64,000 nt of DNA from Methylocystaceae bacterium (GCA_050259135.1 JBLNAA010000138.1:5318-69317), one strand, 5' to 3'; shown: positions 1 through 64,000, counted from the stretch's first letter. Numbers and translations are program-made. Notes: generated by a model not told the origin, from the sequence alone.

Positions 1-22
1 CAAGGTATCGCGGCAGTATAAG

Positions 23-226
23 ATGAGTGATGCCCATACTTTGGCTCAGGAGCTATTAGTGGCTGCGTCTGCCAAAAGAAATATGCAGGTTGATCCCGAG
101 ATGATCAAGGTATATAGGGACGAACAGTTTAATGTTATCCGGGGCTGGGATACTGCCGGCCGGATATTAGATGTGGGTATCAAAATTGCTCCCGGGGTTA
201 TTTCCGAATACAGGGGGGTGTTATAG
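23..226 (+). CDS. hypothetical small protein (67 aa from first ATG; frame stays open back to nt 2, so possibly the 3' end of a longer gene)
   Basis: ORF track only; no motif recognised. Its TAG overlaps the GTG start of the next gene (TAGTG). Confidence 0.3.
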   Translation: MSDAHTLAQELLVAASAKRNMQVDPEMIKVYRDEQFNVIRGWDTAGRILDVGIKIAPGVISEYRGVL

Positions 227-1560
227 TGGCGGACAAACCGACCGGTATCGTATTTTTCCCCGCCTTTGACTGGGCCATATCCCCCACCCACCCGGAAAGA
301 GAAGAAAGATTGCTTTATACACGCGATCAGCTATTCGAGGAAGGGATTATGGATCATCCCTCGGTATTGGAGATGCAGCCTCGTATAGCTTCCGCGCATG
401 ATATTGCCCGGGTGCATTTTTGCGTACCCGGGGTGGATAGAATTGCTACCGAAGCTCACCTGATTGCTGCCGGCGGGGCCTTAACCATCGGAGATGCCTA
501 CATGAAGGGGAGAATAAAGAACGGGTTTGCCCTAGTTCGGCCTCCCGGGCATCATTCAATGCGGGTTACCCATGGTAACCGTGGTTTTTGTAATATTAAT
601 AATGAAGCAGTTCTGGTGGAATATTTACGCAGCCGCTATCAGGTTAAACGCATAGCCATTGTCGATACGGATGTGCACCACGGTGACGGCACCCAGGATA
701 TCTTTTGGCATGATCCCGACCTGCTTTTTATTTCCTTTCATCAGGATGGACGGACCTTATATCCCGGTACCGGGTTTATGGATGAAAACGGCGGGCCGCT
801 AGCACTGGGTACTACGGTCAATGTACCTCTGCCTCCAGGCACCACCGATGAGGGAATCCTTTATGTGCTTGAACATTTGGTGTTACAGTTAATAAAATCA
901 TTTAAACCTGATCTGGTTATTAATTCAGCCGGACAGGATAACCACTTTACTGATCCGCTGGCTAATATGTGTTTTTCCGCCCGCGGTTATGCGCGCTTAA
1001 ATCAGCTGCTGGCTCCCAATATTGCGGTTTTGGAAGGCGGGTACTCGGTGGAGACAGCTTTGCCATATGTAAACACCGGCATCATAATGGCGATGGCTGG
1101 CCTGGATACTTCCGCTTTACGTGAACCTGATTATAATGAAGACAGATTCAGGGAAAGCGGCGGACGTATGGCGCAGCTGAAAGCAATTGTTGACCATCAG
1201 GGAGAGATGTTTTCCCGGCGTGACAAGCTGGTCGAGGCCGCCCGGAAAAAGTATGGCCCCTACTGGCAGCGGCGCCGCAGTATTTACTATGATACGGATC
1301 TTATTCAGGAACAGCAAAATGAAAGTCTGCGTATGTGTACTGACTGTTCAGGATTATTGAGTATAAATTCTCAGGCGCGCGGACTAAACGTTTTGGGTTT
1401 AACTCTGCCATTCGGCGCCTGCTCCGCCTGCAGCCAACAAGCAGAGGAAGCTTATCACCAGGCGCAAAACCAACATTATGACTATGTTTATTTACAGGAT
1501 AAATCCCGGGATCACTTTTTGACCTATAACTGCCGAACCCAGGAGGAGAAAATTATCTAA
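226..1560 (+). CDS. histone-deacetylase-family (arginase/deacetylase fold) protein, AcuC/acetylpolyamine-amidohydrolase-like, with ~130-aa Cys-containing C-terminal extension
   Basis: Motifs RPPGHH, DTDVHHGDGTQ, SAGQD and LEGGYS. C-terminal CTDC...CSAC pair. Stop overlaps mutL ATG (TAATG). Confidence 0.85.
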   Translation: MADKPTGIVFFPAFDWAISPTHPEREERLLYTRDQLFEEGIMDHPSVLEMQPRIASAHDIARVHFCVPGVDRIATEAHLIAAGGALTIGDAYMKGRIKNGFALVRPPGHHSMRVTHGNRGFCNINNEAVLVEYLRSRYQVKRIAIVDTDVHHGDGTQDIFWHDPDLLFISFHQDGRTLYPGTGFMDENGGPLALGTTVNVPLPPGTTDEGILYVLEHLVLQLIKSFKPDLVINSAGQDNHFTDPLANMCFSARGYARLNQLLAPNIAVLEGGYSVETALPYVNTGIIMAMAGLDTSALREPDYNEDRFRESGGRMAQLKAIVDHQGEMFSRRDKLVEAARKKYGPYWQRRRSIYYDTDLIQEQQNESLRMCTDCSGLLSINSQARGLNVLGLTLPFGACSACSQQAEEAYHQAQNQHYDYVYLQDKSRDHFLTYNCRTQEEKII

Positions 1561-3275
1561 TGGCGATCAGGGTTTTAGAAGATCACTTGATTAATCAGAT
1601 TGCTGCCGGTGAAGTGGTAGAGAGGCCTGCCTCTGTGGTTAAAGAGCTGCTGGAGAACAGTTTGGACGCTGGTGCCTCGAACATAGAGGTGGAAATTGAA
1701 GAAGGTGGTCAGGGACTTATTCGCGTTATTGATAATGGATGTGGTATTCCGGCATCGGAGATGGAACTGGCCTTTACCCGCCATGCTACCAGTAAATTGA
1801 ATAATGAGTCCGACCTGGTGGCAATCTTAACCCTTGGTTTTCGAGGTGAGGCCCTGCCCAGTATCGCTTCGGTGGCCAAAGTAAAGATGGTATCATCAAC
1901 TGATGGGCAGCAGGGTTATGGCATGCAGTTGGCAGGGGGAGAGATAATGACCCGGGGGGTACAAGCTTCTCCTCCCGGTACCATGATCGAGATAAGTGAT
2001 CTTTTTTACAACACACCGGCCCGGCTTAAGTTCCTGAAAAGCAAAGTTACTGAAGCTTTACAGGTTCAAAATATCGTTTTTAAATTAGCTCTTTCCCATC
2101 CTGAGGTTAGTCTTAGTTACCGGCAAAATGGACGCTTACTTTTTAAAACACCAGGTATGAACAGTTTGATTGATGCTGTAAATGCAGTTAAGGGAACAGG
2201 TTATGCCGATGGTTTTCTTACAGTTAATTTGGAAGCTGAATATCGTGTCTGGGGTTTGATTTCGAAGATAGATTTTAAGCGAAAAAACCGCCGCGAAGAA
2301 ATTTTCCTGGTTAATCATCGACCAGTGCATAGTCCTTTATTGATGAGAGCTTTAGATGAAGCTTATCGCGGACGTTTGGTCAGCGGAGAATATCCTGCTT
2401 GTTATCTGCATCTGGAAATACCGCCAGACCAGATTGATGTCAATGTGCATCCCCAGAAGTCAGAAGTGCGTTTTCGTGATGAAGATCGGGTGTTTCGTAC
2501 CATAGCCAGCGAGGTCAAACGCACTCTGGACGGGTATAACCAGCGCGCCTGGCAAACATTCAATACGTATACCGGTAATGACAGCAGCACGGTAATCAAT
2601 CCAGTGATTGCCGAGGCTGCAGTCAGTCTCTACAACGCAGACGGGTTAGACCATGAACCAATATATCATACCAATATAGATCACCCTCGAGCTCAGATAA
2701 TCAACCATGAAAATGATATCATGGTATTCGGTCAGCTTTTTAACAGCTATATTGTTGCCACCAGCGGTGATTCCCTATTGCTGATTGATCAACATGCTGC
2801 TGCTGAGAGCCTGCGCTACCATGAGTTGCTGCAAAATCAGGAACTGTGGGTTCCACAGGATTTACTAATGCCATTAAGCATTACTATCGGCAAACGCCGG
2901 ATTGAACAATTTGAGTACATTAAGGAGTCTCTTGGCCGAGTAGGTTTTATGGCTGACACCCTGGGGGATGAAACCCTGGTATTGCGCTCAGTTCCAACCT
3001 GTGCCAAAGGTCGTGAAGAAGAGCTTTTTGATTGGCTGCTGGAAGACCTCTTTACTGGTGAAATCGGGATTGACGAAAAAGAGTTTTTTAGGCAGGCAGT
3101 AGCTTCCATGGCCTGCCATCAAGCGATTAAAGCCAACCAGCGATTGGAAATGATTGAAATGGAGATACTGGTTCGTAAAATGATTGAGCTGCCGGAGGCC
3201 GCACATTGCCCCCATGGCCGACCTACCTATATTACTATTCCTCGAAACCGAATAGCTGAGTGGTTTAAACGATGA
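1560..3275 (+). CDS. mutL: DNA mismatch repair protein MutL (endonuclease-type)
   Basis: GHKL ATPase motifs (LENSLDAGA, DNGCGI, GFRGEAL). C-terminal endonuclease motifs DQHAAAESLRYHE, ACHQAIKAN and CPHGRP. Confidence 0.95.
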   Translation: MAIRVLEDHLINQIAAGEVVERPASVVKELLENSLDAGASNIEVEIEEGGQGLIRVIDNGCGIPASEMELAFTRHATSKLNNESDLVAILTLGFRGEALPSIASVAKVKMVSSTDGQQGYGMQLAGGEIMTRGVQASPPGTMIEISDLFYNTPARLKFLKSKVTEALQVQNIVFKLALSHPEVSLSYRQNGRLLFKTPGMNSLIDAVNAVKGTGYADGFLTVNLEAEYRVWGLISKIDFKRKNRREEIFLVNHRPVHSPLLMRALDEAYRGRLVSGEYPACYLHLEIPPDQIDVNVHPQKSEVRFRDEDRVFRTIASEVKRTLDGYNQRAWQTFNTYTGNDSSTVINPVIAEAAVSLYNADGLDHEPIYHTNIDHPRAQIINHENDIMVFGQLFNSYIVATSGDSLLLIDQHAAAESLRYHELLQNQELWVPQDLLMPLSITIGKRRIEQFEYIKESLGRVGFMADTLGDETLVLRSVPTCAKGREEELFDWLLEDLFTGEIGIDEKEFFRQAVASMACHQAIKANQRLEMIEMEILVRKMIELPEAAHCPHGRPTYITIPRNRIAEWFKR

Positions 3276-4066
3276 TAAATCCCAAATTAATAATGACCTC
3301 CAGTCAGCGCCAAAATAAAATAGACCTCGCCGGTATGGAGATGGCTGACAAATTGGGTATTGAAGTTGTACCCAGGGAACGTCGGGCCATTGATTGGCTG
3401 CTGGATGAATATAATGCGGACGGGGTTATCGTTTGGCAGGAATCAGGTCCTATATTGCATTTGGACGGGCAAAAGTTTTTCTTTCATCCTTCCATGGCCA
3501 AAGCCCGGATTTCTATGCTGCGCAAGGATTTGATTATTGACCCCATGCTGCAGGCTATGGAGGTCAAGGGTGGGGACAATGTCCTTGACTGCACCCTGGG
3601 ACTTGGTGCTGATGCTATTGTGGCAGCCTATGCTGCCGGGCCTGAGGGACAGGTGCTGGGACTGGAAAAAGTTCCGGTTTTGGCTGTTTTGGTGGCATAT
3701 GGGCTTGCTCATTACCGCACCGATATGAAATCTTTGCAGGCGGCAATACAGAGAATTAAAGTTGTTAATCAAGAGCATCATGAATATCTGCAGTTGTTGG
3801 CAGATAAATCCTTTGACATAGTTTATTTTGATCCCATGTTCCGTAAGCCGGTGGTTAACAGTACCGGAATTAAACCATTGCGCCTTTTGGCAGAAGGAGC
3901 GCCGCTGCAGCCGGAATCGGTACGCGAAGCAGTCAGAGTCGCACGAAAAAGGGTGGTTGTTAAAGAGAGAAACGGGAGTACTGAGTTTGAACGTCTGGGT
4001 TGCCAGCGAATATTGGGTAGTACCTCCAGCCCAGTGGCTTATGGGATAATTGAGGTAGGGAGGTGA
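3272..4066 (+). CDS. class I SAM-dependent methyltransferase, RsmJ-like (16S rRNA m2G family)
   Basis: VLDCTLGLGADAIVAA (SAM motif I), DIVYFDPMFRKP and KRVVVKER match my recollection of E. coli RsmJ (VVDATAGLGRDAF, VVYLDPMFPHK, KRVVVKRP). ATGA overlap with mutL stop. Confidence 0.75.
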   Translation: MINPKLIMTSSQRQNKIDLAGMEMADKLGIEVVPRERRAIDWLLDEYNADGVIVWQESGPILHLDGQKFFFHPSMAKARISMLRKDLIIDPMLQAMEVKGGDNVLDCTLGLGADAIVAAYAAGPEGQVLGLEKVPVLAVLVAYGLAHYRTDMKSLQAAIQRIKVVNQEHHEYLQLLADKSFDIVYFDPMFRKPVVNSTGIKPLRLLAEGAPLQPESVREAVRVARKRVVVKERNGSTEFERLGCQRILGSTSSPVAYGIIEVGR

Positions 4067-4076
4067 AAATAACACC

Positions 4077-5012
4077 GTGAATATACTGGTTGCCATTGTA
4101 GGTCCAACTGGTGTGGGTAAAAGTGAAATTGCCAATCTGGTAGCAACCAGGGTTAACGGTGTTATTCTGTCCTGTGATTCTATGCAAATTTATCGCGGGC
4201 TCGATATTGGCAGTGCCAAACCAGAACTGGAAACCAAAAAACGTATACCACATCGATTGATTGACCTTATTGAACCGGCTGAAGAGTTTACTGTGGCCCA
4301 GTATCAAGCACAGGCAGTAGCTGCTATTGCTGAAGTACAGGCATCGCTGCAGATTCCAATTCTGACCGGTGGCACCGGGCTATACTATCAGGCCGTTGTT
4401 GATGGGTACAGCTTTGCCTGTCATGAAGATGCACGGTCTTATCGTTTGGAACTGCAGGAAGAAGCCAATCAATATGGAATAGAGCGACTTTATCAGCGAC
4501 TACAGCAGGTTGACCCGGTAAGTGCCGAGGCTATCGCTCCTTCTGATCAAAGAAGAATCATCCGCGCTCTGGAAGTTTTTACTCTCACCGGAAAGCCGAT
4601 ATCAGAGCAGGCACGACGGCAGAATGATAAATATAATCTTCTGGCTTATGGAATTAACCGGGAACGCTTTGAGCTCTATCGACGTATAGATGATAGAGTA
4701 GACCAAATGTTAGCACAGGGATTAGTTAATGAAGTGGAGAAGTTGGCTGCCCAGGGGGTTAGCTTGCATTGTACATCAATGCAGGGGATTGGTTATAAAG
4801 AGATTCGCTGGTATCTGGAAGGCCTGACCAGTTACCATGAAGCAGTTGATTTGATTAAACGGGAAAGCAGGCGTTACGCAAAAAGGCAAATCACCTGGTT
4901 CAAACGCGACCCGAGAATAAAATGGTTGGATATGTCAAACATTAAGGTATCTGAAGCCGTGGAAAAAATTTGTGAAGATCTGGGAAGGACTCTAAAGGGT
5001 AGCGTAGAATAA
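4077..5012 (+). CDS. miaA: tRNA dimethylallyltransferase MiaA
   Basis: P-loop GPTGVGKS and [16 protein letters not shown]; sits in the conserved miaA-hfq pair; GTG start. Confidence 0.95.
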
Positions 5013-5074
5013 CAAGGAAAACAGAGAGACAGTGTATTAGAGAAAATATGGCGTGGCGGGAGGTAGGTTTTTTA

Positions 5075-5326
5075 ATGAGTAAGAATCAGTTGAACCTGCA
5101 GGATGCTTTCCTGAACCAGGTGCGTAAGGAACGTATTCCTGTAACCATATATCTAGTCAATGGTTTTCAAATCAAAGGTATGGTTAAAGGATTTGATAAC
5201 TTTACCGTCATTATAGAACTGGAAGGCAAGCAGCAGATGGTCTACAAGCATGCCATTTCGACTGTCGCACCAGTGAGACAGGTTAATATTCTGAGTATGG
5301 AACAAAAGAGTGATGATTTAGACTAA
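5075..5326 (+). CDS. hfq: RNA chaperone Hfq
   Basis: Sm1/Sm2 motifs ([40 protein letters not shown]...YKHAISTV). ATG 5075 follows a GGGAGG RBS, so the track start at 5048 is probably too early. Confidence 0.95.
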
Positions 5327-5343
5327 CCGGGGATCCCCCGGTT
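5325..5343 (+). terminator. first stem-loop after hfq (AACCGGGG-ATC-CCCCGGTT)
   Basis: Perfect 8-bp GC-rich stem overlapping the hfq stop. The trailing sequence AAGTTTGTT is only weakly U-rich. Confidence 0.45.
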
Positions 5344-5370
5344 AAGTTTGTTAATATTTCCGGTGAGACT

Positions 5371-5392
5371 GCGGGCTTAAGAGCCCGCTTTT
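5371..5392 (+). terminator. rho-independent terminator of the miaA-hfq unit
   Basis: GCGGGCT-TAAG-AGCCCGC followed by TTTT. Confidence 0.8.
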
Positions 5393-5486
5393 CCATGTCA
5401 GAAACCGGCTTAATTTGCTCGATGCACTTGAATTCAACAAAGCGTATTGACCCGGAATCTGCGCCATATACTGTCGTAAAAGACAG

Positions 5487-6494
5487 TTGGATGGATGTGA
5501 GAACATGGAAATATCTCTCCGCTTTCCCCCGGAAAAGTTAGTGGAGAAAGCCATGCCGCCATCATTAAGGACCCCCCCTCCTCTGATCGGGTGTGTTATG
5601 GAGGATCTTGAGCGTTTGATTGGTCTCAATGAGGTCAAAGATATGGTCCGTGAGATAGTGGCCTATGTATACATTCAAAAGGAAAGAAATACCCATAACT
5701 TAAAAGCCGGTTCCTGCTCTTTACACATGATGCTTACTGGCAATCCGGGTACCGGCAAGACGACCGTAGCAAGAATTTTGGGACGGATATTAAAAGAAAA
5801 TCAGGTACTTTCCCGTGGACATCTGGTAGAAGTAGAAAGAGCAGACCTGGTTGGCGAATATGTCGGTCATACCGCACAAAAGACCCGGGAACAGATTAAA
5901 AAGGCTCTGGGTGGAGTATTATTTATCGATGAGGCTTATACCTTAGCCCAGGGGGGAAACCGAGATTTTGGTCAGGAAAGTATTGGCACCCTGGTCAAGG
6001 CGATGGAAGAAAACCGAGACAATTTGGTAGTAATCCTGGCCGGATATCCGGAAAATATGAACAGGTTTATCCATTCAAATCCTGGCCTGGCATCCCGTTT
6101 CCCAATTGTACTCAGGTTCCCTGATTATTCACAATCAGAACTGCTTGCTATTGCCATGCAAATGTATCATGATCGTGATTATGAGTTGACCAGCCGTGCC
6201 AAATGGCGGTTGAAAAATATTTTAGCCGGTAAAATGGCAGGGGAAAAGAATGGCAACGCCCGGTTAGTTCGTAATATTGTTGAAAAGTCTATTCGAATTC
6301 AAGCAGTTAGGCTTTACAGCCTGGGCCATAAACCTGATCGCAACGAACTGCAGATTATTGAAGAAACAGATTTGCAATATTGGTATCCTATGACTGATAA
6401 TTGGACTTCTGAGAATGGAGCATGGAATGATGATATCACCAATCAGCATCGATCAATACGAGGAGCAGTTGGAGGTTATATATCGGCAAATTAA
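5487..6494 (+). CDS. spoVK: AAA+ ATPase, stage V sporulation protein K (SpoVK/CbbX-type)
   Basis: Walker A GNPGTGKTT, Walker B VLFIDEAY, and LIGLNEVKDMVREI upstream of the AAA core. Start uncertain (TTG 5487 or ATG 5505). Confidence 0.8.
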   Translation: MDGCENMEISLRFPPEKLVEKAMPPSLRTPPPLIGCVMEDLERLIGLNEVKDMVREIVAYVYIQKERNTHNLKAGSCSLHMMLTGNPGTGKTTVARILGRILKENQVLSRGHLVEVERADLVGEYVGHTAQKTREQIKKALGGVLFIDEAYTLAQGGNRDFGQESIGTLVKAMEENRDNLVVILAGYPENMNRFIHSNPGLASRFPIVLRFPDYSQSELLAIAMQMYHDRDYELTSRAKWRLKNILAGKMAGEKNGNARLVRNIVEKSIRIQAVRLYSLGHKPDRNELQIIEETDLQYWYPMTDNWTSENGAWNDDITNQHRSIRGAVGGYISAN

Positions 6495-7656
6495 CCGTAT
6501 TGCCCAGGGCAATCAACTAAGAGTACTGAATGCTTTTCGGGAACACGGCCTTAGTGAAAGCCACTTCCGGAATTATACCGGATATGGATACGGAGATGCT
6601 GGTAGGGATATAATGGAAAAAATATGGGCGCGGATTTTTGGAGCTGAAGATGCGCTGGTACGTTCGGGTATTGTTTCCGGAACCCATGCCCTGACTTTGG
6701 TAATGGCAGCACACCTGCGTTCAGGTGATGAACTATGCTCTTTGACCGGCACACCCTATGATACTATGCAGCAGGTTATCGGGACGCGGGGAAATTCACC
6801 GCAATCACTGCTAAATAGAGGTATAAGTTATCGTGAACTGCCTTTACTGGCTGATGGTACAGTAGATAAAGATTCGATTGCCAGTGCGATAGGGAAACAA
6901 ACAAAAATGGTTCTGCTTCAGCGTTCCCGGGGGTATTCTTTGCGCAAGTCTCTGGGATGTGCTGAGATTAAGGAACTGGTTACCGCAGTTCGGCAAATTA
7001 AACCCGAGGTTATTGTACTCGTTGATAATTGTTATGGGGAATTTGTTGAGGAACAGGAACCATGTTCCGTAGGAGCAAACCTGGTGGCCGGTTCGCTGAT
7101 AAAAAACCCGGGTGGTGGTATAATTCCAGGTGGTGGTTATATTGCCGGTGACAGAAGTTTGGTCGAGCAGGTGGCTGAATGGCTGACTGCACCTGGATTA
7201 GGTAAGGAAGTTGGCCCTACCCTGGTAGACCAGCGGCTGATGTTTCAAGGTTTATTTATGGCTCCTTCAGTAGTCGCCAATGCCTTAAAAGGTGCGGCTT
7301 TAATCGCCATGGTTATGGAAGGCCTGGGATATCAAACTAACCCTCGGGCTGAAGAGCCGAGAGTAGATATTGTACAGGCTATCAACCTGGGATCAGCTGA
7401 AAAGGTGTTGCGGTTCTGCCAGGTGGTACAGCAAATGAGTCCGGTAGACAGCCAGGCTCATTTGGAATATGGGGACATGCCGGGTTATGATGATCCCATA
7501 GTTATGGCAGCCGGCACTTTTGTTCAGGGATCTTCTATTGAATTATCCTGTGATGCTCCGCGCCGGGAGCCTTTTACAGCTTACTGGCAGGGAGGTCTGA
7601 CTTATGAGCATGTTCGTTGTGTAGTTCAGGCACTGTACGACCTATTTTCAGAATAA
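6415..7656 (+). CDS. PLP-dependent Cys/Met-metabolism-fold protein of the 'aluminium resistance'/YnbB family
   Basis: N-terminus (..NQLRVLNAFREHGLSESHF..GYGYGDAGRD) resembles B. subtilis YnbB as I recall it, and it lies after spoVK as ynbB does in B. subtilis. Start uncertain (6415, 6427 or 6430). Confidence 0.7.
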   Translation: MEHGMMISPISIDQYEEQLEVIYRQINRIAQGNQLRVLNAFREHGLSESHFRNYTGYGYGDAGRDIMEKIWARIFGAEDALVRSGIVSGTHALTLVMAAHLRSGDELCSLTGTPYDTMQQVIGTRGNSPQSLLNRGISYRELPLLADGTVDKDSIASAIGKQTKMVLLQRSRGYSLRKSLGCAEIKELVTAVRQIKPEVIVLVDNCYGEFVEEQEPCSVGANLVAGSLIKNPGGGIIPGGGYIAGDRSLVEQVAEWLTAPGLGKEVGPTLVDQRLMFQGLFMAPSVVANALKGAALIAMVMEGLGYQTNPRAEEPRVDIVQAINLGSAEKVLRFCQVVQQMSPVDSQAHLEYGDMPGYDDPIVMAAGTFVQGSSIELSCDAPRREPFTAYWQGGLTYEHVRCVVQALYDLFSE

Positions 7657-7700
7657 CTGTTTTGCTGGATACTACCTGTCGGAAAAGGGGGCTGCTATTA

Positions 7701-8801
7701 GTGATCAGCCGCATTGAAGCGGGGTATTTATTGGCATTACATCAGATTAAAGGTTTGGGTAATCAGTCTTTACAGGCTATTCACGGCAGCAGCATTTCTT
7801 TTCAGCAGGCCTGGGAAGAGCCGGAGCTGCTAATACAGAAAAGAATTATTGATCAAACTACCCGCAGTATGTTATTAACTGCTAAGAGGTTTATGAGTCC
7901 TGAGCAATGTGAGGATGAATTACGGCGCTTCGGGTGCAGTTATCTGACCAGGTGGAGCCCGGAATATCCTGAAGAGATGGAGAATCTGCATGACATCCCG
8001 GCGGTAATCTATTACCAGGGGAACCTCCAGTTAACCAATCAGGTATCAGCTGCTATTGTTGGTTCACGTAATGCAACCGTATACGGTAAAAAGGTAGCTG
8101 CTTTGCTGGGGCAACAGTTAGGGGAAGCCGGCATTACGATTGTGAGCGGTGTAGCTCGCGGGATTGACAGCACAGCCCATCGAGCCGCTCTAGCTACCGA
8201 GGGATCAACGATTGGGGTACTGGGGAGCGGACTGGATGTGGTCTATCCTCCTGAGAATAAGCAGCTGTATCAGGACATAGCGGAAAACGGCTTGTTAATC
8301 AGTGAATTCCCGGTTGGGACTAAACCTAATGCTGGTAATTTCCCCCGACGTAATCGTATTATTGCGGCACTGGCGAGAGCGGTAATTGTGGTTGAAGCTA
8401 ATGAGAAAAGCGGTGCTTTGATTACCACCGATCATGCTTTAGAATTGGGGCGAGAGGTTTGGGCGGTTCCCGGGCCAATTACTTCACCACAGTCCCGGGG
8501 AACGAACCAACTGATAAGAGATGGAGCCTTGTTAGCCCTGGAGGCAGGTGAAATAATTAATTGTTTGCTTCCCGGGTTCGGTACTGCCGCAGTTGTCAGG
8601 GGTCAGATGGTAGATTTAAATCTGGAGGAAGGCAGGATAATGGAAGTAATCGGCGAATATCCTGTGCATTTGGATGAAATTGCGGCAACCCTGGATGTAT
8701 CTCACAGTGATTTAGCCGGCTTATTGCTCAAATTGGAGCTAAAAGGCATAATAACCTGCCTGGCAGGTAACCATTATGTGAGAAATAATTACTTGCTTTG
8801 A
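7701..8801 (+). CDS. dprA: DNA processing/protecting protein DprA (Smf)
   Basis: Rossmann-like DprA core (IVGSRNATVYGK, SGVARGIDSTAHRAAL, FPRRNRIIA) with a C-terminal winged-helix tail. GTG 7701 follows AAAGGGGG; the track start at 7617 overlaps the previous gene. Confidence 0.9.
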   Translation: MISRIEAGYLLALHQIKGLGNQSLQAIHGSSISFQQAWEEPELLIQKRIIDQTTRSMLLTAKRFMSPEQCEDELRRFGCSYLTRWSPEYPEEMENLHDIPAVIYYQGNLQLTNQVSAAIVGSRNATVYGKKVAALLGQQLGEAGITIVSGVARGIDSTAHRAALATEGSTIGVLGSGLDVVYPPENKQLYQDIAENGLLISEFPVGTKPNAGNFPRRNRIIAALARAVIVVEANEKSGALITTDHALELGREVWAVPGPITSPQSRGTNQLIRDGALLALEAGEIINCLLPGFGTAAVVRGQMVDLNLEEGRIMEVIGEYPVHLDEIAATLDVSHSDLAGLLLKLELKGIITCLAGNHYVRNNYLL

Positions 8802-8802
8802 G

Positions 8803-10887
8803 GTGAGATTTTTGGCAGATAAAGTTCTGGTAATCGTTGAGTCAGCGGCCAAGGCCAAAACAATTGGCAAGTTTTTAGGCCGTAATTATGTTATTAAGGC
8901 CTCAGTCGGACATATTCGGGATTTACCGAAAAGCAGCCTGGGGGTAGATATAGACAGCGGCTTTGTTCCCCGTTATATAACCATACGGGGAAAAGGTGAA
9001 TTGTTGAAAGAAATCAAAGAAGAAGCGGCTAAAGCTGGTAAGGTGTTACTGGCAACTGACCCTGACCGGGAAGGAGAAGCAATAGCCTGGCATCTTACCC
9101 AGGCCATTAATATTAACCCGGACAGTATGTGCCGGATTGAATTCAATGAAATAACCAAAGATGCAGTTAAAAAGGCGGTAAAAAACCCGCGGGCTATTGA
9201 CATGGACCGGGTTAATGCCCAGCAGGCAAGAAGAGTGCTTGACCGTCTGGTGGGTTACAATTTGAGTCCTTTATTGTGGGCAAAAGTACGTAAGGGATTA
9301 TCGGGTGGAAGGGTGCAATCGGTTGCTGTACGGTTAATTAGCGATCGTGAAAGAGAAATACAAGATTTTATAACTGAAGAATACTGGACCATTGATGTCG
9401 AACTCCTGACAGCTGACCGTAAGAATCTAACCGTTCATTTGGTAGGCAAGGGCAAGGAAAAGCTTGATTTGCGCAATAAAGACCAGGTTGATAAGGTACT
9501 CAAAGAACTTAAGAAGCTGGACTATGTAATTACCGAGATTGATAATCGGGAAAAAAGAAGGAAGGCACTTGCTCCTTTTACGACCAGCACGATGCAGCAA
9601 GAGGCTTATCGAAAACTGGGCTTTACATCCAGCCGTACTATGAGAATCGCTCAGGAATTATATGAAGGCCTGGCTATCGGCAGTGAAGGCAATGTTGGCC
9701 TTATTACCTACCTGCGTACTGACTCAACACGGATTTCGGCTGAAGCCCAGCAGGAAGCATTGCAATATATAGAGGAGCGGTACGGATCATCCTACCGTCC
9801 GGAGAATCCCAATATTTATAAAACCAAAAAAACCGCACAGGATGCGCATGAGGCGATACGGCCTACCTCAGCTTATCGTCATCCGGATCAGATAAAGAGT
9901 TTTCTCTCCCGGGATCAGCACCGTTTATATAAATTAATATGGGAAAGATTCGTGGCATCGCAGATGAGCCCGGCGGTTTATGATACCCAGACGGTTGATG
10001 TAAAGGCTGGAAGTTATTTATTAAGGGCTAATGGGTCTATATTAAAATTCCCGGGGCATTTAGCGGTTTATCAGGATTCTGAACTCGCGGAATATGAAAA
10101 GAAAAAACTACCTCCTTTGAAAAACCAGGAAAGGCTGCAGCTGGTTCAAACTTTACCGGAACAACATTTTACCCAGCCACCACCCAGATTTACTGAAGCA
10201 ACCCTGGTTAAATTGCTGGAGGAAAAGAATATTGGCCGCCCCAGCACCTATGCGCCCATTATTGAGACCATAATAAAACGAGGTTATGTGGAAAGGAAGA
10301 ACAAACAGTTTGTTCCCACTGAGCTCGGTTATATTGTCGGCGATATCCTGTTACAGCATTTCCCGGAGATTATGGATGTTGAATTCACAGCATCAATGGA
10401 AGAAGAACTTGATGATGTCGAAGAACATGGGAAAGTATGGCAGGATACAATAACCGAATTCTGGTCCACCTTCAGTCATCGGCTGGAGGATGCAGAAGCT
10501 ACTATTGAGAAGGTGGAGATTAAACCAGAAGAAGCTGGGAAGGATTGCCCGCAGTGTGGACAGCCTTTGGTTTACCGGATGGGGAGATATGGTAAATTTA
10601 TGGCTTGTTCCGGATTCCCCGCTTGTAAGTATACGGAATCCATGGCCCAGGAAGCAGGGGTGGCGTGTCCTAAATGCGGGGCTCCTATTCTAACCTTGCG
10701 GACCAAACGCGGCAGATTATTCTATGGGTGTAAGAACTACCCGCAATGTGATTTTAAGAGCTGGAATCTGCCATCAGGACAAAAGTGTCCGGTTTGTGGA
10801 GAGTTTATGGTAGAGAAAACGGTTAAGGGTGAAAAGGCAGTTGTCTGTACTAACCCTGAATGTAAACACCAATTAATCGAGGTGTAA
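8803..10887 (+). CDS. topA: DNA topoisomerase I
   Basis: TOPRIM N-terminus (LVIVESAAKAKTIGKFLG, DPDREGEAIAWH), active-site Tyr region GLITYLRTDS, and three C-terminal CxxC...CxxC zinc ribbons. Confidence 0.95.
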   Translation: MRFLADKVLVIVESAAKAKTIGKFLGRNYVIKASVGHIRDLPKSSLGVDIDSGFVPRYITIRGKGELLKEIKEEAAKAGKVLLATDPDREGEAIAWHLTQAININPDSMCRIEFNEITKDAVKKAVKNPRAIDMDRVNAQQARRVLDRLVGYNLSPLLWAKVRKGLSGGRVQSVAVRLISDREREIQDFITEEYWTIDVELLTADRKNLTVHLVGKGKEKLDLRNKDQVDKVLKELKKLDYVITEIDNREKRRKALAPFTTSTMQQEAYRKLGFTSSRTMRIAQELYEGLAIGSEGNVGLITYLRTDSTRISAEAQQEALQYIEERYGSSYRPENPNIYKTKKTAQDAHEAIRPTSAYRHPDQIKSFLSRDQHRLYKLIWERFVASQMSPAVYDTQTVDVKAGSYLLRANGSILKFPGHLAVYQDSELAEYEKKKLPPLKNQERLQLVQTLPEQHFTQPPPRFTEATLVKLLEEKNIGRPSTYAPIIETIIKRGYVERKNKQFVPTELGYIVGDILLQHFPEIMDVEFTASMEEELDDVEEHGKVWQDTITEFWSTFSHRLEDAEATIEKVEIKPEEAGKDCPQCGQPLVYRMGRYGKFMACSGFPACKYTESMAQEAGVACPKCGAPILTLRTKRGRLFYGCKNYPQCDFKSWNLPSGQKCPVCGEFMVEKTVKGEKAVVCTNPECKHQLIEV

Positions 10888-10890
10888 CTG

Positions 10891-12195
10891 TTGCCGAAAG
10901 TTAAGGTAATCGGAGGGGGATTGGCAGGATGCGAAGCAGCCTGGCAATTAGCCCGCTCCGCTGTTGAAGTTGATCTATACGAAATGCGTCCGAATAAAAT
11001 GACAGCAGTCCATCAAACCGGTTATCTGGCCGAACTGGTTTGCTCTAATTCCTTAAAATCAGAAACTATCGATACCGCCCAGGGGTTGCTGAAAGCTGAA
11101 ATGCGGCAGCTGGGTTCAATAATCCTTGACAGTGCCGATACCTGTCGGGTACCAGCTGGCTCTGCTTTAGCAGTAGACCGGATCCATTTAGCCCAGGAGG
11201 TTACCAGACGCTTGCAGGAGGAGCCAGCGATCAATATTATTCATGAAGAAGTAACCACTGTCCCTGACGACCCTGCAATAATTGCCACCGGTCCACTAAC
11301 CGGGGGGGAATTCTGGCATAGTCTTCAGGCCTTATGTTCAGAAGAATCCCTCTTTTTTTATGATGCGGTGGCCCCTATTGTTACCGCTGATTCAATCGAT
11401 ATGCAGCGAGCTTTTAAAGCCGCCCGTTACAACAAGGGGGGTGCCGATTATATTAATTGCCCCCTGTACTGTGACGAATACGAACAATTTTATCAAGAAT
11501 TAATAACTGCTGATCAGCATGAAGGTCATATAGTAGATACCATGCAGGTATTTGAAGGATGCATGCCAGTTGAAGTTATGGCCAGCCGAGGTATTGACAC
11601 CATGCGCTATGGCCCGATGCGGCCTGTTGGCCTACCGGATCCCGTAACCGGAGAGCAATATTACGCAGTTCTGCAACTACGTCAGGAGGATCTGCATGGA
11701 AGCTTATATGGTTTAGTCGGTTTTCAAAGTCGGCTGCGCTGGACCGAGCAGGACCGAATATTCCGGCTGATACCAGCATTAAAAAATGCAGAATTTGTGC
11801 GTTACGGGGTGATGCATCGCAATTCTTACATTAATAGTCCACGTTTGCTCAGGCCAACCTTACAATTTGCCGGGCAGCCTCAGTTATTTGCGGCGGGACA
11901 GATTACCGGGGTTGAAGGATATATGGAGTCCGCTGCCAGCGGAATTATTGCAGGTATCAACATGGCGAGGTTAATTCAGGGTAAGGAACCTTGGGTTTGG
12001 CCTCGGGAAACTATGATAGGAAGCCTTATTAATTATATCTGCACCTCGCCAGGGGATAAATTGTCACCGATGAACGCAAATTTCGGCATATTACCACCAT
12101 TGGAACGAATCATAAGAAATAAAAAACAACGCTATGAAGCGTACTCCAATCGAGCGATTAGGGTTATGAAAGAATTTTCAGAATTGTTATCTTGA
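10891..12195 (+). CDS. trmFO: methylenetetrahydrofolate-tRNA-(uracil-5)-methyltransferase TrmFO (Gid)
   Basis: FAD motif VIGGGLAGCEAAWQ. Conserved order topA-trmFO-xerC-hslVU-codY. Confidence 0.95.
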   Translation: MPKVKVIGGGLAGCEAAWQLARSAVEVDLYEMRPNKMTAVHQTGYLAELVCSNSLKSETIDTAQGLLKAEMRQLGSIILDSADTCRVPAGSALAVDRIHLAQEVTRRLQEEPAINIIHEEVTTVPDDPAIIATGPLTGGEFWHSLQALCSEESLFFYDAVAPIVTADSIDMQRAFKAARYNKGGADYINCPLYCDEYEQFYQELITADQHEGHIVDTMQVFEGCMPVEVMASRGIDTMRYGPMRPVGLPDPVTGEQYYAVLQLRQEDLHGSLYGLVGFQSRLRWTEQDRIFRLIPALKNAEFVRYGVMHRNSYINSPRLLRPTLQFAGQPQLFAAGQITGVEGYMESAASGIIAGINMARLIQGKEPWVWPRETMIGSLINYICTSPGDKLSPMNANFGILPPLERIIRNKKQRYEAYSNRAIRVMKEFSELLS

Positions 12196-12199
12196 TAGG

Positions 12200-13168
12200 T
12201 TGTCAGCTATTTTGTCGTATGATATTTTGATATTAGGCGGTGTTTTTGGGGGAATTGTATTGTTATATCAATATGTTGAGAACTTTTTGAACCATATGCG
12301 GGTCGAAAAAGGTGCCTCAAACATGACTATTATAAGTTATCGTACAGATCTGGCGCAGTTTTTTGATTTCATTGCCGGCCTCTATCGTATCCAGCAGCAG
12401 GAAATAGATGTTGATCAGATAAATCATCGTTCGGTACGAGAATACCTGAGTCATCTCCAAAACATGGGCTTAAGCCGTTCCACTACCGCCCGTAAATTAG
12501 CAGCACTTCGTTCATTTATCAAATTTCTTTGCCGGGAAGAAATATTACCGGGTAACCCCATTGCCACTGTATCAACTCCTAAGCAGGAAAAAAAGCTTCC
12601 GCGCTTCTTGTATCCGGCGGAAGTCGATATATTGTTGAATGCCCCCAAATCTGAGGAGCCGCTGGGTAACCGTGACCGAGCAATATTGGAGCTTCTTTAT
12701 GCTACCGGGATGCGGGTCAGTGAATTAGTGGCTTTGGATTTACGTGATATCGATACCGGAGACGGTTTTGTTAAGGTATATGGGAAGGGATCGAAAGAAC
12801 GGCTTATTCCCATGGGAGAGAAAGCTCTGCAAGCCATAACGATCTATGTAAAACAATACCGTAAGCAGTTGGGAAATGGGTTTCATGATCCAACTGCATT
12901 ATTTTTAAATCGATTTGGTCAACGGTTAACCACCCGAAGTGTCCGCAATATAATTAACAAATATGTAGAACAAGTGGCAATAAACCAAAAAGTGTCCCCG
13001 CATACATTGCGTCATACATTTGCTACTCATTTATTAGATGGCGGTGCTGATTTGAGAGCCGTACAAGAAATGCTGGGACACGTAAAATTGTCAACTACCC
13101 AGGTATATACCCATCTGACCCGAGAGCGATTAAAAACAGTACATAATAACGCATTACCACGGAGGTAG
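12200..13168 (+). CDS. xerC: tyrosine recombinase XerC (CodV-like)
   Basis: [21 protein letters not shown] and [14 protein letters not shown] (R-H-R-Y catalytic set). True start may be TTG 12260, which follows GGGGGA. Confidence 0.9.
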
Positions 13169-13172
13169 TTTT

Positions 13173-13703
13173 ATGTTTGAAGCTACAACCATAGTTGCCG
13201 TATCACAAAATGGACAGGCAGCCATGGCCGGAGATGGTCAGGTCACAGTAGGTCAGAATACCATTATGAAGGGTCAAGCCCGAAAGGTTCGACGGATTTA
13301 TGACGGCAAAGTAGTTGCCGGTTTTGCTGGTTCGGTAGCTGATGCCTTTACCCTGTTTTCTAAATTTGAGGATAAACTGCGCGAACATGGAGGTAATCTG
13401 ATTCGGGCAGCGGTGGAAGTTGCAAAAGAATGGCGGAGCGATCGCGTCCTTAGACACCTTGAGGCCATGATGATTGTAATGGATAAAGATAATATGCTGC
13501 TTATTTCAGGAACTGGTGAGGTAATTGAGCCTGATGATGGTATATTAGCTATCGGTTCCGGAGGTACTTATGCGCTGGCGGCCGCCCGTGCTTTATGTCG
13601 GCATACTGATATGACGGTCGATATGATAGTAACTGAAGCAATGAAAATTGCTTCGGAAATATGTGTATATACCAATGATCAATTAACCGTCGAAAAATTA
13701 TAG
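13173..13703 (+). CDS. hslV: ATP-dependent protease subunit HslV (ClpQ)
   Basis: N-terminal ..ATTIVAV catalytic Thr region, GDGQVT and GSGG motifs. Confidence 0.95.
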
Positions 13704-13722
13704 TTTACGGGAGTTATAAGCG

Positions 13723-15120
13723 ATGATAGATCTAACGCCCCAACAAATAGTGGATGAACTTGATCGCTACATTGTCGGGCAGCATGCGGCCAAAAAAGCG
13801 GTAGCAATTGCGCTTCGCAACCGCTACCGCCGTCAACGTCTGCCTGAAGATATCAGGGACGAAGTTTATCCCAAGAATATCATAATGATCGGCCCTACCG
13901 GTGTTGGCAAAACTGAGATTGCCAGAAGGCTGGCCCGTTTAGAGAATGCACCGTTTATCAAGGTGGAAGCTTCCAAATTTACAGAGGTTGGATATGTGGG
14001 CCGCGATGTCGAATCCATAATTCGTGATTTGATTGAATACGCCATAAGGTTAGTTAAAAATGAACAAACCGAAGTAGTAGCAGACCAGGCGCAAAAGTTA
14101 GCCAATGGGCGAATATTAGATTATTTTTGCCCGCCGCCCCATATGAAATCACGAATGCCTAAAAATCCCCTGGAACTATTATGGCCGGCAATGGGTGATA
14201 ACAATCGTACCCAAATCGACAGTGATGAACAGCAAAGATACAATCAGGAGCAAGAAATATGGCGCCAAAAGCTGAATCGCCAGGAGTTGGAAGACGAGGT
14301 TATCGAGATTGATGTGGAGGAGAAATCTGCCTCCTTTATGGAAATCTTCTCCGGTGCAGGAGTCGAAGAGATGGGCATCAATCTTCAGGATATGCTCGGT
14401 GGTGTACTTCCCCGTAATAAAAAGAAAAGAAAGCTTACGGTAGCCGAAGCCCGGCCGGTTTTAGCCGCTGAAGAAGCGCAAAAGTTGCTTGATATGGAAG
14501 GTATAGCCCGAGAGGCAGTGAATCGGGTTGAAAATAACGGAATTGTCTTTTTAGATGAAATCGATAAGATTGCGACAAAAGATGGGGGCTATGGTCCCGA
14601 TGTTTCGAGGGGAGGAGTACAGAGAGATATTTTACCGATAGTTGAGGGATCAACGGTAATGACGAAATATGGTCCAGTCAAAACCGATCATATACTCTTT
14701 ATTGCTGCTGGCGCCTTTCATTCATGCAAACCGTCAGATCTGATGCCTGAATTACAGGGGCGTTTCCCTATCAGAGTAGAACTAAGCCCGCTTGGCCGTG
14801 AGGAATTTATCCGGATATTAACTGAACCGGACAATGCAATAATTAAACAGTACCGAGCCTTATTAGCTACTGAAAATGTTGAAATTGAGTTTACTGAAGA
14901 CGGCCTTCAGTATATTGCCGAAATTGCGTGTGAAGTAAATAGTAAAACTGAAAATATCGGAGCCCGCAGGTTACACACTGTGCTGGAAAAGGTTATGGAG
15001 GATTTGCTTTTTGAGTCCCCTCAGATGGAAGGCCAAAAAATTGTGATAGACCGTTCTTATGTGAGCTTGAGGTTGGCAGATATTGCAGGTGACGAAGATT
15101 TGAGTCGATATATTCTTTAA
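13723..15120 (+). CDS. hslU: ATP-dependent protease ATPase subunit HslU (ClpY)
   Basis: Walker [16 protein letters not shown], Walker [10 protein letters not shown], with an inserted I-domain. Confidence 0.95.
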
Positions 15121-15144
15121 GGGAATTAAGGAGGAAGATAGTAA

Positions 15145-15924
15145 ATGAAAAGATCCTTGCTCGAGAGATCCCGATCGATTAATAAGATATTGCAGAAGCT
15201 GCCTGGTAATCCTATTGATTACAGTGAAATGGCCAGGGTATTCTCCGAGTATTTGGAATGTAATGTTTATGTGATTGGTAAACGCGGAGAGCTGGGCGGC
15301 TTTTCATTTTATGAAAGCACCTGTCCGGAAATAGAGCAGGTTGCTGTTCCTAATCAGCGTATCCCTGAAAGTTTCAATCAAGAATTGCTTAATGTCCAGG
15401 AAACCAGAACTAATTTTAAACTTGAAGGACGCAAATGCTTTTTTAATACCGAAAACATTTCCTGTGATTGCTCCAGCAAAACCTATACGGTAGTGCCGGT
15501 ATTCAGCGGCGGACGTCGTCTTGGCACCCTGGTATTATCTAAGCAGGAGGATAAATTTTCGGAAGATGATATTGTATTAGCCGAGTATGGTTCAATTTTG
15601 GTATCGAATGAAGTTATGCGGGTACGCTCGGAAAGAATCGAAGAGGAAGCCCGGAGAAAAGCAGCCGTACAGATTGCTTTGGCCACTTTGTCTTACTCAG
15701 AAAGAGAAGCCATTGAACACATATTGGCTGAGCTCAATGGCAACGAGGGATTGTTAGTTGCCAGCCGTATTGCAGATGAGGTTGGCATTACCAGATCAGT
15801 TATTGTAAGTGCTTTAAGAAAATTTGAAAGCGCTGGGGTAATTGAATCGCGGTCACTGGGCATGAAAGGTACTTATATAAAAGTCCTGAATAATTATGTA
15901 TTCCAGGAACTGGCAAAGAACTAG
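15145..15924 (+). CDS. codY: GTP/BCAA-sensing global regulator CodY
   Basis: GAF-like N-domain and C-terminal wHTH ASRIADEVGITRSVIVSALRKFESAG. Positioned immediately upstream of fla/che, as in B. subtilis. Confidence 0.95.
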   Translation: MKRSLLERSRSINKILQKLPGNPIDYSEMARVFSEYLECNVYVIGKRGELGGFSFYESTCPEIEQVAVPNQRIPESFNQELLNVQETRTNFKLEGRKCFFNTENISCDCSSKTYTVVPVFSGGRRLGTLVLSKQEDKFSEDDIVLAEYGSILVSNEVMRVRSERIEEEARRKAAVQIALATLSYSEREAIEHILAELNGNEGLLVASRIADEVGITRSVIVSALRKFESAGVIESRSLGMKGTYIKVLNNYVFQELAKN

Positions 15925-16007
15925 GCTAAACATCCTAAGCCGTATTACTTGTGGTTTTATCGATGATTAATTGGATATCTTGTGGGTTATAAGAAGGATT
16001 TTATACA

Positions 16008-16026
16008 AATTTATCGAAGATAAATT
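16008..16026. promoter_or_regulatory. perfect 8-3-8 inverted repeat AATTTATC-GAA-GATAAATT, candidate operator 28 nt upstream of the flgB ATG
   Basis: Read directly from the sequence. A 15/17 direct-repeat copy of one half (TTTATCGATGATTAATT) lies at 15956-15972. Confidence 0.4.
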
Positions 16027-16053
16027 CAATTGTGTAATTTTGAAGGTGAAGGT

Positions 16054-16476
16054 ATGCGTATTTTTGATGACAAACAGACCATAGTACTGGAAAAAGCCAT
16101 GGATGGATCATACATGCGCCAGGAAGCAATTAATAACAACCTGGCCAATGTTGATACGCCCAATTTTAAAAGAACTGAGGTAAGTTTTCAAAATCAATTA
16201 CGACAGTTTATGACCGGGGAAGCCCCAACCGACGACACCCTGTTATTAAAACGCACTCATACCAAACATCTTCAACTTCCCCATAGTGAACCGGGATATG
16301 ATCCTGAAGCAACAGTAATTGAAGATTGGGTACAGCGTAATAGTGGAAACAATGTTGATGTCGATGTGGAAATGGCTGAGCAAGCTAAAAACTCGATGTA
16401 TTATGATGCAGTGTCCACGGGGCTTGATTTTCGATTTCGCTCGTTGGCTACGGTTATAACTGAGGGGAGAAAGTAA
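16054..16476 (+). CDS. flgB: flagellar basal-body rod protein FlgB
   Basis: Rod N-terminal motif NNLANVDTPNFKR. ATG 16054 follows GAAGGTGAAGG; the track TTG at 16030 is probably too early. Confidence 0.9.
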   Translation: MRIFDDKQTIVLEKAMDGSYMRQEAINNNLANVDTPNFKRTEVSFQNQLRQFMTGEAPTDDTLLLKRTHTKHLQLPHSEPGYDPEATVIEDWVQRNSGNNVDVDVEMAEQAKNSMYYDAVSTGLDFRFRSLATVITEGRK

Positions 16477-16944
16477 ATGGGCCTTTTTAATTCTATCGAT
16501 GTAAGTGCGTCAGGTCTTACTGCCCAGCGCTTACGGTTAGATACTATCGCCAGTAATCTGGCTAATGCCAGTACCACCCGAACTACTAAAATAGGGCCTG
16601 ATGGTAAACCATTGCCCTATCGCCGACAAATGGTCATTTTTGAGGCCATGCCTGGAGAAAAACGCAGCTTTTCCAACGTGCTGAAAAATGAAATAGAAGC
16701 AGCCAAAATCGGTAATGGGGTTAGAGTAAAAGCGGTGGTTGAGGACTTGGAGACACCATTACGCCGCGTTTATGATCCCAGTCATCCAGATGCTGACGCC
16801 GAGGGGTATGTAAATTACCCTAATGTTAACCCGGTTACAGAAATGGTTGATATGATTGATACTACCCGATCTTATGAAGCTAATGCCCAGGCGATCAATG
16901 CGGTAAAAAGCATGGTGTCCAAGGCATTGGATTTAGCGAGATAG
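16477..16944 (+). CDS. flgC: flagellar basal-body rod protein FlgC
   Basis: SGLTAQRLRLDTIASNLANAST and C-terminal RSYEANAQAI. Confidence 0.95.
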   Translation: MGLFNSIDVSASGLTAQRLRLDTIASNLANASTTRTTKIGPDGKPLPYRRQMVIFEAMPGEKRSFSNVLKNEIEAAKIGNGVRVKAVVEDLETPLRRVYDPSHPDADAEGYVNYPNVNPVTEMVDMIDTTRSYEANAQAINAVKSMVSKALDLAR

Positions 16945-16957
16945 GGGGGGATAGGAT

Positions 16958-17269
16958 ATGAAAGTTACTGAAATGTCCTTAAAGGCTCTGACACCGATGG
17001 AAAATCCCTTTTTTAAAACCAATGTCGAAGTTGCAGAAGACAAGCCAGTTGAAAGCTTTGCCAACTTATTGCAGCAGAAGCTGAATGAGGTTGATACCTT
17101 ACAAAAGGACGCTGCTGACCAAGCGACTCGGGTTGCCACCGGCGATGCCGAATATATCCATCAAGCAATAATTGCACAAGAAAAGGCATACTTGGCTCTC
17201 CAATTAACAGTTGAAGTACGCAACAAACTGGTGGAAGCTTATCAGGAAATTTCGAGAATGCAGATGTAA
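16958..17269 (+). CDS. fliE: flagellar hook-basal body complex protein FliE
   Basis: Size, position and FliE-like C-terminus (..VEVRNKLVEAYQEISRMQM). Confidence 0.9.
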   Translation: MKVTEMSLKALTPMENPFFKTNVEVAEDKPVESFANLLQQKLNEVDTLQKDAADQATRVATGDAEYIHQAIIAQEKAYLALQLTVEVRNKLVEAYQEISRMQM

Positions 17270-17294
17270 GTTATGGATGAGGTGAGTTAAGGGG

Positions 17295-18869
17295 ATGGGG
17301 GAGCGCACACAAGCTCTTAAGGAATGGGGAGCCGGATTATTAAATCGCTGGAAAGAACTTGGGTTAAATCAAAAAGTACTGATTGCTGGTGCTGCATTAC
17401 TATTACTGGTGGCAGCACTAATGCTTATCATGGATACCAACCGCACACAATGGGCACCTCTTTACACTAACCTATCTACTGAAGACGCCGCCGCGATAAG
17501 AGCGAAATTAGCTGATTTAAAGGTTGAATACCAAATTACAGGTAATGGTACCGTAATCGAGGTTCCAGCTGACCAAAAGTATGATGTCCGGCTGCAGTTA
17601 GCATCAGATGGATTACCCAAGAGCGTAGCCGGATTTGAAACTTTTAATGACAGCAAATTTGGTGAGACGGAAACCGATAAAAAGGTAAAATATCAGGCTG
17701 CCTTACAGGGAGAAATCACCCGTACTATCATGAGCATCGATAAGGTACAGGAAGCCCGGGTTAATTTAGCAATACCGGAGCGAAGTCTTTTCGAGTCCAG
17801 GGATATTCCTCCTACCGCCTCCGTAATGGTTAAGTGCAAATCGGGGGAGCAGCTAACCAGTAAAGAGGTTAACGGCATTATCCATCTGGTGGCCAACAGC
17901 GTGGAAAGACTGACTCCAGAAAATGTTTTCGTAATCGACGAACACGGGAATCCGGTTTCCATAGGCGCCCAGGATGGAAGTACCGATGATGCGAACCAGC
18001 TGACTGCTGAGCAGCTGCGGATGAAACGACAGTTTGAAGTTGAAAAGGAAGATGCCATTCAGAGTATGCTTGATACCACTTTAGGTAAAGGGCATGCCGT
18101 AGTTCGGGTTAGTGTTGACCTTAATTTTGATAAGATTGAATCCTTTAAGGAGGATTATGATCCAGAGCAGCGAGTAATAGTCAGTCAGCATAAACTCGAT
18201 GAAACCACCACTACCGTTAACAATACGCCGGAAGCAGTTCCGGGAGTGGGCAGCAATGTACCCCAATATCAGACTCCAACCGGAACCACATCAACCGTGT
18301 CCAGTGAAAAGTCAGAAAGCACCACCAATTATGAAGGTGACAAAACCCAAACTAAAACCGAAGTTGCCCCAGGATCAGTGAGAAAGCTAACCGTGGGGGT
18401 GCTGCTCGATAAGTCATATGAAACTCAGTCGCAGGGTATTGCCGATGCAGTTGCCAGCGCTGCCGGCGCCCAGATAACACCTGTACCTCCAGAGACGGCT
18501 GCCCGGGATACGGTTACAGTATCAGTAGTAAACTTCTACCAGCCGGCGCCAGTAGCGAAAGCGAGCACGGCTCAGATCATGCAACAATACTGGTGGCTGT
18601 GGCTGATCCTGCTGCTGTTATTAGTTGGCCTGATTATTATGCTGTGGCGGAGAAGAAAGGCTGAAGAAAGTGGCCAGGTTGAGGTCGAGCCTTTATTTGA
18701 TACCACGGTAGATGAGGAATTAACCATGGAAGAAATCATTGAAGAGGCGCTAACTCCTGAGGAGAAGGAAAGACGCCGCATTCGTGAGGAAATCGATAAA
18801 TTGATTGAGAATGCTCCTGAAAACGCATCTCAGGTACTCCGTACCTGGTTAATGGAAGATGAGAGGTGA
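17295..18869 (+). CDS. fliF: flagellar MS-ring protein FliF
   Basis: N-terminal TM, YscJ/FliF periplasmic region, second TM (WWLWLILLLLLVGLIIMLW) and an acidic FliG-binding tail. Confidence 0.95.
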   Translation: MGERTQALKEWGAGLLNRWKELGLNQKVLIAGAALLLLVAALMLIMDTNRTQWAPLYTNLSTEDAAAIRAKLADLKVEYQITGNGTVIEVPADQKYDVRLQLASDGLPKSVAGFETFNDSKFGETETDKKVKYQAALQGEITRTIMSIDKVQEARVNLAIPERSLFESRDIPPTASVMVKCKSGEQLTSKEVNGIIHLVANSVERLTPENVFVIDEHGNPVSIGAQDGSTDDANQLTAEQLRMKRQFEVEKEDAIQSMLDTTLGKGHAVVRVSVDLNFDKIESFKEDYDPEQRVIVSQHKLDETTTTVNNTPEAVPGVGSNVPQYQTPTGTTSTVSSEKSESTTNYEGDKTQTKTEVAPGSVRKLTVGVLLDKSYETQSQGIADAVASAAGAQITPVPPETAARDTVTVSVVNFYQPAPVAKASTAQIMQQYWWLWLILLLLLVGLIIMLWRRRKAEESGQVEVEPLFDTTVDEELTMEEIIEEALTPEEKERRRIREEIDKLIENAPENASQVLRTWLMEDER

Positions 18870-18874
18870 TCTAG

Positions 18875-19900
18875 ATGGCTGCCGCAGCAGAATCTAAGAG
18901 TAAAAAACTTACCGGCAAACAGAAAGCCTCGAACTTTATGATCTTAATTGGTCCAGAAAAATCGGCGCGGCTATTCAAATATTTGGATGAAGAAGAGATT
19001 GAACAGCTCACACTGGAAATTGCCAATGTCCGGAAAATATCTACTGACAAAATGGACGAGCTGTTTAAAGAATTCTATGAGATGGCACTAGCCAGTTCGT
19101 TTATTGCTCAGGGTGGAATTGATTATGCCAAAGAGGTTTTGGAAAAGGCGTTAGGATCGGACAAGGCTATTGAGATTATTGGCCGGATCTCGGCCTCCTT
19201 AACGGTAAGACCTTTTGATTTTATTAAAAAGACCGAACCAGCACAGATACTCAACTTTATTCAGGGAGAACATCCACAAACCATAGCGTTGATTTTAGCC
19301 TATATGGAAGCTGATAAATCATCGATTATTCTCTCGGCCTTATCACCTGACCGCCAGGCTGATGTAGCACGGAGAATTGCCTTAATGGATACAACTTCGC
19401 CGGAGATTGTAAAGGAAGTCGAAAGAGTCCTGGAGCGTAAATTATCATCGGTCGTACCACAGGAACTTACAATTGCCGGCGGGGTCAAATCAGTGGTAGA
19501 AATTTTAAACCGGGTTGATCGAGGCACAGAAAAAACCATTATGGAAACCTTGGAAGTTCAGGATCCAGAGTTAGCTGAGGAGATCAAGAAACTTATGTTT
19601 GTCTTTGAAGATCTGGTTAACATTGATGACCGGTCAATTCAGCGGCTGTTAAGAGAGGTTGAATCACAGGATCTGTCCATGGCGCTCAAAGGAGCAAGCG
19701 ACGAGGTGTCTCAGAAAATTTACCGGAATATGTCCAAACGTGCTTCCGATATGCTGCGTGAAGATATGGAATTCATGGGGCCGGTTCGGCTTAGAGACGT
19801 GGAAGATGCCCAGCAGCGCATCGTTAATATTATTCGGAAACTAGAGGAAGCTGGCGAGATCGTGGTTGCCCGTGGCGGAGGGGATGAGATCATTGTCTAG
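18875..19900 (+). CDS. fliG: flagellar motor switch protein FliG
   Basis: FliG architecture including the MFVFEDL motif and the C-terminal charged torque helix region. Confidence 0.95.
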   Translation: MAAAAESKSKKLTGKQKASNFMILIGPEKSARLFKYLDEEEIEQLTLEIANVRKISTDKMDELFKEFYEMALASSFIAQGGIDYAKEVLEKALGSDKAIEIIGRISASLTVRPFDFIKKTEPAQILNFIQGEHPQTIALILAYMEADKSSIILSALSPDRQADVARRIALMDTTSPEIVKEVERVLERKLSSVVPQELTIAGGVKSVVEILNRVDRGTEKTIMETLEVQDPELAEEIKKLMFVFEDLVNIDDRSIQRLLREVESQDLSMALKGASDEVSQKIYRNMSKRASDMLREDMEFMGPVRLRDVEDAQQRIVNIIRKLEEAGEIVVARGGGDEIIV

Positions 19901-20738
19901 CATAATAAAGGCCCAACGGTTGGTAGTTGAATCCAACTATACCCTGGTAGGTGAGGAGGTTGGTTTTCTTCTTGATGATGAAGAGGGGGAGACCAACGAA
20001 GATCCCCTTTTGACTGAAGAAGAAGAAATTGAAGTTATTGAAGCCCCCCCCGAACCGACAGCTGAAGAGCAAATAGCAGATTTACGCGAAGAAACCGAAC
20101 GGATATTAAAAGAAACCGAAGAGATGGTTGTAGAAATAATGGAGCGGGCGCGGGGTGAAGCTACTGTATTGATTAGTAACGCCAAAGATGAAGCCCAAGT
20201 GATTATGGCCGATGCTCAGGAAGAGGCTGAAAGAATCAAAGCGTCAGCATTGGACCAGGGGCATCGTGAAGGATTGCAGATTGCCTTTCGGGAAACTGAT
20301 GAGCAAAGGAAGAAAGCTAGACTGGAATCTGAGCAGCTGATTGCGGCCGGGGCCAAGCAAAAATCTGAGCTTATCCAGTCAGCTGAACCGGAGATTGTGA
20401 ACCTGGCTCTGGCAGTAGCTGCAAAGGTTATGGCTCGAGAAATAAAGATCGATCCCACCATAATTTTGGATATTGTGCGCGAAGCATTAAAATTGGCGGG
20501 AGAGGCAAACAATGTCAGGGTTATGGTGAACCCAGATGATGCTGATACTGTTAAATATTTTGTGCCGCAATTGATAGAACCGGATCAAAACCTTGGTGAT
20601 ATCACCATTGAGGGTGATCGAAGAATTGATCAGGGTGGATGCCTGGTCGAGACTGAAAGGGGTATCGTTGATGCCCGAATACAAACCAGGCGTTTCAATG
20701 TTGAAGGTGCGGTAATGGAAGGGTTAAATAATGCCTGA
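19884..20738 (+). CDS. fliH: flagellar assembly protein FliH
   Basis: Glu-rich coiled N-half and FliH C-half, located between fliG and fliI. ATG 19884 follows GGAGGGG. Confidence 0.85.
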   Translation: MRSLSSIIKAQRLVVESNYTLVGEEVGFLLDDEEGETNEDPLLTEEEEIEVIEAPPEPTAEEQIADLREETERILKETEEMVVEIMERARGEATVLISNAKDEAQVIMADAQEEAERIKASALDQGHREGLQIAFRETDEQRKKARLESEQLIAAGAKQKSELIQSAEPEIVNLALAVAAKVMAREIKIDPTIILDIVREALKLAGEANNVRVMVNPDDADTVKYFVPQLIEPDQNLGDITIEGDRRIDQGGCLVETERGIVDARIQTRRFNVEGAVMEGLNNA

Positions 20739-22056
20739 GCCGCAGTTTAATATTGATAAATATCTGCAGATAATTCGAGGAACTAACCCCTTTACCATGC
20801 GGGGACGCATATCTCAGGTAGTTGGACTCACCATAGAATCGCAGGGGCCCCGCGCTGCACTGGGGGAGCTTTGTTACATAAAAAACCCTCATTTTGATAT
20901 GAGTTTGATACCAGCTGAAGTAGTCGGATTTCGTGGTAACCGGACCTTATTAATGCCCTTGGGGGAAATGGAAGGTATTAGTCCCGGGTGTGAGATATTT
21001 GCCACCGGGAAAAAGCTGGAAGTGCATGTCGGCTATGGTATGGTTGGCCGGATTCTTGATGGACTGGGACAGCCAATTGATGAGAAGGAACCTTTGAGTC
21101 GGGAAGCCAGTTATCCCGTATTAAATCGAGCGCCTAATCCACTGGAAAGAAGGCGCATATCCCAGGCCCTGACGGTAGGGGTAAGATCGATTGACGGCCT
21201 GCTTACTATTGGTCAGGGTCAGCGGATGGGCATTTTTGCAGGCAGTGGAGTTGGCAAAAGTACTTTGTTGGGCATGATTGCCCGCAATACCAATGCCGAT
21301 GTTAATGTTATCGGTCTGATTGGCGAACGTGGCCGTGAAGTACGTGAATTTTTAGAGAAGGACCTTGGGGAGGAAGGTTTAAAGCGTTCGGTGGTGGTGG
21401 TAGCGACTTCGGATCAGCCGGCACTGGTACGTATTAAAGGAGCCAATTTGGCAACATCTATAGCTGAGTATTACCGGGATAAAGGACATAACGTTCTTCT
21501 ACTCATGGATTCGCTAACCCGTTTTGCTTTGGCTCAGCGTGAAGTAGGGTTAGCTATTGGTGAACCACCAGCCACCAGGGGATATACACCTTCCGTATTT
21601 GCCAGTCTGCCGCGTTTATTGGAACGGGCTGGTACATCAGCCGTTGGCAGCATTACTGGTCTCTACACAGTTTTGGTAGAGGGCGATGATATGAATGAAC
21701 CAGTTGCGGATGCGGTCAGGGGTATTATCGATGGACACATTGTCTTAAGCCGTGATTTAGCAGCATTAGGTCGCTATCCGGCAGTAGACGTTCTTATGAG
21801 TGTAAGCCGCTGTATGGGTGATGTGGTAACCGATGAACATCTGCAATATGCAACTCGTTTACGAACCATGATGGCGGTATATCAAGAAGCTAAAGATTTA
21901 ATTGAAATAGGGGCATATAAAAAGGGCAGCAATGCCCGGATTGATGAATCTATCGGCTACCATGAGCCAATTGAGCAGTTCCTGCGTCAGGGAGTTTACG
22001 AAAAATCAGATATGAATTTGGTAATAAGTGAATTAGTGCGGATGTTTGGGGACTAA
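20731..22056 (+). CDS. fliI: flagellum-specific ATPase FliI
   Basis: Walker A GSGVGKST, Walker B LLLMDSLTR; F1/T3SS ATPase fold. Confidence 0.95.
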   Translation: MPEPQFNIDKYLQIIRGTNPFTMRGRISQVVGLTIESQGPRAALGELCYIKNPHFDMSLIPAEVVGFRGNRTLLMPLGEMEGISPGCEIFATGKKLEVHVGYGMVGRILDGLGQPIDEKEPLSREASYPVLNRAPNPLERRRISQALTVGVRSIDGLLTIGQGQRMGIFAGSGVGKSTLLGMIARNTNADVNVIGLIGERGREVREFLEKDLGEEGLKRSVVVVATSDQPALVRIKGANLATSIAEYYRDKGHNVLLLMDSLTRFALAQREVGLAIGEPPATRGYTPSVFASLPRLLERAGTSAVGSITGLYTVLVEGDDMNEPVADAVRGIIDGHIVLSRDLAALGRYPAVDVLMSVSRCMGDVVTDEHLQYATRLRTMMAVYQEAKDLIEIGAYKKGSNARIDESIGYHEPIEQFLRQGVYEKSDMNLVISELVRMFGD

Positions 22057-22059
22057 CTA

Positions 22060-22518
22060 ATGAGAAGATTTAAATTCAAACTGGAAACCAAACTGCGGCT
22101 GACCGTACAGGAAGAAAAACAGACCTTATGGGAGTACCGTACCCGGCAATATGAATGGCAGGAACAGCAGAAACATCTTACTGCCTTAGAACAACAGTTG
22201 ATCGATTTGTGGGACTATTATCGGGATATTGTTGTGCACCAAGCTGGGATTCATCAATTAATTGCGGTACAGCAGTTTGTGCCGGTAATTAAAGAACGAA
22301 TAAGCAATCAGCGGGTGAAAGTAAACCAAGCTGCTGAATTAATGCAGGAAGCGGAATCCGCTTATATGTCAAAAAGAGTGGAGCGTAAAACCCTCGATGC
22401 CCTGAAAGACCGCGAACATCAACAATATATGTTGGAATGGCTGCATGAGGAACAAAAAGTTATCGATGAAATTGCGTCAACAGGCGCTGGACGCCGAAAT
22501 TTGACAGGCAGCAGGTGA
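22060..22518 (+). CDS. fliJ: flagellar export chaperone FliJ
   Basis: 152-aa coiled-coil protein starting MRRFKFKLE.., immediately after fliI. Confidence 0.85.
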   Translation: MRRFKFKLETKLRLTVQEEKQTLWEYRTRQYEWQEQQKHLTALEQQLIDLWDYYRDIVVHQAGIHQLIAVQQFVPVIKERISNQRVKVNQAAELMQEAESAYMSKRVERKTLDALKDREHQQYMLEWLHEEQKVIDEIASTGAGRRNLTGSR

Positions 22519-22522
22519 GAGA

Positions 22523-23086
22523 ATGAAACGGGTTGTAAAGTTAATAGCAATACTGCTAATTATTTTTCTCGGTATGGCTGCCGGTTATCTGGGGATGTCA
22601 AAGCTGCGGGGCCAGAAAGTACCAACATTTGTTAATGATATTCCGGTAGTCGGCAAGTATTTGGGTAATCAAGAAACCAAAGCAGAGCTTACACCGATTG
22701 AAAAAGAAAATCAGTCCTTACAGGAACAATTAACTACCAAACAACTACAAATTAAGACCTATCAGGATCGGGTAAAGGCACTCGAATTAGCCCAAAAAGC
22801 GCTGCAAACAGAAAACTCAAGAATTAAACAACAGTTAAAAAAAGTACAGACGGTACAAGCTCAGGATGCCAATCAAGCAGAATTGAATGAAAAATATAAA
22901 GACCTGGCGAAATATTTTGCACCAATGAAACCTAAAGATGCAGCAAAAATTATGCAGCAGAGGCAAATGGATGACGATACTATAATTGGAGTGCTGCAAT
23001 ACCTTGAAAAGGACACGGCGGCCAAGATCCTATCGCTTATGGAGCCGAGTCGGGCGGCAGTGATCTCCAAAAAAATGCTTCAATAA
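22523..23086 (+). CDS. YlxF-like flagellar-operon protein (N-terminal TM, coiled coil, MgtE-N-like C-terminal region)
   Basis: Occupies the position of B. subtilis ylxF. Has a TM helix (LIAILLIIFLGMAAGYLG) and the C-terminal segment KPKDAAKIMQ...AAKILSLMEPSRAAVISKKM. Confidence 0.6.
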   Translation: MKRVVKLIAILLIIFLGMAAGYLGMSKLRGQKVPTFVNDIPVVGKYLGNQETKAELTPIEKENQSLQEQLTTKQLQIKTYQDRVKALELAQKALQTENSRIKQQLKKVQTVQAQDANQAELNEKYKDLAKYFAPMKPKDAAKIMQQRQMDDDTIIGVLQYLEKDTAAKILSLMEPSRAAVISKKMLQ

Positions 23087-23122
23087 CCAATAAACGATGG
23101 TGAAAGGAGGTGAGAAAGAATA

Positions 23123-24850
23123 GTGCAAGCTGTCGTATCGGAGACCATGGTAACATTACCTGGCGGAGCAGGTATCCAAACAGCGCAGCCAGTGACTAGC
23201 AACCAGCCGAGTAAGAATAAGTCCGGTACATTTGAGAGCACCTTGAAAGCCAAAACCGTTAACAGCAAGCAAACCGCAGAAACAACCGAACCCACTGCCA
23301 CCGATACAGATTCGAGCAATGTTGACGCTGCTTTGGCTTTTGGCATTTCAGCATTACCCGGGGGGGGGCTTCTTAATCCGGTTACCAGTGCTGAGACAGA
23401 TCAGTTGGCTGCCGGTTTAATTAAAATAACTGAGCTGCCAGACGGAGATAATCAGCAGACTATTACCGCTGTTGCACCGGAAAGCAGCAAAATTGATCTT
23501 CCCTTTGCTGACGTTTTGGCAAACCAAAAGACTGACTCTGCGCCAGTAATAGCTGCTCCAAGCCAGGCTGCTGATGATCAATTGGTAGCTGCCAATCTAA
23601 ATGTAAGTAATCCGGTCTTAGAGGTGCTGGTACCTGGGGTTGGTCTTGATTCAAATCCTGCCATGGAAAGTATAATTGTGACCGCAATGGAAATGAACCA
23701 ACCGCCCAACCCAAGCCAGTTGGTAACTACGGCAACGATTGACGGTGAAAAGAGTCAGGGGAATAAACAGGTTGTTTATACCGACCAAAAATTAACATCG
23801 GACAATACTGTTGCTGTTGCTGTCTCTCCAGAGGTCTTCCCCAATGCAGAGGTACCGAATAATAATTTTAAGACAGAGCCAGTGGCTCCTGGAACTACCC
23901 GGGTGGTTGACCAGGACATGTCCGCCATGCAATTGCCAGCTGCCCAAGTTGATGCCCAGATAATTCCGCAGGCGGTGGTTTTAGCAGCGGTGGTAAAGCA
24001 GGATAAGACCTTAACCCAAAATTCATCTAACGGCGGGGAACTTCCAGCCAGCAACCAAACCACTCAAAACCCTAAAATGGTTGATAACCAAGCAGCAACC
24101 AAAGCTCAAACCATTAGTAGTCAGGAAACAATACCTTCGATCTTGCCAACTGAGAATGCCGATACTCTGAAAACTAATTTAGCTGCCAATGATAACGGGT
24201 CCGGTCAGTCCACTATGCCAACGGCAGAACTAAATGACTCTGATGACCAATTGGCGATGGGAGAAGGCAGTGAAATTACTGTCGACAGTGGTAGTAAAAC
24301 TGACGCCGCATCAGATTATGCCTTACTTTTTAAGCTGCAGCAAACGGCTCAAAACCGAATCCTGAAAAAAGAGGCAGCCAATCCCCAGGAGAATATTAAA
24401 AATGTAGTACAGCGCCTGGAATTCATGCTTAATGATAATGTTGCTCAGGCGAAAATGGTTTTGAAACCGGAACATTTGGGCCAGCTGACCATTCATATGA
24501 ATGTTCAGGACGGGGTATTGAATGCCAAATTCGTGGTTGATAATCAACAGGCTAAAGCAATGCTGGAAACCAATTTGACAGTATTTCGTCAGCAATTAGA
24601 GCAAAGTGGAGTCCGGGTTGAAAAGGTGGAAGTTACCATCAACCAGCCGGGAAATGATAGCTCCCAATTCTTCAATCAGAGCCAGTATCGTCCGCCGGGG
24701 CAGGGTAGTTACCAACAGTCAGGTATTAATTACTATTCGCGGCAGGATAGCTATGGTTCAGGCGATTATGATTACCCGCCTGAGACGGTCCCGTTGATTG
24801 CCGCAAATTCAAACTCTGTGGGAGCTGATGGTGTTAATTATGTAGTTTAA
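23123..24850 (+). CDS. fliK: flagellar hook-length control protein FliK
   Basis: Q/T/N/P-rich low-complexity 'ruler' followed by a C-terminal Flg_hook-type domain (LKPEHLGQLTIHMNVQDGVLNAKFVVDNQQAKAMLE). GTG start follows AAAGGAGGTG. Confidence 0.85.
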   Translation: MQAVVSETMVTLPGGAGIQTAQPVTSNQPSKNKSGTFESTLKAKTVNSKQTAETTEPTATDTDSSNVDAALAFGISALPGGGLLNPVTSAETDQLAAGLIKITELPDGDNQQTITAVAPESSKIDLPFADVLANQKTDSAPVIAAPSQAADDQLVAANLNVSNPVLEVLVPGVGLDSNPAMESIIVTAMEMNQPPNPSQLVTTATIDGEKSQGNKQVVYTDQKLTSDNTVAVAVSPEVFPNAEVPNNNFKTEPVAPGTTRVVDQDMSAMQLPAAQVDAQIIPQAVVLAAVVKQDKTLTQNSSNGGELPASNQTTQNPKMVDNQAATKAQTISSQETIPSILPTENADTLKTNLAANDNGSGQSTMPTAELNDSDDQLAMGEGSEITVDSGSKTDAASDYALLFKLQQTAQNRILKKEAANPQENIKNVVQRLEFMLNDNVAQAKMVLKPEHLGQLTIHMNVQDGVLNAKFVVDNQQAKAMLETNLTVFRQQLEQSGVRVEKVEVTINQPGNDSSQFFNQSQYRPPGQGSYQQSGINYYSRQDSYGSGDYDYPPETVPLIAANSNSVGADGVNYVV

Positions 24851-24877
24851 AGATTTTACGAAAGGAGGGTAAAATAG

Positions 24878-25357
24878 GTGACCACTAATGTTACTCCTGG
24901 TTCATTTAATACTGCTACTAGTCAGACAACAACTACCACCAAGTCAGCGTCTACTAGTCTAGGCAAAGACGATTTCTTAAAGCTGTTAATAACTGAATTA
25001 CAATATCAGAATCCGCTGGAACCCCTGGAAGATAAGGACTTTATCGGACAAATGGCTAACTTTAGTTCTTTAGAGCAAATGCAGAACCTGAATAAGTCCT
25101 TTGAAAGCCTGGCCAGCAGTAATCAGGACCAAACAAATAGCCTGAGCTTAATCTTAACGCAGTTAATCAGCGGGAACCAACTGCAGCAGGCGGCAGCCTT
25201 AATTGGTAAAGAGGTTGAGTATTCGGTTACTGATGATGCGGGTGGCGTGACGAAAGCTACCGGAAATGTGGAATCAGTTACCAGAGAAAACAATACAGTA
25301 TATCTCAATGTAGACGGCAAGAAGGTAACTCTCAATCAGATTAGTGTTATCAAATAG
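24878..25357 (+). CDS. flgD: flagellar hook assembly/capping protein FlgD
   Basis: LGKDDFLKLLITELQYQNPLEPL motif. GTG start follows GAAAGGAGGG. Confidence 0.9.
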   Translation: MTTNVTPGSFNTATSQTTTTTKSASTSLGKDDFLKLLITELQYQNPLEPLEDKDFIGQMANFSSLEQMQNLNKSFESLASSNQDQTNSLSLILTQLISGNQLQQAAALIGKEVEYSVTDDAGGVTKATGNVESVTRENNTVYLNVDGKKVTLNQISVIK

Positions 25358-25374
25358 GTTAAACAGGTGATCAT

Positions 25375-25767
25375 ATGTCAGAATTTTTTATTACCCGTAA
25401 TGTAACACCAGTCAGGCCATTGACTCCTACTGATCAAGGGCAGTCTAAAACGAAGGAAACCATCAGCACTGGGCCTTCATTTCAACAAGTTTTACAGAAT
25501 CGGCTGCAGGAACAACCAATTAAATTTAGTGCTCATGCGTTGAAACGATTGGAAAACCGGGGCATAGCCTTAAGTAGTGACCAAATGAACAAATTGCAGG
25601 ATGCTGTTAATAGGGTTGATGCCAAAGGTGCCCGTGAGTCATTGGTTTTAATGGATGATGTGGCTATGGTGGTCAGTGTAAAAAACCGAACAGTTATAAC
25701 AGCTGTTGATCGTGAAGGCTTAAAAGACAATATATTCACCAACATCGACAGCGCGGTAATCATTTAA
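25375..25767 (+). CDS. conserved 'flagellar operon protein' (TIGR02530-like small protein found between flgD and flgE in Clostridia)
   Basis: FSAHALKRLENRGI motif, plus size and position. Confidence 0.6.
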   Translation: MSEFFITRNVTPVRPLTPTDQGQSKTKETISTGPSFQQVLQNRLQEQPIKFSAHALKRLENRGIALSSDQMNKLQDAVNRVDAKGARESLVLMDDVAMVVSVKNRTVITAVDREGLKDNIFTNIDSAVII

Positions 25768-25855
25768 GGGCTGGACCTCTTGGAGGAAGCCCTTACAGTG
25801 GTGCTGAATGACGGAAAGCACCAATAATATTTTTGCCAAGGAGGTCAATGATTAT

Positions 25856-27769
25856 ATGCTGCGTTCAATGTATTCAGGTGTGGCCGGATTAAAGGCGCAT
25901 CAGACACGGATGGACGTCATTGGTAATAACATTGCTAATGTTAACACTATTGGTTTTAAAAAGGGTCGGGTCAATTTTTATGATACCCTATATCAGAGTA
26001 TGAAAGGTGCCTCGGCACCGGTCACTAATTGTGGCGGTGTTAATGGGCAATCAGTGGGGTTGGGAACTTCAATTGCCAGTGTTGATACAATTACTACCAC
26101 TGGAGGTACTCAGACCACTAATAAAATGAGTGATTTGATGATTCAGGGTAACGGATACTTCATCCTCCAGGGAACCTCTGGCACTGAAGGTGATCGTTAC
26201 TATACACGGGCCGGAAATTTCGACTTTGATTCTACCGGCAAATTTGTTAGCTCCAGTAATGGCTTACAGGTGGTTGGTTACAATCTTGATCCCACTTCCG
26301 CCACTTTGGCCTTGAAGAACAACCTGGAACCGATTAATGTTAGCTCGGTTAAGAATATAATGGCCAAGGCTACTTCAGCACTTTATCTGGAAGGTAATCT
26401 CAATGCTGAACAGCTAAGCACAGATTTACCCCATCCCATTACCCAAGAAATATATGATTCTTTAGGAAGATCTCAACAGTTATCGATATTATGTTCTAAG
26501 GTGGACTTTACCACTACGGTAACCCCTGCCACTACCGGTACCGATGTGGATACTGCTGGTTTACCACATACATTTACTTGGACTGACGCCACCGGGTACA
26601 ATAATGTAACTGATTATGAGTACACACTGGATGGGGGTAATACCTGGCAGAATTGTACTGCACACCCGCAGCCAGTACCGAATGCCGATTATGCTATTGG
26701 TGCAGTTATGGTGAGGGTTAAAGGTGATTCAGAGACAGGAAGAGGACCCAGTCTTCCGTTAAGGTCAACAGTAGCTTTTACCCATGAAGCAGCTGCGGGT
26801 GAACCAACTGTACCTGGAGGATTGACCATCGATGATACCAATAATACTTTTACTTTTACTAATAATGGTGTTCAAACTAATGCTTCTGATTATCAATACA
26901 GTATTGATGGAGGAGTTAATTGGACATCGTGTACTGGTTATACCCAGTCGGTAGGTGATGTTAATATACCAATCAATGGGTTGAGGGTTAGAGCTAAAGC
27001 TTTGGCCGGCCCAACTCCCCCAGGTATCCAGATAGCAAATGCCACTGCCTTTGCTTCTAAGACTGTACCGCCAAACGAAATAACTCCGGCGGTAACCAGT
27101 AATACTTGGCGTTTAAATATTTCATTGAATGGTAATGTTATAACTCCCGCTTCAGGTACAATTTACGCCGAATTTGACACCCAGGGGCGCTTCGTAGGAG
27201 TTAAGAGTATAAATGGAGGCGCCTGGTCAAGTCTGGCCGATACAGTAAGCCTTACCAATTTGGTATATCCACCACCAGCCAGCGGAGCTTCTGCTGATCT
27301 GGGTAATATAGCCCTTGATTTTTCCGACCTCACTCAATCAGCTCAAGGTAGTTCAGCTTGGGCTGGTAAAGTTGATGCTGATAACCCAGAGGGCAAAGGT
27401 TATAAAGGTGGTGCACTTGATTCCTACACTATCGACCAAAACGGTTTCATTACTGGTAAGTACTCCAATGGGGTTACCCGGGTATTGGCTCGCTTACAAA
27501 CGGCTACGTTTGATAATCCGGCCGGTTTAACCCAGGCGGGACAGAGTATGTATACAGTTTCTAATAACTCAGGTGCAGCACAAACTACCGAGAAAATTGG
27601 TGAGGGCTCTCACAGCGCTATCAGTCCCGGTACTCTGGAAATGTCCAATGTGGATCTGTCTGAAGAGTTTACGAATATGATTACTACTCAGAGAGGTTTC
27701 CAGGCTAACTCCCGTATTATTACTACCTCTGATTCGATGTTAGAGGAATTACTAAGTCTCAAACGTTAG
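25856..27769 (+). CDS. flgE: flagellar hook protein FlgE with a ~200-aa central insertion containing a tandem duplicated module
   Basis: N-terminus MLRSMYSGVAGLKAHQTRMDVIGNNIANVNTIGFK and C-terminus LEMSNVDLSEEFTNMITTQRGFQANSRIITTSDSMLEELL. ATG 25856 follows AAGGAGG; the track start at 25808 is probably too early. Confidence 0.9.
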   Translation: MLRSMYSGVAGLKAHQTRMDVIGNNIANVNTIGFKKGRVNFYDTLYQSMKGASAPVTNCGGVNGQSVGLGTSIASVDTITTTGGTQTTNKMSDLMIQGNGYFILQGTSGTEGDRYYTRAGNFDFDSTGKFVSSSNGLQVVGYNLDPTSATLALKNNLEPINVSSVKNIMAKATSALYLEGNLNAEQLSTDLPHPITQEIYDSLGRSQQLSILCSKVDFTTTVTPATTGTDVDTAGLPHTFTWTDATGYNNVTDYEYTLDGGNTWQNCTAHPQPVPNADYAIGAVMVRVKGDSETGRGPSLPLRSTVAFTHEAAAGEPTVPGGLTIDDTNNTFTFTNNGVQTNASDYQYSIDGGVNWTSCTGYTQSVGDVNIPINGLRVRAKALAGPTPPGIQIANATAFASKTVPPNEITPAVTSNTWRLNISLNGNVITPASGTIYAEFDTQGRFVGVKSINGGAWSSLADTVSLTNLVYPPPASGASADLGNIALDFSDLTQSAQGSSAWAGKVDADNPEGKGYKGGALDSYTIDQNGFITGKYSNGVTRVLARLQTATFDNPAGLTQAGQSMYTVSNNSGAAQTTEKIGEGSHSAISPGTLEMSNVDLSEEFTNMITTQRGFQANSRIITTSDSMLEELLSLKR

Positions 27770-27793
27770 TTTATAGAGACAGCGTGATCACAG

Positions 27794-27819
27794 GGGCGGA
27801 AACCCCCGTGTTTCCGCCC
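27794..27819 (+). promoter_or_regulatory. GC-rich intra-operon stem-loop between flgE and flbD
   Basis: GGGCGGAAAC-CCCCGT-GTTTCCGCCC (10-bp stem). The T-run (TTTT, 27828-27831) lies 8 nt beyond the stem, so this is not a canonical terminator. Confidence 0.5.
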
Positions 27820-27872
27820 TGGGTCATGTTTTAAGCCCGGGGATGCTTTAAAAGAATGGCGGGTGAAGTCAA

Positions 27873-28103
27873 GTGATAAAACTTACCCGATTTAACGGCG
27901 AGCAAATGTGGGTTAATATGGATATTATAGAATGTGTTGAAGAGACCCCGGATACGATTGTTACCTTGACCACAGGGAAAAAGCTGGTGGTTAAAGAATC
28001 AGCTGAGATAATTCGCCAGCAGGTTTTGGAACGGCGCCAGTCGGTATTTGCGCCTTACGATATACAACATCACAGAGAGGTGACGACAGATGCCAGCAGA
28101 TAA
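27873..28103 (+). CDS. flbD: flagellar protein FlbD
   Basis: MIKLTRFNGEQMWVNMDIIECVEETPDTIVTLTTGKKLVVKES is a typical FlbD sequence. Confidence 0.85.
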   Translation: MIKLTRFNGEQMWVNMDIIECVEETPDTIVTLTTGKKLVVKESAEIIRQQVLERRQSVFAPYDIQHHREVTTDASR

Positions 28104-28593
28104 GCCGGTAGAAAAACCCGAAGGTGAAAAAAAGAAAAAGTTTAAGGCACCGGAAATAAGCAAAGACGTCAAATTTATTATGGTTGGTGTAGTACTCTTT
28201 ATGGTAGCCTTGGGCTGTTCATTTATTATGATGAAGAGCTTACTTGCACCTCTTATGCCGCAAAGTGCAGCAGTAAAACAAAAAACGGAAACAGGAACCT
28301 TGATAACCGTTGGCGAATTTACAACCAATATCTCTGACCCCAGCGGTACGCGGTATGTAAAGACGGAGGTTGTCGTCGAAGTAGAAAAGGACAAAACCGT
28401 TGAAGAAGAAGTAAACGGATATATGCCGGTAATCAAAGATAATATTCTCAACATCCTGGCTGCTTCCTCTATAGCTGAGCTTGATGTAAGTAACCGGGAA
28501 GTCCTGAAACAGCAAATAAAGAACAGCTTGAATGAAGCTCTCGGTAGTGAAAAGGTTCTAAATGTGTATTTTACTACGTTCTTGATACAATAA
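28090..28593 (+). CDS. fliL: flagellar basal body-associated protein FliL
   Basis: Single N-terminal TM and FliL core (GEFTTNISDPSGTRYVKTEVVVEVE); lies upstream of fliM. Confidence 0.85.
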   Translation: MPADKPVEKPEGEKKKKFKAPEISKDVKFIMVGVVLFMVALGCSFIMMKSLLAPLMPQSAAVKQKTETGTLITVGEFTTNISDPSGTRYVKTEVVVEVEKDKTVEEEVNGYMPVIKDNILNILAASSIAELDVSNREVLKQQIKNSLNEALGSEKVLNVYFTTFLIQ

Positions 28594-28621
28594 TGCTTTT
28601 GCCCGCTAAGGGGGTGATGAT

Positions 28622-29614
28622 GTGAGCGAGGTATTGTCCCAAAATGAAATAGATGCTCTTTTATCAGCATTAACCACGGGTGAAGTTGATGCTGAAGAGT
28701 TAAAACAAGAGCAGAGTAAGAAAAAAGTGCGGGTATATGATTTCCGTCGTCCTAACAAGTTCTCTAAGGATCAGATACATACCTTGCATGTTATTAACGA
28801 GAGTTATTCCCGAGGTTTGGGAACCTTTTTATCCGCTCTGACTCGCCTGTTAGTACAAATAGAAGTGCTCTCGGTAGAACAAATTACCTACGACGAATTT
28901 GTGCGTTCAGTACCTACGCCTACGATGCTGGGATTGTTTTCCCTACCCCCGTTGGAAGGTACCTGCATCATGGAGATAAACCCAAGTCTGGGTTATGTAA
29001 TGCTGGACCGTCTGCTCGGTGGATCGGGTCAAGCTCCTGAGAAGATCCGCAACATGACTGAAATAGAAGAAACGGTTATGGAACGGGTTATGCAGCGCAT
29101 GCTTGACCATATGATCGAGCCCTGGTCTTCCATTATTGAGATGGAGCCTTATTTAGATGGGATCGAGAATAACCCACAATTTATTCAAATTATTTCTCCC
29201 AGTGAAATGGTGGTAATTATATCACTGGAAGCTAAGATAGCAGATACAATCGGGGTTATTAACCTTTGTATTCCCTATCTGGTTTTAGAATCAATACTGG
29301 ACAAACTGAGCGTTCATTACTATTACTCGACCGGGGTCAGGGAGCAAAAAAAGGAAAACCGCGATCAGATTAACCACCGGTTGCAGGCAACCCCGATTCC
29401 AGTGAGAATTGTCCTGGGACGATCAGTTATAACCGTTGGTGAATTACTTGATTTGTCAGTGGGTGATGTAATATCACTTGATCGTAAAACCAAACAACCC
29501 CTGGAAATGGTTATCGGCCAGAAACCGAAATTCCTGGGAAGACCGGGGATCATGGGTAATAACATGGCTTTGGAAATTACTCATGTGTTAGAGGAGGAAG
29601 CGGAAAATGAATGA
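28622..29614 (+). CDS. fliM: flagellar motor switch protein FliM
   Basis: N-terminal CheY-P binding motif LSQNEIDALL, CheC-like middle domain and C-terminal SpoA/FliN-like domain. Confidence 0.95.
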   Translation: MSEVLSQNEIDALLSALTTGEVDAEELKQEQSKKKVRVYDFRRPNKFSKDQIHTLHVINESYSRGLGTFLSALTRLLVQIEVLSVEQITYDEFVRSVPTPTMLGLFSLPPLEGTCIMEINPSLGYVMLDRLLGGSGQAPEKIRNMTEIEETVMERVMQRMLDHMIEPWSSIIEMEPYLDGIENNPQFIQIISPSEMVVIISLEAKIADTIGVINLCIPYLVLESILDKLSVHYYYSTGVREQKKENRDQINHRLQATPIPVRIVLGRSVITVGELLDLSVGDVISLDRKTKQPLEMVIGQKPKFLGRPGIMGNNMALEITHVLEEEAENE

Positions 29615-30809
29615 CGGGTTGCTAACACAGGAGGAGATTGATTCTCTGTTAAGAGGCGAAAGTGTCAAAACGGCACCACAACCAGCCAATGCATCATTGA
29701 ATGATATTGAAAGAGATACTCTCGGTGAAATCGGGAATATATCAATGGGTACTTCTGCTACCACTTTATCAACCCTGCTGCGTCGTAAAGTCAGCATTAC
29801 TACCCCGAGAGTAACGCTTACCAACCGCGAACAATTGCAGGGCAGTTACCCGTTGCCCTACCTGGTAGTAGAGGTAAAATACCGTGAAGGTTTACAGGGA
29901 AGCAACATCCTGGTAGTAAAAAAAGAAGATGCTTCGGTTATCGCTGATCTAATGATGGGAGGAAGCGGAGAACCCAGTAACGATGCTCTTGATGAGCTTC
30001 ATGTCAGTGCAGTCAGTGAAGCAATGAATCAAATGATGGGTTCAGCTACTACCAGTTTATCATCAATGTTTAATGTTAAAATTGATATCGAACCACCAAG
30101 AGTTAATGTAGTCGATTTTGGATCTGAAAATCTGCAGTCCAGATTTGGTCCTGACTTTGACCAGATAGTGCAAATTTCATTCCGCATGGTAATTGAAGAT
30201 CTGGTAGACAGTGAAATTATGCAGATTATACCCCTGGCTGCCGGGCAGGGGATGGTCAATGTTTTGTTAGGTAACATTGCTGAAGTACCAATTGAAGTTG
30301 CTGAGCCGGTTTTACCGCCACCACTTCGTCAGGAAATAATTCAGCCAGCTGCTGCCGCAGCCCCCCCACCAGTAACCCAAGTTCCACCCTTAATGGTAGA
30401 ACCTACACCAATGGTGGCTGCCCCGGCTGCTTATGGTTATTATCCGCCTGGACCGGCAGCTTATGCCGCTTCCAATATAAATCAGAACCCGGTGGCAGTA
30501 AAACCAGTTCAATTTGCTCCTTTAAGCGGGGAACCAGCTGTGCATGAGCCTAAAAATATTGGCTTAATCCTTGATGTACCGCTGGAAATTACAGTTGAGT
30601 TGGGACGAACTAAAAAAACCATAAAAGAGATATTGGAAATGGGACCCGGATCGATAATCCAGTTGGAAAAACTGGCGGGCGAACCAGTAGATTTACTGGT
30701 AAATGGTAAACTGATTGCCAAGGGCGAGGTTGTAGTAATTGATGAAACCTATGGTGTGAGAATCAATGCCATAATCAGTCCCATGGATCGAGTCAGTAAG
30801 CTGCAGTAA
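29607..30809 (+). CDS. fliY: flagellar motor switch phosphatase FliY (CheC-like N-domain, Pro/Ala-rich linker, FliN C-domain)
   Basis: LTQEEIDSLL; CheC-type EIGNISMGTSATTLS and SEAMNQMMGSATTSLS repeats; C-terminal FliN domain (LDVPLEITVELGRTKKTIKEILEM...GEVVVIDETYGVRI). Confidence 0.9.
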   Translation: MNDGLLTQEEIDSLLRGESVKTAPQPANASLNDIERDTLGEIGNISMGTSATTLSTLLRRKVSITTPRVTLTNREQLQGSYPLPYLVVEVKYREGLQGSNILVVKKEDASVIADLMMGGSGEPSNDALDELHVSAVSEAMNQMMGSATTSLSSMFNVKIDIEPPRVNVVDFGSENLQSRFGPDFDQIVQISFRMVIEDLVDSEIMQIIPLAAGQGMVNVLLGNIAEVPIEVAEPVLPPPLRQEIIQPAAAAAPPPVTQVPPLMVEPTPMVAAPAAYGYYPPGPAAYAASNINQNPVAVKPVQFAPLSGEPAVHEPKNIGLILDVPLEITVELGRTKKTIKEILEMGPGSIIQLEKLAGEPVDLLVNGKLIAKGEVVVIDETYGVRINAIISPMDRVSKLQ

Positions 30810-30834
30810 TTATCAGTTTTTTAGGAGGTTTATC

Positions 30835-31197
30835 ATGAGTAAATCGGTTTTGGTGGTTGACGATGCAGCATTTATGCGGATGATGATTAAGGACATTCTT
30901 AGCAAAAACGGTTATGCAGTGGTAGGAGAAGCCGAAAATGGCGCCATTGCTATTGAAAAATACCGTGAATTAAAACCGGATTTGGTTACTATGGACATTA
31001 CCATGCCAGAGATGGATGGTATATCAGCGGTTAAAGAGATAAAGAAGATTGAACCAGCTGCCAAAATTATTATGTGCAGTGCGATGGGACAACAAGCCAT
31101 GGTTATTGATGCGATTCAGGCAGGTGCCAAGGATTTTGTAGTAAAGCCGTTTCAACCGGAAAGAGTTTTAGAAGCTGTCAGCAAGGCACTGGGATAA
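30835..31197 (+). CDS. cheY: chemotaxis response regulator CheY
   Basis: 120-aa REC domain (VVDDAAFMR, LVTMDITMPEMDG, FVVKPF). Confidence 0.95.
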   Translation: MSKSVLVVDDAAFMRMMIKDILSKNGYAVVGEAENGAIAIEKYRELKPDLVTMDITMPEMDGISAVKEIKKIEPAAKIIMCSAMGQQAMVIDAIQAGAKDFVVKPFQPERVLEAVSKALG

Positions 31198-31203
31198 CTA
31201 AAC

Positions 31204-31830
31204 TTGGAGATGACCCCTTTGAACTTTACATGTAACAAGCGACTAATTGGTTTGTGTCTGATAATGATATTCGTTTTATTACCAATGCTGGCCTGGACAC
31301 CATTATCCGTTAACGCTGCTTCCAGTACTAATAGTATCGAAAATAAGCCGTTTCCGACAGAGAAAGTAGACAGCAGTCAGATCGATGATGCCAAATCTAC
31401 CAGCTTGGGTTGGACGGCATTTAAATTAGTTTTCTCACTATTAGTGATTATTCTGCTGGCTTATTTGGTTATACGAGTTTTTGGGAAACAAGCGAATCGA
31501 AGATTTAGAGGCCGTTGGTTACAGGTTATTGATGAACTGATAATTGGCCCTAATAGGGGTGTAGTGTTGTGTGAAATTGGAGGCCGTATACTAGCCCTTG
31601 GAGTAACTGATCACAGCATTAACGTGCTTTTTGAAATTGATGATCAAGATCTTATTAAAGAAATGTTGGCAGTCGGGGGAACAGAAGAACCTGGCGAATG
31701 GTCCCAGCTAACTGCCATGCGGGGCTTAATTGATCGGGTACGAAAACAGCGAAATGATCGATTTGGCAGTTCACTTGATCAATGGGCCGAACGTTTTTCT
31801 GATAATTCCAAAGAGAGGGGACACCAATAG
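31204..31830 (+). CDS. fliO: flagellar biosynthesis protein FliO (B. subtilis FliZ equivalent)
   Basis: Signal-like N-terminus and a single TM ([22 protein letters not shown]); lies directly upstream of fliP. Confidence 0.75.
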
Positions 31831-32600
31831 TGAGGAAGTATTTACCTCTCTTTTTGATTGTTTTTGTTGGTATGACTTTAGTATTTACCACTCAGGCCCA
31901 AGCTGAACCATTGCCGCTGCAGCTGCCCAATATTAACCTGAATGTGGGCGGTAATTCCTCATCCAATGCAGCACCAATGGCGCAAACATTGCAGCTGTTA
32001 TTATTACTTACGGTACTCACGCTGGCCCCTGCTATATTGGTATTGCTCACATCGTTTACCCGTATTGTGGTAGTTTTGTCATTTCTGCGCAATGCCCTGG
32101 CTACGCAACAAATGCCGCCCAACCAGGTTTTAATCGGTTTAGCGTTATTCCTGACCTTTTTTGTTATGGCACCGACTTTTAAAGAAGTTAATCAACAGGC
32201 ACTTAAGCCGTACTTTGCCGGTCAAATGACACAGAATCAGGCTTACGATAAAGCGATGGCCCCGATGCGAACATTTATGTTCAAACAGACCCGAGAGAAG
32301 GATATGGCCTTGTTTGTCAAGCTGTCCGATACTCCCCGGCCTAAAACATATGCTGACATCCCTAATTATGTCCTGATACCCGCATTTGTGATCAGCGAGT
32401 TGAAGACCGCGTTTCAAATAGGTTTTATAATATTTATTCCGTTCTTAGTTATTGATATGGTAGTTTCAAGCGCATTAATGTCAATGGGTATGATGATGCT
32501 GCCGCCAATGATGATTTCATTGCCTTTCAAAATACTGCTTTTTATTCTGGTTGATGGATGGGATCTGCTCATCCAGTCCTTGGTGCTTAGCTTTAAATAG
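31830..32600 (+). CDS. fliP: flagellar export apparatus protein FliP
   Basis: Conserved core [45 protein letters not shown]. Confidence 0.95.
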
Positions 32601-32611
32601 GATGTGATCTG

Positions 32612-32884
32612 GTGTATCAGGATGCGGTATTGGGAATAGCTACCCACGCAATTTATGCTGCCTTGTTAATCTCTATGCCTATTCTGGGAGTCAGTTTGCT
32701 GACCGGTTTAATAATCAGCATTCTACAAGCGACCACCCAGATTCAGGAGCAGACATTGGCATTTGTTCCCAAGATTATTGCCGTTTTTATTATATTAATT
32801 ATCTTTGGACCATGGATGATGAATGTATTAACTGATTTTACAGTGGGATTGTTCAATGACATACCCCGTCTGGTTAAAATGTGA
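32612..32884 (+). CDS. fliQ: flagellar export apparatus protein FliQ
   Basis: ISILQATTQIQEQTLAFVPKI motif; 90 aa; GTG start. Confidence 0.95.
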   Translation: MYQDAVLGIATHAIYAALLISMPILGVSLLTGLIISILQATTQIQEQTLAFVPKIIAVFIILIIFGPWMMNVLTDFTVGLFNDIPRLVKM

Positions 32885-33657
32885 TGATTGCGCTTGAAGA
32901 CAGCCTGTTGCTGCTGCTTTTGATATTTGCGCGGATTGCAGGATTGTTTAGTACCGCACCGGTAATTAGTGCCAGACAAATACCAATGCAGGTAAAAGGC
33001 ATGATGGCGTTTATGATGGCACTTATTTTGCTTAATGGCCGAGCTGTTGCCTTACCACCGCAGATAACCACTCCTGGTTTTTTTGTGGCTGCTCTGGTAG
33101 TTGAAGCTATGGTTGGTTATGCACTCGGTCTGGTAGCTAACGTCGTATTTGCCGGAGTTCAAACCGCGGGACAGCTGATGGATATGCAGATGGGATTTGG
33201 AATTGTGAATGTGCTGGATCCGCAGTCGGGTATACAACTGCCGCTGCTTGGTAACTTTTTATACATATTATCACTGATGGTTTACTTAGCCATCAACGGA
33301 CACCATTATTTAATTTCGGCTATCTATCAGAGCTATGACATATTACCGATTTTAGCAATGCATTTGAACCATGGGTTCGTAGAGTTTTTTATCCATCTGC
33401 TGGGGCAAATGTTTATTCTGGCTATTAAGATATCAATCCCACTGGTCGCAGCCATGTTTGTAGCCGATGTTGCGATGGGGTTTATGTCCCGTACAGTGCC
33501 ACAGATGAATATTTTTGTCGTTGGATTACCAGTTAAAATTGCCGGCGGTTTAATTATGTTGCTGATGTTTATGCCGGTTTATATATGGTTAACCCAGGTG
33601 ATGTTTGAAAATTGGATACCGTATTTAGACCAAGCAGTATATTTGCTGGGTAAATGA
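32881..33657 (+). CDS. fliR: flagellar export apparatus protein FliR
   Basis: Polytopic membrane protein with a GFGIVNVLDPQ motif, located between fliQ and flhB. Confidence 0.9.
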   Translation: MMIALEDSLLLLLLIFARIAGLFSTAPVISARQIPMQVKGMMAFMMALILLNGRAVALPPQITTPGFFVAALVVEAMVGYALGLVANVVFAGVQTAGQLMDMQMGFGIVNVLDPQSGIQLPLLGNFLYILSLMVYLAINGHHYLISAIYQSYDILPILAMHLNHGFVEFFIHLLGQMFILAIKISIPLVAAMFVADVAMGFMSRTVPQMNIFVVGLPVKIAGGLIMLLMFMPVYIWLTQVMFENWIPYLDQAVYLLGK

Positions 33658-34754
33658 TGGTGGATACAATGATTTACTACCGGTTTGACTTACAACTGTT
33701 TGCGGGGGAGAAAACCGAAAAAGCTACCCCTAAAAGGCGGGAAGAAGCCAGGAAAAAAGGTCAGGTATTCCGCAGCATGGACTTAAGTGCAGCGGTAATT
33801 TTGCTGTCCTGTTTTGCCGTCTTATACGCTTGTATGCCTTACATAATGAGAGTATTTAGCCAGTTTATGGTTAAATATCTGTCATACCAGTCGACCGGTG
33901 ATTTAAATCTGGTCATAATTAATGCCATTATGTTGGATGTAATTATAGCTTTATTAAAAATGACCGCACCTATTTTTGCCACTGCGGTATTGGCCAGCTA
34001 CATTGTTTCACTGGCGCAGGTAGGTTTTGTATTTAGCGGAGAGTCACTGCAGTTTAAATTGGAACGTATTGATCCCATTAGCGGAGCTAAAAGAGTTTTT
34101 TCTAAACGCGCTCTGGTTGAAATGTTGAAGTCACTTTTTAAAGTGACCATTGTTGGTTATGTACTTTATACGGTTATCAAAAAGAATTTTTATCTATTTC
34201 CCGCCATGGCAGACATGGAACTCGCCACCTTACTGATAGTACTCGGAAAATTGGTATTTGAAATGGCAATCAAGGTGGGGGCCTGTTTATTTGTGTTGGG
34301 AATTATGGATTACTTGTATCAATGGTGGGAATATGAACAATCACTGAAAATGAGTAAAGAAGAAATTAAAGAAGAGTATAAACAGCTTGAAGGTGACCCC
34401 CAGGTAAAGGCTAAACAAAAGCAAAGGCAACGTGAAGCGGCCATGCGCAGAATGATGGCGGAAGTGCCGAAAGCTGATGTAGTTATAACTAACCCCACCC
34501 ATTTTGCCGTTGCCTTAAGGTATGAGGCCAAAACCATGGCAGCTCCGGTAGTGATTGCCAAGGGTCAGGATTATATGGCCCAAAGAATTAAGGAAGTTGC
34601 ACGAGAACATAAAGTTGAGATTGTAGAAAACCCGATGCTGGCACGAACCCTGTTTTATTCACTTAATATCGGACAGTCAATTCCTCAGGAACTCTACAAT
34701 GCTGTAGCAGAAGTACTAGCCATGGTTTACCGCCATAAACACCGCGCAGTGTAG
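33654..34754 (+). CDS. flhB: flagellar export switch protein FlhB
   Basis: N-terminal DLQLFAGEKTEKATPKRREEARKKGQV and the autocleavage site NPTHFAVAL. Confidence 0.95.
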   Translation: MMVDTMIYYRFDLQLFAGEKTEKATPKRREEARKKGQVFRSMDLSAAVILLSCFAVLYACMPYIMRVFSQFMVKYLSYQSTGDLNLVIINAIMLDVIIALLKMTAPIFATAVLASYIVSLAQVGFVFSGESLQFKLERIDPISGAKRVFSKRALVEMLKSLFKVTIVGYVLYTVIKKNFYLFPAMADMELATLLIVLGKLVFEMAIKVGACLFVLGIMDYLYQWWEYEQSLKMSKEEIKEEYKQLEGDPQVKAKQKQRQREAAMRRMMAEVPKADVVITNPTHFAVALRYEAKTMAAPVVIAKGQDYMAQRIKEVAREHKVEIVENPMLARTLFYSLNIGQSIPQELYNAVAEVLAMVYRHKHRAV

Positions 34755-34777
34755 GGACGTCAGGTAATTAAAATACG

Positions 34778-36841
34778 ATGGGAGCGACCCATTTGACCTG
34801 GTATGAACGTGTATTGAAAAACAGTGATATTGTGGTAGGGGTAATCATCATTTCAGTGGTATTGATGTTAGTTCTGCCCATACCATGGCAACTGCTGGAT
34901 GTGTTTCTGACCTTCAATATTTCCTTTGCCATATTGATCTTGATGGCCAGTATGCTAACCTCATCGGCGCTGGAATTCTCGGTATTCCCGTCATTGCTGC
35001 TGATTATGACTTTGTTTCGCCTATCACTGAACGTGGGTTCAACTAAGCTGGTATTATTAGATGCCTATGCGGGTGAGGTAATACAGCAATTTGGCAACTT
35101 TGTGGTTGGTGGTAATACAGTTGTTGGATTGGTAGTATTCCTTATTCTCGTGGTAATACAATTTATCGTTATCACCCGCGGAGCCGAGCGGGTATCTGAA
35201 GTGGCAGCTCGTTTTACCCTGGATGCCATGCCTGGTAAACAAATGGCGATCGATGCAGACTTAAACAGCGGATTAATCAACGAGCAGCAGGCCAGGGAAC
35301 GCCGACAGGATATCCAAAGAGAAGCTGATTTCTATGGAGCTATGGATGGTGCCAGCAAATTTGTTAAAGGCGATGCGATTGCTGGTATTATCATTATAAT
35401 AATCAATATTGTCGGTGGATTCATAATTGGTATGGCGCAGAAGGGAATGGCGCTGACCGATGCCTTACATACCTACACCATACTGACAGTTGGTGACGGG
35501 CTGGTTACTCAGATTCCGGCATTACTTATTTCTACAGCTACCGGTATTATTGTCACCCGGAGTGCTGATAAAAGCAATTTGGGGCATGAAGTTACCAGTC
35601 AGCTGTTTGCTTACCCGAAAGCGTTATATATCGCCGGTGTTGTGGTGATTATCCTTGGTATGTTTGGCCTGCCCAAAGTACCAATGTTTACTGCTGGCTG
35701 TCTGTTTATCTTGTTAGGATTTTTTCTCAGCCGTTCCCGTAAAGAAACCGAACCCGAGGTTCAGGAAGAAATTGTGGAAGCTGAGACCATGCGTAAAGCT
35801 GAAAATGTGGTAGAACTTCTGCAGATAGATAAAATGGAAATTGAACTGGGTTACGCACTGATCCCGCTGGTTGATTCAGAACAGGGCGGGGACCTTTTAG
35901 ACCGTATAATAATGATACGACGCCAAAATGCTACCGAACTGGGATTTATAGTGCCGCCGATCCGTATCAGAGATAATATGCAGCTAAAACCCAGCTCTTA
36001 CGTTATTAAAATTAAAGGGGTAAAAGTAGCAGGCAGTGATTTAATGCTGGATCGTTATCTGGTAATTGGGGCTGGTATTGAATACGATGGTTCGCTGCCG
36101 GGTATTGATACCACGGAACCTGCCTTTGGGCTGCCTGCCCGCTGGGTAGATATATCACAGAAAGACCAGGCGGAAGCCAAAGGTTATACCGTGGTTGACC
36201 CGCCGTCAGTTCTGGCTACCCATTTAACGCAGGTAATTAAGACCCATGCCCACGAATTGCTTGGCCGACAGGACGTACAGGGAATTATTGATTTTGTTAA
36301 GCAGGAGAATTCAGCTGTTGTTGATGAATTAATTCCTGATATGCTTAGCTTAGGGGATGTCCAAAAAGTGTTGGGGAACTTACTAAAAGAAGGGATACCT
36401 ATCCGGGACATGGTTACCATCCTGGAAGCATTGGCCGATTATGCGAAAATTACCAGGGATGATGATGTTCTGACCGAATATGTTCGCCAAGCCTTACGGC
36501 GTCATATAACAAAATTGTATGCCGGGGATGATCATAGATTAGAAGTTCTTACCCTTGACCCATCACTGGAAGACTATATGCGTAACTCATTACAGAGCAG
36601 TGAATTTGGTTCATATCTGGCACTCGATCCTGACCGTCTGCAAAAATTAGTAAATCAGTTGGAGAAACAATCCGGAGATATTTTGGCGCGGGGACAAACC
36701 CCGATTATCGTGTGTGCCCCCGTTTTAAGAATCCATTTTAAGCGATTATTGGAACGATTTATTCCCGGAGTAGTAGTGTTATCCTACAATGAATTGGAAA
36801 GTGATATACAGGTAGATGTAGTGGGGATGATAGCAGCATGA
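34778..36841 (+). CDS. flhA: flagellar export gate protein FlhA
   Basis: TM N-domain with GAERVSEVAARFTLDAMPGKQMAIDADL and a large cytoplasmic C-domain. Confidence 0.95.
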   Translation: MGATHLTWYERVLKNSDIVVGVIIISVVLMLVLPIPWQLLDVFLTFNISFAILILMASMLTSSALEFSVFPSLLLIMTLFRLSLNVGSTKLVLLDAYAGEVIQQFGNFVVGGNTVVGLVVFLILVVIQFIVITRGAERVSEVAARFTLDAMPGKQMAIDADLNSGLINEQQARERRQDIQREADFYGAMDGASKFVKGDAIAGIIIIIINIVGGFIIGMAQKGMALTDALHTYTILTVGDGLVTQIPALLISTATGIIVTRSADKSNLGHEVTSQLFAYPKALYIAGVVVIILGMFGLPKVPMFTAGCLFILLGFFLSRSRKETEPEVQEEIVEAETMRKAENVVELLQIDKMEIELGYALIPLVDSEQGGDLLDRIIMIRRQNATELGFIVPPIRIRDNMQLKPSSYVIKIKGVKVAGSDLMLDRYLVIGAGIEYDGSLPGIDTTEPAFGLPARWVDISQKDQAEAKGYTVVDPPSVLATHLTQVIKTHAHELLGRQDVQGIIDFVKQENSAVVDELIPDMLSLGDVQKVLGNLLKEGIPIRDMVTILEALADYAKITRDDDVLTEYVRQALRRHITKLYAGDDHRLEVLTLDPSLEDYMRNSLQSSEFGSYLALDPDRLQKLVNQLEKQSGDILARGQTPIIVCAPVLRIHFKRLLERFIPGVVVLSYNELESDIQVDVVGMIAA

Positions 36842-38016
36842 AAATAAGGAGATACACCGCCGACGATTTTCAAACTGCCATGGCCAGAGCCAAAATGGAG
36901 ATGGGTAAGGATGCGATACTGCTGCATACCCGTCAATTTAAAGAAGGTGGCTTTTTTGGCCTATTTGGCAAAAGAAGAGTAGAGATAACAGTAGCAGTAG
37001 ACGAGGATACCCGAGTCTCTACCGATTTAAAGGCTACTGTGGCTGTTAAGGAAACAATCGCTGAAGAACCACATCCGATTCCGGCAGATGAAAATACAGC
37101 TAATAATAAACCAAATGAAGATGAAGAAGTACCAGCTCCCGAATTAGTTAAGGAAATTGCAGCAGTAAAAGATTTGGTGGAAGATATTCGGGGGCGGATT
37201 AACGAACGAGATTTTCAACGCAATCTGTCCAAGGCTGGAAGAAACATGTACCAGCGCTTGGTAGCCGCTGGAGTCGAGGAAAAGCTGGCAGCCAAGCTGA
37301 TGAAAATAGCAGATGAAAGAGCCCAGGATGAAGGGTGTGAACTGGAGACTGCCGGCCAGGAGATCATTATTGATTATTTGAAAACCCCTAAACCCATAGA
37401 AATCAAGAAACGTGCCAATCGGGCGCGCTGCGTTATGCTGATCGGTCCCACCGGAGTGGGTAAAACCACTACTATTGCTAAACTGGCTGCTAACTATGGG
37501 TTACTGGAGGGCAAAAAAGTTGCTCTGGTAACTGTCGATACATATAGGATTGCCGCTGTCGAGCAATTAAAAACCTATGCCGAAATAATTGGTATCCCCT
37601 GTGAAGTAGTATTCAACCCTGCTGACATTGTAAAAGCCCTGGATAAACATAGTCATCGTGATGTAGTACTCATTGATACTGCTGGGCGGAGTCCTCGCAA
37701 TGAAGAACAAATAGCTGAACTTACCGAATTTATAAAAGAAGGAAATCCGGATGAAATTATACTGGTTTTAAGTGCGACAACCAGAAGTGAAGATATCCTT
37801 GAAATCTATAACCGGTTTAATATCTTCCGGGTGGATAAGATCATTTTTACCAAACTAGACGAAACCAGCAAATATGGCAATATATTAAATGCTGTACATA
37901 AAACCCGAACTCCTCTGGCTTATGTAACTAACGGACAGAATGTTCCAGATGATATTAGGGTACCTGATGTAGCCGAACTGGCTCGGGTTATCTTAGGAGA
38001 GGAAGAAGCTCGATGA
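36838..38016 (+). CDS. flhF: flagellar SRP-type GTPase FlhF
   Basis: [20 protein letters not shown] and TKLDET G-motifs. Confidence 0.9.
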   Translation: MKIRRYTADDFQTAMARAKMEMGKDAILLHTRQFKEGGFFGLFGKRRVEITVAVDEDTRVSTDLKATVAVKETIAEEPHPIPADENTANNKPNEDEEVPAPELVKEIAAVKDLVEDIRGRINERDFQRNLSKAGRNMYQRLVAAGVEEKLAAKLMKIADERAQDEGCELETAGQEIIIDYLKTPKPIEIKKRANRARCVMLIGPTGVGKTTTIAKLAANYGLLEGKKVALVTVDTYRIAAVEQLKTYAEIIGIPCEVVFNPADIVKALDKHSHRDVVLIDTAGRSPRNEEQIAELTEFIKEGNPDEIILVLSATTRSEDILEIYNRFNIFRVDKIIFTKLDETSKYGNILNAVHKTRTPLAYVTNGQNVPDDIRVPDVAELARVILGEEEAR

Positions 38017-38900
38017 AAGATCAAGCAGACAAGCTCAGAGACATGGCACGCAACATAAAACAACAAATAGAGAGCGACCTCATGAAGAATCGGCCGCGAA
38101 CCCGGGTAGTAGTAGTGACGAGCGGCAAGGGTGGAGTCGGGAAAACTAATTTTGCGCTTAATTTGTCCATTGCTATGGCGAGAATGGGGCAAAAAGTCAT
38201 TCTTATGGATGCTGATATGGGGTTAGCCAATGTGGATATCATTTTGGGGATTGTACCAGAGTTCAATTTATACCATGTGGTACGGGGCGAAAAGAAAATT
38301 AGAGAGGTAATGGAAAAGGGGCCGGCCGGAATTCGCATAATTCCTGGGGGTTCCGGGGTTCAAGAAATGGCCAACCTTCCCGAAAAGGATCTTCAGTCGG
38401 TTATTAATGATCTGAGTACCATTGATGGTGAAGCCGATTTATTGATAATTGATACCGGTGCCGGTATTGCCAATAACGTTATCAGTTTTTTAGCAGCAGC
38501 TGATGACATAATTGTAGTTACCACCCCGGAGCCTACGGCGCTGGCAGATGCCTATGGACTGGTAAAAACTGCTTCCCAACATGAAGTAAGCAGTCAAGTG
38601 TATGCGGTAATTAACAAGTGCACTTCTGTAGATGAAGGCCGGGTAGCTTTCGAAAAACTGCAGATGGTAGCGTCGCGTTTCTTAAACATGGATATCAAAC
38701 TGATGGGTTTGATTTCTGAAGATGAGTTGGTAGAAAAGGCGGTACGGCGTCAGGAGGCGTTTATCAATTATCCGGAAAGTCGGGCTGCCGGTGACATTTA
38801 TGCAATAGCCCGTTACATACTGGAAATTAATGATACGGCTCAGAGTCAGCCCTCAGGGATAAAGGGATTCTTTAAAGCACTTACATCTTTATGGCGTTAG
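38013..38900 (+). CDS. flhG: MinD/ParA-type ATPase FlhG (YlxH)
   Basis: Deviant Walker A SGKGGVGKTN; follows flhF. Confidence 0.9.
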   Translation: MKDQADKLRDMARNIKQQIESDLMKNRPRTRVVVVTSGKGGVGKTNFALNLSIAMARMGQKVILMDADMGLANVDIILGIVPEFNLYHVVRGEKKIREVMEKGPAGIRIIPGGSGVQEMANLPEKDLQSVINDLSTIDGEADLLIIDTGAGIANNVISFLAAADDIIVVTTPEPTALADAYGLVKTASQHEVSSQVYAVINKCTSVDEGRVAFEKLQMVASRFLNMDIKLMGLISEDELVEKAVRRQEAFINYPESRAAGDIYAIARYILEINDTAQSQPSGIKGFFKALTSLWR

Positions 38901-38975
38901 CCAAAGCAGATTAATTTATTAAATCGTTTTCAATAATCATACCCGAAAGTCAGATTTGATAAGGGACTGATATAC

Positions 38976-40037
38976 ATGTCCAATCTCATAAAAGTACTGG
39001 TCACTGATGATTCAGCATTTATGCGCAAAGTAATTACCGATATCCTGAACCGTGAACCAGGAATTAAGGTAGTTGATACCGCGCGTAACGGCCAGGAGGC
39101 TTTAGAAAAAATTAAACAGTATGAACCGGATGTAGTTACACTCGACGTAGAAATGCCGATTATGGACGGTATCACTGCTTTACAACATATAATGAAGGAA
39201 CATCCTCGTCCGGTCCTGATGTTAAGCAGCTTAACTCAGGAAGGAGCGGAGCTGACTTTTAAGGCATTACAGCTGGGGGCAGTTGATTTTATTGCCAAGC
39301 CGTCAGGCAACATATCTCTTGATATCGAGAAGGTTGCCCTGGATATAGTGCAAAAGGTAAAGATCGCTGCTCAGGTAAAAACGGGAAAGTTAGGCTTCAC
39401 CCCGTCCTGGCAACCTACACCAATTGTTAAAAAGGTTATATCCGGAGACCGGGTGCTGGAAAAGATAGTAATGATAGGTACCTCTACCGGCGGTCCCAAG
39501 GCTTTGCATGAGGTTATACCTAAATTACCCGGTGATCTTAATGCCGCCGTGGTATTAGTTCAACATATGCCACCGGGTTTTACACGCTCATTGGCGGAGC
39601 GACTTGATCAATTGTCGGCTCTGCGGGTGAAAGAAGCTGAACACGGTGAAGAAGTGGTTCCCGGCACAGTGTATATTGCGCCAGGTGATTATCATCTATT
39701 ATTTAGATCTCATCAGGAAGCAGGAAGAAAAAGGCTTTATGTGGAATTGTCCAAGAATAGTCAAGTAAATGGACATCGTCCAGCTGTGGATCCTATGTTA
39801 TTTTCTATGGGGGATACATTTTGGTCAAATCAGATGGTTGCCGTAATCATGACTGGTATGGGCAGCGATGGAGCGCAGGGGTTGGCTTTTATAAAAGATA
39901 AAGGCGGCCGTACTGTTGCCGAGGATCAATCAAGCTGTGTGGTTTTCGGTATGCCAAAAGCAGCTATTGCCACGGGAAAGGTGGACCGGGTAATTCCATT
40001 AATGGAAATTGCGCAGGAGATTACGCGTTTGCTTTAG
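38976..40037 (+). CDS. cheB: chemotaxis protein-glutamate methylesterase CheB
   Basis: N-terminal REC domain (VTDDSAFMR..VTLDVEMP) and methylesterase domain (IGTSTGGPKAL, HMPPGFT, MTGMGSDG). Confidence 0.95.
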   Translation: MSNLIKVLVTDDSAFMRKVITDILNREPGIKVVDTARNGQEALEKIKQYEPDVVTLDVEMPIMDGITALQHIMKEHPRPVLMLSSLTQEGAELTFKALQLGAVDFIAKPSGNISLDIEKVALDIVQKVKIAAQVKTGKLGFTPSWQPTPIVKKVISGDRVLEKIVMIGTSTGGPKALHEVIPKLPGDLNAAVVLVQHMPPGFTRSLAERLDQLSALRVKEAEHGEEVVPGTVYIAPGDYHLLFRSHQEAGRKRLYVELSKNSQVNGHRPAVDPMLFSMGDTFWSNQMVAVIMTGMGSDGAQGLAFIKDKGGRTVAEDQSSCVVFGMPKAAIATGKVDRVIPLMEIAQEITRLL

Positions 40038-40065
40038 TGATAAAGGTTGGTTGGAGGTGCTTAAC

Positions 40066-42081
40066 GTGAACATGGATATGAACCAATATTTGGATGTGTT
40101 CTTAGAAGAGAGCAATGAACACCTGGAAAATCTCAACCAAAGGCTATTGGAATTGGAGAAGAATCCGGCTGATATCAACTGTTTAAATGAGATATTTAGG
40201 GCTGCTCATACCTTAAAAGGTATGTCATCAACGATGGGTTTTGATGATATGGCAGATCTGACACACCATATGGAAAATGTGTTGGCCGATTTAAAAGCGG
40301 GGATAATCAAAGCGGATACCTACGTTGTTGATATCCTATTTAAATGTTTGGATCGTTTGCAGCTAATGGTGGAAAGGATTACCCTCGGTCAAACCGAGAA
40401 ATTGGATAATAAGGATTTAATCAACCTGCTGGCGGTTATCAAAGAAGGCAAAGCTCAAGCCCAAACAGCAGCTATAGCGGAAAGAGTGGTTGCCCAACCC
40501 GATCCAAAAGCAACCGACTTTACTTACAACGATTACGATATAACTGTACTTAAAGAAGCAGTCAGTCAGGACTTTAAGACATTTTTGATTACCGTTGATG
40601 TTGACCCTAATGCCCTGATGAAAACAGTTCGAGCCTTTATGGTATTTAAGGTTTTGGAAGAGGAAGGAGAAATCATCAAATCACGTCCCTCGGCTCAGGA
40701 ATTGGAAGAGGGTAAATTTGATAATGATTTTGCTTTGATATTGATCAGCCATGCAGACAGTTTGAACCTCAAGGAAAAAGTTATGGCCATCTCTGAGGTT
40801 GATAAAGTTGAAATTACCGAACTGGATATCGAACAGATTATCCCCCAGGCCGGATTAACTGTTGTTGAAGGTAAGCACCCTGAAGATAACGGTGGGCAAA
40901 ACGAGGCGACGCCGGAGGCCGCCAAGGTGCATCGAGGGAAACAGACGGTCAGGGTAGACATTGAACGCCTGGATAACCTTATGAATCTGGTTGGAGAACT
41001 GGTTATTAACAAAGGACGTCTGGAGCAGATTGGCAGCCAGCAAAAACTAACCGACTTATCGGAGACCATAGAACAGATTGACCGGATTACTACGGATTTG
41101 CAGAATGTAGTTATGAAAGTACGGATGGTGCCGATTGAACAGGTGTTCAATCGATTCCCCCGTATGGTAAGAGATTTGTCACAGGAATTAGGCAAAGATG
41201 TCAACTTTATTATCGACGGGAAGGAAACGGAATTAGATAGAACGGTTATTGATGAAATTGGCGATCCTCTGGTACATCTGCTGCGCAATGCCCTTGATCA
41301 TGGCCTTGAGACACCGGAACAACGTGAGTTACAGGGGAAAAACCGGGTAGGTATGGTCAGATTGTCAGCCCGTCACGAAGGTAACAATGTACTGATTGAG
41401 GTTGAAGATGATGGCCGAGGGCTCGATCGGGCAAACATATTAAAGAGTGCTGTTAACAAAGGGTTGATTACTGAATATGAAGCCGAATCTTTAAGTGCTG
41501 AACAAGCATATGGTTTCCTTTTCCGATCAGGGTTTTCCACAGCCGAAAGCATTACCGATGTATCCGGACGTGGAGTTGGTTTGGATGTAGTAAAAAGCAA
41601 GATTGAATCACTGAACGGGGATATTGAAATCGAAACGATGCCCGGTCACGGTACTAAGTTTAAGATACGCTTGCCGCTGACTCTGGCAATAATTCAGGCT
41701 CTGTTAACCAGAGTAAGTGATGAGATTTTTGCAGTTCCTTTAAGTTCAGTTGATGAAACTACTATGATCACGCGTGAAGAGATAAAGCTGGTTCAAAATC
41801 AGGAAGTTGTTTTGATTAGAGGAAATGTATTACCTCTGGCTCGTTTACGCAACTTACTGGAGGTTCCTGCTTCTGAAAACACCGATGAGCTTATGTACGT
41901 GGTAATAGTTCGCAAGGGTGACAAGCAAGTGGGCCTGGTAGTTGATAGCCTGATCGGGCAGCAGGAAATAGTAATCAAATCATTAGGGAAATTACTAACT
42001 GGTATTCCTGGTATCGGCGGAGCAGCAATCCTGGGCGATGGCGGTGTTTCATTAATTCTGGATGTTGGTACTTTATTCTAA
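40066..42081 (+). CDS. cheA: chemotaxis histidine kinase CheA
   Basis: Hpt site AAHTLKGMSSTMGF, HATPase boxes (HLLRNALDHG, DDGRGLD, GRGVGLDVV) and a C-terminal CheW-like domain. GTG 40066 follows GGAGGTG; the track start at 40009 overlaps cheB. Confidence 0.95.
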   Translation: MNMDMNQYLDVFLEESNEHLENLNQRLLELEKNPADINCLNEIFRAAHTLKGMSSTMGFDDMADLTHHMENVLADLKAGIIKADTYVVDILFKCLDRLQLMVERITLGQTEKLDNKDLINLLAVIKEGKAQAQTAAIAERVVAQPDPKATDFTYNDYDITVLKEAVSQDFKTFLITVDVDPNALMKTVRAFMVFKVLEEEGEIIKSRPSAQELEEGKFDNDFALILISHADSLNLKEKVMAISEVDKVEITELDIEQIIPQAGLTVVEGKHPEDNGGQNEATPEAAKVHRGKQTVRVDIERLDNLMNLVGELVINKGRLEQIGSQQKLTDLSETIEQIDRITTDLQNVVMKVRMVPIEQVFNRFPRMVRDLSQELGKDVNFIIDGKETELDRTVIDEIGDPLVHLLRNALDHGLETPEQRELQGKNRVGMVRLSARHEGNNVLIEVEDDGRGLDRANILKSAVNKGLITEYEAESLSAEQAYGFLFRSGFSTAESITDVSGRGVGLDVVKSKIESLNGDIEIETMPGHGTKFKIRLPLTLAIIQALLTRVSDEIFAVPLSSVDETTMITREEIKLVQNQEVVLIRGNVLPLARLRNLLEVPASENTDELMYVVIVRKGDKQVGLVVDSLIGQQEIVIKSLGKLLTGIPGIGGAAILGDGGVSLILDVGTLF

Positions 42082-42111
42082 CCGATATTAAGGGACTGGG
42101 GAGGGAATAAC

Positions 42112-42558
42112 ATGGAAGAAGAAAAAACTACAACCCTGGATAATGAAGTACAGGTGGTTGCTTTTAAATTAGGTGATGAAGAGTATGCGGTTGATATTTT
42201 GACCGTACAGGAAATAATACGTTTGCTCCATATCACCCGAGTACCAAGAGCTAATCAGTTTATTGAAGGTGTTATCAATCTGCGCGGTAATGTAATACCT
42301 ATAATTAATCTTTATAAAAAGTTTAACCTTAACAACCATATAAGTGATGATACTCGAATTATAGTATTTCAAATCGGTGATATGAAAGCCGGCTTTATTG
42401 TCGATGGGGTGTCGGAAGTTTTACGGCTTAATCTCGATGATATCGAAGAAACCCAGAATGTTTATGGTTCTATTGATGCCAATTTAATACGTGGAATCGG
42501 CAAAGTTGAGGGACGGCTGGTAATACTTCTGGATCCATCTCACTTGTTGGAATTATAG
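42112..42558 (+). CDS. cheW: chemotaxis coupling protein CheW
   Basis: 148-aa CheW domain (VVAFKLGDEEYAVDILTVQEI..INLRGNVIPIINL). Confidence 0.95.
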   Translation: MEEEKTTTLDNEVQVVAFKLGDEEYAVDILTVQEIIRLLHITRVPRANQFIEGVINLRGNVIPIINLYKKFNLNNHISDDTRIIVFQIGDMKAGFIVDGVSEVLRLNLDDIEETQNVYGSIDANLIRGIGKVEGRLVILLDPSHLLEL

Positions 42559-42595
42559 CCTAAGGGATTTTTAAAACAGGAGTTGAGACAACAGC

Positions 42596-43216
42596 ATGAT
42601 TGAGGATTTTGCTGAGCTCTCCCATATTCAGATTGATGCTTTGAAGGAAATCGGTAATATTGGTGCCGGTAATGCAGCTACCGCGTTGGCGCAGCTGATT
42701 AATACCAAAATTGATATGACGGTCCCTAAAATATCTATTCTGCCTTTTAATGAAGTACCGACTCTGGTCGGGGGCCCCGATATGCCCGTAACGGCTATCT
42801 TTTTGTTAGTCCAAGGAGATGCGGCTGCTAATATTCTATTTATGCTTCCGGTAGCTTCAGCCAGAATACTGGTTGATATGGTTATGTGCCAACCCACTGG
42901 CAGTAATGACCACTTTAATGAGATTGAGCAATCTGCTCTTATGGAGATCGGTAATATTCTAGCCGCTACCTATCTTAATGCTATGGCTTCTTTTACCGCT
43001 CTTTCATTTCGGCCTTCAGTTCCTGCTTTAGCTTTTGATATGGCAGGCGCCATTTTAGATACCGTCTTAGCTCAATTAGGCCAGGTGGGAGATCATGTAC
43101 TTTTATTAGAAACCGACTTTAAAAAAGATGACCAGGAGGTAGTCGGCCATTTCTTTCTACTACCCGAACCAGGTGCACTTGATCTTATATTGGCGGCATT
43201 AGGGGTGAACAATTAA
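42596..43216 (+). CDS. cheC: CheY-P phosphatase CheC
   Basis: Two CheC repeats (DALKEIGNIGAGNAATALAQL and SALMEIGNILAATYLNAM). Confidence 0.9.
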   Translation: MIEDFAELSHIQIDALKEIGNIGAGNAATALAQLINTKIDMTVPKISILPFNEVPTLVGGPDMPVTAIFLLVQGDAAANILFMLPVASARILVDMVMCQPTGSNDHFNEIEQSALMEIGNILAATYLNAMASFTALSFRPSVPALAFDMAGAILDTVLAQLGQVGDHVLLLETDFKKDDQEVVGHFFLLPEPGALDLILAALGVNN

Positions 43217-43701
43217 TGGGTAAAATTGTACAGGTTGGAATGGCCGATATGAAAGTTGTTAACCCCCCTGATAAACTGATGACTGCCGGGCTTGGTTCCT
43301 GTGTTGGTGTCTGTTTGGTGGACAAGATCAACCGGGTAGCTGGTATGGTACATGTAATGCTGCCTTCTAGTATGCAGGCACGAAATAATCAAAACCGGGC
43401 TAAATTTGCAGACAGCGGCATCAGTGTCCTGGTCGAGGAGATGGAAAAGGGCGGCGCTCAGCGCAGCCGTATAGTAGCTAAAATCGCCGGGGGGGCCCAG
43501 ATGTTTAAATTCTCAGAGGAAAGCAATATCATGAAAATAGGCGAACGTAATGCCGCTGCCGTTATCGAGGTTTTAAGTAGTTATCGCATTCCACTGCTGG
43601 CCAACGACACCGGGGGCAATTATGGCCGTACCATCGTATTTGATGCTCAAACCGGTGAACTTTTAGTACGTACCATTGGTTATGGTGAGCGGGTTATATA
43701 A
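43216..43701 (+). CDS. cheD: chemoreceptor glutamine deamidase CheD
   Basis: TAGLGSCVGVCL catalytic Cys region and HVMLP; follows cheC. Confidence 0.9.
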   Translation: MGKIVQVGMADMKVVNPPDKLMTAGLGSCVGVCLVDKINRVAGMVHVMLPSSMQARNNQNRAKFADSGISVLVEEMEKGGAQRSRIVAKIAGGAQMFKFSEESNIMKIGERNAAAVIEVLSSYRIPLLANDTGGNYGRTIVFDAQTGELLVRTIGYGERVI

Positions 43702-44478
43702 ATGAACAAAGAAGATCTGGGAACTGCCTGGAAAAAATATAAGAATAATCAGGATACCAAAGCTTATGAACAACTGGTAGTTGCCTATATTCATCTGGTT
43801 AAATATGTGGCCAATCGTCTGGCTATCAATCTATCAACCCAGGTTGAAGTAGATGAATTAATAAGTTATGGAGTTGAAGGACTTCTTGATGCCATCGAAA
43901 AATATGATATAGAAAGAAATATTAAGTTTGAGACTTATGCGATTTCGCGTATTCGCGGTTCCATGATTGATGGCCTGCGAGCCATGGACTGGGTTCCGGT
44001 ATCGGTACGGCAAAAATCCAAAGAGTTGGAACGAGCCTATAGTCAGTTAGAAGCAAAATTGGAGCGAGCAGCGACCGATGAGGAAGTGGCAGACTATCTC
44101 GGGGTATCATTAGACACTTTGCAGAAAATGGTAAAGGAATCCAGTGCCGCTACGATAACCTACTTAGAAGACTTTATACCCAATGAGGATGGGGAAGAAA
44201 AAAGCAAACGCATTGCCGATTATTTAAGAGATGAATCGGCAGAGAACATTTTAGAAATATTGGAAATGGAAGCAGTTAAAGTAACTCTGGCAGAGGCTAT
44301 AGGCAAACTGCCGGAAAAGGAAAAACAAGTTATAACATTGTATTATTTTGAAGGGCTTACCTTAAAAGAAATAGGATTAGTACTAAACTTAAGTGAATCC
44401 AGGATTTCGCAATTACATACCAAAGCAGTACTTAGAATGCGCAGCAAATTGAATCGTATCAGGGATGAAGTACTTTAG
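43702..44478 (+). CDS. sigD: flagellar RNA polymerase sigma factor SigD (sigma-28/FliA)
   Basis: Sigma-70 regions 2-4 (YGVEGLLDAIEKYD.., region 4 HTH LTLKEIGLVLNLSESRISQLH); follows cheD. Confidence 0.95.
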   Translation: MNKEDLGTAWKKYKNNQDTKAYEQLVVAYIHLVKYVANRLAINLSTQVEVDELISYGVEGLLDAIEKYDIERNIKFETYAISRIRGSMIDGLRAMDWVPVSVRQKSKELERAYSQLEAKLERAATDEEVADYLGVSLDTLQKMVKESSAATITYLEDFIPNEDGEEKSKRIADYLRDESAENILEILEMEAVKVTLAEAIGKLPEKEKQVITLYYFEGLTLKEIGLVLNLSESRISQLHTKAVLRMRSKLNRIRDEVL

Positions 44479-44492
44479 TTTGGTGGGGAGGC

Positions 44493-45926
44493 GTGATTAA
44501 AATCACAGCTGAAAAAAAAGAAAAAGACATAATACAAACACAGATTACCCGCGATGAAATGCAGGCTTTCGTGATAATTAATATTCCTGCGCCCTCAGAT
44601 GAGGATGATGATCAAGAAGTTGTTACAGTAACCAGAACGGATATTATGAATACCATACAGCAAAATGGCATTACCTTTGGCATTGTCGATGCGGGAATCG
44701 AAGAAGCCCTGCGGCCTGATCGGGCCGGCATGGCCTGTCTGGTTGCTCAGGGAAAACCAGCGATTAACGGTAGTAACGGTTTTATTGAGTATAAATTTTC
44801 ACGAACCCGAGAAACCTACAGGGACTATTCCGAAGAAAAAGGTAAAGTTGATTATCGCCAGCTAAGCCTCATAAAAAATGTACGCAAAGGTGAGTTATTA
44901 GCAAACCGGATTGCTCCGGGAGAAGGGCAGCCTGGAATGACGGTAACCGGTAACCCGGTCAGTGCCAAACCAGGTAAACCGGCAGTATTGGTACCAGGTA
45001 AAAACGTAGTTCTTGATCCTAATGGTGATATAGCTTTTGCTGACATCGATGGTCACGTTACCATGGTTGACAATAAGATTACTGTTTTACCCGTATATGA
45101 AATTGCGGGAGACGTTGACTATTCTACCGGTAATGTTGATTTTGTCGGTAATGTATTGGTTATGGGTAATATCACTACCGGCTTTACCGTAAAAGCCCAG
45201 GGTGATATCGATGTTCGCGGAGTAATTGAGGGAGCAATTGTAATAGCGGGTGGTAATGTAACGGTCAGTAACGGCATAACCGGCGGTGATAAAGCGATAG
45301 TATTTGCTGGCGGTGATGTAGTAGCACGTTATATTGCCAATGCCCGGGTTGAAGCCCGGAATAATGTGATAGTAAGAGATAGCATCTTACAATCACAGGT
45401 CAGAGCTGGTATTGCGGTTAAAGCCGAAAATGGCCGCGGCACTATAGTTGGCGGAGTTATCCAGGCGGAAGAAGAAATTGTCGCCAAGACTATCGGCTCC
45501 AGTTTGGCGACAGCCACCAGTTTGGAAGTAGGGGTTAATCCAACCCTTCGAGAAGAGTATCGACAGATCAGCGCCCGTCTGCAGGAGAGAAAGAAAACCC
45601 TTGACCAATTGACTACCAATGTTCAGGCTTATCAAAAATCGGGAATGAACCTCGATAAGTTGCCAGAGAACAAAAAAATGGCTTTGCTCAAGCTGCTGGA
45701 AGCATTTCGCATAATTAAAGATGAAGTAAATGAGATGACCGGCAAACTGCACGACCTGGAGGAGAAATGCAATAATCTGCAAAAGGGGCGTATATGTGTA
45801 TCCGGAGTGGTAAATCCAGGTGTGCATATGATCGTAGGGCAGGCAATTTATACGGTTAATGATCCTATCAAATATTCAATATTTACCTGCGAAGACGGAG
45901 AGGTTAGATTCCAGCCTCTGCGTTAG
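44493..45926 (+). CDS. FapA-family (DUF342) flagellar assembly protein
   Basis: Central beta-helix-like repeats (GDVDYSTGNVDFVGNVLVMGNITTGFTVKAQGDIDVRGVIEGAIVIAGGNVTV...) and a C-terminal coiled coil; GTG start. Confidence 0.75.
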   Translation: MIKITAEKKEKDIIQTQITRDEMQAFVIINIPAPSDEDDDQEVVTVTRTDIMNTIQQNGITFGIVDAGIEEALRPDRAGMACLVAQGKPAINGSNGFIEYKFSRTRETYRDYSEEKGKVDYRQLSLIKNVRKGELLANRIAPGEGQPGMTVTGNPVSAKPGKPAVLVPGKNVVLDPNGDIAFADIDGHVTMVDNKITVLPVYEIAGDVDYSTGNVDFVGNVLVMGNITTGFTVKAQGDIDVRGVIEGAIVIAGGNVTVSNGITGGDKAIVFAGGDVVARYIANARVEARNNVIVRDSILQSQVRAGIAVKAENGRGTIVGGVIQAEEEIVAKTIGSSLATATSLEVGVNPTLREEYRQISARLQERKKTLDQLTTNVQAYQKSGMNLDKLPENKKMALLKLLEAFRIIKDEVNEMTGKLHDLEEKCNNLQKGRICVSGVVNPGVHMIVGQAIYTVNDPIKYSIFTCEDGEVRFQPLR

Positions 45927-45946
45927 GGAGAGAGGGAGGCATAACC

Positions 45947-46270
45947 ATGGGTATGCGTCCAATTGATATCCAAATATCACTTCCTCGTACTGCTGAGGTG
46001 GGGCGGGTTGCTCAGGGCGACCAGCAGCAAAATCAAATGCGCCAGCAGGAAGTCGCCAATCAGTCTCAGGTACAGACCAATAACTACGAGAAGACAGTAC
46101 GCCAATCTGAGCATACAGATACCAAAAAAGTAAAAGATCAAAAAGAACGGGAAAAGAAAAAACAGCAGCCAGATAAAAAATCAGCTCAACCTGCCAAAGA
46201 AGACGAAAGTAGTAAAGAAGGTCAGATTACAACTAAAGGCCAGATAAGTAAATTAGACATTTTAGCCTGA
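45947..46270 (+). CDS. hypothetical Gln/Lys/Glu-rich small protein (107 aa, probably disordered)
   Basis: ORF with a GGGAGAGAGGGAGG RBS region upstream. No recognisable domain. Confidence 0.5.
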   Translation: MGMRPIDIQISLPRTAEVGRVAQGDQQQNQMRQQEVANQSQVQTNNYEKTVRQSEHTDTKKVKDQKEREKKKQQPDKKSAQPAKEDESSKEGQITTKGQISKLDILA

Positions 46271-46284
46271 AGCGGAGGAAAAGC

Positions 46285-46737
46285 ATGGCTAAATATCTGG
46301 TAATCATGGCGGTTATCATGCTGGTGACAGCGATAATTAGCATAAAAAGACAAGATAAGGCGGGAGCAGTACTGCCCGGCGAACTTAAAGACCTCATTTT
46401 TGAAGCCCAAATAGTCCGTGAGGATTTGGAGGCTATGCTGCAAAATGTGCAGGCTGCCAGTGAGGAAGTAGTTAAAACGATCGATGAAGCAATTGCTGAC
46501 CGTTGTGAACAGATAGATACAATGTTAACTACCAATCCAGGCTCCAAAGAAAGACAGGCTCCGCCGCCACCGCCATTTTCACTAGAGGACATGCGCCGGG
46601 CACACCCTTACCTCATGGCACCTCGACTTAAAGAAATGGGATATACCATCGTACAGATTGCTGAGTACCTGGATCGTAGTACCGGTGAAATCGAACTGAT
46701 CCTGTCCCTGGCGGATAAAAAACAGAAGATAGGTTAG
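46285..46737 (+). CDS. hypothetical membrane-anchored protein, positional analogue of B. subtilis SwrB/YlxL (N-terminal TM plus C-terminal HTH-like segment)
   Basis: TM helix YLVIMAVIMLVTAIISI; C-terminal GYTIVQIAEYLDRSTGEIELILSL. It is the last gene before a strong terminator and rpsB, which is where swrB sits in B. subtilis. Confidence 0.5.
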   Translation: MAKYLVIMAVIMLVTAIISIKRQDKAGAVLPGELKDLIFEAQIVREDLEAMLQNVQAASEEVVKTIDEAIADRCEQIDTMLTTNPGSKERQAPPPPPFSLEDMRRAHPYLMAPRLKEMGYTIVQIAEYLDRSTGEIELILSLADKKQKIG

Positions 46738-46739
46738 TT

Positions 46740-46764
46740 ACCCGCTTGAATTGGCGGGTTTTTT
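46740..46764 (+). terminator. rho-independent terminator ending the fla/che transcription unit
   Basis: ACCCGC-TTGAATTG-GCGGGT followed by TTTTT. Confidence 0.85.
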
Positions 46765-46770
46765 ACTAAC

Positions 46771-46800
46771 TTGCATACAAAAATATGGTTGTGCTATACT
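46771..46800 (+). promoter_or_regulatory. sigma-A-type promoter of rpsB-tsf (TTGCAT, 18 nt spacer, extended -10 TGTGCTATACT)
   Basis: -35 at 46771-46776 and -10 TATACT at 46795-46800 with an upstream TGn. Leaves a ~100-nt leader before rpsB. Confidence 0.6.
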
Positions 46801-46907
46801 CATCTTTGGACTACGCACGTTTTCTGACTCTGCTGATGGTGCCAATATTATGGTGTCAGCCGGGAATGACGAGGACGGAGGTCAAACCGAAAAGGAGGAA
46901 TATTTAA

Positions 46908-47606
46908 ATGCCCGTTGTAACCATGAAACAGCTGTTAGAGGCCGGTGTCCATTTTGGACATCAGACCCGCCGCTGGAACCCGAAAATGGCTCCCTATATT
47001 TATATGGAGCGTAATGGAATCTATATTATAGATCTCCAGCAGACAGTTAAGAAGTTCGAAGAAGCCTATGATGCTGTTAAAAAGGTGGCTGCTGATGGTA
47101 AGAAAGTTCTGTTTGTAGGTACCAAAAAACAGGCGCAAGAGACCATCAAAGAAGAGGCCGAGCGCTGTGAGATGTTTTTTGTTAATCAGCGGTGGCTGGG
47201 CGGCACACTAACCAACTTCAACACCATTCGGCGCCGTATTATGCGGCTTAAAGAGCTGAACAAAATGGAAGAAGACGGTATGTTTGAGGCCCTGCCGAAA
47301 AAAGAAGTATCCAAACTCAGAGCTGAACAGGATAAACTAGAGCGCTTTTTGGGCGGTATTCAAAATATGAATGATCTACCGGGGGCAATATTTGTGGTTG
47401 ACCCGCGCAAAGAAAAGATTGCCGTGGCGGAAGCACGCAAATTAAAGATACCGGTAATAGCTATAGTCGACACTAATTGTGATCCAGATGAGGTAGACTA
47501 TGTTATCCCCGGTAATGACGATGCCATTCGTGCCGTCAAACTCATATCCTCTAAAATGGCTGATGCCGTTTTGGAAGGCAGGCAGGGAGAACAGATGGGA
47601 GCCTAA
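46908..47606 (+). CDS. rpsB: 30S ribosomal protein S2
   Basis: [22 protein letters not shown]; AAAGGAGG RBS. Confidence 0.97.
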
Positions 47607-47619
47607 AAGCAGTAACACC

Positions 47620-47656
47620 AGCGGGGTAGAGGAATTGATTTACTACCCCGCTTTTT
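47620..47656 (+). terminator. terminator/attenuator hairpin between rpsB and tsf
   Basis: AGCGGGGTAG - 13-nt loop - CTACCCCGCT, with a TTTTT run at 47652-47656 whose first T closes the stem. Confidence 0.7.
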
Positions 47657-47699
47657 AAGGTTAAGAATCAACACTTAGTTATGAGGAGGCAAACAAAAC

Positions 47700-49077
<1,378 letters not shown>

Positions 49078-49082
49078 AGAAT

Positions 49083-49640
49083 ATGTCTTCGGCCCTAGTT
49101 CAAGATGCAGAAAATAAAATGAAGAAAACCGTTGAACTGTTGGTAAAGGATTTAGCTTCTATGCGTGCGGGCAGAGCTAATCCGGCTATGCTGGATAAAG
49201 TATCAGTTGATTATTACGGCTCTCCCACCCCGATTAACCAATTAGCTAATATAACTGTTCCCGAGCCTCGCTTATTGGTTATTCAGCCCTATGATCGCTC
49301 CAGCATTGCCAATATTGAGAAAGCTATAATGAAGTCGGATCTGGGGGTTAATCCATCGAACGATGGTAATGTTATCCGTATTGCTATTCCTGCTTTGACT
49401 GAAGAACGGCGCAAGGATATGGTAAAACAGGTTAAGAAGCGGGTAGAAGAAGGTAAGGTAGCTTTACGTAATGTAAGACGCGATGGTAATGATGATATCA
49501 AGCAGGCAGAAAAAGACAAAACCATATCCGAAGATGAAGGAAAGAAGCTGCTTGATGAAATTCAAAAACTTACTGATAATTACGTTAAAGAGATCGATCG
49601 CATAAGTCTGGCAAAAGAAAAAGAAATTATGGAAGTCTAG
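49083..49640 (+). CDS. frr: ribosome recycling factor
   Basis: [32 protein letters not shown]. Confidence 0.95.
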
Positions 49641-49683
49641 ACTGTACAAATAACTTATCGGATTGATCAAGAATAGTCTGTAG

Positions 49684-49705
49684 CCCCCAGCATACTGGGG
49701 GTTTT
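49684..49705 (+). terminator. rho-independent terminator after frr
   Basis: CCCCCAG-CATA-CTGGGGG followed by TTTT. Confidence 0.8.
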
Positions 49706-49794
49706 GTATTATATTGGTGAAATAGTTGCTCCCGGGGCCAAATACCTGTTAAATATAACTATAGCCATCCCGACCGGGAAAGGATGTTGCAATA

Positions 49795-50541
49795 TTGAGT
49801 AAATCAACAGCCATTGATCAAAACAAGTTACCCCGGCATATTGCCATTATCATGGATGGCAATGGTCGATGGGCGCAAAGACGCTTTCTGCCAAGATTTA
49901 TGGGACACCGTTCCGGAATGGAGGCCCTGCGGAAAATAGTAACTGCCTGCCGGGAAATTGGTATTGAATACCTTACGGTGTACGCCTTTTCCACAGAGAA
50001 TTGGAAACGTCCCGAGAATGAAGTATCCTATCTAATGAATTTACTGGTTGAATATGTAGGCCGTGAATTAGCAGAACTTCATACTCAGGGAGTTAAGATC
50101 TGCACCGCTGGTGATCTCAGGGGGCTGCCCGAGGTATGCCAGCAGGAAATCAAAAACTCCTGTCAGATTACCAGCAATAATGATGAGATGACCTTCACTA
50201 TTGCCATCAATTATGGTTCTCGTAATGAAATACTAAAGGCGGTCAAAAGTATCGCTGTAGAAATAAAAAACGGCAGCTTAACTGATATCAATGATATTGA
50301 TGAAACATTTTTTGCTGATCATCTCTATACCAGGGGAATGCCTGATCCTGATTTAGTGATTCGTACTGCCGGTGAACAGCGAATTTCGAATTTCCTTTTG
50401 TGGCAGATTGCCTATGCCGAGATATATGTTACTGAGGTCTTATGGCCGGATTTTGATCGGGAAGAACTATTGCTCGCGATAGCGGATTATCAAAAGAGAG
50501 TTAGAAAATATGGCGGATTATCTGAGACGGGGGCGGAGTAA
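49795..50541 (+). CDS. uppS: undecaprenyl diphosphate synthase
   Basis: HIAIIMDGNGRWA and RTAGEQRISNFLLWQIAYAE; TTG start. Confidence 0.95.
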   Translation: MSKSTAIDQNKLPRHIAIIMDGNGRWAQRRFLPRFMGHRSGMEALRKIVTACREIGIEYLTVYAFSTENWKRPENEVSYLMNLLVEYVGRELAELHTQGVKICTAGDLRGLPEVCQQEIKNSCQITSNNDEMTFTIAINYGSRNEILKAVKSIAVEIKNGSLTDINDIDETFFADHLYTRGMPDPDLVIRTAGEQRISNFLLWQIAYAEIYVTEVLWPDFDREELLLAIADYQKRVRKYGGLSETGAE

Positions 50542-50543
50542 GG

Positions 50544-51314
50544 ATGTTAGTAACCAGGGTATTAACCGCAGCGATTGGAATACCAATTATATTAGGGCTT
50601 GCTTATGCTGGTGGTTACTGGTGGGATGGGTTCATAGTTGTTTTAGCAGTTATAGGTAATTACGAATTAATGCGAATGGCCGACACAAAATCGGGGTTAA
50701 TTATCTTCTTATCTGGTCTGTGTTGTATAGCCCTGACTTTATCTCCTTTTATCAAAGTACTGGCCTTACCGCACTGGTGGCCGCTGGCAGGGGTAATCAT
50801 CATTATAAGTGTTTTATTGAAAGTAAATTATCGTATTGATGCTATTCAACTGGGATGGGCATGTTTTTCGATTCTATATATAGGCGGACTGTTTAGCTAT
50901 GCGATAAACATTAATCACCAAGCTCAAGATAGTTTCATAGCTTTGGTAACAGTGTTTTTGCTGACCTGGGCCAGTGATACCGGGGCCTTTTTTGTTGGTA
51001 AATTTATGGGCAAACGACATCTAAGCCCAACCTTAAGTCCGAATAAAACATGGGAAGGCTGTATTGGCGGCGTATTAACTACCATGTTAATTGCCTGGGC
51101 ATTACTCTCAGGACAGCTGGGGTGGTATTGGGCCTTAGCCTTTGGTCTGACTGCCAGTATACTAGCGCAGATGGGTGACTTGTTTGAATCTTTATTAAAA
51201 AGATACTTTGGAATTAAGGATTCGGGAAAACTTTTACCCGGGCACGGAGGGGTTCTTGACCGTTTTGATAGTTTCTTATTGGTAGCTCCATTGGTGTTCT
51301 ATTTCTTGGTCTAA
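50544..51314 (+). CDS. cdsA: phosphatidate cytidylyltransferase
   Basis: SDTGAFFVGKFMGK and GHGGVLDRFDS. Confidence 0.95.
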   Translation: MLVTRVLTAAIGIPIILGLAYAGGYWWDGFIVVLAVIGNYELMRMADTKSGLIIFLSGLCCIALTLSPFIKVLALPHWWPLAGVIIIISVLLKVNYRIDAIQLGWACFSILYIGGLFSYAININHQAQDSFIALVTVFLLTWASDTGAFFVGKFMGKRHLSPTLSPNKTWEGCIGGVLTTMLIAWALLSGQLGWYWALAFGLTASILAQMGDLFESLLKRYFGIKDSGKLLPGHGGVLDRFDSFLLVAPLVFYFLV

Positions 51315-51327
51315 AGGGGGAGTTATA

Positions 51328-52452
51328 GTGGAGCCCGACCTGAAAAAACCACTTAATATTCTAATTAAATTATCCATTGTTCTCCTTTCGCTGTTTATTT
51401 TCTTTGCATTGGTGAAATGGATTTTCCCGATATTGGGCAAAATTGCCATTACCCTACCCCTGGTATTGGCCCCTTTTATCGTGGCCTTTTTGTTATCATT
51501 GATCATTGACCCTCTGGTAACCTGGCTGCAGCAGCATGGACGGATGAATCGTTCCTGGTCTGTCCTGGTGGCTTTGCTGATAGTTATTGGTGGAATTGGC
51601 GGAATTTTAATTGCCGTTATTACCAGAGTAGCCAGAGAGCTGGCCGGATTATATGAACTGGTTAATGCTAATTCAGCTGACATAGTTTTTAGCATAACTA
51701 AGCTATTAAATGATTTGCAGTTGGCTTATTTGCGGCTGAATCTGCCGGAGAATCTGCAAAAATCGCTCATCGACAGTCTGGGAGTCGTGGCTGCCAAAAT
51801 AGAACACCTACTCAGTGGAGCTGCCAGCGGATTAGTGAGCATCCTGTTAAACCTGCCGCAGATGTTTATATTTATACTGATAATTGCCATAGCAACCTTC
51901 TTTATTGCCAGGGACTGGCCCACTATGCGCTATAAAGTCCTGGCTATTATCCCTAGAAACCAAAAGGCCAAGGCGAGCTTTTTATTTAATGATCTTATTC
52001 ATACCTTTGTTGGTTTTCTAAAAGCTGAAACCACTTTGGTATCAATCACGGCCCTCTGGTTTATAGTTGGATTAAAAGTATTGGGTGTTGACTATGCCTT
52101 AACAATTGGTATTCTGGCCGGGCTATTTGATATTCTGCCGGTACTGGGTCCGGGGACTTTGATGGTACCTTGGATTATATGGAGTTTTATAGTTGGTAAT
52201 ATCAAACTGGGGATTGGCGTTCTGGTTATCTATATTCTGGCTTCCGTAGTACGTCAGATATTGGAACCACGTATCCTGGGTAATAATATTGGGCTGCATC
52301 CTCTGGTTACATTGCTTTCTCTCTATGTTGGCTTGCAGTTGGGCGGAGTAGCGGGCATGATATTAGCACCGGTATTGGTTGTATTTATAATGTCATTAAT
52401 AAAAGCAGGAGTATTCGATGATATCAAATGGTTTAGAAAACATTCATCCTAA
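51328..52452 (+). CDS. AI-2E/PerM-family integral membrane protein, YtvI-like (sporulation integral membrane protein family)
   Basis: Polytopic membrane protein containing a GLFDILPVLGPG motif; GTG start. Confidence 0.7.
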   Translation: MEPDLKKPLNILIKLSIVLLSLFIFFALVKWIFPILGKIAITLPLVLAPFIVAFLLSLIIDPLVTWLQQHGRMNRSWSVLVALLIVIGGIGGILIAVITRVARELAGLYELVNANSADIVFSITKLLNDLQLAYLRLNLPENLQKSLIDSLGVVAAKIEHLLSGAASGLVSILLNLPQMFIFILIIAIATFFIARDWPTMRYKVLAIIPRNQKAKASFLFNDLIHTFVGFLKAETTLVSITALWFIVGLKVLGVDYALTIGILAGLFDILPVLGPGTLMVPWIIWSFIVGNIKLGIGVLVIYILASVVRQILEPRILGNNIGLHPLVTLLSLYVGLQLGGVAGMILAPVLVVFIMSLIKAGVFDDIKWFRKHSS

Positions 52453-53596
52453 AAAAGTAGTTATTCTGGGGTCAACTGGTTCCATAGGACGGCAAACCCT
52501 GGATGTAATTGCTGCTTACCCTGATCGTTTTTCAGTTATTGGCCTGGCTGCCCACCACAATACCAAAGAACTTATTGAACAAGCCAGAAGATTTAATTGT
52601 GCGCATCTGGCCCTGGCTAATGAGAATCAGTACGCAGAATTAAAAACCGAATTATTGCCGGGAATGAATGCCGCCGTAGGCCGCGAAGGAATATGTGAAT
52701 TGGCAGCTTTACCGGATGCAGATCTGGTGGTATCAGCCATCAGCGGAGCGGCAGGGATACTGCCGACGATAGCTGCCTTGCAGAGCGGCCATCCGATAGC
52801 ACTGGCTAATAAAGAAGCCTTAGTCGCCGCCGGAGACCTGGTTATGAAATTGGCATTAGATAAACAGTTGTCAGTGTTTCCGGTAGACAGCGAACATAGT
52901 GCAGTTTTTCAATGTCTGAAAGGTGAAGAACACCAGATAAAGAAAATCTGGCTCACTGCTTCCGGGGGTCCATTTCTGGGTTATACCCGGGCTGAACTGG
53001 AACGGGTTACCCCACAAATGGCATTGAAACATCCAAGTTGGGAAATGGGTGCCAAAATATCCGTTGATTCGGCTACTCTTATCAATAAGGGATTGGAAGT
53101 AATTGAAGCCCATCATTTATTTAATCTGGGGTATGATTATATTGATGCAATAATTAGCCCTGGCAGCCTGGTTCATGCATTGGTTGAAATGAAAGATGGT
53201 GCTTTTCTGGCTCATCTGGGCAGGCCGGACATGAGAATTCCTATTCAGTATGCCCTGACCTATCCAGAGCGCTGGCCCAGTCCGGTTCAGCCTTTATCCC
53301 TGGCCGAGGCGGGGACGATTAGTTTTAAAAAGCCTGATATCGATGCTTTTCCCGGCTTTTCCATAGCCATTTCAGCTGGACTCGTGGGAGGTACTATGCC
53401 GGCTGTTATGAATGCGGCTAACGAAGTTGCGGTAGCTCATTTCTTAAACGGGAAGATCAGCTTCAACTATATACCCGAAATAATCACTCGGGTTATGGAC
53501 CGGCACCAATCGCAGAATGATCCGAACCTTGATACAATTCTGCAGGCTGATGCCTGGGCGAGGGAAGTCTGCTGCAGCCTGATTGAAGGGAAGTAA
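52418..53596 (+). CDS. dxr: 1-deoxy-D-xylulose-5-phosphate reductoisomerase
   Basis: ILGSTGSIGRQTL, LANKEAL and DSEHSAVFQCL. ATG 52418 overlaps the previous gene by 35 nt, so the start is uncertain. Confidence 0.93.
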   Translation: MISNGLENIHPKKVVILGSTGSIGRQTLDVIAAYPDRFSVIGLAAHHNTKELIEQARRFNCAHLALANENQYAELKTELLPGMNAAVGREGICELAALPDADLVVSAISGAAGILPTIAALQSGHPIALANKEALVAAGDLVMKLALDKQLSVFPVDSEHSAVFQCLKGEEHQIKKIWLTASGGPFLGYTRAELERVTPQMALKHPSWEMGAKISVDSATLINKGLEVIEAHHLFNLGYDYIDAIISPGSLVHALVEMKDGAFLAHLGRPDMRIPIQYALTYPERWPSPVQPLSLAEAGTISFKKPDIDAFPGFSIAISAGLVGGTMPAVMNAANEVAVAHFLNGKISFNYIPEIITRVMDRHQSQNDPNLDTILQADAWAREVCCSLIEGK

Positions 53597-53600
53597 TGTA

Positions 53601-54638
53601 ATGGGTACTATTATTAATATCATACTGGCGATTCTGGTGTTGGCTTTGCTGATACTGGTTCATGAGTGGGGACATTTCCTCGCAGCTCGGCGGGCGGGGA
53701 TAAAAATTCTGGAATTTAGTATTGGGTTTGGCCCTCTGCTGTGGAAACTGCAAAGGGATACTCAATACTCTATCCGCGCGATACCACTTGGCGGCTATGT
53801 CAGTATGCTGGGTGAAAATTTGGGTGATGAAAACCAAGAACCAGATTCCTATATGGCCAAAAGCCCGGCTCAGCGCTCCGGGGTAGCATTTGCCGGCCCG
53901 TTTGCTAATTTCCTGTTGGCAGTTGTGTTATTTATCTATTTGTTTACTTTCATAGGTACGCCAATTCTAGTTAATAAACCAATTATCGGTGAGGTTATTA
54001 GTGATAAGCCGGCCGCCGCAGCTGGCCTTAAGGTTGGCGATTATATAAAAACCGTCAACGGTGAAACAGTTACCACCTGGCAGCAAATGGTTAACCTAAT
54101 AAAATCTACACCTGAGGGGCAGAAAGTATCGCTGCAGGTTATGCGGAATAACCAACTGGTTAATCTAGATATCCGGCCGATAATGGTCGAAGGAAGGCCG
54201 GTTATCGGTATACAGAGCAAAGTGGAATTTAAAAAACTGACTCTGTTTCAGGGGATTAAAGAGGGATTTCGCCAGACCTTTAGTACTACTGGCATGCTGT
54301 TAAAAGGCCTGGGAATGATGGTTACCGGTCAGGTTAAAAGTACTGATATTGCAGGACCAATCGGTATTACCAAGATGATAGGTGATGCCGCGGCCGGAGG
54401 ATGGGTTTATTTAGTTAATTTTACGGCGATGCTCAGCATAAACCTGGGTCTGCTTAATCTGCTTCCCATACCAGCGCTTGATGGAAGCAAAATCATCTTT
54501 GCCGGAATCGAAGCCGTTCGGGGTCGCCCCATTGAACCAGAAAGAGAAAACATGATTCACCTGATCGGATTCTTTTTCTTAATTGGTCTTATGATCCTGG
54601 TGACTTTCAATGATATCGTTCGGTTAATCAGCGGTTGA
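53601..54638 (+). CDS. rseP: site-2 zinc metalloprotease RseP/RasP
   Basis: HEWGHFLAA (HExxH), a PDZ segment and NLLPIPALDG. ATG at 53601. Confidence 0.93.
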   Translation: MGTIINIILAILVLALLILVHEWGHFLAARRAGIKILEFSIGFGPLLWKLQRDTQYSIRAIPLGGYVSMLGENLGDENQEPDSYMAKSPAQRSGVAFAGPFANFLLAVVLFIYLFTFIGTPILVNKPIIGEVISDKPAAAAGLKVGDYIKTVNGETVTTWQQMVNLIKSTPEGQKVSLQVMRNNQLVNLDIRPIMVEGRPVIGIQSKVEFKKLTLFQGIKEGFRQTFSTTGMLLKGLGMMVTGQVKSTDIAGPIGITKMIGDAAAGGWVYLVNFTAMLSINLGLLNLLPIPALDGSKIIFAGIEAVRGRPIEPERENMIHLIGFFFLIGLMILVTFNDIVRLISG

Positions 54639-54643
54639 TAACC

Positions 54644-55738
54644 ATGAAAAGAATTTCGTCAGTAATAAAACTGGGTCAATTAAATATCGGTGGCGGGAAT
54701 CCGGTTTATGTTCAGAGTATGACTAATACTGATACTCGGGATATTCCAAATACCGTGAGACAGATTAACCATCTGGCTGAAAATGGCTGCGAAATTATTA
54801 GAGTTGCGGTACCTGATGAGGAAGCTGCTCTAGCGATAAAATTGATTAAAAATCAAATCACCATACCCCTGGTAGCTGATATCCATTTTAATCATCGGCT
54901 GGCACTGCTCAGTTTACAAAGCGGATGTGATGGATTACGGCTGAATCCCGGCAATATTGGCAGTGCCCCCAAAGTACGTGAGGTAGTGGCAGCTGCCCGT
55001 GATTTAGGGGTACCCATTCGTATTGGCGTCAATTCCGGATCAGTTTCCCGGGAACTATTAACCAAGTATGGCGGACCAACACCAGAGGCTATGGTTGAGA
55101 GTGCCCTAGAACATATTGCCATTTTGGAGAAAATTCATTTCGGGCAAATAAAAATATCGTTAAAATCATCATCGGTGATATCCACTATTGCAGCTTACAA
55201 TTTGATTGCCGAAAAGGTTTCCTATCCCCTTCATCTCGGAGTTACAGAAGCCGGAACCATTAAACCTGGATTGATAAAATCGGCATTGGGTATCGGCCAT
55301 CTGCTTCTGCAGGGGATAGGTGACACCATTCGAGTGTCACTTACTGCCAATCCGGTAGAAGAAGTAAAAGCGGCCTGGCAGATGTTAAGTGCCTGTGAAT
55401 TACGCCGCCGGGGAGTGGAAATAATATCCTGCCCGACCTGCGGAAGAACCGAAATAAATCTGATTGCATTGGCTCAAGAGGCTGAAAATAGATTAAGTCA
55501 TTTAAAAACCCCATTGAAAGTTGCTATTATGGGATGTGTAGTCAATGGGCCGGGTGAGGCCCGGGAAGCAGATGTAGGAGTGGCAGGCGGACGAGGGGTA
55601 GGTATATTGTTCCGCCATGGTGAGGTCGTACGTAAGGTCAACGAGAACGAGCTTCTTGACGAACTGGTTAAAGAAGCGGAGGCGTTGGATGCCGAAATTA
55701 TTCATAACACTGGAGGTCCCCAATATGCTGGTAAGTGA
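54644..55738 (+). CDS. ispG: 4-hydroxy-3-methylbut-2-en-1-yl diphosphate synthase
   Basis: SCPTCGRT and GCVVNGPGEA Fe-S ligand motifs. ATG at 54644. Confidence 0.93.
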   Translation: MKRISSVIKLGQLNIGGGNPVYVQSMTNTDTRDIPNTVRQINHLAENGCEIIRVAVPDEEAALAIKLIKNQITIPLVADIHFNHRLALLSLQSGCDGLRLNPGNIGSAPKVREVVAAARDLGVPIRIGVNSGSVSRELLTKYGGPTPEAMVESALEHIAILEKIHFGQIKISLKSSSVISTIAAYNLIAEKVSYPLHLGVTEAGTIKPGLIKSALGIGHLLLQGIGDTIRVSLTANPVEEVKAAWQMLSACELRRRGVEIISCPTCGRTEINLIALAQEAENRLSHLKTPLKVAIMGCVVNGPGEAREADVGVAGGRGVGILFRHGEVVRKVNENELLDELVKEAEALDAEIIHNTGGPQYAGK

Positions 55739-57425
55739 AATGTTGATACCAACTTTAAGAGAAGATCCGGCCGAAGCTGAGCTGATAAGCCACCGTTTAT
55801 TATTAAGAGCTGGATTTATTCGCAAGACTACCGCCGGAGTATATACATATTTACCCCTGGCCAGCCGAGTTTTGAGAAAGATTGAACAGATTGTCCGTGA
55901 GGAAATGGATAATGCCGGCGGACAGGAGGTTTTAATGCCGATAATCCAACCTCGTGAATTATGGGATGATTCAGGACGGTGGGCAGTTTACGGTGATGAG
56001 ATGTTTCGCTTAAAAGATCGTCATGAACGTGAATTTTGCCTGGGACCAACCCATGAAGAAGTGGTTACTGATCTGGTCAAACGTGATGCTCATTCTTATC
56101 GGGATTTCCCTTTAATGCTTTACCAGATCCAAAATAAATACCGGGATGAGATCAGACCGAGGTTTGGGCTGATGCGGGGCCGTGAGTTTATTATGAAAGA
56201 CCTATATTCGTTTGATATTAACCAGGAAGGCCTGGATAGGTCTTATCAGAAAATGTATAAGGCTTATCAAAAGATATTTGAACGTATGGGTCTGGCTTAC
56301 CGGGTAGTTGAAGCAGACAGCGGCGCAATTGGCGGCAATGCCTCCCATGAGTTCATTGTTTTAGCCAGCAACGGTGAATCCGTGATTGTCTACTGTGATG
56401 AGTGCCAATATGCAGCCAATGTAGAAAAGGCAGAGGCCGTCCCCCAACCGGTATCTTCTGGTGCCAAATCAGGCAATCTCGAAAAGTTTCCCACCCCGGG
56501 TCTGAAAACTATCGACGATTTGGTGCAGGCCACGGGTGAACCAGCTAGTCAATTAGTAAAAACTTTAATTTATGTGGCTGATGGTAAACCGGTAGCAGTA
56601 TTGATTCGCGGTGACCGGGAACTTAATGAGATAAAACTTAAAAACCTCCTGCAGGCCAATGAACTGGATATGGCTGATGAAGAAAGAGTAAGGCAGACAG
56701 TTGGTGCCGGCTTTGGTTCGCTGGGACCGGTTAACCTGCCGTATCCAATTTATGCCGATTTGGAGATCCGGTCGCTGTCCAGTTTCAGTTGCGGTGCTAA
56801 TGAAGATGGCTATCACTACCGACAGGTTCAGCCGGATCGTGATTTTAAAGTCGAAGCTTATCATGACCTGCGCAATGCTATCGCGGGAGATTACTGTCCT
56901 CATTGTCATAATGCCAGTCTGCTCGAAACCAGAGGCATTGAGGTCGGGCATATATTTAAATTGGGTACCAAGTATTCAGAAAAACTTGGTGCCACCTATC
57001 TGGCCGAAAATGGGCAACAGTATCCAGTAATTATGGGATGTTACGGTATCGGTGTATCGCGTACCATGGCAGCTGCTATTGAGCAGTGTTATGATGAAGA
57101 TGGTATAATTTGGCCGGTAGCGATCGCTCCTTATCAGGTAGTCATTATTCCCGTTAACAGTAAAGATCAGGGACAAAAGGATACCGCATTACAGCTGTAC
57201 CAGGAACTCAGGCAGCAGGGATTTGAAGTAGTTCTGGATGATCGTGATGAACGTGCCGGAGTCAAATTCAAAGATGCTGACCTGGTAGGCTATCCGGTTA
57301 GAATTACCGTAGGTAAAGCTCTTAAGGACGGGGAAGTAGAGATTAAGGTTCGTTGGGAAAGTGAAAATAATCGAGTTGCGGTAAATGAGGCGGTTGCTAG
57401 GGTTAATCATTTGATCAGAGAATAA
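55725..57425 (+). CDS. proS: prolyl-tRNA synthetase (bacterial type with editing insertion)
   Basis: Class II motifs (FRLKDRHEREFCLGPTHEE, RPRFGLMRGREFIMKDLYSF, GCYGIGVSR). ATG 55725 follows GGAGG and overlaps the ispG stop by 14 nt; the track start at 55617 lies inside ispG. Confidence 0.95.
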   Translation: MLVSEMLIPTLREDPAEAELISHRLLLRAGFIRKTTAGVYTYLPLASRVLRKIEQIVREEMDNAGGQEVLMPIIQPRELWDDSGRWAVYGDEMFRLKDRHEREFCLGPTHEEVVTDLVKRDAHSYRDFPLMLYQIQNKYRDEIRPRFGLMRGREFIMKDLYSFDINQEGLDRSYQKMYKAYQKIFERMGLAYRVVEADSGAIGGNASHEFIVLASNGESVIVYCDECQYAANVEKAEAVPQPVSSGAKSGNLEKFPTPGLKTIDDLVQATGEPASQLVKTLIYVADGKPVAVLIRGDRELNEIKLKNLLQANELDMADEERVRQTVGAGFGSLGPVNLPYPIYADLEIRSLSSFSCGANEDGYHYRQVQPDRDFKVEAYHDLRNAIAGDYCPHCHNASLLETRGIEVGHIFKLGTKYSEKLGATYLAENGQQYPVIMGCYGIGVSRTMAAAIEQCYDEDGIIWPVAIAPYQVVIIPVNSKDQGQKDTALQLYQELRQQGFEVVLDDRDERAGVKFKDADLVGYPVRITVGKALKDGEVEIKVRWESENNRVAVNEAVARVNHLIRE

Positions 57426-57452
57426 AAATTGGGTCACGTTGGGGGGATATCG

Positions 57453-58118
57453 ATGAGCATAGCCGAAATCATACTGAGGCTAGCGCTGGCCTGTTTGCTA
57501 GGGGCACTTATCGGGTTGGAACGTGAAAGCCTGAATCGACCTGCAGGATTACGCACTTATACTCTGGTATGCGTCGGCTCAGCTCTGGCAATGATTGTAT
57601 CTTTGGACATGTACTATCAGTACCACAATACTGTCAATGCTGATCCCGGGCGTATTGCGGCGCAGGTAGTAAGCGGCATCGGCTTTTTGGGGGCTGGTAC
57701 CATCATGCGGGAAGGCGCTACGGTCAGAGGGCTGACCACTGCCGCTGGCCTCTGGGTGGTTGCCTGTGTAGGACTGGCAGCCGGGGCAGGACTGTATCTG
57801 CCGGCAATTATTACTACCGCCCTGGTACTTTTTGTTCTGATCTATTTTTTCCGGTTTGAACAGCGGATCACCGGAATGAGAGAATATAAAGCCTTTATCA
57901 TGACTATCGATGACCGGCCTGGGCAAATTGGACGGATTGGATCAGTACTGGGTGATCTGGGGGTATCAATTAAAAACATTAACCTTCACCATCTGGATGA
58001 TGATGATGGATTGGAAGTTGAGGTCATGCTTTATCTACCTACCCACATTCATCCCAGTGATGTAATTGACCACTTGTCTAATATCGCCGGAATGCGCAGT
58101 GTCGATCGCTTGAATTAG
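57453..58118 (+). CDS. MgtC/SapB-family membrane protein with ACT-like C-terminal domain
   Basis: GALIGLERESLNRPAGLRTYTLV is the MgtC signature. C-terminal FIMTIDDRPGQIGRIGSVLGDLGVSI is ACT-like. ATG 57453 follows GGGGGG. Confidence 0.8.
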   Translation: MSIAEIILRLALACLLGALIGLERESLNRPAGLRTYTLVCVGSALAMIVSLDMYYQYHNTVNADPGRIAAQVVSGIGFLGAGTIMREGATVRGLTTAAGLWVVACVGLAAGAGLYLPAIITTALVLFVLIYFFRFEQRITGMREYKAFIMTIDDRPGQIGRIGSVLGDLGVSIKNINLHHLDDDDGLEVEVMLYLPTHIHPSDVIDHLSNIAGMRSVDRLN

Positions 58119-58120
58119 TT

Positions 58121-61100
58121 TTGGGGAGTGTACCAGTGGGTAGCTTTTATAACTGGGTTACCAACGAATTGCATATAAACCTTAACTCTTCCTGGTTAGA
58201 CTGCGAAGTAGTTGATGTTGATATTTATCGTGAAAGCCAGCGTCTGCAAATTACGCTGGCGCTTCCTTGTGCCGTAAACAATGCTGAACTTGAACACCTG
58301 GAAAGCTTGATTGCTGCCAAAGTCCGGGTAAATAAAGTGGGTATCAAACCAAAGTGGCTATTGCCTGATGAAACCTTGAATTCATTGATAAAAGAGCAGG
58401 AGGCAGAACTGCGTCATGTAATACTTAACGAAGACCTTTTTAACACCGAATTAGTCACCTGGGATATCGACGAGGGAAAGATTAATTTGGTGGCTGCCGA
58501 CCTGAAAGTCTGGGAGAGTTTGTTGGAAAATGAAGTATGCTCAAGGCTGGCAGAATGGATAAATGATCAGTATCGGGTAAATGTCCTGGTTAAGACCACC
58601 TGCGGCCAAAGGGTTAACAACGGGTGTCAGCCCCAGGAAGAACAGATGGTAAAACTCAAGGCGGCCACTTTTATCGAAGGCCGTGAAAAAAAGAATGTTA
58701 CCCGCAAATCGGCTGGAAAGAATGAAAAAGCTCCGCCATTCATTGATAATCTTCATGATTTAGATGAAGGTATGGGCCGGGTTACGATAAATGGTCAGGT
58801 GTTTGCCGTCGACACCAAAACCTTAAAAGGCAATCGAAATCTGGTCATTTACTCGATTACCGATTATACTGATTCCCTCCTGGTTAAACACTTTCTCTCA
58901 GATAATCAAGAAACCGTTAATGCGGTTGGTGAATGGATACAAATTGCCGGACATCTCCAGTATGATAATTTTGAACATGAGATGGTGATGATTGCTGACC
59001 ATATCAGGTTGATCGAGCCGCGGCAGCGGGAGGATAATGCACCAGAAAAAAGGGTTGAATTACACGCTCATACGGTTATGAGCGCCCTTGACGGTATGGT
59101 ACCAGTAGCAGAGCTGGTTAAAACCGCTGCCCGCTGGGGACATCAAGCGATTGCGATTACCGATCATGGGGTGGTACAGGCCTTCCCTGAGGCCTACCAG
59201 GTGGGGGAAAAAGCCGGAATAAAGGTCATTATGGGTATGGAGGGTTATCTAGTTGATAAAGATATCCAGTCCAGAGCTTATCATATAATTCTGTTAGCCA
59301 GGAATTATGTCGGACTGCGTAATCTTTACCAACTGGTTTCCTGTTCTTATTTGGACAATTTTTATCGGACTCCCAGACTGAAACGGCAGGACATTATTGA
59401 TCATCGGGAGGGCCTGATTATAGGTACTGCTTGTGAGGCAGGGGAATTATTTCAGGCTCTGCTGCAGGGTGATGATAACAGTCAGCTGGAACAGATAGCT
59501 GCCTTTTATGATTACATCGAAATCCAACCGCTGGGTAACAATGCCTTCATGTTGCGGGAAAACGTTGTGGACACGGAGGAAGAATTAATCAGAATCAATC
59601 GGCAGCTGGCTGATCTGGGAAATCGTTTGAACTTACCGGTAGTAGCTACCGGAGATGTTCACTTTCTTGAGCCTGGTGACGAGGTTTTCAGACGGATTCT
59701 GCAAGCGGGTAAAGGGATGGATGATGCTGAATTCCAGGCTCCATTATATCTTCATACTACGGAAGAGATGCTGAATGAGTTTAAGTATCTGGGCGAAGAG
59801 GAAGCAAGAAGGGTGGTTATTACCAATCCTCAGGCGATCGCCGATCAGATTGAAACGATAAAACCGGTTCCCGATGAATTGTATACCCCGACTATTGATG
59901 GCGCCGATGAAGTAATCACCAGCTTATCCCGGGAAAAAGCCGTGCAATTATATGGACAGCCGCTGCACCCGCTGGTAACTGCACGTTTGGATAAAGAATT
60001 AACCTCCATTGTCGGCCACGGCTTCAGCAACCTGTATTATATTGCCTACCGATTAGTCAAAAAATCCAACGAGGATGGGTATCTGGTAGGATCCAGGGGT
60101 TCGGTCGGTTCATCATTTGTCGCCTATCTGACTGGAATAACCGAGGTAAACCCGTTGCCTCCGCATTATGTCTGCCCGGTCTGCCAGCACAGTGAGTTTA
60201 TCACCGATGGGTCAATTGGCTGCGGGGCTGACCTGGAACCAGCTTTCTGTTCGGAGTGCGGCCATGAATATCGGCGTGATGGTTTCGATATTCCCTTTGA
60301 AACATTTTTAGGTTTTGACGGTGATAAGGTACCGGATATTGACCTCAACTTTTCCGGGGATTATCAGGCCAACGCTCATCAATTTGTTGAGGAGCTGTTT
60401 GGGCACGACAAGGTTTTTCGAGCCGGAACTATTTCCACGGTAGCAGAAAAAACCGCTTATGGATTTGTTAAGAAGTACATGGAAGCCAAGTCGATCAAAT
60501 ATCGAACCCCGGAAATCGAACGATTGGTCAAGGGGATTACCGGAGTGAAACGAACTACCGGACAGCATCCCGGCGGTCTGATGATTGTACCCCGGGAAAA
60601 AGATGTTCACGAATTTACCCCGCTGCAGCATCCGGCTGATGATCCGAAATCCGGGGTAACAACTACCCATTTTGACTATCATTCGATTTCGGAGCGGTTA
60701 GTTAAGGTTGATATCCTGGGCCATGATGATCCTACCATGATTAGAACCTTGAATGATCTGACCAAATTTGACGCCAGATTAGTTCCCATGGACGAACCAA
60801 AAGTAATGAGTTTGTTTTCAAGTACTGAAGCCCTGGGGGTTACCCCCCAGCAGATCAGATCTGAAGTCGGAACTTACGGAGTTCCCGAATTTGGCACCCG
60901 TTTTGTCAGGCAGATGCTGGAGGCAACCAGGCCCTGCACTTTTGCCGAACTAATTCGCATCAGCGGATTGTCACATGGCACCGATGTTTGGCTGAACAAT
61001 GCACAAACCTTGATTGCAGAACAAACGGCCACCTTAAATGAGGTAATTGCCACCCGTGATGATATAATGACCTATCTGCTCCGCAATCAGGTTCCTGCTA

Positions 61101-61756
61101 AAATGGCCTTTAAAATCATGGAAAGTGTACGTAAAGGCAAGGGGTTAACCGATGAATATATTGATGCCATGCAGGGATGTGAAATACCTGAGTGGTATAT
61201 TAATGCCTGCCTGAAAATTAAATACATGTTCCCCAAAGCTCATGCGGTAGCCTATGTTATGATGGCTTACCGCATCGCCTATTACAAGGTTTATTATCCG
61301 CAGCAGTTTTACGCCGCCTACTTTTCCATCCGGGCGGAGGACTTTGATACCGAGGCTGCCCTGGCTGGCTATGACCGGGTGGCAGAAAGACTGAAGGAAA
61401 TTGAAAAGATGGGTATGGGAGCCCCTCCCAAAGAAAAGAATCTATTACCGGTGTTGGAATTAACTCTGGAAGCTCTGGCCCGAGGGATTAAATTCCTGCC
61501 AGTAAATATATGGGAATCAGATGCTGCCTATTTTAAAGTGACTGATGATGGGATTATTATTCCGTTTAATGCTTTACCAGGAGTAGGCAACCAGGCTGCC
61601 CGGGCAATTGTGGAAGCCCGAAAAGATGGCTCTATATCTTCAGTTCAGGATTTGCAGGTCAAAGCGCATATTTCTACCCCTGTCGTGGAAATACTCAAAA
61701 ATGCAGGCTGTCTGGCTGAGTTACCTGAAAGCTCACAAATTGCGCTTTTTGCCTGA
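58121..61756 (+). CDS. polC: DNA polymerase III PolC-type alpha subunit, lacking the internal DEDDh 3'-5' exonuclease domain
   Basis: PolC landmarks occur in order: OB fold (VTINGQVFAVDTKTLKGNRNLVIYSITDYTDSLLVKHF), PHP (RVELHAHT, ITDHG, TGDVHFL), Zn module (CPVCQHSEF..CSECGH), GSRGSVGSSFVAYL, KRTTGQHPGG, HGTDVW. Only 1211 aa, with no FDxETTG, HNxxFD or HRAxxD motifs. The start may be GTG 58136, which follows GGGGAG. Confidence 0.9.
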   Translation: MGSVPVGSFYNWVTNELHINLNSSWLDCEVVDVDIYRESQRLQITLALPCAVNNAELEHLESLIAAKVRVNKVGIKPKWLLPDETLNSLIKEQEAELRHVILNEDLFNTELVTWDIDEGKINLVAADLKVWESLLENEVCSRLAEWINDQYRVNVLVKTTCGQRVNNGCQPQEEQMVKLKAATFIEGREKKNVTRKSAGKNEKAPPFIDNLHDLDEGMGRVTINGQVFAVDTKTLKGNRNLVIYSITDYTDSLLVKHFLSDNQETVNAVGEWIQIAGHLQYDNFEHEMVMIADHIRLIEPRQREDNAPEKRVELHAHTVMSALDGMVPVAELVKTAARWGHQAIAITDHGVVQAFPEAYQVGEKAGIKVIMGMEGYLVDKDIQSRAYHIILLARNYVGLRNLYQLVSCSYLDNFYRTPRLKRQDIIDHREGLIIGTACEAGELFQALLQGDDNSQLEQIAAFYDYIEIQPLGNNAFMLRENVVDTEEELIRINRQLADLGNRLNLPVVATGDVHFLEPGDEVFRRILQAGKGMDDAEFQAPLYLHTTEEMLNEFKYLGEEEARRVVITNPQAIADQIETIKPVPDELYTPTIDGADEVITSLSREKAVQLYGQPLHPLVTARLDKELTSIVGHGFSNLYYIAYRLVKKSNEDGYLVGSRGSVGSSFVAYLTGITEVNPLPPHYVCPVCQHSEFITDGSIGCGADLEPAFCSECGHEYRRDGFDIPFETFLGFDGDKVPDIDLNFSGDYQANAHQFVEELFGHDKVFRAGTISTVAEKTAYGFVKKYMEAKSIKYRTPEIERLVKGITGVKRTTGQHPGGLMIVPREKDVHEFTPLQHPADDPKSGVTTTHFDYHSISERLVKVDILGHDDPTMIRTLNDLTKFDARLVPMDEPKVMSLFSSTEALGVTPQQIRSEVGTYGVPEFGTRFVRQMLEATRPCTFAELIRISGLSHGTDVWLNNAQTLIAEQTATLNEVIATRDDIMTYLLRNQVPAKMAFKIMESVRKGKGLTDEYIDAMQGCEIPEWYINACLKIKYMFPKAHAVAYVMMAYRIAYYKVYYPQQFYAAYFSIRAEDFDTEAALAGYDRVAERLKEIEKMGMGAPPKEKNLLPVLELTLEALARGIKFLPVNIWESDAAYFKVTDDGIIIPFNALPGVGNQAARAIVEARKDGSISSVQDLQVKAHISTPVVEILKNAGCLAELPESSQIALFA

Positions 61757-61774
61757 ATTTAGTGCTGCCATCCC

Positions 61775-61804
61775 TTGTACATATTGGTTTTACTGTGCTA
61801 TACT
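61775..61804 (+). promoter_or_regulatory. sigma-A-type promoter of the rimP-nusA operon (TTGTAC, 18 nt spacer, extended -10 TGTGCTATACT)
   Basis: -35 at 61775-61780 and -10 TATACT at 61799-61804. The 11-mer TGTGCTATACT is identical to the one in the rpsB promoter. Confidence 0.55.
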
Positions 61805-61833
61805 GCAAATAAGGTGGCAAATAGTGTAATGCT

Positions 61834-61857
61834 AAGAGTGGGTTAGAGCCCACTCTT
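61834..61857 (+). terminator. terminator-like hairpin (polC terminator and/or rimP-nusA leader attenuator)
   Basis: AAGAGTGGG-TTAGAG-CCCACTCTT (9-bp stem) followed by an interrupted U-tract, TCTGTT. Confidence 0.6.
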
Positions 61858-61898
61858 TCTGTTGATACATAGGGATCAAAGAATAAGGTGGTATTTTA

Positions 61899-62366
61899 TT
61901 GCAAAATCATGAACTTGTCGCTCGCCTCGAAGAAAAATTGGAAGTATTGTTGCAGCCAAAAGGGTTGGAAGTGGTTGACGTACAGTACCTGTCATTTGAA
62001 GGTAGTATGGTGCTCCGAATTTTCATCGATAACCCTGAAACGGGAGTAGACCTTCAGACTTGTGAGCGAACCAGTCGGGTGATTAGTGAATGGTTGGATA
62101 TCAATGATCCTATCCCGGGAGATAGCTATCTGTTGGAAGTATCGTCACCGGGTATTGACAGGATACTCAAGAAAGACCGTGACTTTAAGCGCTTTGAGGG
62201 CAGTCAGGTTAAGGTTAAACTCAAGCAGAAAATTGATGGCCAGCGCAATCTTAAAGGTATTTTAGTTGGTTATGACCCGGAAAGTATCACGATCATGGTT
62301 GACGATAAATCATGGCAATTGCCGCGGGCACAAATAGCTTATACGCGTTTGGATCCTGAAATATAA
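61899..62366 (+). CDS. rimP: ribosome maturation factor RimP (YlxS)
   Basis: LEVSSPGIDRILKK motif; lies upstream of nusA. TTG start follows AAGGTGG. Confidence 0.9.
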   Translation: MQNHELVARLEEKLEVLLQPKGLEVVDVQYLSFEGSMVLRIFIDNPETGVDLQTCERTSRVISEWLDINDPIPGDSYLLEVSSPGIDRILKKDRDFKRFEGSQVKVKLKQKIDGQRNLKGILVGYDPESITIMVDDKSWQLPRAQIAYTRLDPEI

Positions 62367-62382
62367 GAGGAGGATAGAGGGA

Positions 62383-63426
62383 ATGGCAAATGAACTCATC
62401 CAGGCATTGACCGACATCGAAAAGGAAAGAGGCATTCCCAAGGATGTTTTAATAGATGCGATTGAATCAGCTCTTAAAACTGCCTACAAAAAGAACTTCG
62501 GTTCCAATCAGAATGTTACCGTCGAGTTAAACCCTATCACCGGCGAGGTGACTGTGTTTGCCCGCAAGTTGGTAGTGGAAGAGGTTACCGACGATCGCAC
62601 TCAGGTATCATTAAGCGAAGCCCAGGAAAGCAACCCGGAATTACAGCTGGATGATGAAATGATATTTGAGGTTACCCCGGCGGAATTTGGCCGTATTGCT
62701 GCTCAGACTGCCAAACAGGTAGTTATTCAGCGGCTCAGAGAAGCGGAACGTACTCTTATTTATGATGAGTTTTCCAGCCGCGAAGGTGAATTAGTTACCG
62801 GTACTGTAGCCAGAGTTGAGCAAAAAATAGTATACCTTAATCTGGGAAGAACTGAAGCAACCATGCTGCCTCAGGATCAAATTGCATCGGAAAGCTATTA
62901 TCCGGGTATGCGGATTAAGGGATATATTTATGAGGTTCGTCGTTCGGCCAAAGGACCGCAGGTGTTTATATCTCGATCCCATCCTAATTTTCTGAAAAGG
63001 CTATTTGAATTAGAGGTACCAGAAATATATGATGGTTTGGTTGAGATCAAATCCATTGCCCGTGAAGCCGGAGCCAGGTCCAAGATTGCTGTTTATTCGC
63101 GGGACGAAAAGATTGACCCGGTCGGATCCTGTGTCGGCCCCAGGGGTATTCGGGTACAAAATATTGTTCGTGAGTTAGGCGGCGAAAAGATCGATATTAT
63201 TAAATGGTCGACTGATGTGGCAGAGTTTGTAGCTAATGCCCTCAGTCCTTCGCGGGTAGTCTATGTAAATGTATTTGAAAATGAAAAAACTGCCCGGGTG
63301 GTAGTCCCCGATTATCAATTGTCACTGGCAATCGGTAAAGAGGGGCAAAACGCCCGTCTGGCAGCCAAACTAACCAGTTGGAAGATAGATATTAAGAGTG
63401 AAAGCCAGTTTGAGGAAGGAAGTTAA
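62383..63426 (+). CDS. nusA: transcription termination/antitermination factor NusA
   Basis: N-terminal domain, S1 domain (GELVTGTVARVEQKIVYLNLG) and KH domains (VGSCVGPRGIRVQNI, AIGKEGQNARLAAKLT). Confidence 0.95.
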   Translation: MANELIQALTDIEKERGIPKDVLIDAIESALKTAYKKNFGSNQNVTVELNPITGEVTVFARKLVVEEVTDDRTQVSLSEAQESNPELQLDDEMIFEVTPAEFGRIAAQTAKQVVIQRLREAERTLIYDEFSSREGELVTGTVARVEQKIVYLNLGRTEATMLPQDQIASESYYPGMRIKGYIYEVRRSAKGPQVFISRSHPNFLKRLFELEVPEIYDGLVEIKSIAREAGARSKIAVYSRDEKIDPVGSCVGPRGIRVQNIVRELGGEKIDIIKWSTDVAEFVANALSPSRVVYVNVFENEKTARVVVPDYQLSLAIGKEGQNARLAAKLTSWKIDIKSESQFEEGS

Positions 63427-63429
63427 ACC

Positions 63430-63705
63430 TTGGTCAAGGTAAAAAAATTACCACAGCGGATGTGCGTAGGATGCCGGGAAATGAAAAATAAGAAAGAGTT
63501 GATCCGGATTGTACGCAATAAAGATGGTGAGATAAGTATCGATCGTACAGGGAAAAAACCTGGCCGAGGCGCTTATTTATGTCCTGCATTATCGTGCTTT
63601 AAAGATGCAGTAAAAGGGAAAAGACTGCAAAAGGCTTTGGAGCATGATATACCTCCTGAAGTTATTGCTGATCTTGAAAAGGAACTAACTCCCAATGAGG
63701 ACTAA
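63430..63705 (+). CDS. ylxR: YlxR/RnpM (DUF448) RNA-binding protein
   Basis: RMCVGCREMKNKKELIRIV and GRGAYLC motifs; TTG start. Confidence 0.9.
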   Translation: MVKVKKLPQRMCVGCREMKNKKELIRIVRNKDGEISIDRTGKKPGRGAYLCPALSCFKDAVKGKRLQKALEHDIPPEVIADLEKELTPNED

Positions 63706-64000
63706 TCGAGTACTACAGCTGGTTGGACTGGCGGCTCGGGCGGGCCAGGTAACCAGTGGGACAGAGGCAGTTAAAAACAGTATACTAAGAAAGAAGGCAT
63801 ATTTATTGATATTAAGCAACGATATAGCTGACAACACCAGCCGGGAACTAATTGCTGCCTGTCAGCGTACCGGTGTGCACCATATATGTAATGGTAATAA
63901 ATATGAATTAGGGCAGGCGGTAGGCAAAGCCTACCGGGTTGCAGTTACCATTAATGAACCAAGGTTAGCCCAAAGAGTATTATCTGAGTTGGAAGCAGTG
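63695..64000 (+). CDS. ylxQ: L7Ae-family RNA-binding protein YlxQ (3' end runs off the window)
   Basis: My own translation from ATG 63695: MRTNRVLQLVGLAARAGQVTSGTEAVKNSILRKKAYLLILSNDIADNTSRELIAACQRTGVHH...GKAYRVAVTINEPRLAQRV. No stop codon before nt 64000. Absent from the ORF track. Sits in the expected position between ylxR and infB. Confidence 0.8.
   Translation, partial: MRTNRVLQLVGLAARAGQVTSGTEAVKNSILRKKAYLLILSNDIADNTSRELIAACQRTGVHHICNGNKYELGQAVGKAYRVAVTINEPRLAQRVLSELEAV

What the first reader, a model, noticed from the sequence alone, without database searches (positions are those of the whole stretch)
58121..61756. PolC replicase with the proofreading exonuclease domain cleanly absent
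Seen in sequence: the ORF is 1211 aa and carries every PolC landmark in order (N-domain, OB fold, PHP, Zn module, palm, fingers, C-terminal HhH region). However, it reads ...GIKVIMGMEGYLVDKDIQSRAYHIILLARNYVGLRNLYQLVSCSY... across nt ~59231-59300. In B. subtilis-type PolC, as I recall the sequence, about 200 aa lie between the equivalents of 'LVDD' and 'YHATLL', carrying ExoI (FDVETTG), ExoII (AHNASFD) and ExoIII (HRAxYD). None of these motifs occurs anywhere in this ORF. The two PHP halves are fused in frame.

Established knowledge: PolC-type replicases are characterised by a DEDDh exonuclease nested in the PHP domain. An engineered Exo-deleted PolC, used for crystallography, retains polymerase activity.

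Inference: proofreading could be supplied in trans by a stand-alone DnaQ-like protein. It could instead come from the PHP domain itself, since all PHP metal-ligand motifs look intact here (HAH, ALD, DHG, MEG, YH, CEAGE, DVH), as reported for some DnaE1 enzymes. A third option is that this is one of two polC paralogues. Its location in the canonical proS-polC-rimP-nusA slot argues that it is the main replicase.
Basis: partly seen in the sequence, partly recalled or inferred. Interest (0 to 1): 0.8.

Follow-up and report, generated by a model that had tools for sequence, protein, structure and literature searches.

The report
PolC replicase naturally lacking its exonuclease
This is a genuine chromosomal PolC DNA replicase whose built-in proofreading exonuclease domain is cleanly missing, but the same architecture was described in 2013-14 and is common in Clostridia-type bacteria, so it is a real but already known variant whose proofreading mechanism has never been tested biochemically.

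Summary
ORF 58121-61756 (+) is an orthologous PolC: NCBIfam equivalog 1510 bits against a cutoff of 873. It skips about 200 profile positions exactly where the DEDDh exonuclease sits inside the PHP domain. No RNase_T/DEDDh signal exists in the ORF or in any frame of the 64-kb window. An AlphaFold model superposes on the engineered delta-Exo Geobacillus PolC crystal construct at TM 0.95 and 2.0 A. All nine PHP metal ligands (HHDHEHCDH), the Zn-module cysteines, the palm aspartates and a C-terminal clamp motif (QIALF) are intact. The gene sits at proS-mgtC-polC-rimP-nusA.

The architecture is not new. Timinskas et al. (NAR 2014) reported that 6% of PolCs lack the Exo insert, all in Clostridia/Negativicutes paired with DnaE1. 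Here, 83 of the 120 nearest proteins and 57 of 80 species-representative genome loci are Exo-less, including Syntrophomonas, Moorella, Heliorestis, Sporomusaceae and many gut Oscillospirales. NJ trees need 7-11 gain/loss transitions and the junction linkers differ between clades, so loss is recurrent. All 135 Exo-less PolCs keep a perfect PHP site. The most likely proofreader is the PHP metal centre, which is inferred; it is supported by a 30-fold mutator from a PHP-ligand mutation in C. thermocellum PolC. Interest is low to moderate.

The parts
58121..61756 (+). [quoted passage not shown] It is 1211 codons from TTG 58121. The likely real start is GTG 58136, giving 1206 aa.
   Evidence: (NF001688 1510 bits, TIGR01405 1406 bits)
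58136..58750 (+). Poorly conserved PolC N-terminal region (residues ~6-210). It is not matched by the Pfam NI/NII models.
   Evidence: Timinskas et al. note that PolC NTDs are poorly conserved
58778..59014 (+). OB-fold domain (residues ~220-298), N-terminal to PHP as in PolC.
   Evidence: beta-barrel strands at model residues 10-88; aligns to 3F2B; Foldseek OB/RPA hits
59051..59251 (+). N-terminal half of the PHP domain, with ligands H315, H317, D324, H349 and E374.
59252..59278 (+). Junction linker VDKDIQSRA (residues 378-386). It replaces the ~200-aa DEDDh exonuclease insert and forms a confident beta-hairpin turn.
   Evidence: pLDDT 91-95 across the junction
59279..59920 (+). C-terminal half of the PHP domain, with ligands H388, C438, D512 and H514.
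   Evidence: C438 is equivalent to C. thermocellum C669 / Geobacillus C670
59915..61141 (+). Pol3 core (palm, thumb, fingers). It includes the Zn module (C685, C688, C710, C713), the palm aspartates D739 and D741, and the GHDD motif at 867-870.
61484..61729 (+). Tandem helix-hairpin-helix domain (HHH_6, residues 1122-1203).
61736..61750 (+). C-terminal beta-clamp-binding-type motif QIALF (residues 1206-1210).
   Evidence: QxxLF-type C-termini occur in the other Exo-less PolCs
55617..57425 (+). proS (proline-tRNA ligase), the upstream synteny anchor. It is 100% identical to NCBI MGE5381153.1.
57429..58118 (+). mgtC/sapB-family gene inserted between proS and polC. The arrangement is shared with Syntrophomonas loci and with the 78%-identity relative.
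61899..63426 (+). rimP and nusA, the downstream synteny anchors.

Best explanation
This is the orthologous chromosomal PolC replicase of an uncultured Firmicute related to the Syntrophomonadaceae. The DEDDh (DnaQ-like) exonuclease, normally nested in the PHP domain, has been excised in frame, leaving a 9-residue hairpin.

Shown:
- The polymerase is otherwise complete: OB fold, PHP, Zn module, palm/fingers with catalytic aspartates, HhH and a C-terminal clamp motif.
- It folds like the engineered delta-Exo Geobacillus PolC, which is polymerase-active.
- It belongs to a large, previously described class of natural Exo-less PolCs confined to Clostridia/Negativicutes-type lineages.
- In NJ trees this class arose by repeated independent losses.

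Inferred:
- 3'-5' proofreading is done by the trinuclear metal centre of the PHP domain itself, as in Mycobacterium tuberculosis and Thermus DnaE1.
- In PolC+DnaE1 lineages the PHP site is already a working proofreader, so the DEDDh insert is redundant and can be lost repeatedly.
- A DnaE1 partner with its own intact PHP site is expected elsewhere in the genome.

The confidence given (0.6) is for the whole statement including the inferred PHP proofreading. The shown part alone (a genuine, known-type Exo-less PolC) is about 0.95.
For: Orthology and completeness:
- PolC equivalog models score far above their cutoffs, and the protein aligns end to end with 3F2B.
- The AF2 model has pLDDT 89.9 and matches 3F2B/3F2C at TM 0.95, rmsd 2.0 A.
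- The gene lies in canonical synteny.

Exo absence.

The class is known: Timinskas 2014 report that 6% of PolCs lack Exo, only in Clostridia/Negativicutes and all paired with DnaE1.

Abundance: 83/120 proteins and 57/80 genome loci are Exo-less.

Recurrent loss:
- Fitch parsimony gives 9 changes on the NJ tree and 7-11 in 39 bootstrap replicates.
- Junction linkers differ in length (about 6 to 45 aa) and in sequence between clades.

PHP as proofreader:
- HHDHEHCDH is intact in the query and in 135/135 Exo-less PolCs from all independent clades.
- The Bacilli PolCs in the PDB read N at ligand 8.
- The 2026 NAR survey scores clostridial PolC PHP domains as 'active' and those of PolC+DnaE3 systems as often 'inactive'.
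- C. thermocellum PolC C669Y, which changes the PHP cysteine ligand equivalent to C438 here, gives a ~30-fold mutator.
- The independent Exo-less clades show no convergent compensatory substitutions, as expected if nothing new had to evolve.
Against: - No natural Exo-less PolC has been assayed, and no such paper was found.
- PHP ligand conservation does not discriminate: Exo+ clostridial PolCs keep it too (58/59), and it could be conserved for structural reasons.
- The C669Y mutator arose in an Exo+ enzyme. It could act by destabilising the PHP scaffold that carries the Exo domain.
- PHP exonuclease activity has been demonstrated only for DnaE1-type enzymes, as far as I know.
- The rest of this genome is unavailable, so neither a DnaE1 partner nor the absence of a dedicated DnaQ was shown.
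- The trees are NJ on a query-biased sample without outgroups. The direction of change (loss rather than gain) rests on the Exo+ state of Bacilli, Fusobacteria, Thermotogae and Tenericutes PolCs reported in the literature.
Confidence: 0.6

Rival explanations
1. Proofreading is supplied in trans by a stand-alone DnaQ/epsilon-like DEDDh protein that docks on PolC, as epsilon docks on the PHP domain of E. coli alpha.
For: Bacterial proteomes carry on average more than 3 stand-alone DnaQ homologues (PMC12926913). Timinskas et al. note that an intact PHP site does not preclude epsilon binding in Firmicute DnaE1.
Against: - No DEDDh ORF exists in any frame of the 64-kb window.
- No DEDDh ORF lies within +-10 kb of polC in 80 related genomes.
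- No gene is recurrently linked to polC.
- At least 7 independent losses would each need a pre-existing partner.
- The 2026 survey assigned no dedicated DnaQ subunit to Clostridia.
Confidence: 0.17
2. PolC is not the bulk replicase in these organisms. DnaE1, with its own active PHP, replicates the chromosome, and the Exo-less PolC has a restricted role that tolerates lower fidelity.
For: Timinskas et al. raise exactly this possibility. They note that all Exo-less PolCs occur in PolC+DnaE1 genomes and that some Clostridia have DnaE1 only.
Against: - The gene keeps its canonical slot.
- All catalytic, Zn-module and clamp-binding residues are intact.
- The core is strongly conserved, at 50-60% identity across classes.
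- A polC point mutation alone gives a genome-wide 30-fold mutator in C. thermocellum, so PolC synthesises a large share of the DNA there.
Confidence: 0.15
3. The Exo-less gene is a paralogue, and a second, full-length Exo+ polC elsewhere in the genome is the real replicase.
For: It cannot be excluded for this genome, because only one contig is available. One Thermotogae genome has an Exo-less extra copy.
Against: - The gene occupies the orthologous proS-polC-rimP-nusA slot.
- In Clostridia/Negativicutes the Exo-less PolCs are not extra copies, according to Timinskas et al..
- No second C-family polymerase occurs in the window or in any fetched flank.
Confidence: 0.04
4. The absence is an artefact: an assembly collapse, a recent deletion or a pseudogene.
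For: This exact PolC protein is missing from the 15-billion-protein collection although its neighbour ProS is present. That could mean it was not called as a normal CDS in the source record.
Against: - The ORF is uninterrupted at 1211 codons.
- The same junction occurs in an independent metagenome contig at 78% identity and in more than 130 other assemblies.
- The hairpin at the junction is modelled with confidence.
- All functional residues are conserved.
Confidence: 0.02

Closest known systems
Natural Exo-less PolC of Clostridia/Negativicutes (Timinskas, Balvociute, Timinskas and Venclovas, NAR 2014; PMC3919608)
   Same: PolC with an intact PHP metal site and no DEDDh insert, from a Clostridia-type lineage. 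The nearest named relatives (Syntrophomonas, Syntrophomonadaceae, Moorella, Heliorestis, Sporomusaceae) have the same architecture and the same junction position.
   Different: Nothing architectural. This protein is at most 78% identical to anything in the collection. The pairing with DnaE1 could not be checked for this genome.
Engineered Geobacillus kaustophilus PolC delta-N delta-Exo (PDB 3F2B/3F2C/3F2D)
   Same: 52% identity, TM 0.95 and rmsd 2.0 A over about 1000 residues. The Exo domain is replaced by a short linker at the same point in the PHP domain.
   Different: The crystal construct is artificial and also lacks the N-terminal domain. Geobacillus has N rather than D at PHP ligand 8, and the wild-type enzyme proofreads with its DEDDh domain.
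PHP-domain proofreading DnaE1 (Mycobacterium tuberculosis DnaE1, PDB 5LEW/7PU7; Thermus Pol III alpha)
   Same: The same nine-ligand PHP motif (HHDHEH[C/H]DH) and no integral DEDDh domain. This is the proposed working analogue.
   Different: A different C-family branch (DnaE1 rather than PolC), with the OB domain elsewhere. There it is about 20-22% identical with TM ~0.66. PHP exonuclease activity is shown for those enzymes and only inferred here.
Canonical Exo+ PolC (B. subtilis, S. aureus; 9QPC)
   Same: Orthologous: the same genomic slot, domain order, Zn module, catalytic residues and C-terminal clamp motif.
   Different: It lacks the ~200-aa DEDDh exonuclease, the hallmark of the family.

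Membership tests
[quoted passage not shown] | Scores above the curated cutoffs of the equivalog models (NF001688, TIGR01405) | tested here: met
   1510 bits against 873, and 1406 bits against 1043
[quoted passage not shown] | PolC domain order: OB fold N-terminal to PHP, then Pol3 core, then HhH at the C-terminus | tested here: met
   Pfam domain order; end-to-end alignment and TM 0.95 to 3F2B; OB strands in the model
[quoted passage not shown] | DEDDh 3'-5' exonuclease inserted in the PHP domain (the family hallmark) | tested here: not met
   No PF00929 hit at E<=1; ~200 profile or chain positions skipped; Exo HMM negative with 37/37 positive controls
[quoted passage not shown] | Catalytic palm aspartates and the four-Cys Zn module | tested here: met
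   D739/D741 in PDIDLNF, the GHDD motif, and C685/C688/C710/C713
[quoted passage not shown] | Beta-clamp binding motif (QxxLF type) | tested here: met
   QIALF at residues 1206-1210; sequence match only, binding not tested
Exo-less PolC variant (Timinskas 2014) | PolC without the Exo insertion and with a conserved PHP metal site | tested here: met
Exo-less PolC variant (Timinskas 2014) | Found in a Clostridia/Negativicutes-type Firmicute | tested here: met
   The nearest PolC and ProS relatives are Syntrophomonadaceae and the synteny is Firmicute. The source record is labelled Methylocystaceae, which conflicts with this.
Exo-less PolC variant (Timinskas 2014) | Paired with a DnaE1 (not DnaE3) in the same genome; single polC copy | not testable with these tools
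   Only this contig of the genome is available. There is no other C-family polymerase in the window.
PHP-type proofreading exonuclease (as in M. tuberculosis / Thermus DnaE1) | All nine metal ligands HHDHEH[C/H]DH present | tested here: met
   H315, H317, D324, H349, E374, H388, C438, D512, H514; 135/135 Exo-less relatives
PHP-type proofreading exonuclease (as in M. tuberculosis / Thermus DnaE1) | Metal-dependent 3'-5' exonuclease activity on mismatched primer ends | not testable with these tools
   Needs enzymology. The only indirect support is the C. thermocellum C669Y mutator.
Stand-alone DnaQ/epsilon proofreading subunit | A DEDDh gene linked to polC or present in the window | tested here: not met
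   No hit in the six-frame window or in the +-10 kb flanks of 80 loci. The rest of the genome was not searched.

The most novel reading that the evidence does not exclude
In PolC+DnaE1 Firmicutes the PHP metal centre, not the DEDDh insert, is the principal proofreader of PolC. That would explain why the DEDDh domain has been discarded at least seven separate times, always with a perfect PHP site retained and with no compensatory change elsewhere in the enzyme. This protein would then be a natural PHP-only-proofreading PolC replicase, a mechanism so far shown only for DnaE1 enzymes.
Probability: 0.45. Interest if true: 0.55.

Novelty: already known. Interest (0 to 1): 0.3.

Why it matters
Textbooks describe PolC by its built-in DEDDh proofreader, and PolC is an antibiotic target (ibezapolstat). 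A large, recurrently arising class of natural Exo-less PolCs exists, and it includes cultured syntrophs and acetogens and many gut Oscillospirales. That means replication fidelity in PolC+DnaE1 bacteria must be organised differently from the B. subtilis model.

The class has been known from comparative genomics since 2013-14, but no member has been characterised biochemically. This particular gene adds another member and no new principle. The useful additions here are:
- the evidence for repeated independent loss;
- invariant PHP sites in 135/135 Exo-less enzymes;
- the link to the C. thermocellum PHP-ligand mutator.

Together these make 'PHP proofreading in PolC' a directly testable hypothesis.

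Tried and rejected
- Exact-sequence look-ups of the PolC with starts at 58121 and 58136 found nothing on record. A look-up of the 100%-identical ProS (P0121) for its contig also found nothing in the position index.
- The genome-contig scan did not contain the window's own genome; the best match was ~52% Syntrophomonas. So a second polC, dnaE1 and dnaQ in the same genome could not be checked.
- The supplements of both NAR surveys were searched for per-genome polymerase sets of Syntrophomonas, Moorella, Heliorestis and Syntrophothermus. Only genome lists were held.
- The Rfam scan of the window gave no hits.
- A search for convergent substitutions shared by the independent Exo-less clades found none at strict thresholds. 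One trivial I-to-L change at residue 610 appeared at relaxed thresholds.
- A search for stand-alone Exo-like or additional C-family polymerase ORFs in the flanks of 80 loci found none.
- I considered using the last large protein search with an isolated Exo domain to look for stand-alone relatives. I rejected it because the top hits would be swamped by Exo+ PolCs.
- The ibezapolstat variant-PolC paper does not mention the exonuclease at all.
Full report
**1. The observation**

The ORF is present exactly as described: 58121-61756 on the + strand, 1211 codons from the first TTG after the stop of the upstream gene. Comparison with the nearest relative suggests the real start is the GTG at 58136, giving 1206 aa. 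That relative starts at the homologous valine, and a GGGGAG Shine-Dalgarno sequence lies at 58123-58128.

Pfam finds PHP (313-463), DNA_pol3_alpha, the finger domain and HHH_6, and no RNase_T even at E<=1. The NCBIfam PolC equivalog models score far above their cutoffs: NF001688 at 1510 bits against 873, and TIGR01405 at 1406 bits against 1043. Each matches in two stretches, the second being query 384-1210 against profile 612-1444. Against solved structures the protein aligns end to end with 3F2B, the engineered delta-N/delta-Exo Geobacillus PolC. It aligns in two pieces with full-length PolC 9QPC (query 213-383 to chain 258-434; query 383-1210 to chain 636-1471), so about 200 residues of the full-length chain have no counterpart.

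In a MAFFT alignment with 120 relatives the query has 36 residues where Exo+ PolCs have about 235, between GxEGYL and YHIIxL. I built an HMM from the 37 Exo domains in that set. It recovers all 37 controls but finds nothing in the query or in any of 647 six-frame ORFs of the whole window (best E=0.22). The ExoI/II/III motif patterns are absent.

The junction is VDKDIQSRA (residues 378-386, nt 59252-59278). H315, H317, D324, H349, E374, H388, C438, D512 and H514 give the canonical HHDHEHCDH pattern. The palm aspartates (PDIDLNF), the GHDD motif, the four Zn-module cysteines and a C-terminal QIALF clamp-type motif are all present.

**2. Structure**

An AlphaFold2 model of residues 211-1211, built with a 37-sequence alignment, is confident: mean pLDDT 89.9 and pTM 0.82. 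The junction is modelled as a tight beta-hairpin with pLDDT 91-95.

Foldseek places the model on 3F2C/3F2B at TM 0.95/0.95 and rmsd 2.0 A over about 1000 columns. Against full-length 9QPC it gives TMq 0.93 and TMt 0.77, the difference being the Exo domain. The natural protein is therefore a close structural counterpart of the engineered Exo-deleted enzyme.

**3. Context and origin**

The window carries a B. subtilis-like chromosomal arrangement. In order it runs: mutL, miaA, dprA, topA, trmFO, xerC, hslU, a long flagellar/chemotaxis operon, sigD, rpsB, tsf, dxr, rseP, ispG, proS, mgtC, polC, rimP, nusA. So this is the orthologous polC slot, with an mgtC-family gene inserted between proS and polC. 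The same proS-mgtC-polC-rimP-nusA order occurs in three Syntrophomonas loci, and mgtC-polC-rimP-nusA occurs in the 78%-identity metagenome relative.

No other ORF in the window exceeds 694 aa, and no second C-family polymerase is detectable.

ProS is 100% identical to NCBI MGE5381153.1, which is labelled 'MAG: Methylocystaceae bacterium' and lies on a 70,121-bp contig. Every other line of evidence points to a Syntrophomonadaceae-related Firmicute, so the contig is probably mis-binned.

**4. It is not new**

Timinskas et al. [quoted passage not shown] They found all such variants in Clostridia and Negativicutes, except one extra copy in Thermotogae, and always in genomes that pair PolC with DnaE1. 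In their summary table, 16% of PolCs in PolC+DnaE1 systems lack the internal exonuclease.

My searches show how common the class is:
- 83 of the 120 best protein hits are Exo-less. They include Syntrophomonas/Syntrophomonadaceae MAGs, Neomoorella thermoacetica, two Heliorestis species, Propionispora, Sporomusaceae and Peptococcaceae.
- 57 of 80 species-representative genome loci are Exo-less. They include S. wolfei subsp. methylbutyratica and dozens of Acutalibacteraceae, Ruminococcus and 'Eubacteriales' gut MAGs.

**5. What the comparative data add**

On an NJ tree of 194 PolCs (999 shared columns, Exo region excluded), parsimony needs 9 Exo gain/loss changes. In 39 bootstrap replicates of a 115-taxon subset it needs 7-11. 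The query lies in one large Exo-less clade of 86. Separate Exo-less clades of 30, 12, 3, 2 and 2 members are interleaved with Exo+ clades among Oscillospirales-type sequences.

The linkers left behind differ in length (about 6 to 45 residues) and in sequence between clades. The flanking PHP strands are retained, and in some clades residues such as ...KKLKSYHQ match the Exo+ sister clade. This indicates repeated, independent, precise excisions. Loss rather than gain is the likely direction because PolCs of Bacilli, Fusobacteria, Thermotogae and Tenericutes are Exo+ according to the literature. I did not include those outgroups.

All 135 Exo-less PolCs keep HHDHEHCDH, the Zn cysteines and the palm aspartates; 58 of 59 Exo+ ones keep the PHP motif too. 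No substitution is shared convergently by the independent Exo-less clades. No stand-alone Exo-like gene lies within 10 kb of polC in any of the 80 loci.

**6. Mechanism**

It is shown that this is a complete, conserved PolC polymerase lacking the DEDDh domain. The identity of the proofreader is inferred. I favour the PHP trinuclear metal centre, for these reasons:
- The nine ligands are invariant across every independent loss.
- The 2026 NAR survey (PMC12926913) classifies clostridial PolC PHP domains as 'active', and says those of PolC+DnaE3 systems are often 'inactive'. Consistent with that, the Bacilli PolCs in the PDB read N at ligand 8.
- In C. thermocellum, which has an Exo+ PolC and a DnaE1, the single substitution C669Y changes the PHP cysteine ligand, equivalent to C438 here. 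[quoted passage not shown]
- PHP exonuclease proofreading is established for DnaE1 of M. tuberculosis and Thermus (cited).

If the PHP site already proofreads in PolC+DnaE1 lineages, the DEDDh insert is redundant. That would explain both the recurrent loss and its restriction to those lineages.

The caveats are these. PHP conservation is equally strong in Exo+ relatives and could be structural. C669Y might act through the nested Exo domain. No natural Exo-less PolC has been assayed; no such paper was found.

**7. Rivals**

- A trans-acting DnaQ homologue is possible, since bacteria carry several. It has no support from linkage here and would have to be available at each independent loss.
- DnaE1 could be the bulk replicase, with PolC in a restricted role. 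Timinskas et al. raised this. It is weakened by the conservation of every functional element and by the genome-wide mutator effect of a polC allele in C. thermocellum.
- A paralogue scenario cannot be excluded for this one genome. It conflicts with the orthologous slot and with the published survey.
- An assembly artefact or pseudogene is effectively excluded by the intact ORF and by the same junction in many independent assemblies.

**8. Verdict**

Residual interest lies in the untested biochemistry, namely which activity proofreads for an Exo-less PolC. That question applies to the whole class, and cultured representatives are available for testing. Interest 0.3; novelty: already known.

Noticed in passing
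window 55725-57422 (proS) and the whole window: ProS is 100% identical to NCBI MGE5381153.1, 'MAG: Methylocystaceae bacterium' (an alphaproteobacterial label), on a 70,121-bp contig. The contig's gene content, its synteny and all its best hits are Firmicute (Syntrophomonadaceae-like, 64-68% for ProS and 50-56% for PolC). The contig is probably mis-binned or mislabelled. Similar odd labels occur among the PolC hits: Chitinophagales (P0046), Ignavibacteriales (L003) and Burkholderiales (L054).
   Followed up: partly
window 58121-61756: This exact PolC protein is absent from the 15-billion-protein collection under either plausible start, and there is no hit at 90% identity or above, although ProS from the same contig is present. 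The polC may have been called differently, for example as a pseudogene or with another start, in the source record. This is unexplained.
   Followed up: partly
window 58121-58138: The first in-frame start (TTG 58121) lies 3 nt after the mgtC stop. The GTG at 58136, with GGGGAG about 7 nt upstream, matches the start of the nearest relative and is the more likely initiation codon (1206 aa).
   Followed up: yes
window 57429-58118: An MgtC/SapB-family gene with a C-terminal ACT-like region sits between proS and polC. The same insertion is seen in three Syntrophomonas loci (L001, L002, L022) and in L081. It is therefore a lineage marker of this Syntrophomonadaceae-like group and not part of the canonical proS-polC junction.
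   Followed up: partly
loci L007-L076 (Acutalibacteraceae, Ruminococcus and 'Eubacteriales' gut and rumen MAGs): Many Oscillospirales gut MAGs carry Exo-less PolCs that arose independently of the Syntrophomonas/Moorella clade, with longer and more variable linkers. Some of the linkers contain a CENCS-like motif. A recent paper on ibezapolstat sparing of Oscillospiraceae via PolC variation does not mention the exonuclease at all.
   Followed up: partly
protein P0084 (1330 aa, 'MAG: Firmicutes bacterium'): This PolC has an intermediate insert of about 70-107 aa at the Exo position and no Exo HMM hit. It may be a degraded remnant of the exonuclease domain, that is, a loss in progress.
   Followed up: no
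window 1560-3275: A mutL gene is present at the start of the window, so mismatch repair is likely retained in this organism. That bears on how much fidelity must come from proofreading.
   Followed up: no
window 13723-46000: A large flagellar/chemotaxis gene cluster (fliF, fliG, fliI, fliK, flgE, fliM, fliN/Y, flhB, flhA, flhF, cheB, cheA, cheC, sigD, FapA-like) lies on the same strand, and GC skew is uniformly positive across the window. This is consistent with a leading-strand, PolC-type, strand-biased gene organisation.
   Followed up: no
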